From: Geosiphon pyriformis uo1
Lineage: Eukaryota > Fungi > Glomeromycota
Reading direction: 5' to 3'
Length of the DNA stretch: 64,000 bases
NCBI GenBank assembly: GCA_016748015.1
Contig: JAAOMT010000607.1
Span: 124,001-188,000, forward strand
The position numbers were made by a program, and so were the translations under genes. A model generated the notes under the pieces. The model worked only from the letters and a program-made list of their open reading frames with translations, did not search any database and had not been told where the DNA came from. Shown one piece after another: positions 1 through 64,000 of the stretch. Position 1 is the first letter of the stretch, and every line of letters begins with the position of its first letter.

Positions 1-846
1 GCGGTGATTACCACCTGACGTCAATACATAAGAAATTTATTTCAATCACGTTAATTTCTACCATCTTAATTAATATTCATTTCAGAATGTAATCTTACCT
101 GCATTGGAATTGTACTTTGGTTGGCCAGTCAAAAGACCCCCAGTGCTAGGATTACCTTCAATTAATAAGATTGCATCTTAATTGGCAACTATACCCGATA
201 ACTTTAATGTCATGTATGTATCGATGTAGGAAAAATTATTACTCGTATACTTGGTAGCTAAAACGATTTCTGAACGTTTATCCGAGATTAATTCACCAAG
301 AAACTTTTCGCTCTGTATAGGTAAAATATTTTTATTAAGTCATTAGTCTGCACATTTAATACTTCGATAAGTTGGAAATACCGAGCCTTGGGTATAAATA
401 TTCGCCGTATCTTTTCGACGGATGAAAAATTAGCAATTGAATTATCTTATTTACCCTGTAATGACCACATTATTGATTAGCTTCTTACCGATAAAATTCC
501 CTCCTTTTTCATAATAGTAGTCAAAAACTTTCTTAGATTCTTCAAAATTAGAGCCAAAACCCTAAAATAAAACGCAGTGTCCAGCATTAAATAATTAAAA
601 ATTCATCTTTCAACAATGGAGATTAATAACTTTTATTTACCCACTCTTCACCAAAAGTCTTAGATAGTTAACGAAAAATTATAATTAGCTTATGTAGTCA
701 ATATTTTCAATTTTTCGTCGATAATCACAAAATGTGCCTACCATAGTGCCTAAACATAACGGTGAAACACGTAGCCCCGTAGAACCAAGAAGTACATGAT
801 GATCAAGTCCCTTTAATTTGGGAACGTTAGAAGTATCAGTCGTCAT
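1..846 (-). CDS. Aldo-keto reductase (aryl-alcohol dehydrogenase-like), 5' half, multi-exon, runs off the window start
   Basis: Hand-spliced exons 846-742, 658-641, 561-489, 410-382, 312-243, 176-99, 14-1, all GT..AG and in frame: MTTDTSNVPKLKGLDHHVLLGSTGLRVSPLCLGTM-TFGEEW-GFGSNFEESKKVFDYYYEKGGNFI-DTANIYTQGS-SEKFLGELISDKRSEIVLATKYT-N..NSNAG-GNHR. Contains the AKR motifs LGxTGLRVSxLCLGTM, GNFIDTANxY (catalytic D, Y) and ATK (catalytic K). Confidence 0.9.
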
Positions 847-1904
847 TCTTCAAAATTCGTTGCTGTTATAAAAAAACCACAAAAAATATGAAAGCCAGTC
901 AAAAGGCTTTGGTAAAGTTTTGCCTCTTTCTGTTTATATCATAGATTAATAATCAAAGATCTCGGGAAAAACAATTATTCGACCAATTCAGGTTTGTTAA
1001 AGTGTAACATATCCGGGTCTGAAATCTACCGGCTAAGCAGATCTGAAATGGAAATTTTGTTAAACATATCCAATTTTACCAATATGCTTTGAAGCTATAT
1101 TTCTAATAATAGGATTGAGATTTTAAATAAGTGAATATAACGCATATACTCTATTTTGTTTTTTTCGTAGAAAGAGTTTGATAATCCTCACTGCTTGCAT
1201 TGGGTATAATTTTATTCTATATCTTATAAAATCAATTTTTAATAATTAATCTGTTCATAAAACCCAATATAAAGAATATATCATAGACAATCTGATTGGT
1301 TACTTGTTATAGTAATAATAATCTTAATGATTCTGAAAACAAAAATATTTTCAACATAAACGACTATTTTTTAAAATAAAACAGTTTCAATACTTTTTAC
1401 AAATACTAAATTAGAAATCATTTTAATACTACATTGACTATTAAAAAACAAATCATTATAATCAACATAAATAATGTATATACGAACAAAAACAACCAAA
1501 ATAAAAAACTAATTGCAAAATAAATAAATATATGTTTAAATGCAGAATAACAAAATTATTACAGTCTTTAACATGCTTCAAAAAAACTTGCCTATTAATA
1601 AAAATTTGCTATATGAAAACAATTAAAGCTTTATTAACATCTTAATAAAATATAAAAGACATTAACCATTGCAAAAAAAGCCAAGACTTTTATACAAAAA
1701 TTTTATCTTTAGATATCAATCTGATTTTATCGAAAAATTCAATCTAAATTAGTAAGTTTTAATATAAGGCCAAAAACTTTAAACAAAGTCTTTTTTAAAT
1801 AATTATGTTTAAATTTTTTGAAAAAAATAATTTTATAATTAATTTTATTATTATTACATGTTTTATCTAATGTTATATATTAAGCCACGTATTTTTAAAT
1901 ACTA

Positions 1905-1992
1905 ATTGTTAATATGATTACTAACTTAGTTGTTAATTACATTGTTAATCTAATTATTAACCTAATAGTTAACTTAATTGCTAATCTAATTA
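1905..1992. repeat. Degenerate ~12-bp tandem repeat (TAAYYTARTTGT-like units)
   Basis: Recurring taacttagttgt / taatctaattat / taacctaatagt / taacttaattgc units within AT-rich decayed DNA. Confidence 0.5.
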
Positions 1993-2559
1993 TTTATTGA
2001 TTTCCATATTTATATTTTTTTAAAATTGGTTAAGTATTTTATTAATTCTTGAATAATTAACACAAAAATGTAATTTTTTTCAATATTATTATAATTAAAA
2101 ACGTTTATTTGTTTTTTTTTGAAAAAAATTTAATAAATAAGATTTTAAATAGATAAAATAAACTTTTTAGTTTTAATTTCATATTAAATAACATTTGTAA
2201 GTTTTTTAATATAATTTTATTATTTTTAACCATAAAATTTTGATATTTTTTTAATTTAAAAATTTTTTGGGTTAATTATCAAAAATTTAATTTTAGGTAA
2301 TTTGTTTAATTTTTTTAGCATCAAACTAATTGATTTAAATTTTGATAATAAATTAAAAAAATTTTGCTAAAAAATAAAAAGATTAATTATACCAGTATTT
2401 GGCACCAAATACATATTACCAATGATTTTGGTTTTTTTTGAATATATTATAATAGAACTAGCAAATAAATTAATTTTTTGTTAAATTTAACCTTTTTCAA
2501 AAATTTATTATTCTTAATAAAAATAATTAAAGCAAGCTCAACAATTTTTTTACATGTTT

Positions 2560-3620
2560 TTTATTTATTTATTTAATAAATAAAGTTCAACCACTACCTA
2601 TTAACATATAGTTAAATAAGATTCTAAAATAAGTGTGGTTTATGTCTTTTTTACACATAACCAGTCATTCAAACCAGTCAAGACTAAACTATGTTGAAAC
2701 TACAGAAAGAAACTTACCCGAAAAGATCATTCTTTAAACTATTTCAATTATTTTATGACTATTCAGAATCAAACCAGCCAATTATTTAGCAGTTTTCATA
2801 AAATCAAACTTAATTTCATTAAAAGTTTCATACATCCAAAGTATTATTAGATTAACAAAAACCTTCTTACATTCAAAACAACTTAAGTCTTCAACTATAT
2901 TAGCATTAATATTAAATTTAAACACATTGAGTTCACTTTTTATATTATATTTGATTTTTAATATCACCATTTTTTTATCTAGCTTATAAATAATACTACT
3001 GAAAACTTTTATATATTTTCTAATCTTTTTAATCTTATTCACAAACAAATAATTAATACCATTATTTTTTTAAGAAAATATTCAATAAATTTAATTAGTA
3101 TAGTCAGCTTATTCAGATCAGATTTCAGAGAAGTCAATTGAGGAAAAACCAACAAATCAATAATAATAGCAATAAATGTAGCCAAAGAAGCAGCACTAAA
3201 AAAAATCAGAAAGACAAAAGTTTTTGTATAAGATTTTACACCAACAAAAAATAAAATAAAAGTCTTAGAATCATTAGCAAACTTAAAAAAAAACCTAGAA
3301 AGAAAATGCAGCAACATCTTATAATCTGAAAATATATAATCCAAATTCTGAAATTTGTAATAATGATGACATTAAGGAGTGTTCCACCAGATACAATACT
3401 TGTACAAAGTGCTAGTTTTTATAGCAGCAGTATTTAGAGTCTTTAAAAATTTAAAAGTCACAACAGCAAAATATTGAGAACAATAAGAATTTAAAAAAGC
3501 AAAGAATAAAACATTTATGACCACCAACTTGAAAAATAATATCACTAATTATAAAAGCAGTACAATTAAAAAAATAATTAACTAAAAGAAAAATTCTAAT
3601 ACTGTTTTTTTAATTAATAC
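2560..3620 (-). mobile_element. Decayed 3' portion of an ORF1-only LINE-like element with the shared LINE 3' tail
   Basis: ORFs 3039-3344 and 2782-3048 align by eye with the C-terminal part of the ORF1 at 20868-21494 (LTSLKSDLNKL vs LADLKSELVK; KLDKKMVILKIKY vs KLK*EMVALKIKY; KTAK vs KTAE). The shared tail follows at ~2560-2700. Confidence 0.65.
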
Positions 3621-3627
3621 AAACTAA

Positions 3628-4450
3628 TATTATGAAAGTGTTTTTTTAGTATATTGATTATTAATACTCCCAGTTTAATTATAATCAGTTTTTCGTGAGT
3701 TTTTTAATTCTGGTTGTATAATAGTACTAATATTATAATGAAGATTTTTTGTGAATATCATAATATAAATTCTTTCTCAAATTTTAATTGTTGTTGTGTA
3801 TTTATATATTTTTTCTTAGAGGTTAATCTGAAATCTATTTATTGTTGTTGGAGTTTTCTTTGAAGTTATCCGTAAAATGATCATAAAAATAAAAAAAATA
3901 AAAATTTTTTTATTTGTTAATATTATTTATGTTATTTATTAGTTTGTAATTTAAAAAAAATTGTTTATTTAATATTAAATAATAAATTTATATAGTTTAT
4001 AATTAAACAATAGTTTATTTTTTTCGAATTATTTATTGTTAACAATAATTGTGTAATCTTTAATTTTTAATATTTTGATATCGGTATTAAAATGTATTTT
4101 ATTTAAATAAATAAATATAACTTTAATAATACTAAACTTTTTTTGATTGTTTTTAAAAGTGTTAAGCAACACTACTTAAAAAACAATTTGCTGTTTGAAA
4201 TTAAATTAACAAAATATTTAGCTATTTAAATTTTATAATTTACAAAGTAATATTCTTATCATCAATTAAAATAACTTAAACAAAGTATTTTTAATAATAT
4301 TTAAATATATATTAAATATTTTGTTGTTTTTTTTAAGATCACTTTTATTTTCTAATTTTTAATATTGAATATAAGAATGTTAATTTCATCTTCTAATTTT
4401 TGGTTTATAAAAATAAATAATTATATTGTTAATTTTCTATAGCATAATAA
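3628..4450 (-). mobile_element. Strongly decayed LTR-like copy related to the solo LTR at 5188-6054 (right end approximate)
   Basis: 3650-3880 is colinear with 5210-5440 (aatcagt..ttcgtgagt, ctgaaatcta, shared spacing). It starts TATTATGAAA, a transition-decayed form of TGTTACGGGA. Confidence 0.5.
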
Positions 4451-4649
4451 CTTTTTATGCTAGCAATTTTTTATTGAATTTTTGAATGACTTTTTGGTTT
4501 AAGATTTTTATTTAAAATTGTAATCAATTCAAGCTATTTACAATAATTTTTAAAAAATTATATTTTATATAAGAAACCAAATCAAGCTATTTTTAAGTTA
4601 AATAATTCATAATTATAATAAATATAAAATTTTAAATATAAATATAAAA

Positions 4650-7600
4650 AAACTTTTTTCTCTTCTATTTTTATGATTACAACTAAAACAAAGAGTAAAA
4701 AAGCTATGTTTTTTTATGTTTTTTTTTTTACTTAAAACAATTAGTAGTTTTTTTACTAATAAAACACTAACAACTATAAAAACTATTTGATAGTATTTTA
4801 TAAAAATGCTCTTTTTAAATAAAGTAATAATTAATTAGTTTTTTATTGTTTTAAAAACATCTTTTTTATCTTTGGTTAAAAGTTTTTTTCCTTTTAAAGT
4901 TTCTTTAAAATAACTCATTTGGTGTCTTAAAATATTTAATAAGAAACTAGTAATTAAATTATTTTTATCTTTTATTCTTTTTTTACTGTTGCTTAAATAG
5001 CCAAAAAACAATCTTTTTAATTATCTGTTATATTTAATAGCAACTCTTTTAAAGTGTTGAAAAAATTTTTTTTTGGTGTTTTTAATAGTTTTAATGTTTT
5101 AAAGTCTGTTTTTTTTGACTTTACTAATATTATTGTCAATTTTGTATTACTAATATTAATTATAATATTCAGTTTTATTATAACTGTTGTTACGGGATGG
5201 TTTTCTTGTTATATTTAATTGCTGATATCCTGCTTTAATTGCAATCAGTCTTTCGTGAGTTCCTCAATTCTATTTGTGTGATAATGTCACTGTTACACTG
5301 AAGGCTTTCTTTTTACTGTTGCGATGTAAGTTATTCTTTAATTTTTGATTGTTGTGTGTGTTTATGTACTCCTTCTCAGAGGCTGAACTGAAATCTACCC
5401 ACTGTCTGGGGTCTTCTCTGAGGCTATCCTTGCAATTGCCTGATGTGTTTCTCTAATCTAGAAACACAGAATGTTAATGGTCTTTAGTGCTTTTCTACTT
5501 CTCACAATAAAGCTTTTATCAATTAGTAACAACATGAATAATCTTGATCAAGGATTATTCTTCCAAGGGATTCAGTTGATGAATGATAGTTTCATTCAAT
5601 AAATAATACAAGTAAGTTTCTTAATACTTTGGGTTGTGATAGTTCCGTTTTAAATATTCTTTTTCATTTCTTTTTGATTTTTAAAGGTTTCTTGGGATAT
5701 TTAATTTGAAAGTATGATTTAAAGTGGGGTTTGTTGGATAAAATTGGATCTGTTGCTTGATAAGTTATGATTTTTATTACTTGATTGATTCTTTCCCAAT
5801 ATTAAAACTACTGTATATATACATGTTTGTAGTTCTACGAGAAAATACTTTCTTTTTGATATTTCAACCTGGTGCTTGCTGCTATCACCAGTTGGTATTG
5901 GCTGCTATTGTGAACTGGTGCTTGCCACTATCGCGAGATGGTGTTTGCTACTATGTTAATCATTACCTTTCTAAGATTATTACTGTGCTATATTATGATT
6001 GAATAGTTTGTATTATTTTTATGATTCTTTTTGCTAAATTCTTAAACCGTAACACTGTAAATAAAAAGAAATTTTTTGTTTAAACAATAACAACAAAAGT
6101 ATATTAGTTAAATTTAGTTTAGATTAGTCTTTAAATATATTTTTTGAAACATTAATTTTTGGCCAATTTTTACTTATCTTAAAAGCAAACCAAAACATGT
6201 TTTATCTAATTATATTAATAATTATCTAATGTTAAAAATTAAGCTGATTAAATAAAAACAAAATTAATCTTTTTATTTTTATTTTTTGGTATTGCTCTTA
6301 ATAATGTCTAAAAAACAATTACAAGTTGTAAAAAGTTTATTAAATAGGTAGTTTTTATTTTAGTATTTAATATTACTTTTAAAATTAAATTAGCTTTAGT
6401 TAATTCTTTGTTAAATCTGCTGTTTAGTTTTGTTAAACTAAAATCTGTTTTAAAAAACAATATTAAATTATTTTGAAAGAATTTTGCTTTTGAAATTTCT
6501 TTGATAATTATTATTAAAATTTTTTTTGACAATTTTTTTTTTTTAATTATATTTAAGATTACAAAGTCTTTTGTAGTGGCTTTTGTTTCTTTTATTTTTA
6601 TTTTTATTGTACTTTGTAATATTTTTTTAACACATTTTTTAATAATATTTAAATATTTTTGGTGTTATTACTTTAGTTAAATTAAGACTTATTGGTTTGT
6701 AGCAATATATTGTTGTTTATTTTAAGAATTTTTTTTTGTTGTTGTACTTTTGCTTATTAATTAATTCTGGTAAAAAAAAATAATATTAAAAATCTTTTTT
6801 TGCTTAACCAAAAAGAAATTATTATTTTAAGAGATACTTTTAAGACCAAATTGGTTAATTTTTTTTTTGGCTACACTGTTTTTGAAATTAGTAATTTGAT
6901 TTTTCAAATTGGTACTTGTATGTATTTTATTTTTATTATCATTAATACTTTGCTATTATAATCTTTCAATCTTTGAAAATTTTAAATTCAGTTGTTTTAA
7001 AAACTAGCACTTTACATAAGTATTATATTTTGTAAAAAACTTTTAAATATTAATATTATTACAAGTATAAATGTTTAAATTATATATCTTTAGATTATAA
7101 AGTGTTCTTATTTTTTTTTCAAAGTTTTTTTTTAAGTTTATTGGTGGTTTCAAAATTTTTAATTCATTTTTTCTCAATATAAAGTCATATACCAACATTT
7201 TTAACATTTTGATTTCTTTTATTGTTGTATCTTTGATTGTTTTGTTATTAGTTTTATAATAAATTCTAAATTAAATTTTTTGGATTTCAGATTTTTAATT
7301 TGGGCTGTTTTAATTAAGTCTGTTATTAAACTGATTAGTTCTTTAATTATTTTGATTATCTTTTTTTTGGCTGAAAATATGTACAAAAATTTTAAGAAAA
7401 AAAAAGATTTGATTACTATAAAATATGTTATTAAAAATTTTGCTGGTATTTTAACTAGTTTGTTTAAAGCTTTGCTAATCTTAAAACTAAAATAAAATTT
7501 GGTATTATAGATAAAAATAACTTAAGTACTGCTAAAATTTTTTTTTTAAATAATAAAATTTATTATTGTTTGGTGGCTCTATGGTGAATAAGTAATTTTA

Positions 7601-7890
7601 ATATAAAGTATAATATTAAAAAAACTAGATTATTTTTAAGTAAATTTATTTTTAATAGTCGAAATATGAATAGTTTTTATTATTATACTTTGTGAATTAA
7701 GTTTTTTTTAACTCTTTCTTATTTAGCTTAGTTTGTGTCTTAACTAATTAAAGTAGTTGGTTATATGTAAAAAGTATATGAATTATATCTATTTTAAACT
7801 ACTTCTTATTGATACATTGTATTATATAATAGTAAGACCATATTTTATTAAAACATAATAAAAAAATAAAAAATAAAAAATAAAAATAAA
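4650..7890 (+). mobile_element. Decayed ORF1-only LINE-like element, interrupted by the solo LTR at 5188-6054
   Basis: Start atgattacaactaaaacaaagagtaaaaaagct matches the start of the 19350 element. 7000-7700 matches the reverse complement of 2700-3440. It ends in the shared tail (gtagttggttatatgtaaaaagtatatg) and an A-rich end near 7860-7890. Confidence 0.6.
5188..6054 (-). mobile_element. Solo LTR (867 bp), distant relative of the Gypsy LTRs downstream
   Basis: Termini TGTTACGG...CCGTAACA form an 8-bp inverted repeat. Perfect 4-bp TSD CTGT at 5184-5187 and 6055-6058. TATA-like motif on the - strand at ~5812-5824 and a ~21-bp tandem block at 5870-5955. Confidence 0.85.
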
Positions 7891-9249
7891 AATAAATATT
7901 ATAAAATAATTAAAAGTCAATTCAATTGGAGGTTTTTTCAATCTAAAATATATTAATTAATTAATTTTATAATTATTAATTTATAATGTAATAAAATAAA
8001 TTTTAAGAAATGTTTTTAGTTTTTATTAATTATTATTTAGACAAAGCCAATTTGTTTTAATAAATTATATTTATTTACTGGTCTTATTTTTTGGGGAGGC
8101 TGTATTTATTAATTTAAAAATTAATATGTTAAAACTTAAACAAAAATTAAGTTTAGTTTAATTAAACTGGTAAAATTATTACAATTTTTGAAAAATCACC
8201 AATATTTCTACAATTCTAATAAATAAATAACCACAATTTTGTTATTTTGAATTAAAAATATTTATTATTATTAATTATATTAAGATTGTATTTGAATTTG
8301 AATTTTTTTAACAGCTTTAACTAATGATTTTAATAATTAAACAAAATTGACAATTAACTTGTCTACTAGTTATTTGTTTGAATCTTGGATTTAAGCAGCA
8401 AAAAGTTTAATAGCTATTTGTAAATCAGAATTAAAAACAAAGATTAAACTAAAAATTTTCAAATAGCTGGGAAAATTTAATAGTCATCTTTAATATAAAG
8501 AGCAAAAAAACCAAGGAGCATAATAATATATATTTTTAATTCTTTGTAAAAAACTTTTTTTGCTCTTTGTTTAATTTTTATTTGTTTAATTAGCTTAAAA
8601 ATATTTAATTACAACTTCTTTAGAATTTCGGATGTGTTTTTTCATTTTATTTTTCATTTAATATTAAGATTATAGTTTCAAACTTTTTGAATCTTGTGAT
8701 AAATAAATAATTATTTGTTTAAATTAACAGTTTTATTATAGTTTTTGGTAAGAACCAAATAGGTAAAAATTATGAAATTTTTTTTTTCACAATTTAAAAC
8801 TCGTTATTATTATTGTATTAATTAAATTTTGTGTATTATTTCTGAATAGTAGTAAAAGTAATATATTTCAGCAATAAAAAATTATTAAATATCTCGATAA
8901 GTTTGGCAAGTTTTGTTATTTTAAAGAGTTTTAATTAAGTAGTAAACAGCTAATCAAATATAAATTTAATGGTTCAAGTATTTAAATTAGATGGTGTTTA
9001 ATAAAAATAATTAAATAATTGTTTTTTGTTGATGTTTTCAAAATAAACTTAATTGAAAAATATACAGAATAAACAAAATAGATTTTGGTTAAATGTTATT
9101 GAGAAATCACTTTCAATCATTACATATTTGTTTACTGAATTGCTGTTTAACAAAAAAGCAAATTAAGCAAAAAGAATTTTTTAACATATTATATATTGTT
9201 TTTGGCAAAAACAGAAAAGTGGTTTTTTGTTTTTTGTAACAAAATCATG

Positions 9250-10570
9250 TAATTACTTATAAATAAATAATAAATAGATTTTAACAATCTTACACAAAAC
9301 ATTATTTTTATATTTTAAATTAAAATAATAAGTTAACAAATAACAAAAAATGGAGTTATTAAAAACAATATAAATATGACCAAGATAAAAAATAATACAA
9401 CTGTGATAATTTTGTGTCTTAGTTAACATATTTTAAAATTTAATAACAGATATTAATTATTATTTTTTCAATAAATTGCAAGCAAGTTTTTTAATTTTCA
9501 AGCTAATTCTAACAATAAATTTAAAAAATAAAAAAATTAGGAAATTAATTGTAATTTCTAGCTAGATACTTTTTTATAACTTTGAAAATTTTGGCTTATA
9601 ACTAATAAAAAAATACATAACTTTTAGCATTATAAATTAACCAAGCAAATAATTATAATTTTTCAATTTTTTAAAATAATTTGTTTCGAAAATTACTTTT
9701 TTTTTATTTAAAAATACAGAGCTTTAAGTTATATGAAAAAAGTTAATAAAATACTTTACCTGTATTTTATTATGCAAATAATAGTGCATAAATCCAATCA
9801 ATTTTTTTTTAATTGGTTACAAAAACTTGACATACAAATGTAAAATTCCAACAAAATATTTTATTACATATACTTTAAGAAAATAGTTTTTTTAAGAATA
9901 TTACTTTTTATTATCTTTCTTTAAATACAACAACTATTTGTAACCATGTGATACTACATTATTTATTTATTCAAATAATTTTTTGATTTAAAAATATATA
10001 AATTAATTATTTTTAAGTGCTAATATAAAGATTACTTGTTATAACAAAATCAATACTTATGATAAAAATATAACTTCTTTGAACATTATAGATGCAATTA
10101 TTTTTTCTACACAATCTTGGAATTTTGTTCAAATTGTGCAGCTTGGATAAAGACAAAAATTTTGTCTTCTTTTACATTGGAATATTTTCTTATCTGATAA
10201 TGATATTATAGATAAATTATTAGATTTATTAGAATTTTTATGAAAAAAATGCAACATATCATTATTAACTTCCAGTTGATAAATCTTTATCTGCTAAAGA
10301 ATCTTTTGTTATTAATTTTATATTGCAAATTGAAACCATACTATCTGGTAAAAAATCTTTAAAGTAATTAAGAGTGTAAAAGATCATAAAGATTTTAAAA
10401 AAAGGAAGAAGTTAAAAGTGTTGTAAATATAATAAAAAATAATGAACTCATTGGTTTAGATACTGTATTTAGATATATTAAATAACAAAATTGTGGCAAG
10501 ACGATAAAACAATTTTTAGTTTCAAAAGTAAATAACTTGAGAAAAGAGATAGATAAATTAATTTCTTAAT
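9250..10570 (+). pseudogene. Highly decayed pogo/Tigger-type (DDE_1) transposase remnant
   Basis: Recognisable relics: YYANNSA* (~9770, cf. YYxNxxAWM), YLSLNTT..L*PCD (~9910-9955, cf. FLPPNTTSxLQPxD) and IIDAIIF..QSW..V..C..WIKTKIL (~10085-10165). No TIRs were found. Confidence 0.55.
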
Positions 10571-11772
10571 TGTATATTTTTCATTTTGTCGAATTTAATA
10601 AGTATTAGTATACATTTTTTAATTATTTTCTTTTCCTTTATATAAGATTTTTTTGTAAATGAAATTTAAGGTGAAAATTTCTTACCTGATAAGAATAAAC
10701 AGTACATTTAATAATTATAATAATGCTAGCAGAAACAACAGCAATAATGATATATTTATTAACAGTAACGACAATAATTTTGTCAATTTGAGATTGTAAA
10801 CCGAAGATACACTTAATCTCAACTCCGGATTAATGGGAGTGACCATTCATTTCTCATTTACTATCAATTCAAGATGGAATTATTAGAAATTTCATCCTTT
10901 CTACTCTAGGTAACTAATCCTTAATTTGGTAGTTCTATTGACATTCTAAGCCAAAAATTCTAATTATAAAATTCTAAGATCTTGTTCTTTTTTAGAATAT
11001 CAATATTTCCATTCCATCCGAGAACAAATAAATGCTAGATTTAGCAAAGTATTCAAAATCAATTTTGATATTCAATCCATTCAGGTGGTTTCCTTAATGA
11101 CTGAATAAAAATAAAATATTGAAATTTATTTCCTGCAATTTAACTCAATGCAGTCCCTCTTGAAGGTATGCCTTCTAGATTAAAAATCTCTCAACTATCA
11201 AGTGTCTATAATCCAATTTATAATATATAATTGCTAAAACTCAAATTCATGCTACATTTTGCCCCGAATCCTTTGTATATTGAGCTATTTTTATAGAAAT
11301 GAAATATTCGATTCCTTTAAATAAAATGTAATCCCAGTTAAATCAGAGGAGGCTTCTCAGAATAAAGTTTAATTTTTTGGCATTGCATGAAAATCAAAAT
11401 TCCCAATAAAATTTGAGAATAAAAGTATAAAACTTTGCAAGGAAATACTGGTTATACATATATATCAACATGAAAATAAATTAGCTAAAAAATAGAGAAA
11501 GCAAAAGAAACTCTTAAAATTTTCATGCAAAAGTATTAATTTTTCCAAAATTGTTAGAATCTAGAATATTTTAAAAAATCTTGCTTAGGCTTCATAATAG
11601 AGTTCTCTACTAAGAAGGAATTTTTAAAGGAGTAAATAACAATAAAGATATGCAATTTATCATAAAACCTATTTCTTTATGATTAGTCTATTTCAAATTT
11701 ATTAGTTAAAGATGCTAACCTTTAAGACAATACAAATTTAAATCGGAAATATAAGTAGCTAAAATGAAGCTA

Positions 11773-12610
11773 CACTGGGTGGACAAAAGTCATCGGACAC
11801 TTTTTTATTTCTTCATTAAATATTTTTTATACATAATAATTAATAATGAGTGGTCCTCCCTTCTTCTCAATACATTCTTCAACACGTCTAAACATACTAA
11901 AAACCAAATTTTTATAAATTTCCGGGGAAATTTTGTTCCATTCATCTTGTAATGCCATGAATAATTCCGAGTTATTTGCGGGGCACGGATTTGGTTTTTT
12001 GAGTTGTTTTTGTAAATAGTCCTCTACATGTTCTATAGGATTGAGATCGGGCGATTGTGCTGGCCATTTGGAGAGTAATTTTATGTTTTTTTCTATCAGC
12101 CATATCTTTACATCTTGAGCAGTATGGATCGAAGCATTGTCTTGTTAAAAAAAATAAGATCGATGCTAAAATTTGTATTCAATCCATGATAATAAATTTT
12201 TTTCTAAAAGCTCAATATATCCAAACCGATTTAATATGCATTCTACTAAAACCAAAGGATCTAATCCAGTTCCACAAAAACATCTCCATACCATAATTCC
12301 AACTCCAACTACTTCTGGATACATATTGAATAGTATTGGTTTGTTTATAATTAGAAAGTGTATCTTGCATAGTAGATTTGGGATAATTAAGTTTTCCTGA
12401 TATTTTACGTATAGAATATTCTTCTTTTGAAAGAGTAATAATTCTATACGCTCAAAATCAGTCAATTCTTTTCTTTGTATTTTTAACCCATTTCTCACTA
12501 TTTATAATAGCTAATCTATCTATAAATAAATTTTTTGTGTTTATTTTATCATTTATGTTACTTCAAATAATAAAAACGTAAAGTGTCCGGTGACTTTTGT
12601 CCACCCAGTG
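11773..12610 (-). mobile_element. Tc1/mariner (Tc1-type) DNA transposon, internally deleted, non-autonomous (838 bp)
   Basis: 31-bp TIRs CACTGGGTGGACAAAAGTCA(T/C)CGGACACTTT with one mismatch, flanked by TA on both sides. The - strand keeps an N-terminal HTH (KELTDFER) fused to IMVWxCF, QDNASIH and WPAQSPDLNPIE. The segment carrying the first catalytic Asp is missing; there are stops and frameshifts. Confidence 0.92.
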
Positions 12611-12994
12611 TATCTTGTCAAACCATGAAAAAAATTTAGTGATCCTCACAGAATTATCTCATAATACGGCTTGGATATGCAGCGACCCATTAATATGATT
12701 GGGTCCCTATAATTTCTTAAATAGATTGGATTCAGAAGTAAAGCTATTAGATATTTTTCATTATAAGAAGAATATGAGTTTCCAAATCCATAAAAGTACG
12801 AATGTGCGCTTGTCTACATTTCGAACGAAATTGCTACCACTATTCCAAGAGTATCAAGTCGATGATTTAGAGGAAATTTCTTGTATCTCTTATAAAAGCA
12901 CTATAATTCTCATCATTTTTACGGTGATTCGCCGCATAAGCACCCAGGGCCTATAATATTAACTGCTTATAAAAATTAATCTAGACTTTATATA

Positions 12995-13526
12995 GGGATG
13001 GTTTTTATTTGGATCCTCTTTATTCACTTTTGGGAATATAGATTCTCAATTGAAGAAACAATGCGTGCCTTGGATGACGCAGTCTATAGTAACAAGGTAT
13101 GTCCTACAAAACTTTCTGATAATTTCAAAAGTGCGATGCTAAGAGCTTTTCTTGACTGCGCTAAATTAGGTATATTATGCCGTAATTAGCGACACTTCTG
13201 CTTGGGTAGTTAGTAGATCAAATACAATTGCTGAGTTTCGTGGATGGAGGTATATCCTTAAGACTACTTTGAAGAAAAAAAATTTTTTTCAAAGAAACAT
13301 ATGTCAACTTCTTTCCGGATTTTTAGTCCACACATTGCCCTTAATACACGATATGATTTATTAAACCGAAGTTTTGAACAAGACCTGCAGTCAGCAAGTG
13401 CTGAATATAATTTAAGCTTCTTTCGAATTATCCAGTTCAATAGATAAATTTCAAAATACTCAAGTCTAATTGTATTAATTTCTTCTAAAGTTTGCTGTTA
13501 TTCCATGGGGCTGTGTTGCGAAAGGG
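12995..13526 (+). pseudogene. Aldo-keto reductase paralog fragment (middle exons only)
   Basis: Exons give LFIHFWEYRFSIEETMRALDDAVYSNK / VYYAVISDTSAWVVSRSNTIAEFRGW / PHIALNTRYDLLNRSFEQDL / VIPWG. There is an apparent frameshift just before LFIH, one intron without a GT donor, and no N- or C-terminal exons nearby. Confidence 0.7.
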
Positions 13527-14149
13527 TACGTTTGATTAGAAATATAACAGTTTTTATGTACTATTTTAGTTATCAGCGAAGTTTTTTCCAATTTCTTGTC
13601 AAGTTTTATTTATTAATAAATATATTTTTGTTTCTATTTTTTTAAAAAACAAACTACAAATAGCTTATTAATATGAAAATATTTATAAAAAGATTTAAGC
13701 GTTCAAAATCTTTTGTTATAATTATGTAAAAATAAAAAAGTATTTAATTTAAGAAATGTTTATTAATAACTTTGTATTGTTTAAAAATAATCTTAAATTT
13801 TCTTTTCACATGCCTAAATGTCAGTTCTTATGCAAGTTATAAATAATATAAGGCACATAAAAAGGAAAATATTTATTAATGCGTTAAATTTACCAAATTT
13901 AGTTTTAATTCCTGGTATTTGTCATATAGTATTCACAATGAGGTAAAAATCTAGTAATTCTTCGTTTTTGTTATTAAAAAATGGACATGAATAGAAAATT
14001 TGGACTGGCACACCGAGAAATTACAAATAATGAATATGTTATCTCATCAATATTTTTTAAAAAGTTGTTTTTAAATTTCACGACAGTGTGAACAAATAGT
14101 AAAACCTGCGATAGATTAGGTAGATTGGGTAACCTGCGATAAATAGACA

Positions 14150-14469
14150 TTTTTTATGAGCAACGGCCCCTTTTGAGGGCAGACCCAATTGAAGGTACTG
14201 TAAAGTCGACCAAACAACTTTGAATGGAAAATTCAAACGAGTAATACTTTTATTATTGAGACAGGTAAGCTTAAAAATAGAGGTCCTTCTTTATTACATT
14301 TAGCAATCAGTTTTTAAGAACAACGGCACCTTTTGAGAGCAGACCCAATTGAAAGTACTGTAAAGTTGACCAAACTAAGTGACACAACTTTGAATGGAAA
14401 ATTCAAACAAGTAATACTGTTATTATTGAAACAGGTAAGCTTAAAAATAGATATCCTTCTTTATTACAT
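14150..14469. repeat. Tandem duplication (~160 bp x2) in the 3' non-coding part of the MULE
   Basis: caacggc..ttttgag.gcagacccaattgaa.gtactgtaaagt...caggtaagcttaaaaataga...ccttctttattacat occurs at ~14161-14299 and ~14321-14469. Confidence 0.9.
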
Positions 14470-14497
14470 ATAACGATCAGTTTTTATTGTAAAAAAC

Positions 14498-17400
14498 TTA
14501 AATCTTTCCATAGATGACAAAATCCATTGTATAACCACTTTTGGGAGGAGGACGCGAACTTCCAATTGCCATCGCCCTTGCTTTGTAAGTTTTTTGCAAC
14601 CCATCGTATTGATACCAGCCAGAATTTTTAACATTTTCGAAACGAACATCGGCAATATGATGGATGTCGTTACAAAAAGAAACTCCCATCAGGCGATATC
14701 TATATTAAAAAATTAATAAATAAATACAGTAAGTGATAAACTTAATTCAAATTTACCTTTGTTTTGTAATTTGATTTCCTTTAGGAAAATTGATTTCTTC
14801 TGGTAAATCTTTGTTCTGAAGAGACGTCTTTTCATTAATAGTGCTAATTCCCGTAACATTGATGACAAGGATCAGAGGCAGTCGCTGGTCGATTTGTCTT
14901 TTTGATACGGTATCACCTGTGCATCGGTAAAAATACCTAAGAAAAGGTTAGAATGCAAAGCGAAAAAGAGGAAAAAATATAGACACTTTACTCAAGCTTC
15001 CCAGTCTCCAATGATACACATTTTTCAGTCATATAAGCATTTGTAGGAACGTTTTTTGGAGCCTCTCCGTTTGTCGATTTGAATTCTAATCCGCATGCAA
15101 TAACATAAGGATTTTGCCAGTGTTCAAGGCAAGACTCGAAATAATCATTTCCTGATAATACCGGAACCTGCGGTTTTCTACAAATTAAATTATGTGCATT
15201 AATATAAATATATCGACTGTAGCAAAATGAAAAAAATAAGCAAAAATGTCGCGTAAAATAAAAGATATATATGAACTTACATTAGGGTAATATCGAAACA
15301 CTTCACTGGGAATATGACTTTCTTTGGGCAGTTGTCAGAGCTGCACGTGGTCGTTATTGTACTTTTGACAACAAGATTCTGGTCCAAGGAGTCATGAAAA
15401 AACTGTTCAAAAAATCGTTCCGAAAGCCCTCCGAATAAATCCAACTCTTCTTCTTTCATTAAATTCGCATATGACGGTTAATTCGCAATCCAAAGAATCT
15501 TGGCTTCAAACCATCGTTTCTGTTTCATGAGCTCAAAAACGCGAAGACGATTTGTTTGCGAAGTTGGTTCAATTTCAGCGAAAGAAACGGCTTGTTTATA
15601 GATATTTTGGTTGTCGAAGGCGCTTTGAATTAAGGTTAGACTTGTATCCACTGGACACGTGGAAATCAAGCGCAACCCTCCTTGATTTCCACCATATGGC
15701 ATCGTATGAACAATCGAATTGCCATAAGAGTCTTTGTCTACTGGAGCTGACTGCATAGAGACGACTTGCTTCTTCAATTATTAAGTTATAAATTTATTAT
15801 TGGAGAAGAAAGATCATAAAAAAAGCAGTCATATTACCTTCGATTTTTTTTTGATGGCTCATCAGCATATCCAATAATATCAGCTAATTGAAGAGTGTGT
15901 TGCTCAGTATTACCATCTTCAAAGGTAATATCTACAATTATTTTGCCATCGCCAATAATCTCAGCGATCTGTGCTTTGTAATAAGGTCTATCTAAAACTG
16001 TATCCTGAAGCTGAATGGATTCTTGTGGTATTAATCGGGTTTTTCTTTTATTTTTAGGACCTCTCTTTTGGGGTAATCTAAGCTCGTTTTCAGCGCGGCC
16101 ATTAGCATCCCTCTGACGAAGATAAGACTCAAGAGAACTGGTTGTAGATGATTCGGCGGCAGACCTACGTAGAAAAGACAGATTATTATATAGACTGTAT
16201 AAAATAAAATAAAATAAAATATTACCTTTGCAATTTATATCTGTAAGAGAAAATGATATATCAATATTATTATTAATAAACTAACGAGATATTTACTTTT
16301 GAAACGTAGATTCACTAAAAGTAAAAGTAAACCATTAGTATATATATAAAATTAAACCAAATTAATAGAAGCTTTACCTCTCTATCTTAGATTCTTTAAT
16401 GAATAGACGAACAACTACAAGACATTAAAACTGCATGGACAAGCAAACTTTCCATTTCTACATGTAACATATAATGGTTTTATCCATTGTTTGAAGCAAT
16501 CTTTGTTAATTGCTTCAGGAATCTCTGATTCTAAATTCTCACTATTAAAGTGTTGAAAAGTAACATTCATGCTAGTAAACCGGATAACACTCCAGGTACA
16601 CTGATCAATTTCTAAAAGCGATATTAATTATGAATTGTTTTTAAGGGAAAAGATTGCACATAATGATTATTTACCTTGTACCAAATTTTTTTATATAACA
16701 GTTCTCCTTGTTGATTCATTTTTTCTTTTTCTCGTTCTAACTTTGATTTTGTTGGATTTTTGCCTTCTCCTTGCCAAAACCTTATAAAAAAGAACTTAAT
16801 ATCGTTTTTACAAAATTTCTTCTTGCGTTTTACCTTTCCATTTCTCCGGCATCAACACGCATTGACGTAGTAATTTTTTCAAGATTTGAATGTAGAGATT
16901 TGGTGTATCTTCCCCGATAATGTAGTATCATATCCTTTTTAAAATAACTCTCTACTAACATATTTGTTTTCATAGGACAATCAATACGCTTATAATCTGG
17001 CCAAGTATCTAGAGTATTAGGGTATTAATATGAAATATAAGTTATAAAATCAAATTATTTTTCACTAACCGATCCATTGGCTGAACCAATGTAATCGAAA
17101 ATAGGTCGTAATAGCTTTTGCGATAGCTAAATTTCTAATCCCAATAGCAGCTTGGAATTTTTGCGAGTCTAAGAGAGTAAGTTTCCGTTGATCGAATTCT
17201 TATTGATCTCGAGATCGTTTGACAAATCGAAATTGGTAAAATGTCCGATCTCTAAGCCATTGATCATTCAAGTTTTTTGCAAACCATTCTTTGAGCGCAT
17301 CAGCTATAAAATGATAATATTATAAGATTAAAATATAAAACCCAATAAATCTTTAAAACCTCACCTTCATGCCAATCACACAAGACTACTTGAGTTTTTG

Positions 17401-18803
17401 GAAAATGTTTCTTGGCTGCTACTAAATAAGAATCCCATTTATCCATAGCTAACCACTTGGGATTTGATTGAATATTGCTCTTACGACTATATTCAATAAA
17501 CTTTTAATAGAAAGAATTATTGTACAATTTATAAATTGAAAATTTCAATCGAACAAAAATTATTATACAACTTACTTGCTCAAACATTAAATCAATAACT
17601 GGTAATGTTTCTTTATCACTTATAAATGTTGCTAAAACTCGACCACGTGGTTCATCTGATCTAACCATAAAGACAGTATTGGAGAAGTTTAAGCTGTTGC
17701 GACGGCTAGTAGAATCTAGAGACAAAAAATCTGGATATTTGTATAATAGATTTTGACATGACTGTAGATGCAACACCAAGAAGTACAGCTTGATCCTTAG
17801 AATTCTGAGCATCCTTAATTCCATATTGTTTTGATATGACGACCCCTTCAGCCTCATAAGTATCCATTAGGGAACGAACCTGTTAATAAAGTGAATTAAT
17901 ATGATAATATATAAAAAAGTGAATGTAACCAATTTCTTACTTTTTCAAATTCTAACACATTTGGATAACGTAACTTTTTGTCGTACTTGAGAGCATTTTG
18001 AATTGTCTCAAGATTAGGTGCAAATCGAGCAGAAATTGGTTGAACTTGATTTGCAAATCTATTACTTGTGCTCAAAATCTTCGCATTATTCATTAATCTA
18101 AAAATAATTAATATTAATAAAATTCAATTACTTTTTCGAATTTATACTTAAACTTACCAGTTGCAATCATTGAAGGTGATGCATTTGTAGTTTTATTTGA
18201 GATGGTTTTTCTAATTGAGTTGGCCATTCGGTGTGGTTTTTTTCAGATGTGATCAGGATCATGATTTCCATAGCACACAATATTGCATAGATTGAGTGGC
18301 TTGTCATGAGGAACTGCAATACGACCCTTCCAATTACATTTAGTTTTATGACACCCATTCTATAAATAAAGATAAAGTTAATACTTTTTAATTTTGATTA
18401 GAAATTATTCTTTATTTTATACCCTATTGGAACATCCAAGATATTCTACGTATGCCAACTTTGAATTTGAATTTTTGTTTGCATCTTCATTTACAAGTGT
18501 AATGGCTTTTACATCTCCTTCACGTACCTTAATATTCAATAAAATAATATTATATATACAGAAGTATAATTCATATAAATAACAATCTCTTACCCGCTTC
18601 TTATGTATACAGTCATGATCTAGAATTTTATAGCCGTTACAAAGACTACCACCTCCTAGGGATACCGTATCAAACATATATAAGTCTAACACTGAGGGTA
18701 CTTCTATAAGTGGCACTTGTATGCATCGAATAGTTGACAATAATGGGCGCCAAATGGCCTTTTTTGTTTCAATAGAGCTAGTAGACAAAGCATAATCGCC
18801 CAT
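14498..18803 (-). pseudogene. Multi-exon MULE transposase fused to Tudor-like and USP/C19-like protease domains, lightly inactivated
   Basis: Spliced order: Zn finger YLGC..GCHKTKCNWKGRI..GNHDPDH; DDE core LSLDST (~17715), LAMDKWD (~17445), LCDWH (~17375), TNMLVESYF (~16950); SWIM-like YYVTCRNGKFACPC (~16450); basic motif KRGPKNKKK; beta-rich YYKAQIAEI..VDITFEDG; Cys box LISTCPVDTSL (~15656); LPLILVINV; His box YRLMGVSFC..HHIADV..WYQYDGL; stop at 14498. A few premature stops (~18245, ~17200, 15478) and at least one frameshift (~17755). Confidence 0.8.
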
Positions 18804-19349
18804 TAGTGATAATGTTATGGTAGTAAAGATAATGTACCTTTACCTTCTTTACACATTTTATATATTTCATTTTCTCACTTGATACGATCACGGGGTTTAC
18901 AGGTTTTTACCCTATTGCAATCTATCGCAGGTTTTACATTAGATGGCTGATCATCGCAGGTTTTACTATTAAAAATATATATCTGATTATTTTTTTTCTA
19001 TTTAAAAGGTATTAGAGTTTTTAAATAAACTGAAAATTTTTTTTTGGTTTGATACTTTAATATATGCTTTACAATAGACTTTAAAATTACTTTAATTGAT
19101 TTTTTTTTTGTTTTAATAATATATTAGTTTAATAATATGAATAGTAACAGCATTAATAATATTTTTTTAAAAAAAAACATATGAATATAAAATATTATTG
19201 GTTGAAATATTGTAAACATAAATATTAAATAATGTTCTAATATGTTTATGTTTAACATAAATTACATAAAAACTGTTTAATAATAATTTAATGTTTAAAC
19301 AAATAATAAACATAAATATTAAACAATATTTTAATATATCTTTTATCTT

Positions 19350-21630
19350 AATTAAAAAATGCTCTTTGTCTTCTTAATTTTATTACCACAACTAGAGCAA
19401 AGAGTAAAAAAGCTGCATCTAATATTTTTTCTGAGATATTTAATAAGATTTCAACCAAAAAAGCTCTCTCTGTTGTAGAAGCAACTAGATAGAACATTTT
19501 AGAAGCCTTCTTTTTATTCAGTAATCATAAAAAGCTGTCTTTGATAACTACTAAAGCAACTTCTTCATCTTTGGCTGGTTTTTTATCAGTCAAAATTTTC
19601 TTAAAGAAACACACATAGGTTAACCTTAGTGTTGCCTTTATCCCAACTAAAAGCCCAAAAGTTTTTAATAATAGACTAGTAAACAAGCTGGTCTTCCTCT
19701 TTTTAGCTTTAACATCTGGTGTTGCTAATACTATATCTTTAAAAAAAAATGATCAAAAAGACCAAAAGTTCAGAAAAGTAGGAGCAGTCATTTGTCTTTG
19801 CTATTGTTATACTAAACTCTTTTGTGGTTTTTAATGAGATTTTAGATAAGATCTCTATAGTATCATCTGGTATGTTATCTAAGATAGGCCATAATCAATT
19901 ACTGGCTGTATTGCCAAATTTGGTGCCTTTCAGCAGATCATTATTGGTTTTAGAAACAAATCAATTTTTTCCTGTTGGATCATCTGTTCTTGAGAACTGG
20001 GCTGACCAAATGGAAACTGAATCATTCTCTTCTCTAGTTTCTGGTGCTGCTTCTGGTAGTGCTTGAGAAACTATTATTAGTTGTCAAAAATTTGCTGGGT
20101 GGATGGTCTCTACTTTGGTGCTTAGTGTTATTTTCAAAATCAAATTGGCTTATGTTAAGGCTGCTTTCCAGTCTGTACATGGTTTTTTGGGTGCTAAGTC
20201 TGTTTCAAAAGACAATGTAAAGCTTTTTTATATAGAGTTTGTTTCTTAAAACTCTTTGGATGCTGTATTTTTGGTTGAGCTTACAGGTTCTATTTGTCTT
20301 ATCACTCTTAAAATTGCCAAGTCTTTGGTGGTTTCTGAGTTTGACTCCCTTTTTGCTGCTATTGCATTATGTGATGTGTCTTTAAGTGTATCTATTGTTA
20401 ATATTAAGTCAATTCTTAGTGTCTTTAATAAAGTTTCTTGTATTTAGATAAGACTTGCTGGTATTTGATAATATGTTGTTGTCTATTTTAAGAACTTGAA
20501 TACTGTTATATCTGCTCTTAATCACTAGTTAGTTTTGGTGGGCAAAGATAATGTTCAGATCCTTCTCTTTGTAAATTAACAGAAAATAATTGTGTCTTAT
20601 AATAGGTTCAAGGCCAAGTTGGTCAACTTTTCTCCTGGTTGTACTGCCTTTGAAATCAGTAATATGATTTTTTAGATTAATGGTTGGACTTGTTTTATTT
20701 CTTAGTTTCTTGATTCTGATTATTGTTTCTACTTTGCTCTAGTTATATTTAGTTTCTAAGCTAATTTGAATCTTGCTGTTGCCAAAACTGTTACACTAAG
20801 AAAGTGTTGTATCTGATAGGAAACTCCTGGTTGTTGGTGTTGTTTTCAGTATCAAGAAATAGATTACTTGGCTGTGGACTGTAAAATTGTTTTACTTCTC
20901 TTTTCTAAGGCTCCCAAGATATTTAAACCATATTTTGTCAATTTTTTGTTTTATGCAAAGACATCTGTTTCTCCTGTTATGTCTGAATTTCCTTTTTTGG
21001 TGGCTTCTGTTTCTTTTATAACTGTTGTTAATCCTTTAATATCTTCTTAGTTAGCTGATCTAAAATCTGAATTGGTCAAGTTTTCTGTTTTGGTTAATTC
21101 TATTGTTAAGTCTGTTGGTTTTATGGTCAAAGTTTTTGAACAATTTGTTAATAGTAATCTGGTTTTGAATATTGTTCTTGGTCTTAAGGTCAATGAAGTT
21201 TTGGTTTACATAAGTATCTTTAGTAAAGCTATTGATAAGTTGAAATGAGAAATGGTTGCTCTGAAAATTAAGTATGGCTTTGAGTCAGGTCCCCATGTGG
21301 GTTTGTTATCTTTTAATGTTGATATGTTTTCTAATTTGATATTTTTTTGAGAACACAAATCTGTTGCTATAAAAGCTAATGTCTATAAAACAGCTGAGTG
21401 ATTAGTTGAAATAATTGCTAATAGTGCTACATTATTTAAGATTATTCAAAAGATGTCTTTTTTGGATAAGTTTTCTTTTGATGCATTAATGTAGTATAGC
21501 CTAAATTGGCTTAAGTAACTGGTTATATATAGTAAGTACATGAATCATATTTAGCTCTGAATCACTTAGTTTGATCTTAATTTCTAAATGGTGGTTGGGC
21601 CATATTTGTTAAATTCATAATAAAAAAAAA
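19350..21630 (+). mobile_element. ORF1-only (half-LINE-like) non-LTR retroelement, pseudogenised
   Basis: One ~700-codon frame with stops: Ser-rich N-terminus, RRM-like segments (KLFYIEFVS..LDAV; YVVVYFKNL; FKAKLVNFSPGCTAFEI), a decayed CCHC knuckle (CF..QE..LAVDC) and a coiled-coil-like C-terminus. The stop at ~21494 is followed directly by the ~130-bp shared LINE tail and poly(A); no ORF2. Confidence 0.75.
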
Positions 21631-21639
21631 TTTTTTAAT

Positions 21640-22282
21640 ATATTTATATTTATTATATATAATATAAACATCTTTTTTATAAAAAAATTGAGTTTTTTGA
21701 TCATTGTTTTTCATATAAAATGAATTTTAATATTGTTAAAATTACATATTGTTTTGTAAAATCTGTATTAGATTTATATTTATAATTATTATATGTTTTA
21801 TAGTTGTTGTTTTTTGTATATATTTAATAATATATTATATATTACTTTAAACAAAAATATTATTTTTAAAAAATAATACTTAAAATTTTTGTCTGTTTTA
21901 AATAATACTAAAATTATTATAAATAAAATTATAGATTTTATATATAGTTTAGATATAGCTTATTATAATAAAATATGATTAATTTAATAATAGTTCTATG
22001 TTTTTAATTGTTATTTTTGCTTTTTAATAGTATTGTAAAATTGCTTAAGATTATTAAAAAGTTTGGTATTTATTTTGATTTACATAAATTGTATATATTT
22101 TTCTTTAGTATTAATAAAAATTTTTTTGTTAAAATAGATCTGTAATATTATTTTAATTAATCTAAATAACTAGTTATATATAAAAAGTATATAATTTATA
22201 TCTAGTTTAAACTATTTAGTTTAATGTATTATGTTAAGTAATATTTAGATTTTATTTAATAATAATAATAATAATAATAAAA
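21640..22282 (+). mobile_element. 5'-truncated decayed LINE 3' end with (AAT)n tail
   Basis: Relic C-terminus KKFGIYFDLHKLYIFFFSI..VKIDL* resembles the ORF2 end of the adjacent - strand LINE. It is followed by the shared tail (aactagttatatataaaaagta) and AAT repeats at 22258-22280. Confidence 0.55.
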
Positions 22283-22389
22283 CATTTTTGGTAATATTAG
22301 CTACAATAAAATAATTTTTGTTTTTTATTTAATAATTTTTAATTTATTTATATTTATATAATTTAATTTTTCAATTTTTTTTAATTATT

Positions 22390-23411
22390 ATTTTTTTTTT
22401 TACAAGATTTATTGAGTAAAATTTAATTGCTATCTAGTATATAAAACCAAATTAAGTGGCTTAAACTAAACATAACTTATACTCTTACTATATATAACTA
22501 GCTATTTAAACCAAATAAAACAACACTATATACTAATATTAATACATACATTATTACTTAAACCAAAAAAAAAAGACATGATTTATGTTTACCAAAACTA
22601 ACTGTAAAAGACTTAATAATATCAAGCAACTGAATTATACTATCTAATAGCACTGATCTTATACTACAAGACAACTTTAATATTAAACTACCATTTTTAA
22701 TCAATCTAGTCTTCTCTATATTTACCTTATAACTGGATTTTATTAATTACTTTTTAATATAGTGTGATTTTATTAAACATCTTATATACTTAATAACAGT
22801 AAAAGCAGCTTTTTTTTTCTATTAAAAATTTTAATAGTTTTTAAATACCAATTTCTTATTATAAACCCTTTATAAACTATTGTATAGAGGTTCACATCTA
22901 AGAAACACCTAGAAAGTGTTCACAAAACAACAAAAAAAGACAAATTATAAGCATTTGCCAAAGCAACCTATTGTATAAAAGTCTTAACCAAAATTTTATT
23001 CTAAATACTAACATCTTAAACACAAATAAACACATAATCTGATAATTCTACTTTATCACATAGCAAATACAGTATACCAGGATATTTTTTATTATATAAT
23101 CTCTTTCTAATTATTACTGACAACTGTTTATATACAGTTTTTATTATGTATATATACAAATTAACAGATTTTCTACTAGTAAATTCAGAAAACATGTGTA
23201 AATTAAGATGTCAAACCTTTATATTAGTCATTCAATCTACTTTTTTAATTAATTTACTTAGAATTATATCATAGTCAAAGTTATTTTTCTATTAAACTTA
23301 ACAAATAGATCTAAATAAATTCCAAACAAAATAACATATATTATCAGATACAACTGTGTTTTTAGTCATTAAAAAACATTTCTGTACTCTTTTTAATAAA
23401 GAAAAAGGTGA
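22390..23411 (-). mobile_element. LINE (RNase H-containing), 3' segment: ORF2 C-terminal Zn-finger region, 3' UTR and poly(A)
   Basis: The - strand reads SPFSLLKRVQKCFL...RKRLYNKKYPGILYLLCDKVELSDYVFIC (decayed CCHC)...NVCINISI*, then the tail and poly(A) (T-run at ~22390-22401). The frame continues at 34271 across the element A TSD. Confidence 0.8.
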
Positions 23412-24252
23412 TGTTACTTATAAAAAAATAGTAGACCAATAAGCGAGTAGTAGTTAGCACATGAGCATATTGCTCAGCAATGTGGAACAATGTTAAAAAT
23501 CATGGCACATTGCTCAGCAATATAGAGCAATGTCAGAAATCATGGCACATTACTCAGCAATATGGAACAATGTTAAAAAGATATGACATATTGCTCAGCA
23601 ATGTGAGCATTGCTTGGAAAATTATAGCACATTGCTCAAGAATGTGAGCAATCTTATAGAACCCAAATTATGTATATATAGCAATAGTGCTAGAAATAGA
23701 AAGAACAGAATTCATCAGTTAAAAACCTTTCACATTACAAATATCAATAAATAATTATTCATTATCTCAATTCACTTTCCACTATTAACATTTCATGTTG
23801 ATAGTAATTGATACTTAACCCCACTGGAACAATAGCTCTTGATTACAGCTATTGACAGAATACTAATTTGTGTATTGCCTTGGCTCATTTTTTTATTTTT
23901 TTTCTTTTATTTTTTTTTTTCTTTGATTTTATTATTGTGTACTAATCAATTGAGAATTAAAGCACTGAGACACAGACATTATAGTGACTGGTAAAAAACC
24001 TGTGAAACAAGGGTAGAACACTCATAGATTTGAGGATAGCTTACCAGGAGGATTACCAGTCACCACGCTGAGAAAAAAATTTGATGAAACTGCGGTTTTA
24101 GAAAGCTATAGATAAAACCATCAATTAAATTTCTGTCCATTATACAAAGAACTCTACAACAAAACCTTCAGATATCAACACCAGAATACCAACCAAGCAC
24201 CACATTACAGATTTGTTATTTGATTTGAGACCCCAAATAATTATCTGTAACA
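23412..24252 (+). repeat. 5' LTR of element A
   Basis: TGTTAC start and TGTAACA end; colinear with 33426-34270. U3 has ~39-bp tandem units containing ATTGCTCAGCAAT; TATA-like atgtatatatag at ~23670. Confidence 0.93.
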
Positions 24253-24254
24253 TT

Positions 24255-24271
24255 TGGTGCTCCCTGTGAGG
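24255..24271 (+). promoter_or_regulatory. Primer binding site TGGTGCTCCCTGTGAGG
   Basis: Lies 2 nt after the LTR terminal CA and starts TGG. Identical at 52808; decayed copies at 36317, 43204 and 63072. Confidence 0.9.
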
Positions 24272-27200
24272 TATAATTCTACAGAGAACCAGCACCAATA
24301 ACATCATTCAAACAGTGGCAGAATCTGAAAAAATAGAAACAAACCACTTAGGATTTGTGAAATCTTTATTCCAATACTATCATACTCATCTTGGATTAAC
24401 AAATAATAGTTGGCCAACAAAATCAGCTTTTAATTGCTACATCAACAAAAGAATAGTATATCACTTAGGAGGCCAAGAAAATCCAGAATCTGTCTTCAAC
24501 AACTTCTTTAGTGAATTGCTTCAAAGCACCACTTTTCCATAAAACTACCTATTTGCACCCCTAATTACAGAAATAAACAGAGAAATTGAAAAATACACCA
24601 AACAGAGATTTCCTATTACTTTTGCAAACAAAAGCAAAAGAAGACTACAAACACCAGCAAGAACACCAAAGCAAATTCAACTACCCACTTGGAAGAAACA
24701 AAGGTTTGATTCACCTGCTAATCCATCATATTATTACACACCCAGAAGCACTATCAATATAATAAACACAGCTACAACAAGTACGACAATACCATTAAAC
24801 AAAATCCCATTCCAAAGTAAACAAAAGAAAGCAGAGTTATTAGGAACATACAGTGATTATTTCGAGAGATTTAAATTACAATCTTCAATGCCATCAGAAA
24901 TTCAATCACCACCACCACAACCAGATTTCAGAGCTGTTAGTCCTTGGGAAATAACTAACTCCAAGAAAAAAAAAAGTAGTGATCAGGAAATCAATAAGCA
25001 AAACCTGATCCTAGAAAACTCAGAAATTAAAACTCTGGAAAATCAAAATAATCAAAACTCTGACATAATTAATCAACACTTATCTTCAGTAATTGTGATC
25101 AATCCACTAAACGCCGAACAGCAACAACAGCCATAACCACTACCTCAACAAATCCAGCAGCAACTACAACAACAACCAATGGCTTATGCTCCAATTGCCA
25201 AAATTGAGAAATTTACTGGTGAAGAAGATGATGCCCAAGTATGGCTTAACAATATGGAAAAAGCCATTGCAGCCAATGGATGGAATGATAACAGAGCTCT
25301 TTAAGCAATACCTTATTTTCTATAGAATACTGCCGACTTGTGATATCAGAGTTTAGCTGTTAAACTTCAAACATTCCAGAAATTTAAAACTGTATTTCTG
25401 GGATATTTCAGTAATAATAACAGCATTAATCACTTAGCCAACATTTTCACCACAATTAAACAGGGAGAAACTGAAGCAGTTATCACTTACTTGGGATGTT
25501 TCTACAGAAATTTGCACCAAATTCAAGCAATTCAAGCTGACTATTTTACAGCACCTCAGATTCTAAACCAGTTCATCTGTGGATTGTGTAATAGTCTTCT
25601 TTAGTGCATACATCTAATGCACCCACAAACTTTCCAAAATGCTGTCACAAATACCAGAGATTTCGAATCAGCAGAACTCGAGACAAGCCATGTCCAAACC
25701 ATTAATCTAGTGATAAATGGATCATCTGAATTGGATTTCAAATTGAAACAATTCAGTGATTCAATTAATCAGAAATTGGAAGAATACTTAGCTAATAATC
25801 ACGCAATTTATCAACCACCAAAATAACACAATAATTCAGGAAACATGAATTATTTCCAAAATCAGTTACATCTATCATCATCTCCAAATCAGCTGTGACA
25901 ACAAGAGACACATGTCTGTCATAACTGTGATAAACAAAGCCACATTAGAGCCAACTGCCAATTTTATAATAATAACTAACAATCAGGAAATCAATATCAA
26001 AACCCTGATCACCAGTTTCCAACTCCAAGTTACCAATCCAATCTAGCACTATATCAACCGACTTACCTGCCAATGATACAACAGCTGATATATCAACCAC
26101 CCGTATATCAACCTCCAGTTTATCAACCACAGCCACCAATAATATATCAACCACCACAGCCACAAATAATTTATCAGACACCCACAGTTCAAATACTGTT
26201 ATCAAACTCAGCTCAAATAACATCAGAAAACCCTAGGTCAAGAGTCACCCAAAACTGGAGATCGGTAATAGTTGTTCATCAACCAATTTCCAGTTTATCC
26301 AACCAGCTGTCAGGACCATGACAGTGGAATTCGGGAACTGGGTATATTCAAAATCCGAGTTTCCAGAACTATTTAAGTCTTTTAGTTATCCCAGAAAATG
26401 CCCAACCCAATAATCCAGAAACCAACCAAAAATAATCACTTACCAACAACATACCTCTAGCTACCATTACCAATGACAAATCATTAGCAGTGATTTTTCT
26501 GTTTGAACTCGAGGAAACCACACCAGTCTTATTATTCAGTGGAACCACTCTTGATACCAAACCAATTACCACCATATATACTAACATAAAAGTTGATGGC
26601 CATATCATCAAACTGATCCTAAACAGTGGATCAGCTGGCAGCATTATCACAAAACAACTCATGGACCAATTAGGTCACCAAGTTGATTGAGCTGCCAGCA
26701 CATAAATCATTACAGCTAATGAAGTAACCAAAACTCCAATTAGCAAAATTAATAACTTCCCTATAGAAGTCAATGGCATCATTGTGCCAATCAAGGTATT
26801 AGTCATAGAAGCCATGCAATACCAAGCACTTGTTGGAAATGACTGGCTGTCCAAAATTCATGCAACCCTTGATTAGAACATGCAAGAGCTCCAACTCAGC
26901 CAGAACAGTCAACACACATGAGTACCAGCCACGTATGGCCATTTCAAAACTCTTAACATGCTAGCACCTCTTATCGAATTTAATGAAAAAAAAGAGAAAC
27001 TCACCTGGGAAGCTTATCAAGTGTTCTGGGCTAATGAAGATCACAACAAACTACTGTCTATACTCTCTTGGGACAACAACAGCAAAGGAAAACAAAAGGA
27101 GACTGAACTTACCTGAAATGCCAACCAAAACTGGAAAAATAACAACAATACAAACAAACTACCAAGCTAAGAATAGGAAAAAAATAATAAGAAGAAGGAA

Positions 27201-28189
27201 GAAAACCTACCCAAAGAAATCACTGCCACAGAAGAAATAACTAGTAGCTGGAAAAAAGAATACTCCCAAGAACTGATAAAAGAGCCACTATATATTTTTC
27301 TCAAATGCAAGGACTATAGAAAGAAACTGTCTTTTATGGGAGCTTGAGTTGCACCAAATGAAGATTACTGGATGCGAACTCACTACTATTGTAAGCCTTG
27401 TCACTGCAAATGCTATGACTACCCAAAAAGGCAAGACAAATAAGAAAATGAACCATGTTTCACTTATGGCAAACAACTACTTGATAAAGGAATGTGGAAC
27501 AACATTCCTGGGCAAGGAGGAACATGCGATGCTTTGTGCCAATACATAATCCTCATTAGTGACTGGGTAAGTCATGGTATGCCAATAACTGCAGCCTGGC
27601 ACCATGCAATATTTTGCTTGGACAGTTACCCACATAACAAAGATGAGATTTGGTGGATGGTGAATGCAAAAATAGAGGGTGCTACACTTAGCAAAATATT
27701 GAAAATCAAGAACAACTCTCCAGAGCCAGTTAATATTGTTCTGATTCCCAACCCAGATGCTTTTTTGGACCTGGAAGCAGACCCAAAAGAATTTCATAAG
27801 CACTACCAAAATTTGGCACCAACAAGAGAGGAACAAGAGCAACAGTTGGAAGAAATCAACACTCGACTATGTGATCATTGTTTGATTCCCTGTGACTTTC
27901 AATATTGTAATGAGTGTAACTTCATTTACAACCCATCAATCTGCATAATCTACACAATCTCAGAGGAAAAAAAACCAATCAGTAGCTGCACATCGGAATC
28001 AGAATCAAATTTCAATTCCAATTCAAACTCTGACAATGAAGATGATAAAAACAATGGTTCCAGCTCTGCTCCAATTAGTAACAAAAATTATGACAATTCA
28101 AACTCCGATTCATATCTTGAAACATTTATTGTGTTTTCTAACCTCACCAAGAAACAGGAACTTAAATGGTTTAGCAATAATAGCAAAGG

Positions 28190-28584
28190 TATCATGTCAG
28201 AACATGTGCATAATACTAATACAGAGTTTGATCTGAGATATTTAGGAAAAAATCCCATCAAATTGGAACCACATTTGCACACTTGCATTAATCTGAAAAT
28301 AGCACTGGAAATTCTAGCAACAACAATGGTTCAACTAGCATTCAGGAGTAGTTTAGTGAAAAAAAAAATTAACATCAGAGGAGGAATAATTGATGCAGGA
28401 TATGTAGGAAATATCATTGTTATGCTACAAAATGATTCAAAAAAAGCATATATCATAGATCTAAATGAAAAGATAACACAGACAATATTCTTACCTCTAG
28501 TGAAAATAGCACAGTTAGTATCAGTGAAAAACAGGGAAGAATTAGGGATTACTGCTAGAAAAATACAGAGATTTGAATTCATGG
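28190..28584 (+). pseudogene. dUTPase domain of element A (homologues at ~39160-39560, 47074-47470, 56871-57265)
   Basis: All five trimeric dUTPase motifs are recoverable across copies: AGFDL, RSSLAKK, GGIIDAGYVG, KIAQAIF and RxIQGFGST. Confidence 0.9.
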
Positions 28585-29469
28585 TATTATAAATGATTAT
28601 TTCTACTGTTGAATTAAATAACAAACTCGTAACTTGGTGCTCAAAAGCTACTTCCATTGAGGCTGTTCTGAAGGTACTGTATTTGAAGGTTTTGGTGGAT
28701 TTGAAAGTTTTTGTTTAGTCCTTTGTATAATGGACAGAGATTCAATAGTGTTGATAGTAGATATATTTTTCAAGAGTTTTCCCAATTTCTTTCTCAGCAT
28801 AATGGCCAGATTTAGTCTGGTAGTCGTGCCCTTCTGGTAAGCTATCCGATAATATATAAAATCCTACCTGTATTTCTGGATCTTTTACCAGGCTATCCTT
28901 GACATCAATAACTCAGTGCTTAATCTTTTTATTCAATTAGTATACAACAACAAAATCAAAGAAAGAAAAGAAAAGAAATAAAAAAAAAATAATGAAAGCA
29001 AAGAAATAAGCCAAGACAATTTGCAGATTATTATCCTGTTAATAGCCATGATCAAGAGCTATTGTTCCAGTGTGATTAAGTATCAATTATTATCAACATG
29101 AAGGGTTGATAGTGGGGAGTGGATTTGAGATATGAAATAATTATTTATTTGATGATTGTGTTTCTAAGTTAAGGATTCTGTGGTATCGATTCTGTTTTTT
29201 CTGTTTTTAACACTACTGCTATATATATATAATTGAAATTCCTCAATTCCTCGATTCTTCACGACAGGAATCTTGGAATTCCTGGAATCCTGCAATTCCT
29301 TTGAGAGGAATCCTGGAATTCTGGAATCCTGCAATTCCTCGTTGGGAATCCTGAAATTCCTGGAATCCTGCAATTTCTGAGAGGAATCCTGGAATTCCAC
29401 ATTTACTATGCTTACTTCTAATTGGCTAATAATTATGCTAATATATTTTTTATATTTCTATGAGTAACA
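28585..29469 (-). mobile_element. Solo LTR of the same superfamily inserted antisense in the dUTPase of element A
   Basis: Ends T(A)TTA..TGAGTAACA. The reverse complement matches the family LTR backbone, with a GGAATTCC-type repeat block at 29265-29398. TSD ATGG (28581-28584) / ACAG (29470-29473). Confidence 0.92.
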
Positions 29470-31336
29470 ACAGATAGAATAGATATACCTATTAATATGG
29501 CAGAGGAAGAAATTATTTACAAAAGAAAAATTATCTCGATTCATCAAACAATTTCTATTCTACCATATGATCAGTACATGTTAGCCATAAAAAGGGAAGT
29601 AAAGAATCAAGCTCAGTTGTTTGAAACAGAAACCACCATTTGTAAATCAAGAGAGATTGGATTCACTAATTTCTATATATCAGCCAAAAGCCCCAAAAAT
29701 ATCAAAATTTCCATCTACAACACAACTGGAAATGTCATTGAGATATCAAAAGGAACCATTATTGGATATTTAACCACCAAAGTTGAGGATCAACCACCAA
29801 ACAATATTTCAGACTTTCCACAGCTTTGTGGATATGTGGATATTACATTACAAACTATCTATGGATGAAGTGAATGTTATTTGCTCCAACCAAAACAATT
29901 GGAACAGATAAACATGGAGAATCTAGATCCACTCCAACAGATGCAACTAAAGATGTTACTCAACAATTTTAATGACATCTTTGCAAGTGAAAATAAATTT
30001 GGCCATACCAATATCATCTAGCATTAGATCAAAACTGAAGATACAATGCCAATTAAACAAGAAGCATACAAAGTGCCACCAGCCAACCATGAGATCATTT
30101 GTCAAGAAATTAACTGAATGCTTGACAATAGGCTAATTCAACTATTAATGAGCCCATAATTATTACCAGTGATACTAGTCCAAAAGAAGAATGGAAAAAT
30201 CTATTTCTGTGTGGATTATCAGAAACTGAATAAAATGACTAAAGATAATAGCTATCCAACTCCAAAGATTCAAGAACTATTCAATGCTTTTGGAGAAAAT
30301 AAATGGTTCTCAATATTAGATCTAAACAGTGGTTACTGACAAGTAGCCATGAATTCAGCTGACAAAGAAAAGACAGCATTTATAATAAGAGAAGGAATTT
30401 CGAATTTGAAGTCATGCCATTTGGCTTGATGAATGCTCCAGCCACATCTCAATGACTCATGGAAATTGTCTATATTGGATTACTATGGAAATCAGTAGTT
30501 GTATATTTAAATGACACCAATGTGTTCTCAAAAACATTTGATGATTATCTGCATTATCTTTAACAAGTGTTTGAAAGACTAAGAAGAGCTGGATTGAAAC
30601 TAAATGCGACCAAATGTTTCTTTGAAAAAACTGAACTCAAGTTTTTGGGACATAAGGTGAACAAAAACAGAATCAAAACAGATCCAGACAAGATTGAAGT
30701 TGTCAAAAACTTTCCAGTACCAAATAATCTTACAAAATTGAGAGCATTCTTGGGATTTGCTGGATACTACCACCACTTTATTAAGAACTTTTCCAAAATA
30801 ACTCAACTACTACATCAACTTCAAACAAAAAATATGAAGTATAAATGGACCAAAGCTCAACAAGAAACATTTAACACATTAAGAAGAAAGCTTATCCAAG
30901 CTCTAGTGTTGATGTATCCAGACCATGACAAACTATTTATAATCATCACTGATGCATCAAGTTAAGCATTGAGAGCAGTACTATCACAGAAAGAACCAGA
31001 TAGAAGAGAACATCCAGTAGCTTATCCCAGTAGAAGCTTAAGTCCAGCTGAAAAAAATTATGGAACTTCAGCATTAAAACACTTAGCTATCTATTGGGCT
31101 GTCACCAAATGGAAAAAATATTTGAGCCAAAAGTTTGATGTTTACACCAATCACAAAAGATTAACTTCAATCCAGAAACAGAAATTTGGAGATGATTAAT
31201 ATGCCAAATAGAAAAAGAACTTTCACCATTTAATTATACAGTACATTATAAAAAGGGAAAAGACAATGGAAATACTAATGGACTGTCACAAATGAGACAA
31301 ATCTAAAAACATTTCAACCCAAAAATATAACAAAAG

Positions 31337-32720
31337 ATGAATACACAAAAATACCAACAACTCTAACATTATATAAATACCCAAATTGTTCAAGGAGAAA
31401 TTATCTCAAAAAGAACAAAAGAACATAAAACAACAATCAAAATATTTTATCAACTATTAAAATATACTTTATTAAAAGAACAGAAGAAATCCAGATTAAC
31501 TAATCAGAGTAATTACAGAACCAGAAAAAGAGACAATATTATTCAACATACACTCAGATCCTACAGCAAGACATTTTCATAAAAAAGCAATCATGGAAAG
31601 GACTAGGAAAAGATACTATTGGCCATCAATATATCCAGACATCATCCAGTATGTTCAAAATTGTGATGCTTGTCAGAGAAGAGAAGAAACAAAACCCAGT
31701 GAACCATTGAGACCAATCAAAGTGGGACAACCATTTGATCAAATTGGAATTGACTTAGTTAGACCATTAACAATTACCAGCAGAGGCAACAGATATATTG
31801 CAGTAGCCATAAACTATCTCACAAAATGGCCAGAAGCAAAAGCAATTCAAAGAGCAAATGTAGAATCTGTTGTCAAATTCGTTCATCAAGATTTGATTTG
31901 TTAACATGGATGTTCAAAAGAACTACTATCAGATCAAGGAACTTACTTTGTAAACAGAACATTGACAGAATTAAGTCAAAGATTCAGAATTAAAAAACCA
32001 TTGTTATCACCATACTACCTACAAACCAATAGATTAGTAGAAAGATTCAATAAAATGCTGTGTGAAGTAATTGTCAAGATCAGTCAAAAAAACCAGGATG
32101 AATGGAATTTGTTCATATCATTAGTATTATTTGTTTATCGGACAATGAAGCAAGACACTACTCAAGCAACACTATTTGAATTAGTATATGGTAGGACAGC
32201 AACATTACCAGTTGAGATAGAAGTTAATACTTATTTAATAGAACCAATAACTGAAGATAATTTTTAGGAAACATTGCTAAGAAAAACATATGACTTGATA
32301 AAAACTCTAGAAAACAAGTGACAAAAAGCAGCCAATAACATTTAGAAGTCACAAGAGAAACAAAAAGAAAGATATGATAACCAACTACCAAATAAACCAG
32401 TTGAATTCAAGATTGGAGACAAAGTACTATTACATTACACCAAAGCAGAAAAACAATGGAGTGGAAAATTTGACCCTGAATGGAACGAATCATTTCATAT
32501 AGAAGAAATTCTTGGAAATGGAGCTTATAAATTAAGATAAGACAACAAAATCTTAGCTAAAACAGCACATGGTAATCAACTAAAACAATATTACCAGATA
32601 GCATCATCATCTACCAATAACATTCCACAACTAGAAGTACAAAGAATACTAGTTCAACCAGATGAAATTTCACAAGATTTGGAACCAATCATAGTCATTA
32701 AACCAAACACGTCAAATTGA
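31337..32720 (+). pseudogene. Integrase ORF of element A
   Basis: Starts MNTQKY. HHCC finger (H..H..YYWP..CDACQ), catalytic IGIDLV, SDQG and LVERFN, GPF/Y-type module (KIGDKVLL..W..FHI..NGAYKL). No chromodomain. Confidence 0.9.
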
Positions 32721-32775
32721 ACAACCAAAAAAGTATATAAAGACACAGTATACATGACAAAAGCAACCAAGAAAA

Positions 32776-33411
32776 ATGGAAATACCAGATCACATTTACA
32801 CTATAGCTCAACAATTGTTCCAAGCCTTAAGTCAACAACAGTTAGACATAGAAATTATTATTAACAACCAAACAATTTGCTATTGAAACACCAAAAGAAG
32901 AACAAAAAATACACCATATTAGCAACCACCAAAGAATGATAAAAACTGGACAGATAACTTAATAGAAAAAGTGAAAAACACTTTTGGAAAAATACCTATT
33001 ATGATACTAAAAGAAGAGCTTACAAAAAAAAATTAGAAACAATGAATAGAACAACTTTCAATATCATATTGCTACTACCAGTTAGGTCAAAAGTTGAATA
33101 TTTAGGAGTTGTATATCGACAAATCTAAGAGAATATTCAACCAAAACATAATACAACAAATTAAAGAATTTATTGGAAAGAAAACGAATTCAACACTACA
33201 TGTTAAAACAATATACTGACTACACAACATATTTTGAAACTATCCAGAAATACTGTTACACTCTGACATGGAAACCATAACTATTAACCAATGGGAAAGA
33301 ATGAATAATACACAAGTAGAAGACATAAAGAATAGAGTCAAACAAACAATACTTGAAAAAGAAGTATTAGAATTAATTCAAAACAAAGATTTTGACAAAG
33401 CTTAATATTAA
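32776..33411 (+). pseudogene. Additional 3' ORF (ORF3) of element A, function unknown
   Basis: MEIPDHIYTIAQQLFQALSQQQL...LEKEVLELIQNKDFD. Homologues lie at ~50673-51309 and ~60591-61229. The stop abuts the PPT. Confidence 0.7.
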
Positions 33412-33422
33412 AAAGGAGGAGA
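33410..33422 (+). promoter_or_regulatory. Polypurine tract of element A
   Basis: AAAAAGGAGGAGA then TAA and the 3' LTR. Equivalents at 51308-51319 and 61228-61240. Confidence 0.85.
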
Positions 33423-33425
33423 TAA

Positions 33426-34270
33426 TATTACTCATAAAAAAATAGTAGACCAATAAGTGAGTAGTAGTTAGCACATAAGCACATTGCTTAGCAATATGGA
33501 ACAATGTTAGAAATCATGACACATTGTTCAGCAATATGGAGCAATATCAGAAATCATGGCACATTACTCAACAATATGAAGCGATGTCAAGAAAATATAA
33601 CATATTGTTCAGCAATGTGAGCATTGCTTAAGAAATTATAGCACATTGCTCAAGAATATGAGCAATCTCATAGAACTTAAATTATGTATATATAGCAATA
33701 GTGCTAAAAGCAGAAAGAGCAGAATCAATTAGTTAGAAAACCTCCCATATCAGAAATATTAATAAATAACTATTCACTATCTCAATCCACTCTCCACTAT
33801 TAACATTTCATGTTGATAATAATTGATACTTAACCCCACTGGAACAATAGCTCTTAATCATGGCTATTAATGGAATACTAATTTGTGCATTGCCTTAGGT
33901 TTATTTCTTTATTTTTTTTCTTTTCTTTTCTTTTCTTTTTTTGATTTTATTATTGTGTACTAATCAATTGAAGATTAAAGTGCTGAGACACAGACATCAT
34001 AGTAACTGGTAAAAGACCTGTGAAACAAGGGTAGAACACTCATAGATTTGAGAATAGCTTACCAGGAGGATTACCGGCCACCACACTGAGAAAAAAATTT
34101 AACAAAACTGCAGTTTTGGAAAGCTATGGATAAAACCATCAATTAAATCTCTGTCCATTATACAAAAAACTTCACAACAAAACCTTCAGATATTAACACC
34201 AGAATACCAACCAAGCACCATGTTATGAATTTGTTATTTGATTTGAGACCCCAAATAATCATCTGTAACA
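33426..34270 (+). repeat. 3' LTR of element A
   Basis: Colinear with 23412-24252, differing mostly by transitions; ends TGTAACA. Confidence 0.93.
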
Positions 34271-35473
34271 GTAAGTAAATAGTTTTGTTTGCTATTATAT
34301 TAGTCTTAATATTGCCAGAAATCCCAAAATAATCTTTAATTTTTATCTAATTTACTTATTTTTAATCAAATTAACAATATGTTTTCTTTCCAATCAATAT
34401 TGATTACAAAAATCTGATGTATTAAACATTATTTTACATATATATATTAATAGCAGCTTGGTTATTCAGATACAAAACAATCATACAAGAAAATAAAACA
34501 CATTCTAAAGACAAAACAACAGTCTGTAATTCAGCCATAATAGAAAACAAAAGCTCATATACATTGACTTCAATACTTATATTCACAGCTGGAAAATAAG
34601 TAATTATCTCACTGGTAATATTAACAAAGCCAGCATTTTTCAGAAACTTATCAGTATAAATCTTAATTGTGTCAGACCAAATTTCATGTAAACTACTTTA
34701 CATATTAGAAAACTCTTTAGATTTCAAAATATTCAAGCCAAATAATTAAACAGTTTTAACAGAATTAATCAACACAAAACTTCTATTATGTAAAAACTTT
34801 AATATAAGCTTGAACTAATAAAATAAAAGACCTTTAGAATCTAATTTTTTTCATTTATAAAATGTTTTCTAGTCTATCACATTGTCTTTTTTATTTAAAA
34901 GTTTATTATTGAATACAATTCTAAACCACTTCAAAAAATAAACAGAACTAAAATACAAAGTTTTCCCCAAAATTACTGACATTGGAAACTAACTAAAACT
35001 ATGAAATACATTAAATAAATTGTTTATTAGAGACAACTTATTGTTCAAAAAATTTTTTACCACTTCAGCCAAAAAATTGTTTACTGAATTAACATGTAAC
35101 TTAATAGAAAACTGTAAAAAATTTAAAAAAGCCCAACTTAAAATCTACAAATCTAAGAATCTGTAATTAAATAAATGTCCAAGAATATTTAAAACATTAA
35201 AAAAAGTAATAAGTACAGCCAATTTTTTTTCTAACTGTATTTGCTTAAATGGTTTTAAATCATATAAGAAAAGATGATATAAAGCCTTATTAAAAAAATT
35301 ACATAGCAAACAGACTTTAGACTTAAAGTTTTTTCTGACCATAATATCTTATTTATAACACATATCTAATAGGACAAAACTAAATTAAGTCTTATAATTG
35401 ACTATGAGTTGTAAAACAGCTGATACCAAATAAAAAAATTGTTTATTTATAATAATTTTTTTAAAAACCATGT
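34271..35473 (-). mobile_element. LINE middle segment (post-RT region and RNase H)
   Basis: The - strand has KQFFYLVSAVLQ..ALYHLFLYDLKPFKQIQLE, then RNase H relics IYTD.., MAELQTV..LEC, LYLNNQAAI and KIKDY.GI.GN. Joins in frame to 23411 and to 62112. Confidence 0.8.
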
Positions 35474-35933
35474 TGTTATTCATAAAATATAGGAATTATA
35501 TTAACATATAAATTAGCCAATCAGAAGTAAACATAGTAAATAAAGAATTCCAAGATTCTTTTTAAAGAAATTGCAGAATTTCAGAATTACAAAATTCCAG
35601 AATTCCAGAATTTTTCTTAAGAAATTGCAGGATTTCTGGAATTCCAAAATTCCTGATACAAAGAATTGAGAAATTGAGAAATCTCAATTATGTATATATA
35701 GTAATAGTATTAGAAACAAAAAAGACAGACATTTGAGTTCCTTTTCCTAATTAACATTCATACATTCACACTATCAATAAAAATACTTATTAATTATATT
35801 AATTCAATTGTCTACTATCAACATTTTATGTTGATAGTAATTTATACTTGATTATACTAAAACAATAGTTCTTAATCATGGCTATTGACAAGATACTAAC
35901 TTAATTGTCTTGGCTTATTTTTTTTATTTTTTA

Positions 35934-35964
<31 letters not shown>

Positions 35965-36314
35965 TTTTTCTCTTTTATTGTTGTATATTAAGTAATTAAA
36001 AATTAAGCATTGAGTTGCTAATGTCAGAATATAGTACTGGTAAAAGACCCAGAAATAAAGGTAAATATTCAGATTTGAGAATAGCTTATTAGAAAATTGC
36101 CAGCCATTACACTAAAAAAAAAATTGATGGAATTGTGATTTAAGAAAACAATAGACAACAAAACACATTAATTTAAAGGTTAATACTTGAATCTCTGTCT
36201 ATTATACAAAGAACTTCAATCAAAATTTTCAGATATTACTAATGAAATCAGCTATTAAATACCAAGTTACAGATTTGTTATTTGATTTAAGACCCTAAAT
36301 AATCACCTGTAACA
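35474..36314 (+). repeat. 5' LTR of element B
   Basis: TGTTA start and TGTAACA end, followed by the PBS; GAATTCCA-type U3 repeats. Confidence 0.92.
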
Positions 36315-39300
36315 TTTGGTGCTCTCTGTAAGATATAATTCAACAAAGAACCAACATCAACAGCAATTATCTGAAACAATAGCAGAATTCAAAGAAATAG
36401 AAACAAACCACTTGGAATTTGCAAAATTTTTACTCCAATATTATTGCATTCATCTTGGATTAACAAATAATAATTGGCCAACAGAATTAGCTTTTAATTA
36501 TTATGTCAACAAAAGAATTGCATACTACTTGGAAGGTCAAGGAAATTCAAAATCCACTTTCAACAATTTCTTCAGTGAACTATTCCAAAGCACTACCTTT
36601 CTACAAAACTATTTATTTGCATCTTTAATCACAGAAATAAACAGAGAAATTGAAAAATACATCAAGCAAAGATTTCTTATCACTTTTGCTAACAAAGAAA
36701 AAAGAAAATTACAAATACCAGCAGAAATCCCAAAGCAAATACAACTACCCACTTGGAAGAAACAAAGATTTGATTCACCTGTTAATCCATCATATCACTA
36801 TACACCCAAAAGCACTATTAATATAATAGGTGTATCTACAGCAAGTACAATAACACCACTAAACAGAATCTCATTCCAAAGTAAACAGAAAAAAGCAGAG
36901 TTATTAGGAACATACAGCAATTATTTTGAGAGATTTAAATTACAATCCCCAACGTCATCAAAAGTTTGATCACTGTCATCACCACCAGATTTCAAAGCCA
37001 TCAGTCCTTGGGAATTAACTAACTTTGAAGAAAAAAATAGTAATCAAAAAATTAATACAAAAAACCCAATCTCAAAAAACCCAGAAATCCAAACTCTGAT
37101 TGTTTCAATTCAAAAAAATCAGAATAATCTCAACTTCAATATTATCAATTAGCAAAACTTATCTTCAGTAATTGTGATTGATCAACCACCAATTGAACTG
37201 ATGGCTGAACCACCTCAACAGCTGCAACTATAACCACAACAATAACTTTAACAGTTTCAATAACCAATTGCACTAATAATATATGTCTTAATTGCCAAAA
37301 TCAAAAAATTTATTGGTGAGAAAGATGATGCACAAATGTGGCTAAATAATATAAAAAAAGCTATTGCAGCTAACAAATGGAATAACAGCAAAATACTACA
37401 AGCCATTTCTTATTTTTTTCAGAATATTGCTAATTCATGATATTAGAGCTTGGCAAATAAATCCCAAAACTTTAATGTTTTTAAACTTGAGTTTCTAAGA
37501 TATTTTAGTAACAATAACAGTATTAACTACTTGGCCAATATATTTATTACTATAAAACAAGGAGATGCCAAAGTAGTCACTACTTATTTAGAATGCTTTC
37601 ATAGAAATCTGCACCAGATCCAAGCAATCAACACCAACTATTTTATAACACCACAAATTTTGAACCAGTTTATCTATGGCCTGTACAGTAGCATTTTTCA
37701 ACATATATATCCATTATATCTAACCGACTTACAAGCAGCAGTTATACATGTCAGAGACTTTGAATTAGTTCAACTTAAAGCTAACTATGTTCAAGCCATA
37801 AATCTTGTAATAAATGAATTATCTGACTTGGACTCAAAATTGAAACAGTTCAGTGACTCAATTAATCAGAAAATCAAGAAATACTTAACTAATAACAATT
37901 AGACAATATATCAACTGCCACAATATTATGACAATCCTAGAAATCAGTACCAAAATCAGTCATATTTCACATTCTTGTCAACTTGACCATTATGACAACA
38001 AGAGACACATATCTGCCACAATTGTGGTAAACAAAAACATATCAGGATTGATTGCCATATTAGAATTAATAATCAATAATCAGAAAATCAATATAAAAAT
38101 CCTGATTGCCAATTTTAAACTCCAAATTACTATCCAAATTAAGACTATTATCAACTCTATTACTTAGCAATAACAAAGCAAATATACTTATCACCAATTT
38201 ATCAGCCTCTAGCACTCATTATATATCAACCACAGCCACATATTATTTATCAACCTCAACAATTTCAGACATTGCTACCACACATTCCACTCAAATATAA
38301 GGACTGTAAAAAAAGCTGTCTTTCATGAAAGCATAAATCACACCAAACAAAAACTATTGGATGTACATATATTATTACTATAAGCCATATCACAGAGAAT
38401 ACTACAAATATCCAAAACAACAGGGAAAATAAGACAATAAATTATGTTTTACTTGTGGGGAAACTCTACTTGATAAAGAAATATAGAACAATATTCTTGG
38501 TCAAGGAGGAATGTGTGATATATTATGCCAGTACATGATTCTTATAAACAATCGAGTCAGTAGAGAAATGCCTTTTGATGTCATATAGAACTGTGCTTTA
38601 TTACATTTAGACAGCTACCCATATAATGAAGACAAAATTTGAAGAATGGCAAGTACTAAAGTCAAAGGTACTTTATCCAGAGAGATATTAAAAATTAAGA
38701 ATAATTATCTGAATTGGTAGAAACTTTTTTGATTTCCAATCCTGACACTTTTCTTAACATTAAAGCCAATTCAAAAGAATTCTACAAACACTACCAGAAT
38801 CTAGCACCCACTAAAGAAGAGCAAAAACAATGTTTGAAAGAGCTAAACATCTGACTTTGTAACTACTGTTTAATACTATGTGATTTTTAATATTGTAATG
38901 AGTGTAATCTTATTTACAATCCACCATCACACATGATTTACATGATCTCTGAAGAGAAAAAACCAATCAACAGCTGTGTTTTAGAATCAGAATCAAAGTT
39001 CAATCTTAATAACAATGACAAAAACAACAGTTCTAACTCAGTTCAAAATAGCAATAACAACCATAATTCAAACTCCAATTATAACTCCAAATAATACATT
39101 ATACTTTCTGATCTTTTAAAGAAGCAAAAGCTCAAATAGTTCAGTAATAATGATGAAGATATTATACCAGACTGTGCACATAATACTAATGTAGGGTTTG
39201 ATCTGAGATATCCAGAGAAAAACACCATCAAATTGGAACTATATTCATGTACATATATTGATTTGAAAGTAGCACTGGAAATTCTGACAACAATTATGAT

Positions 39301-42300
39301 CTAATTAGCATTTAAGAGTAGTTTAACAAAAAAAGAGATCAATATTAAAGGAGAAATAATTAATGCAAGATATGTAAAAAATATTATTGTAATACTACAA
39401 AATAACTTAGAAAAAGAATATATTATTAAACCAAATAAAAAGATAACACAGGCAATATTTCTACCTCTAATTAAAATAACTCAGTTAGTATCAATAAAAA
39501 AAAGAGAAAAATTAGAGATGACAGCAAAAAAGATAAGTGGATTCAGATTCATGAATAAAATAGATGTACCAGTTAACATAACAGAGAAAAAAGTTATTGA
39601 CAAGGAAGAAATTATCTTTACCTATCAATTAATTTCTATTTTGCTATATAATCAGTACATGTTAGTCATAGAAAGGAAAAGAAAGGATTAAGTTCAAATT
39701 TTTGAAGTGAAAACTACCATTTGTAAATCAGAAAAAATTGGATTTACCAATCTTTATATACCAGTCAAAAGCCCAAAACACATAAAAATTCCCATCCACA
39801 ATACAACTGAAGACATTATTGAAATACCAAAAAGAACTACTATCAAATATTTAAGCATTAAAGTAAAAAACCAACCACCAAACATTATTCTAAATTTTCC
39901 ACAACTATGTGAATATGTAGATATTACATCACAAACAATATATAAATGAGAAAAATATTATTTGCTCCAGCCAGAACAATTGAAACAAATGAACTTAGAA
40001 AATCTAGACCCACTATAACATATACAGCTCAAAATGCTACTTAATAATTTTACTGATATTTTTGCCAGTGAAAATGAATTTGACAGAACTGATATTATCT
40101 AGCACTAGATTAAAACTAGAGATACAATGCCAATTAAACAAAAAGCATACAAAGTACCATTAGCAAGCCATGAAATTATTCAACAGAAAATTAAACAGAT
40201 GTTAGACAATAAGTTAATTCAACTATCAATGAGTCTATAGTTGTTACCAGTAGTACTAGTCCATAAGAAGAAAAAAAAAATCTGCTTTTGTGTGGATTGC
40301 AGAAAACTCAATAGTGTTACTCATAGAAACAGCTATTCAACTTTACATATTCAAGAATTATTCAATGCTTTTGGAGAAAAAAAATGGTTTTCAACACTGG
40401 ATTTAGATAGTGATTACTGGCAAGTAGCCATGAAACCAGAAGATAAAGAGAAGACTGTTTTCACAACCAGAGAAAAAATTTTTGAATTTGAAGTGATGTC
40501 ATTTGGCTTAACTAATACACCAACCACATTCCAATAGCTTATAAAAATTATTTATACTGAACTGTTATGGAAATCAGTAGTGGTCTACTTAGATGACACC
40601 AACATATTTTCAAAAACATTTGACAACTATCTTTATTATTTACAACAAGTGTTTGAAAGACTGAAAAGAGCAGAGCTAAAGTTAAATGTTATTAAATGCT
40701 TCTTTGACAAAACAGAATTGAAATTTTTGGGACATGTTGTAAGCAAAGATGGAATTAAGACAGATTCAAACAAGATTAAGATAGTAAAAAACTTTCTAGT
40801 ACCAACAAACTTGACAGAACTACAAGCATTCTTGAAATTTGCTAAATGCTACTGCTGCTTTATTCAGAACTTCTCAAAAATAGCCCAACTACTTCACCAG
40901 TTTCAAGTCAAAAATATGAAATATAAATGAACAAAAACTCAACAAGAAGTGTTTGATATACTAAAAAAAAAGCTTATCTAAGCACCAGTATTAATTTATC
41001 CAAACCACAACAAATCATTCATTATCATTACCAATACATCAAGTCAAGCATTAAAAGCAGTATTATTACAAAAAAGACCAGATGGAAAAAAATACCCAGT
41101 AGTATATGCCAGCCAAAGTCTAAGTCCAGCAGAAAAAAATTATGGACCAACATTAGAACACTTAGCTATCTATTGGGCAGTCATAAAATGAAAGAAATAC
41201 TTAAGCCAGAAATTTAACATATACACTAATTACAAAAGATTGACATTAATTTAGAAGCAAGAATTTGGAGATAATTATCATGTAAAATGGAAAATAGAAT
41301 TTGCACCATTCAAATATATTGTACATTATAAAAAAAGAAAAGAAAATAGAAATGCCAATGGATTGTTATAAATAAGACAAATCTAAGAACATTTTAATCC
41401 AAAAATATAACAAAAAATGAATACACAAAAATATCAACAACTTCAACACTATATTAATATCCAGCAGTTTAAAGAGAAATTATCTTCAAAGAAACAAAAC
41501 AACATAAAACAACAATCCAAATATTTTATTACCTACCAAAATATATTATATTGAAAAAACAGAAAAGATTCAGATCAACCACTCAGAGTAATCACAAAAT
41601 TAGAGCAAAAAACAATACTATACAACATACATTCAAATCTAACAGCAGAACATTTTCATAAAGAAGCAACCATGGAAAAAACCAAAAAAAAATATTATTG
41701 GCTATTAATATATCCAAATATTATCTAATATATTCAAAATTGCAATACTTGTTAGAAAAGAAAAAGAACAAGATCCAGTAAACCATTGAGACCAATTAAA
41801 ATAAGACAATTATTCAATCACATTAGAATTGACTTAGTTGGACTACTAACAATCACCAGCAGAAGAAATAGATATATTGTAATAGCTATAGACTATCTTA
41901 CAAAATGACCAGAAGCAAAAACAATTCAAAGAATAAATGCAAAATTCATAGTCAAATTTGTTTATTAAGACTTAATATATTAATATAAATGTTTAGAAGA
42001 ATTGTTATTAGATCAAAGAACTCACTTTGTAAACAAAACATTAGCAGAATTAAGTCAAAGATTTGGAATTAAATAACCACTATTATTATTATATCATCTA
42101 TAAACTAATGGCTTAGTTAAAAGATTCAATAGAATACTGTATGAAACAATCATTAAAATCAGTCAAAAAAACCAGAACGAATGAGATTTATTTATATCAT
42201 CAGTATTATTTGCTTATTAGACAATAAAGCAAGACACTATACAAGCAACATTATTTGAATTAATATATGGTAGAACAACAACACTACCAGTCAAAATAAA

Positions 42301-42380
42301 AGTCAAGACATATCTAACTGAACCAATAATAGAAAACAATTTCCAAGAAATATTGTTAAGAAGAACATATAACTTAATGG
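36315..42380 (+). pseudogene. gag-pol: Element B internal region: gag, (protease deleted), Cys-rich, dUTPase, RT, RNase H, integrase
   Basis: Gag fragments 36316-38300; jump at ~38281 to HIPLKxKDC; RT VYLDD at ~40583-40597. Integrase is cut at TYNLM and resumes at 52126-52149. Confidence 0.88.
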
Positions 42381-45300
42381 TATTACTTATAAAGAAAATG
42401 TATAAAGAAAAATAATAGAAAAAACAGATAGACTAATAAGAAAGTAGTAGTTAATATGTAAGCACATTGTTCAGCAATGTTAGAAAATTAGGGCATATTG
42501 CTTAGCAATGTGAGCATTGTTCAAAAAATTATAGCACATTGCTTAAGAATGTAAGTGATCTTATAAAACCAAAATTATGTATATATAACAAGAGTATTAA
42601 AAGCAGAAAAAGACATCTCAGTTTAGATTTCATAAAACAGCCTTCTACATTACAAATATCAATAAATAATCATTTGTTATCTCAATCCACTTTTCACTAT
42701 CAATATTTTATGTTGATAGTAACAAATACATAACCACACTGGAACAATAGCTCTTAATCACAGCTATTAATAAGATACTAACTTAATTGTCTTGGCTTAA
42801 TTTCTTTATTTCTTTATTTCTTTATTTTCTTTTTTTCTTTTTTTCTTTTGTTTTCTATTTGTTTACTAAATTGATTAAAAATCACATGCAAAATTATTGA
42901 TGTTAAGAATAGCCTGGTAAAAGACCCCAAAAAAAGAGTATAAAGTTTAAAAATTTACAGATAGCTTATTAGAAGAGCATTTTTGTCAGATTACCAGCCA
43001 CCATACTAAGAAAAAAATTCAATAGAATTGTAATTCCAAAAGACTACTAAAACACTATTGAATCTTTGTCTATTATACAAAAAACTCAACTAAAACTTTC
43101 AAATCACTAAAAATCTTCAGAAACCAATATTATTAAATCAATTAAGCACTAAGTTATGGGTTTGTTATTTGACTTGAGACCCCAAATAATCACTTGTAAT
43201 ATTTGGTGCTCTCTGTGAAATATAATCTTACAGAGAATCAACACTAATAACAACCATCCAAAAGTGGCAAAATCAAAAAGAATAGAGACAAACCATTTAA
43301 AATTTGCCAAATCTTTATTTTAATATTATTGTCAACACTTGGGATTAACCAACAATCATGTGTTAGCAGAATTCACCTTCAACTTCTATGTCAACAAAAA
43401 AATCTCATATTTATTAAGAGTACCAATAAAAACTGACTCAGCAAGAAGAAATTTTTACAACAAACTAATTCAAAACACCAGCCTACCAGCAAATCATAAT
43501 TTTATAGCAATTTTTACCAAAATTAATAGAGAAATTGAACATTACACTCAACAAAAATATTCCATCACTTACACAACCAAAGACAAAGGAAAATTACAAA
43601 CACCAGCAGTAACATTTCAGAGAATACAACCACTAACTTGGAAGAAAACAAGAGTCAAATTACTAATTCATTCATCATACTACTATACACCCAGAAGTGC
43701 CATCAATATTTCATTAGCAGGTGCATTCACATCAAATGCAAAAACACCATTAACACAAATATTATTCCAAAGTAAACAATCAAAAACTGACTTATTAAGA
43801 ACCTATGGCAAATATTTTGAAGGATTTAAATTGTAATCACCAATATTATTAGAATTTCAATTACCACCATCTTCACCAGATTTTGGAATCATAAGTCTCT
43901 AGGAAGTAATAAAATCAGAAAAAAAAAAATAACAATATAATTATCAAAACCCAATTATAAAAAACCCGGAAATTGAAACTCTGAGTATTTAAACTCAGCA
44001 AAATCAGAATAATCTCAATTCCAATACTATTAATCAACACTTACCTCCAGTAATTATAATTAATCAACCACTTACTAAACCAATTGCTAAACCACTACAG
44101 CAGCCAATATCACTATAGTAACAACTGCAATAACCACTTCAACAACCACTCCAATAACAGCAACAAATCATAGTACCAATAGCATATACATCCATTGCCA
44201 AACTTGAAAAATTTACTGGTAAGGAAGACAACATGTAAGTATGGCTTAATGACATAAAAAAAGCCATCACAGCCAATGAATAAGATGATGCTAAAGCATT
44301 ACAAACAATTCCATATTTTTTTTAGAATACTGCCAATTCTTGATATTAAAGCTTGATTCAGAAATCTCAAAATTTCAATGTATTCAAAGTTGAATTTTTG
44401 AGATATTTCAGCAACAATAATAGTATTAATTGCTTAACCAATATCTTCACTACCATCAAATAAAGAGAAATAGAAGCAGTCACTACTTATCTAGAATGCT
44501 TTTGCAGAAATTTGTGTTAAATTCAAGCTATCAACACCAATTATTTTACAGTGGCCTAGATTCTAAATCAGTTTATTTATAGATTATATAGTAGCATCCT
44601 GCAATGTGTACATCTATTACATCCAGTCAACCTTCAAGTCACAATCACTCTTGTCAGAGATTTCGAAACAGTGAAATTAGAAGCCAACCACATCCAAGCC
44701 ATAAATCTAGTAATGAATAGATCATCTAAATTGAATTCTAAATTGAAACAATTCAGTAATTCAATTAATTAGAAACTAGAAAGGTACTTAATTAACAATA
44801 ATCAGGCCATATACCAATCATTTTAATGTTATGACAATTCCAGAACTATCAATCAATACCAGAATCAGTTATGTTCAGCATCAATACGACTATTATGATA
44901 ACAAGAAATATGTATCTGCCACTATTGTGGTAAACAAAAACATTTGCAGTTTGAATGTTGTAAAAAAATAAGTAATTAATGATCGGAAAATCAATATTAA
45001 AATCCTAATTGCTGATTTCAAATTCCAAATTATCAACCAAATTCAGAACTATATCAACCAAATTATTTACCAGTAACACAGCAGCCAATTTATTAATCTC
45101 TAATCTATTAGTCATTAGCACCAGTTATTTATTAGCTGTAATCACAAATAATTTATTAACTCCAACAACTGTAAACACTATTACAAAATTTAGTTCCAAT
45201 GTCATCAGTAAACCAAAGACCCAGAATAATTCAACAAAACTGGAGATCGGTGATAGTAGTCTATCAATTGATTCCCAGTTCTTCCAACTAAGCATTAGAG

Positions 45301-48300
45301 TTATATTCTTGGAATTCAAAAAATGAGTATACTTAAAACCTGAATTCTCAATATTATTTAAGTCTCTTAATTGTCCTAGAAAATTCTTATTCAGCAATTG
45401 AAAACCCAACCAGAAGCAATCACTTACCAGCAATATCCTACCAGCAATTATCACCAACAATGAATTATTAGCAGCAATTTTTTTCTTTAAAATCAAGAAA
45501 CCAGCAAAAACATATCTTTTTAGTGGAACTGCCTTTAATGTAAAACTCATTACCATGATGTATACTAATGCCAAAGCTGATGGTTAGTCCATTAAACTAA
45601 TCCTTAATAGTGGGTTAGCAAGCAGCATCATTACATGACAACTCATAGACCAATTAGATTACCAAGTTGATTACACTACCAGCATCAGAATTATTACAGC
45701 TAATAGAGTAACCAAAACTCCTATTGGTGAAATTGATAACTTTCTTTTTAAAGTTAATGGCATTATTGCTTTCATCAAAGTTTTAGTGATAGAAGCAACC
45801 CAATATTAAGTATTAGTTGGCAATAATTGATTGTTCAAAACCAACAGAATGCTTGATTAAACCACACAGGAGCTCTAACTCAATCAGAATGATTAGCACA
45901 CATGTGTACCAGTCACATATAGCCACTTTTGGATGAACACTACCCCAACACCACTTATAGAATTAGAAGAAAAAAAGAACAAACCTATCTGGAAAGCTTA
46001 TCAAGTGTCATGGACCAACAATGACCACAATAAGCTACTACTAATTCTAATTTGGAACAACAAAAAGAAAAAAAATAAAGAGGACAAACCTGACAAAACC
46101 ACAATTATAAAGGAAATAACTAGCAGCTGGAAAAGATCATACTCATATGAACTCATAAAAGAGCCACTACACATACCACTCAAATACAAAAACTGCAAAA
46201 AAAAACTGTCCTCTATAGGATCATGGATTACACCTAATAAAGACTATTAAACACATACCCACTACTACTGCAAACCATGTCACAAAGAATGCTATGGGTA
46301 CCTCAAATAACAAGGCAAGTAAGACAATGAACTATGTCTCACTTGTGGAGAACAGTTACTTGATGAAAAAATATGAAATAACATTCCTGGTCAAGAAAGA
46401 ACATGTAATGCCTTATGCCAGTACATAATTCTCATAAGTAACTGGATTAATTGTGACACACCTATTATTGTTATATAGCACTAAGCAATCTCTTACTTGG
46501 ACAGTTATTCACATGATGAAGATGAAATCTAATGAATGACCAATGCCAAAGTAGAGGGCACTTCACCCAGTAAGATCCTAAAAATAAAGAACAATCTGCC
46601 AAAACCAGTTAATATTATTCTCATCTTTAATCCAGATGTATTTTTAGATATTGAAACAGGTTCAGAGAAGTTTCACAAGCATTACCAGAATTTGGCACCA
46701 ACAAGAAAAGAGCAGAAACAGTACTTGGAAGAAATAAACACCTGACTATGTGACTATTGTTTAATCTCATATGACTTTCAATATTGTAATAAGTGTGATC
46801 TTATTTACAATTCACCACCACACATAATCTACACAATCTTTGAAAAAAAAAGAACCAATCAGCAGCTATGCATCAGAATTGGAATCAATGTTTAATCCCA
46901 ATTTAAACTTCAACAATGATGATAACAAAACTACTGGCTCTAGCTTTGTTTAAAATAGCAATAACAACAACAACAATTCAAACTCCAATTCAAACTCTAA
47001 ACAATATATTGCACTTTCTGATCTCATCAAAGAGCAAGAACTCAAATGGTTCAGTAATAATAATGAAGGTATTATGCCAAAACATGCACATAATATTGAT
47101 GCAAAGTTTGATCTGAGATATTTAGGAAAGGATGCCATCAAATTAGAACTATATTTACATACCTGTATTAATCTGAAAATAGTACTGGAAATCCCAGCAA
47201 CAACTATAGTTCAGTTAGTATCTAAGAGTAGTTTAGCAAAAAAGGAAATTAATATCAGAAAGGGAATAATTAATGCAGCATATGTAGGAAATATTATTGC
47301 AATGCTACAAAATAATTCAGAAAAGACTTATATTATAGAGCCAAATAAAAAGATAGCACAGATAATATTCCTGCCTCTAGTTAAAATAGCTCAGTTAGTA
47401 TTAGTAAGAAACAGAAAAAAATTAAGAATTACAGTAAGAAAAATTAGTGGATTCAGATCTATGGATAGAATAGACATATTAGTTAATATGGCAGAGGAAA
47501 AGTTATTAATAAGAGAAAAATTATCTCCACTCACCAATCAATTTTTATTCCATTATATGACCAGTACATATTAGTAATAAAAAAAAAAGTGAAGAATCAA
47601 GTTCAAATATTTGAAGCAGAAGCAATTATATGTGAATCAGAAGAAATTGGACTCACCAATCTTTATATACCAGCCAAGAACTACAACTATATTAAAATTT
47701 TTATCTACAATAAAACAGAAAACATCATAGAGATACCAAAAAAAACTATCATCAGATATTTAACTATTGAAGTTGAAAATCAACCACCAAACACCATTCT
47801 AGATTTTTTATAGCTTTGCAAATATGTAGATATCACATTACAAACAATCTACAGATGGAATGAATGTTATCTGTTCTAATTAGAACAATTAGAACAGATG
47901 AACTTAAGAAATCTAGACTTACTTCAACAAATGCAACTCAAAATGCTATTCAACAATTTCACTAACATCTTTGTCAATGAAAATGAATTTGGCAGAACTG
48001 ATATAATCTAATATCAGATTAAGACTGGAAATACAATGCCAATTAGGCAGAAAGCATACCAGATATCATCAGCAAGCCATAAAATCATCCAACAAAAAAT
48101 TAATAGAATGTTAGACAATGAGTTAATTCAACTATCAATGAGTTTATAATTTTCACCAATTGTATTAGTCCAGAAAAAGAATGGAAAAATTTGGTTTTGC
48201 ATAGATTACCAAAAACTTAATAGAGTGACAAAAAGAGACAACTATCCAACTCCAAAGATCTAAGAACTCTTTAATTGTATTTGAAGAAAAGAATAATTCT

Positions 48301-51300
48301 CAATGTTGGACTTAAACAGTAGTTACTGACAAGTAGCCATAAAACCAGAAGATAAAAAGAAGACAGCTTTTACAACCCAAGAAAAAAATTTTAAATTTGA
48401 AGTTATATCGTTTGGTTTAATGAATATTTCAGTCACATTCCAATAACTAATGGAAATTATTTACACTGGACTACTATAGAAATCAGTAGTCATATATTTA
48501 GATAACACTAATGTGTTCTCAAAAACATTTGATGATCATCTCTATTATTTACAGTAAGTGTTTGAAAGACTAAGAAAAGCAGGACTAAAGTTAAATGCCA
48601 ACAAGTGTTTCTTTGAAAAAACAGAATTGAAGTTTTTGGGACATGTCATAAGCAAAGATGGCATCAAAACAGATTCAGACAAAATTGAGATAATTAAAAA
48701 CTTTCCAGTACCCACCAACTTGATCAAACTATAAGCATTCTTGGGATTTACAGGTTACTACTGCCATTTCATCAAAGATTTTTCCAAACTGGCTCAGCTA
48801 TTACACCAGCTCCAGACCAAGAACACCAAATATGAATAGACAGAAAACCAGCAAGAAGCTTTTAACACATTAAGAAGAAAGCTTATTTAAGTTCTAATAC
48901 TGATCTATTCAGATTACAATAAGCCATTCATTATCACAATTGATGTATCAGGTCAAGCATTGGAAGCAGTATTATCTTAAAAAAAACCAGATAGAAGAAA
49001 ACACCTAGTAACATATACTAGTTACAGCTTAAATTCAGCAAAAAAAAACTATAAAACATCAGCACTAGAACACTTAGTTATTTATTAAACAGTTATAAAA
49101 TAGAAGAAATACTTAAGCCAGAAATTTGACATATACACTGATTACAAAGAATTAACATTAATTCAGAAACAAAAATTTGGAGATAACTGCCATGCCAAAT
49201 AAAAAATAGAACTTTTACCATTCAAATATATAGTACATTATAAAAAGAGAAAAAAAATAGAAATGCTAACAATTTGTTATAAATAAGACAAATCTAAGAA
49301 CATTTCAATCCAAAAATATAACAAAAAATAAATACACAAAAATATCAACAACTTTAATATTTTATAAATACTCAACAGTTCAAGGAGAAATTATCTTAAA
49401 AGAAATGAAATCATATCAAACAACAGTCCAAATATTTTATCACTTACCAAGATATACTTTATCAGAAAAACAGAAAAAATCTAGATCAACCAATCAGAGT
49501 AATCACAGAATCAGAGAAAAAAACAATATTATTTAACATACATTTTGATCTAACAGCAAGACATTTTCACAAAGAAGCAACTATAGAAAAAACAAGAAAA
49601 AGATACTATTAACCATTAATATATTCAGACATCATCCAATATGTGTAAAATTGTAATACTTGTTAGAAAAGAGAAAGAACAAAACCTAGTGAGCTGTTGA
49701 GACCAATTAAAATGGGACAACTATTTAATTGTATGGGAATTGACTTAGTCAGATCATTAACAATCACCAACAGAGGCAACAGATATATTGCAGTAGTCAT
49801 GGATTATCTTACTAAGTGGCCAAAAGCAAAAGCTATTCAAAGAGTAGATGCAGAATCTGTTGCTGAATTCATTTATTAAAATTTGATTTGTCAATACAGA
49901 TGCTTAAAAGAATTACTATCTAACCAAGGAACTCATTTTGTGAATAGAATATTAGCAGAATTAAGTCAAAGATTTAGAATCAAAAAACCATTATCATTAT
50001 CATATCATCCATAAACCAATGGCTTAGTCAAAAAATTTAATAGAATATTGTGTAAAGTAATTGCCAAAATCAGCCAAAAAAATAAAAACAAATGAGATTT
50101 ATTTATACTATCAGTATTATTTGCTTATCAGATAATAAAGCAAGACATTATACAAGCAACATTATTTGAATTAGTATATGGTAGCACAGCAACATTACCA
50201 ATGGAAATAGAAGTTAGCACATATCTAACTAAACCAATAACAAAAAACAATTTCCAAAAAACATTGTTGAAAAAAACAAATGACTTAATAGAAACACTAA
50301 AAAACAAATGGCAAAGAGCAGCTAATAATATTCAAAAGTTACAAAAAAAACAATGGAATAGAAAATTTGACTCCAAATAAGATGGACCATTTCACATAAA
50401 AAAAATTCTAAGAAATGGAGCTTATAAATTAAAATGAGACAACAAAATTTTAGCCAAAGCAACACATAGTAATTGACTGAAACCATATTATCATAGAGTA
50501 TTATTATTCATCAATAATATTCCACAATTGAGAATACAATAAATACTAATCCAATCAGATAAAATTCCATAAAATCTGGAACCAATCATAATTATTGAAC
50601 CAAACACATTAAATTGAACAACCAAAAGAGTATATAAAGACATAGTATATGTAATAAAAAGCAATAAAGAAAATAGAAATACCAGATCATATTCACACCT
50701 TAGCTCAACAATTGTTTCAGGCCTTAGGTTAACAGCAATTAAACATGGAAGTTGTCATTAATCACCAAACAATCTGTTATTAAAACACCAAACAAAAAGA
50801 AAAAAGTACATCATACTAGTGATCACAAAAACAATCAATAAATTGATCAGATAAAATAGTAGAAAAAGTAAAGAACACTTTTGGGAAAATAACTATTATG
50901 ATTTTAATAAAAGAACTTTTAAAAAAAAATTGGAAGCAATAAACAAAACAACTTTCAATACTATACTACTACTATCAGTTGGGAAAAAAAATTGAACATT
51001 CAAAAATTATATTTTGATAAAACCAAAAGAAGATTCAATCAAAAAATAATATGGAATATTGAAAATATTATCAGAAAGAAAACAAATCTAACACTACACA
51101 TTAGAGTAATCTATTGATTACACATGATATTTCAAAATTACTCAGAAATATTGTTACACTCCAACATAGAAACAATTACTATTAACCAATAAAGAAAAAT
51201 GAACAATGTATAAATTAAAGATATAAGAAGCAAAGTTGAACAAACAGTATTAAAAAAAGAAGTATTAGACTTAATTCAAAGTAAAAATTTTGATAGAGCT

Positions 51301-52125
51301 CAATATTAAAAGGAGAAAATAATGTTACTCATAAAGAAAATGTATAAAGAAAAATAGTAGGAAAAACAGATAGACCAATAAGAGAGTAGTAGTTAACACA
51401 TAAACATGTTGCTTAGCAATGTGGAGCAATATTAGAAAATTAGAACACATTGCTCAAAAAATCATAGCACATCATTTGGGAATGTGAATGATCTCATAGA
51501 ACCAAAATTATGTATATATAGTAAGAACATTAGAAGCAAAAAAGACATCTTAGTTTAGATTTCATAAAACAGCCTTCCACATCACAAATATCAATAAATA
51601 ATCATTTGCTATCTCAATCTACTTTCCACTATTAATACTTTATATTAATAATAACAAATACATTATTATATTAAAACAATAGCTCTTGATTATAACTATT
51701 AACAGAATACTAACTTAATTGTCTTGGCTTAATTTTTTCATTTCTTTATTTTCTTTCTTTCTTTCTTTCATTTGTTTTCTGGTTGTTTACTAAATTGATT
51801 AAAAATTATGCACAGAATTATCAATGTCAAAAATAATCTGGTAAAAAACCCCAAAGAAAAAGTATAGAGTTTGAGAATTTACAGATAGCTTACCAAAAGG
51901 ACATCTTTGCCAGATTACCAGCCACCACACTGAGAAAAAAATTTGACAGAATTGTGATTTTGGAAGGCTACTGAAACATTATTGAATCTCTGTTTATTAT
52001 ACAAAAAACTCAACCAAAACCTTTAGATTATTAAAAACCTTCAGAAACCAATATTATTAAATCAATTGAGCACCAAGTTATGAGTTTTTTATTTGACTTG
52101 AGACCCCAAATAATGACTTGTAACA
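42381..52125 (+). mobile_element. Ty3/Gypsy element C (full length, pseudogenised) nested in the integrase of B
   Basis: LTRs 42381-43201 and 51323-52125, PBS at 43204, PPT at 51308 and TSD ATGG/ATAA. Same domain order as A, including dUTPase (47074-47470) and ORF3. Confidence 0.93.
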
Positions 52126-52146
52126 ATAAAAACTTTAAAAAACAAA

Positions 52147-52805
52147 TGGTGTAAAGAATCAAGAAATTGAGGAATTTCAATTATGTATATATAATGGTAG
52201 CATTAGAAGTAGAAAAAACAGATCTTTTAGTTTAGATTTAATCTAAACAACCTTTCAAATCACAATCATCTAATAAATAACTATTTGTTATCTCCAATTC
52301 ACTTCCACTATTGACATTTCATGTTAATAGTTACTGATACTTAACCACACTAGAACAATAACTCTTGATCATGACTATTGATGGGATATTAACTTGCAAA
52401 TGCCTTGGCTTATTTTCTTTATCTTTTCTTTATTTTCTTTTATTTATTTTTATTTTCTTTTGTTGTTTACTAATTGGTTAAAAGGGATTAAAGCACTGAA
52501 TTATTGATGTCAAGAATAGCTTGATAAAAAACCCCAAAGGAAGGGTATAAGAATTAAAGATAGCTTATCAGAAGAGCATCTCTGCCAAGATTACTGGCCA
52601 CTATGCTGAGAAAAAAATTTGACAGAATTGCAATTCTGGAAAGCTACTGAGAAGACAACCATTGAATCTCTGTCCATTATACAAAGAACTTAACTAAAAA
52701 TCTTCAGATCTATAAAACTTCCAATAACTAAGACCAATTAAAACATCGAGTATCAAGTTATGGGTTTGTTATTTGATTTAAGACCCCAAATAATTACCTG
52801 TAACA
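52147..52805 (+). repeat. 5'-truncated middle LTR preceding internal region D
   Basis: Begins mid-U3 (tggtgtaaagaatcaagaaattgagg) fused to B integrase sequence. Ends TGTAACA plus an intact PBS. Differs from the LTR at 61244. Confidence 0.85.
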
Positions 52806-55800
52806 TTTGGTGCTCCCTGTGAGGTATAATTCTAAAGAGAACCAGCACTAACAGCAATTATACAAAAGTGGCAGAACCAGAAAACATAGGAGCAAACCAT
52901 TTAGGATTCACCAAATCTTTGTTTCAACAGTACAGCCAACAATTAAGATTAAACAATAACCATTTCCTAGCAAAATTAGCTTTCAAGTTCTATGTCAATA
53001 ATAAAATCACAGACTATTTAGGAAGAACAGTTAACATTGAATCAGCAAAAGAAAACTTTTATACAAAAATATTTCAACACACCAGCTTACCAAGAAACTA
53101 TAGTTTCACACCAATCATTAAGGAAATCAACTAAATCATTGAAAGATACACTCAACAACAGTTTCCTATTACATATGTAAACAAAGGCAAAGGAAGGTTA
53201 CAAACACCAGCAGTAATGTCTAAAGAAATACAACTACCAATTTGGAAGAAAACAAAAATAGAATTACTAACAAATCCATCATATCACTATATACTTAGAA
53301 GTGCTATTAACATTATATCAACAGGCGCGTCCACATCAATCACGACATCAACATTTGGACAATTCCCATTTCAAAGTAAACAAAGAAAAGAAGATCTTTT
53401 AAGACTATATGATGTGTATTTTGAAGGATTTAAGTCACAATTGCCAATGCCATCAGGACTTTGATTACCACTATTTCAACCAAATTTTGGAACTGCAAGT
53501 TCTTGGAAAATAACAAAATCAGAAAAAGAACAAAAAGAAGAAAAAGAAGAAGAATTTGAAGATCAAGAATTTACTTACCAGAACCCAATCACTGAAAACC
53601 TGGAATTTAAAACCCCAAACCTCCAAAATCAGCAAAATCTAAATTTCAAAAATCCAGAAACTGAAACTTCAAATATTCAGACACTGCAAAATCAGCATAA
53701 TTCAAACCCCAAATTAATTAATCAGCAAAACTTACCTTCAGTAATAATCATCAAATAGCCACTAATTGATCCAATAGCTGAACCTCTACAGCAGCCACCC
53801 TAACAACTACTCCAGTAGCTTTAACAGTCACAACAACAACAACCCAACTTGGATTCAATGACATATGCCCTAATAGTAAAACTTAAAAAATTCACCAGTG
53901 AAGAAGATAATACCCAAGTATGGTTCAATGACGTGGAAAAAGCCATTGTGGCTAATAGATGAAATGATGCCAAAGCCATGCAAGCTATTCTATATTTTCT
54001 ACAGGATACTGCCAATTCATGATATCAAAGCTTGGTTAAGAAACCCTAAGATTTTAATGCATTCAAGCTTGCATTTCTGCAATATTTCAGTAATAATAAT
54101 AGCATCAACAAATTAGCAAATACTTTTACTACCATTAAGCAAGAAGAAAATAAGGCAGTTACTATTTATTTAGGACACTTTCACAGAAATCTGCATCAAA
54201 TTTAGGCCATACAGGCTGATTATTTTACAGTGCCACAAATCCTAAATCAATTCATTAGAAGACTGTGCAGTAGCATCCTCCAATGCATATGACCAATGCA
54301 TCCAGTAGATCTTCAAGCTGCTGTTATGAATGCCAAAAATTTTGAAGCAGCTGAACTCAAAGCTAACTATGTTTAAGTTATAAATCTAATAATGAATAGA
54401 TCATCTGAATTGGATTCCAAATTAAAGCAATTCAGTGAATCAATTAATCAGAAATTAGAGGAATACTTAGCTAATACCAATTAAGCCATTTATCAACCTC
54501 CACAACAATGCAATCAGGGAAATGAAAATTGTTTTCAAAATTAGTCATATCTAGCATTATCCTTGACCAATCAACAGTGGCATCAAGAAATGCGTACATG
54601 CCACTATTGTGGTAAACAAGGACATTTGCAATTTGAATGTCGAAAAAAAATAAGTGACCAAAAATCAGTTAATCAGTATTAAAACTCCGATCGCCAATTA
54701 CAAACTCAGAATTATGTCAGTAATCAATCATCAGAACAATACCAACCTCAATTATATTATCTCACAGTAACACAGCCAATTTATCAAACCCCAACAATGC
54801 AGCAATTATACTCACTACCAATATATCAACTAATGACACCAGTAATCTATCAACTACTGCAGCCACAAATAATCTATCAGGCATCAGCAATCTCAACACT
54901 GCCACCAAACTCAGCACAGATAACATCAGAGAATCCCAGACCAAAGGTTACCCAAAACTGGAAATTGTTGATGGTTGTTCACCAACTGATCCCCAGTTCT
55001 TTCAACCAACCATCAGGATACAACTGTGGAATTTGGGAACTGGGTACACCCAAAACCCAAATTCCCAACACTATTTAAGTCTCCTGGTTACCCCAGAAGA
55101 CACTGTACTTGATACACCAAAATCTAAACAACAGCAAGCACTTACCAATAATATTCTACCAGCTATCATCACTGAGAACATATTACTGGATACTATCTTC
55201 CTGTTCGAACTTAAGGAACTGCTAACCATGCTGTTATTTAATAGAGCTGCTCTTGAAGAAAAACCTATAACTGCCATGTACACTGATGCCAAAGTTGATA
55301 ACCACTTCATCAAACTGATCTTAGATAGTAAATCAGCTGACAGTATCATCACAAGACAACTCATAGACCAATTAGGTTACTGAGTTAATTGAGCTGTCAG
55401 TGCAAGAATTATCACAGTGGACAGAGCAACAAAAACCCCAATTGGCAAAATCAATGACTTCTCCATCAAAGTCAATAGTATTAGAGTACCAATTAAAGTA
55501 CTAGTCATAGAAGTCACCTAATACCAAGCATTTGTTGGTAATGACTGGCTGTTTAAAACCAATGCCATACTCGATTGGACCACTCAGAAACTCCAGTTAA
55601 GTCAAAACAGCCAATATACGAAAGTACCTGCTTCCTGTGATCACTTTAAACCAACCAATCCACAACTATTAATTGAACTGGAAGAAGAAGAAAGCAAATC
55701 TATTTGGGAAGCCTATCAAGTATCATGAACTGAAGACAACTACAATGAACTACTGCCTATACTATCTTGGAATGACAATGGCAAAAAAAAACAGAAGAAA

Positions 55801-58800
55801 ACAGAACTTACCTGGAATGCCAACCAAGCTTGAGAAACTGACCATAATTCAGAAGAACCACCAACTTGGAAATGGGATGAGAGAAAGAAAAAAGAAAAGT
55901 GAAGGAAGAAGAGCCACTACCAACTGCCATTTACATCTCTTATACATATAAACTACCACAACTATCAAGTTATTATTAACCAAAGCTGATATGCATCAAT
56001 TGCAGCAAGAAATTGTCATCAATAAGTGTATGCTGTGGCAATAACAAGGAATACCAGATGACAACTAAGTTCTATTGCCATTCATGTCTCATTGAATGCT
56101 TTGAAAGACCCAAACGAGTTGGAAAATAGGATAATGAACTATGTTTGGTTTGTGGGGAGACTTTACTTGACGAAGAAATATGGAATAACATTCCTGGTCG
56201 AGGAGAAATGTGTGACATTTCATGCTAATACACGATCCTCATCAGCAACTGGATTAGGAAAGAGACACTAATAGAAGCCATTTGGAGAAGAACTGTACAG
56301 CAATTGGATAGTTGTCCACATGACAACAACAAGATATGGAGAATGGCAATGGCCAAAATAAAAAAAGTGTCACCAGAAAAAATTAGAGAAATCAAGAACA
56401 ATCTACCAGAGACCATAGAGCTTGACTGGGACCCAAAACCAGTCATAAATCTATTAGATCCAGAACAATTCTATGAACACTACCAAAAATTGGCACACAC
56501 TTGAGAAAAACAAGAGCAATAGTTGAAAAAAATAAACACTTAACTATGTGACTACTTTTTAATCCTATGTGATTTTCAATATTGTAATGAGTGTGATCTT
56601 ATTTACAATCTACCACCATGCATAATTTACACAATCCCAGAAGAGGAAGAACCAATTAACAACTGCACATCGAAATTGGAATCAGTTTTTAATCCCAATT
56701 CAAACTCTGACAATAATGATGACAAAAACACTGGTTCTAATTCTGCTCAATATGGCAACAAAAATAACAATGATTCAGACTTCAATTAAAACCCCAAAAC
56801 ATTTATTACACTTCCTGATTTTACCAAGGAGCAAGAACTAAAATAGTTTAGTAATAATGATGAAGATATTATGCCAGAATGTGTGCATAATACCAATGCA
56901 GGATTTGATCTGAGATATCCAGGAAAAGATGCCATCAAATTAGAACCACATTTGTGCACATGCATTGATCTCAAGGTAACACTGGAAATCCCAGTGACTA
57001 CTATGGTTCAACTAGCATTTAGGAGTAGTTTAGCAAAAAAGAAAATCAACATCAAAAGAGGAATAATTGATGCAAGATACATAGAAAATATTATTGCTAT
57101 GCTACAAAATAACTTAGAAAAAACCTATATCATAAAGCCAAATAAAAAGATAGCACAGGCAATATTCCTGCCTCTGGTAAAAATAGCTTAGTTAGTTTCA
57201 GTAGAGAACAGAGAAAAATTAGGGATTACAGCAAGAGAGATACAAGGATTTGGATCCACAGATAGAATAGATATACCAGTCAATATGGCAGAAGAAAAGG
57301 TTATTAACAAGAGAAAAATTATCTCCACCCATCAACCAATTTCTATTCTGCCATATGACCAATACATAATAGTTATAGAGAAAAAAGTGAAGAATCAGAT
57401 TCAGATTTTTGAGGCAGAAGCAACACTTTGTAAGTTAAGAGAGATTGGGTTAGTCAATCTACACATACCAGCCAAGAACTATGAACACATCAAGATTCCC
57501 ATTTATAATAACACAAGAAACATCATTGAAATACTGGAAGGAACCACTATTGGATATCTAACCACCAAAATTGAAGACCAACCACCAGAAACCATTCCAG
57601 ACTTTTTACAATTGTGTGGATATATAAATATTACATCACAAACAATATATGGACAAGAAGAATGTTATTTGCTCCAACCAAAACAATTGAAAATGATGAA
57701 CTTGGAAAACTTAGATCCACTTTAACAGATGCAATCCAAAATGTTACTCAACAATTTCAATGACATCTTTGCCAGTGAAAATGAATTTGGCAGAACTGAC
57801 AAAATCCAACATCAGATCAAGACTGAAGATACAATGCCAATCAAACAACAAGCATACAGAATACTACCAGCCAGCCATAAGATCATTTGTCAAGAAATCA
57901 ACCAGATGCTTAACAATAGGTTAATTCAACCATCAATGAGTCCATGATCATCACCAGTAGTACTAGTCCATAAGAAAAAGAGAAAAATCCACTTTTGTGT
58001 GGATTACTGAAAACTAAATGGAGTAACAAAAAAAAACAGTTACCTAACTCCAAAGATCCAAGAACTTTTCAATGCTTTTGGAGGAAAGAAATGGTTTTCA
58101 ACTTTGGACTTAGACAGTGGTTACTGACAAGTAGCTATGAAACCAGAAGATAAAGAGAAGACAGCTTTCACAACATGAGAAGGAAATTTTGAATTTGAAG
58201 TAATGCCATTCAGCTTGATGAATGTACCAGCAACATTCCAACAGCTTATAGAAATTGTTTATACTGGACTATTGTGGAAATCAGTAGTCATATATTTAAA
58301 TGACATCAATGTGTTCTCAAAGACATTCAATAATCATCTACACCATTTTCAACAAGTATTTGAGAGACTGAGAAGAGCCAGATTAAAACTAAATGCCACC
58401 AAATACTTCTTTGAAAAAACTGAACTCAAATTCTTGGGACATGTTGTAAGCAAAGAGAGTATTAAAATAGATTCAAATAAGATAGAAACTGTTAAGAACT
58501 TTCTAGTACCAATTAATTTTACAGAATTAAGAGCATTTTTGGGATTGGCTGGATACTACCGCCACTTTATCAAAAACTTTTCCAAAATAGCTCAACTACT
58601 TCACCAGCTTCAAACCAAAAATATAAAGTATAAATGGACAGAAGCTCGACAAGAAGCTTTCAACACATTAAAAAGAAAGCTTATCTAAACACCAATACTG
58701 ATCTATCCAGATTATAGCAAACCATTCATTATTATCACCAATGCATCAGGCCAAGCACTAGAAGCAGTACTATCACAAAAAGGACTGGATGGAAGAGAAC

Positions 58801-61243
58801 ATCCAGTAGCATACACCAGTCAAAGCTTAATGCCAACTAAAAAGAACTATGGAACACCAGCATTAGAACACTTAGCAATTTATTGGGCTGTCATAAAATG
58901 GAAGGAATACTTAAGCCAGAAATTTGAGGTGCACATGGATCACAAAAGATTGACTTCAATCTAGAAACAAAAATTTGGAAACAACTAACATGTGAGATAG
59001 AAAATAACACTGTCACCATATAATTTTACAGTACACTATAAAAAGAGAAAAAAAAATGGAAATGCTGACAGTTTGTTGTAGATAAGACAAATCTAAAAAA
59101 CATTTCAATTCAAAAATATAACAAAATCCAAACAATTGAAAATATAACAAAAGATGAACACACAAAAATACCAATAATTTTAGCATTATATAAATACTCA
59201 ACAGTTCAAGAAGAAATTATCTTAGAAAGAACGAAACAACATCAAATAACAATCCAGATATTTTATTACTCACCAAAATGTACTATATTGGAAGAACAAA
59301 AGAAATCCAGATCAACCAACCAGAATAATTACAGAATCAGAAAAAGAAACAATATTGTTTAATATGTACTCTGATCCAACAGCAGAACATTTTCATAAAA
59401 AAGCAACTATGAAAAAAACTAGAAAAAGATACTATTGGCCATTAATGTATCCAAACATCATCTAATATGTTCAAAATTGTGATGCTTATCAGAGAAGAGG
59501 AGGAACAAAACCAAGTAAACCATTAAGACCAATCAAAGTGGGACAACCATTTGATCGAATTGGAATTGATTTAGTCAGATTATTAACAATCATCAGCAAA
59601 GGCAACAGATATATTGCAGTAGCTATAGATTATTTTACCAAATGGCCAGAGGCAAAAGCCATTCAAAGAGCAGATGCAGAATCCATTGCCAAATTCAATT
59701 ACTAAGATTTAATTTGTCGACATGGATGTTTAAAAAAATTACTATAAGATTAAAGAATGCACTTTGTGAATAAAACATTAACAGAATTAAGTCAAAGATT
59801 TGGGATAAAAAGACAATTATCATTACCATATCATTCACAAACCAATGGACTAGTGAAAAGATTCAATAGAACATTGTGTGAAGCAATTGCCAAAATCAGT
59901 CAAAAAAACCAAAACAAATAGGATTTGGTCATATCATCAGTACTATTTGCTTATTGGACAATGAAACAAGATACCATACAAGCAACACTATTTGAATTGG
60001 TATATGGTAGAACAGCAATATTACCAGTAGAGATAGAAGTTAACACATATTCAATTAAACCAATAACAGAAGACAATTTCCAAGAAATATTGTTGAGAAG
60101 AACATATGACTTAATAGAGATACTAGAAAACAAACAGTAAAGAGCAGCTGATAACATCCAAAAGTCACAAAAAAAACAAAAAGAAAGACATAATAACCAA
60201 CTACCAGATAAACCAGTTGAATTCAAAATTGGAGACAAAGTACTTTTACATCATACCAAAGCAAAAAAACAATGGAGTAGAAAATTTGACCCCAAATAGG
60301 ATGGACTATTTCACATAAAAGAAATTCTTGGAAATAGAGCTTACAAATTAAGATGAGAAAACAAAATCTTAGCCAAAGCAGCACATAGTGATTAACTAAA
60401 ATCATATCACCATATAATGTCACCATCCACCAATAATATTCCACAACTAAAAGTACAAAGAATACTAGTTCAACCAGATAAGATTTCACAAGATCTGGAA
60501 CCAATCATAATCATTGGACTAAACACATAAAATTGAACAATAAAAAGAGTATATAAAAACATGGTAGATGTGATAGAAAACTTCAGAAAAATAGAAATCA
60601 CTAATGATATCCACTTACTAGCACAACAACTCTTCTAACTGATTCAACAACAGAATATAGAAGTTACTATCAATTAACAAACCATTCAATACTGAGATAC
60701 CAGAAAGATACCCAAATACAAAAGTCAAAAGAAAACAGAAAACACTATTGACAAAATGGGTTTGAAAATAAAATTAGCAATAGAAAAACCAACAAGTATC
60801 ACCACATATCAGAAGTTGACCAAAGAAACTTGGAAATAGTGAATACAGGAATTTCCAAGAAACTTTTGTTATTTTCACTTTGGATGACACTTGAATATTC
60901 AGAACTTATATACAGATAAAACAAAACAATTATTTGACACAACAATACTACAACAACTAGAACAATTTGTGGGAAAAAACAATTTAACTACACAAGCAAA
61001 AGCCATTTATCAGCTACATATGGGATTTCAAGACAGACCAGAAATTTTACTTAATCTGGAAATAGACTCTATTACAGTTAACCAAATGGAAAAAATAACT
61101 AATACCCAATTTGAAGAATTACAGAACAAGATAACTCAAGTAATTCTCGAAAAAGAAGTCCAAGAAATACTCAAAGACAGAGAATTAGAGTTAGAAGATT
61201 TGGGAGATCTCGACGGAGCTCAGTATTAAAAAAGAAGGAATAA
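52806..61243 (+). pseudogene. gag-pol: Internal region D: gag, PR, Cys-rich, dUTPase, RT, RNase H, integrase, ORF3
   Basis: Knuckle CHYCGKQGHLQFEC (~54600), LILDS (~55320), AGFDLRYPG (~56900), RT 58203-58688, integrase from 59154, ORF3 C-terminal part 60891-61229. Confidence 0.9.
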
Positions 61244-62111
61244 TGTTACTTATAAAATATAAGAATTATATTAACATATAAATTAGCCAATCAAAAGTAG
61301 ATGTAGTAAATAGAAAATTTTAGGATTTCTCTCAAAGAAATTGCAAGATTCCAGAATTACAGGATTCTTATATAAAAAAATTCCAGAATTTCAGAATTTC
61401 AGAATTCCTCTTAAAAAATTGCAGAATTCCTGGTGCAAAAAATTAAGAAATTAAGAAATCTCAATTATGTATATATAGTGGTAGCATTTGAAGCAAAAAA
61501 AAACAGACATCTGAGTTCTCCTTTCTAGTTAGCATTTATATATTCACACTATTAATAAAAATACTTATTAATTATATCAATCCAATTGTCTATTATCAAC
61601 ACTTTATGTTGATAATAATCTATACTTGACCACACTAGAGCAATAGCTCTTAATTACAACTATTAACAGAATACTAACTTAATTGCTTTAGCTTATTTTC
61701 TTTATTTTTTTTATTTTATTTTTTTTATTTTCTTTTTTTCTTTTTTATTGTTGTATATTAATTGATTAAAAATTAAGTGCTAAGTTACTGACATCAAAAT
61801 ATAGCACTGGTAAAAAACCCAGGAATAAGAGTAGATACTCAGATTTAAGGATAGCTTATTAGAAAATTACCAGCCATTATATTAAGAAAAAAATTGACAA
61901 AATTGTGTTCCAGGAAGTGACAGACAACAAAACACATTAACCCAAGGGTTAATACTTAAAACATTACTAAAAAAAAATTACACTTGAATCTCTGTTCATT
62001 ATACAAAAGACTCTAATCAAAACTTTTAGATATTATCAATGAGATCAATTATTAAGTACCAAGTTATAGATTTGTTATTTGATTTGAGACCTCAAATAAT
62101 TACCTATAACA
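61244..62111 (+). repeat. 3' LTR closing the B/D composite
   Basis: Follows the PPT; TGTTAC start and T(A)TAACA end; colinear with 35474-36314. Confidence 0.9.
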
Positions 62112-62232
62112 ATATTAACAAAAAAATTCCCAAATATCTATAGATTTTATCTTTTTTGGCTATCAAAATTGGTAGGTTATTGATCCTTAAAGAGACAACT
62201 TTAATACTCTAATTAATAAAAATAGCCATCAT
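62112..62232 (-). mobile_element. LINE fragment (RT C-terminal region) between two Gypsy insertions
   Basis: The - strand reads AIFIN*SIKVVSLRINNLPILIAKKDKIYRYLGIF, containing the non-LTR RT YRYLGI motif. Confidence 0.75.
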
Positions 62233-64000
62233 TGTTACTTATAGAAATTTAGGAATTCTTAATAAAAATATAAAGTAATTAATTAGAAATAGACATAGTA
62301 AAAAAAAAATTTTAGGATTTTTTTTAAGAAATTACAAGATTTTAGAAATTTCTGGATTTTTGGTTAAAGAAATTAAAAGAATTCAAAAAATCTCATATAA
62401 TATTAATTATATATATATAAAAAAAGTATTAAAAACAGAAAAAAAAGGCTGTTCAAAATTAATATTAACAATTAATTAAATTATTCAATATTTTTTCCTT
62501 CAAAAAATAGTTTTTTACAACTTAAAATAGAATCAAATTACATATCAATAAAATATTAATTATCCCCTAAATCCATATTAGTGTTATTTAATTAAAAAAT
62601 AGTAATTAATTCTACTTTATCAACATTTTATGTTAATAAAACCCAATATTTAACCATATTAAACCAATAACTCTTAATTACAGCTATTAACAAGATACTA
62701 ATTTTTTATTTTTTTTATTTTTTTATTTTTTATTTTCTGTTATTTTGTTTATTTCTTTGTTGTTTACTAATTAATTAAAAAATTAATATATAAAGTTATT
62801 AATGTAAAAAAAAAACTGGTAAAAGACTTATAAAACAAAGGATAAAAACTTGAAAATTAAGGATAACTTACCAAAAAAAACTAGCTATCAAGCTAAAAAA
62901 AAATTCACAAAATAAGTTTCCAAAAAAATACTAAAACAATCATTGAATTTTTGTTTATTATACAAAAAACTCAACCAAAATCTTCAGAATTACCAATATT
63001 ATCAAGCTATTTAGCACCAAGTTACAGATTTGTTATTTGTTTTAACACTTCAAATAATTACCTGTAATATTTGTTGTTCTCTGTAAGATATAATCCAGCA
63101 AAAAACCAGCATCAACAACAATTATCTGAAACAATAACAGAATTAGAAGAAATAGAAACAAACTACTTAAGATTTATAAAAGCTTTATTTCAACACTATT
63201 AAACTTACCTCAGATTGACAAGTAACTATTGGCCAGCAGAATTAGTCTTCAATTTTTACATCAATAAAAAAATTAAATTCTATTTAGGAGACCAAAGAAA
63301 TCTGGAAGCAGCACTCAACAATTTTTATAATAAATTACTTTAGAGCACCATACTTCCAAAAAATCATTTTTTTGCTCCATTAATCACAAAAATCAACAAG
63401 AAAATTGAGAAGCACACCCAACAAAAATTTTTTATTATCTTTGCAGACAACAAAAAAAAATTACAAACATTAACAGAAACACTAAAAAAAATACAACCAC
63501 TTACATAGAAAAAACCAAGAGTAGTTTCACTTATTCACTTGTTATACCATTATATATTAAGAAATACCATCCAAATAACATCAATTATGATCACATTAAA
63601 AACACTATTACTTAGAATATTATTTCAAAACAATCAAGAAAAAGCCAGATTATTAAAAATCTATAACAATTTCTTTAAAAAATTTAAATTGTAACCAACA
63701 ACTCTATTAGAACTTTGATTACTGCCATCCCAACCAAATTTCAAAGCCACTAGTCTTTGGAAAAAAACTGACTTAGAAAAAGAAAAAAAAAAACAATGAT
63801 TAGAAAACTTATAATCAAAATTCAATTCCAAAAAACCTGGAAATCCAAACTCTGATTGTTTTAACTCAGCAAAATTCAAACAATCCAAATCTCACTTCTA
63901 TTGTTTCCCAAAACATATTTCCAGTAATCATAATTAATTTATTAATTGCACCAATTACCACTATTCAATTACAACCATAATAACAGCAACTCATATTAAT
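62233..64000 (+). mobile_element. Ty3/Gypsy element E (5' LTR 62233-63069, decayed PBS, start of gag), truncated by the window end
   Basis: TGTTAC start and TGTAATA end, tttgttgttctctgtaag PBS relic, and gag relic colinear with A and B. More decayed than A-D. Confidence 0.85.

Follow-up and report, generated by a model that had tools for sequence, protein, structure and literature searches.

The window, a stretch of 64,000 nucleotides from the fungus Geosiphon pyriformis, contains on its minus strand a copy of a glomeromycotan cut-and-paste DNA transposon of the Mutator superfamily, whose single gene probably encodes a transposase fused to a predicted USP-fold cysteine isopeptidase (Table 1). 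The spliced gene would yield a protein of about 1,120 aa comprising a zinc finger, a DDE transposase, a SWIM finger, a linker, and a C-terminal USP-fold cysteine isopeptidase. The N-terminal region carries a zinc-finger-like motif, C-x4-C...H-x3-H, and the corresponding region of L058, an intact relative from a soil metagenome, has no Pfam match. The linker includes a basic KRGPKNKRK stretch, likely a nuclear signal, together with a small beta-rich domain, for which a Tudor-like identity suspected by eye was not supported on testing. Exon 15 carries an insert of about 38 aa ahead of the fourth finger Cys.

Table 1. Features of the transposon copy in the window, by position.
Feature	Position	Strand	Detail or support
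Outer terminus, 3' end of gene	14080..14098	+	starts ACGACAG, shortened variant of the family TIR end; same start genome-wide
Subterminal GTAAAACCTGCGAT repeats	14099..14143	+	contains 18-bp arm 14095-14112
Tandem duplication, ~170 bp, 3' untranslated region	14148..14486	.	D1/D2 90-92% identity
Exon 17: His-box-like YRL..SFC.xHH, WYQYDG, last strand, stop	14498..14699	-	GT-AG inspection and L058 homology; HH 14662-14657, putative catalytic His 14662-14660, putative Asp 14605-14603
Exon 16: fourth finger Cys 14923, LPLILVINV palm strand	14757..14936	-	RNA joint 14933/14989
Exon 15: finger region, third finger Cys 15095	14992..15177	-	RNA joint 15177/15281, all three runs
Exon 14: PYGG motif, putative catalytic Cys 15657-15655, thumb helices, finger Cys 15345 and 15330	15281..15771	-	
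Exon 13: linker	15838..16164	-	ends in A-run 15852-15844, setting the frame into the protease
Two mini-exons, 16314-16297 and 16240-16226	16226..16314	-	31 letters of RNA X3 separate 16166 from 16378
Exon 10: SWIM-type zinc finger (CPC...C..H in relatives)	16378..16611	-	
DDE core, exons 5-9: 17879-17576, 17500-17365, 17303-17070, 17008-16834, 16780-16675	16675..17879	-	D 17716, D 17443, CxxH 17380-17369, E 16952
N-terminal region, exons 1-4: 18803-18594, 18527-18423, 18359-18158, 18097-17941	17941..18803	-	
Subterminal repeats, 5' end	18901..18970	-	outermost ~30 bp and TSD missing

RNA contigs show the expected introns, and the protein motifs quoted in the sequence-only reading are all present on the minus strand in the order given, with the Cys codon of TCPVD at 15657-15655. 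The copy in the window is a dead element, a pseudogene that is transcribed and spliced. Stops lie at ~18245, ~17202, and ~15480, the last (15480-15478) occurring in the window copy only, and frameshifts at ~17750, 16736/16686, and 15852. Exon 10 has lost 33 nt at ~16541 and 25 nt at ~16421, the latter loss removing the last SWIM ligands, and the junction between the linker and protease exons lacks one base needed to keep the frame. The view of one spliced gene, upheld for the family by the in-frame ORF of L058, fails for the window copy, which is not one open gene. The family is multi-copy in Geosiphon pyriformis and includes deletion derivatives.

The perfect 18-bp inverted repeat previously taken as the TIRs is real but does not mark the end of the element, being a subterminal repeat in other copies, where the true ends, which begin ACGACAGGG, lie about 15-30 bp beyond it, out to ACGACAGGGTGAAATC. 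The ACGACAG-type start was found at 29 termini genome-wide and at 0 in the control, and the L058 element has perfect inverted ends of 40 nt. Family copies are flanked by 8-bp target site duplications (TSDs); among 11 copies, four match at 8/8 positions and four more at 7/8. True pairs agree at 6.9/8 positions compared with 6.0/8 for shuffled partners (p = 5e-5). The element thus has the terminal inverted repeats and a TSD length of Mutator/MULE transposons, whose TSDs measure 8-11 bp (PMC6446971). In the window, the outer end survives at 14080 only; the 5' outer end is lost, and a high-copy repeat adjoins the 5' subterminal repeats. A TA target duplication, suggested from the window alone, was ruled out once the outer ends had been found. 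The L041 flank is a repeat with many paralogues.

The transposase has the DDE triad in an RNase H-like core with CxxH after the second Asp that characterizes MULEs; in L058 these residues are D282, D348, C369-H372, and E471, all of which are kept in the window copy. With one exon and a gapped gene model as queries, Pfam MULE (PF10551) scored 19.4 and 17.4 bits (cut-off 27.6) and ZSWIM1-3 RNaseH-like 23-27 bits (cut-off 27.2); on the window DDE exons both profiles fell under the cut-off, with E 3.7e-5 for ZSWIM1-3 RNaseH-like and 0.0015 for MULE. Beside the DDE domain, relatives carry a SWIM-type finger, CPC-x-C-x-H, identified by motif and without a Pfam match. Zisupton/KDZ elements likewise have an 8-bp TSD, SWIM, and Ulp1; membership in that group was rejected, as no KDZ-type profile appeared and Pfam on near-complete models returned MULE, ISL3, and ZSWIM RNaseH-like only.

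The joining of transposase and protease in one fused protein, as first proposed, is true of intact relatives. The 15-exon ORF of L058 encodes 1116 aa with no internal stop, its introns all GT-AG save one GC-AG, and proceeds from the DDE/CxxH transposase through the SWIM finger and linker to the C-terminal protease. This transposase-protease layout is common to Gigaspora, Cetraspora, Racocetra, and Dentiscutata, and the protease part is present on an Ambispora contig. The junction is in frame in L057, L058, L059, L061, and L062, the NCBI models P0058, P0059, and P0061 read through it, and one spliced RNA contig of 1298 nt (X3 record 12) links the SWIM exon to the protease exons and has a length that restores the frame. 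In Geosiphon, 12 of 13 copies are out of frame at the A-run between the two parts, with A8 in seven, A9 in five, and the 10-A form in none; A9 is also seen in L055 and RNA run X2, and several relatives have an ATG at or near the exon start. Such features would suit a second cistron or optional extension, with slippage or frameshifting at the A-run toggling between transposase and fusion, or with translation from an ATG near the start of exon 14. Yet all undecayed elements examined are in frame, the A-run is interrupted in the in-frame L057 and L062, the out-of-frame genomic copies have many further lesions, and the shifts vary (-1, -2, -3), fitting homopolymer decay better than a programmed signal, which leaves this arrangement very improbable.

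The C-terminal domain of the fusion is predicted to have a USP fold made up of thumb, palm, and fingers and to contain a zinc site of four Cys. For the homologue P0029, the ESM Atlas model (pTM 0.63) matched UCH/UCH_1/PAN2/USP48 clusters with TM 0.58-0.66 over 217-246 of 293 residues, USP-fold clusters occupying 9 of 10 rows. Compared with 48,161 PDB chains, the thumb region had USP-fold proteins as 9 of its best 10 matches (USP1, PAN2, USP25, USP18, USP16, and USP9X). AlphaFold models of P0024 and P0029 were of low confidence, owing to shallow alignments and to public gene models that each miss a portion of the domain, and neither Foldseek on viral and PDB libraries nor the Atlas shape search gave a usable match with them. 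Ulp1/SENP (C48) was excluded, since the Cys precedes His/Asp and Pfam Peptidase_C48 has no match; OTU and VTD likewise have no Pfam match and were absent from the structural neighbours.

Alignment and motif spacing point to a conserved triad in the order Cys-His-Asp, as the sequence-only reading had expected. In a sequence set rich in decayed copies, the putative catalytic residues are conserved in 52/53 (Cys802), 30/34 (His1063), and 21/23 (Asp1082) sequences, and the finger Cys in 26/26, 25/27, 36/37, and 16/16. The Cys box reads TCPVD, preceded by P(Y/W)GG; the USP Cys box N-x-G-N-T-C with its oxyanion Asn, which matters for USPs (PMC12037411), is absent, position -5 being Y24, H14, Q9, or F4 and position -2 mostly S. 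Geosiphon host USPs have the canonical Cys box. The USP His box, H-x-G...G-H-Y / W-x-x-F-(N/D)-D, is not matched by the domain's C-(D/N)-G-N-H-H and W-Y-Q-Y-D-G, in which the spacing is kept and the first His, the Tyr, and the second Asp are changed. Pfam UCH/UCH_1 matched neither exons nor homologues, a PF00443 search of the genome did not list the transposon, and PDB sequence searches with two profiles were blank for the protease. Given these blanks and the missing oxyanion Asn, the domain is therefore described as USP-fold rather than as a filed C19 member. Of the earlier USP/C19 assignment, the USP-like fold, as opposed to Ulp1, is favoured by the structure matches, while strict C19 membership is doubted because there is no Pfam UCH match, no similarity to host USPs, and no oxyanion Asn.

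The best structural matches include clusters of C14orf28 and of PAN2, whose USP-fold domain is inactive. Together with the loss of the oxyanion Asn and the second His-box Asp, this would suit a non-enzymatic, PAN2-like module that binds ubiquitin or acts as a scaffold, recruiting host factors to the transpososome. Such a role is unlikely, as the Cys, His, and Asp columns rank with the most conserved, even in the 35%-identical L057, and the divergent USP53 and USP54, formerly called inactive, turned out to be active (PMC12037411). Feature-search neighbours, which include the picornaviral L protease (C28, 0.91) and giant-virus proteins, and the basic flexible linker preceding the domain invite comparison with viral polyprotein papain-like enzymes, whereby the protease would free or mature the transposase by cleaving the linker, or would cleave a host restriction factor. 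USP fingers with a four-Cys site hold ubiquitin. The conservation of this part, structural neighbours of USP fold rather than leader proteases, and a linker alignment with no outstanding conserved cleavage motif make self-processing improbable.

The protease domain has been co-inherited with the transposase under purifying selection: relative to L058, dN/dS is 0.09-0.22 in the protease, compared with 0.06-0.17 in the DDE core, and the two trees are congruent, with the same groups, across two fungal orders. P0013 and P0021 were discarded as spurious matches (repeats, ankyrins), and no relative emerged when metagenome and viral contigs were scanned by pattern. MULEs are known to capture host genes (PMC6431247), and some short non-autonomous copies carry 3' protease exons alone, raising the prospect of a Pack-MULE-style passenger fragment of a host USP without function for the element. 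This account is essentially refuted, for the host genome's own USPs are dissimilar (best E 0.39), the genome's profile matches include no intact stand-alone protease copy, the short copies arose from the long element by internal deletion, and selection and tree congruence weigh against it.

The putative activity of the protease would be the removal of ubiquitin or of a ubiquitin-like modifier. Through its tether to the DNA-bound transposase, it may clear the transpososome and the proteins around it of signals for degradation or extraction, allowing the complex to last long enough to excise and insert; this is, tentatively, the leading candidate for its role, followed by editing of histone ubiquitin or of repair factors at the break. 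More speculatively, the domain could define a new family of USP-fold enzymes with isopeptidase activity, which Pfam overlooks and which did not arise from host USPs; it would serve the element as a counter-defence against ubiquitin-/SUMO-based restriction of transposition. Its oxyanion arrangement would then be a different one, with the -5 Tyr/His/Gln or the conserved loop P(Y/W)GG as possible contributors, and it may have relatives among giant viruses and in other eukaryotes (P0020, Atlas feature matches). If true, the counter-defence reading points to an undescribed host control of fungal DNA transposition. Across two orders of mycorrhizal fungi, selection on the protease is as strong as that on the DDE core. 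The intact single-gene L058 opens the role of the protease in transposition to experiment. As a sequence-orphan USP-fold domain bypassed by standard annotation, it is also relevant to DUB classification.

No earlier fungal or MULE case of a transposase with a USP-fold protease was found in the literature, in agreement with the initial statement that no fungal example was described, although the general theme is older than that statement implied (PMC2836005, PMC11417382). The sole reported DDE transposase with a USP-class domain that was found is a similar pairing from Trichomonas vaginalis, XP_001314237.1, with transposase_11 and Peptidase C19 (Bao et al., PMC2836005). That single protein has Transposase_11 (PF01609), not MULE, and a C19 domain seen by a standard profile, whereas the present family is widespread, under selection, and carries a protease domain undetected by Pfam. 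Ulp1-bearing Mutator elements (Kaonashi/VANDAL-type) of hydra, lancelet, Arabidopsis, maize, rice, and melon (PMC2836005) share the combination of a MULE DDE transposase with a ubiquitin/Ubl cysteine protease and a proposed role in transposition; the residue order of Ulp1 (C48, clan CE) is His-Asp-Cys and its target is SUMO, whereas this family has the order Cys-His-Asp, a USP fold, a zinc-finger subdomain, and a fungal host. Ginger1 transposases with C-terminal OTU or Ulp1 domains (PMC2836005) resemble it in the position of the protease, and MuDR-6_HM, a MULE with OTU (PMC6446971, Table 1), in its superfamily, but both involve other protease families and animal hosts, and the Ginger1 transposase is integrase-type. 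Helitrons, whose VTDs are active DUB domains (PMC9741609), and Helentrons, with OTU and UCH domains, including Pfam UCH (= USP) in HLE2 subgroups (PMC11417382), are also mobile elements with their own deubiquitinase, yet they are rolling-circle RepHel elements without TIR or DDE. Giant-virus UCH clusters, USPL1, USP53/54, PAN2, and C14orf28 share the predicted fold and the order of Cys helix, finger Cys, and His/Asp strands; these divergent proteins have no sequence-level match to the window's domain, and its family has SFC.GNHH in the His box where USPs have H.G...GHY. Transposon-borne Ulp1, OTU, VTD, and UCH were already known, while a USP-fold domain in a MULE or fungal setting is, as far as was found, unreported. 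Transposons have repeatedly gained ubiquitin- or SUMO-removing enzymes, and this family represents an independent case with a new pairing of superfamily and host.

The transposase and the predicted USP-fold protease of this Mutator-like family are encoded as one protein, most completely in L058, a soil-metagenome relative (JGI 3300010373, 5093 nt) that supplies the intact copy the sequence-only reading had proposed to seek elsewhere. Bounded by perfect inverted ends of 40 nt, L058 is an entire element whose 15 exons form a single 1116-aa ORF, free of internal stops and in frame across the linker/protease junction. L059 (Cetraspora), L062 (Racocetra), L061 (a Logan contig), and the distant L057 (JGI 3300046693) likewise preserve the frame at this junction; L057, at 35% identity in the protease, retains every key residue and has its introns at the same positions. 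That the domain is an inactive scaffold appears unlikely, as does a protease devoted to self-processing. Among database proteins, the NCBI models P0058, P0059, and P0061 read through the junction, and P0110 covers both parts. Additionally, one 1298-nt spliced contig from the root metatranscriptome X3 runs from the SWIM exon through mini-exons and the linker into the protease exons; it exceeds the corresponding spliced stretch of the window by 7 nt, and the frame is therefore restored, by arithmetic on a contig rather than a single molecule.

In the window copy, phase 2 at the end of the linker exon meets a protease exon that requires phase 0, the offset lying within an A-run. The single fused gene, a point on which the sequence-only reading was to stand or fall, holds for the family, as L058 shows, but not for the window copy, which is out of frame. 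The run holds 10 A in L058 and, among Geosiphon copies, 8 in seven, 9 in five, and 7 in one. The 12 of 13 copies with 8 or 9 A, together with locus L055 and the soil metatranscriptome X2, are out of frame, as would suit a protease made from a separate or switchable cistron; however, the shifts differ and the out-of-frame genomic copies are all otherwise damaged, so these runs are read as homopolymer decay, and such a cistron is improbable. An active, fused USP-fold isopeptidase is the probable reading.

Against L058, dN/dS is 0.09-0.22 for the protease (seven loci) and 0.06-0.17 for the DDE core, by a simple counting method at pS of 0.4-0.7 in which decayed copies inflate dN. Transposase and protease trees of 13 rows give identical groups (the window with L058 and L061; L059 with P0110 and P0060; L062 with P0059; L055 with P0058), with weak deep support and few rows. 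Homologues occur in Geosiphon and Ambispora (Archaeosporales) and in Gigaspora, Cetraspora, Racocetra, and Dentiscutata (Gigasporaceae), with none from Rhizophagus among those found. From the low dN/dS, the matching trees, and this distribution, the protease domain is inherited together with the transposase and preserved; that it is a passenger is highly improbable.

Spliced relatives sharing about 95% identity with the Geosiphon copy occur in both X2 and X3; the one in X3 lacks a stop of the window copy, and its Cys codon is preserved apart from a silent change. Another fungus may host an active close relative, and horizontal transfer is possible. The distant relatives L057 and L083 (ENA) carry (A/P)WGG...NTCP motifs.

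Eight introns of the window gene appear as joints in RNA contigs and further ones as consecutive pieces, while the remainder are based on GT-AG inspection and homology; searches were run with window exons and database proteins. Records 2 and 3 of X1, a run with SMART cDNA adapters, show zero differences from the window, window-specific deletions included, and this very copy therefore appears to be transcribed and spliced. It cannot make the fusion protein because of three stops, several frameshifts, and lost SWIM ligands. Relative to the window, most copies show one-way C>T and G>A changes, strongly so in the Geosiphon loci L002-L020 (719 vs 21 changes in L003), and the window copy is therefore among the least eroded. 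The plus-strand contigs suggest a spliced antisense transcript from the element's 3' end across the last protease exon, and the second adapter may mark where sense transcription begins; such an arrangement, with a promoter facing inward at either end, would resemble that of MuDR.

Coordinates of features in the window and in the intact relative L058
Feature	Position	Strand	Remark
Outer end	14080		sole survivor in window copy
Far side of element	beyond 18970		outer end lost; high-copy repeat next
Transposase-protease gene	18803-14498	-	17 exons
A-run	15852-15844	-	
Stop	15480	-	absent from X3 relative
Extra spliced intron	18759-18837		in X1; in some copies removes predicted start ATG at 18803
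X1 and X3 RNA contigs	14335-14710	+	skip 14432-14512 (GT..AG)
SMART adapters	before 14335; near 18867		
Deletion junction	14917/18423		spanned by X1 RNA
dUTPase-like ORF	27492-28592	+	Pfam E 7e-11; probably retroelement remnant
dUTPase-like ORF	47074-47574	+	Pfam E 1e-14; probably retroelement remnant
A-skewed repeat region	24-64 kb		contains both dUTPase-like ORFs
GC-AG intron	L058:2541-2603		
284-nt intron	L058:3947-4232		short G-rich tandem repeat

The AT-rich G. pyriformis genome comprises 128.3 Mb in 792 contigs. A DNA search of it with 14095-18970 yielded some 20 long copies, 74-93% identical, as well as many short ones joining the first 619 nt of the element to the last 820 nt. Intact short copies have termini starting with ACGACAGGGTGAAATC, followed by several GTAAAACCTGCGAT repeats, a terminal pattern counted 29 times in the genome vs 0 in the control. 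The 18-bp pair previously taken for the TIRs is one of these inner repeats, the real ends lying further out. In the 11 copies with both ends, 8-bp flanks agree at 6.9/8 positions vs 6.0 for shuffled partners (p = 5e-5), the latter a baseline explained by the AT-richness of the target (ATTATAAT-like). The transposase is MULE-type, with TIRs and an 8-bp TSD. Contigs C596, C474, C709, C718, C639, C537, C453, and others carry a young, non-autonomous subfamily whose members measure 1.0-1.6 kb, reach up to 98% identity with the window, and share one deletion junction from element nt 619 to 4054.

Transposases of the Mutator superfamily bind subterminal repeats, pair the ends, excise, and insert. The fusion would bring the protease to every site occupied by the transposase, for local action, and its simplest use would be to clear ubiquitin or Ubl marks by which the DNA-bound complex would otherwise be extracted or degraded. 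Removal of such marks has likewise been proposed for the active VTD domains of Helitrons (PMC9741609), while Bao et al. proposed that Ulp1 and OTU domains affect DNA repair (PMC2836005).

The transposase-protease feature is real. Direct literature searches, covering few subscription papers and without Repbase, found no earlier paper on a MULE with a USP-type domain, and the main texts of a MULE survey, a fungal DNA transposon survey (PMC5751038), and an AM-fungal TE survey (PMC11952901) make no mention of one, in agreement with the sequence-only reading, which knew of no described fungal example. Known associations include Mutator elements with Ulp1, Ginger1 with OTU and Ulp1, and one Trichomonas protein combining transposase_11 and C19 (PMC2836005); MuDR-6_HM carries OTU (PMC6446971), and Helitrons carry VTD, OTU, and UCH (PMC9741609, PMC11417382).
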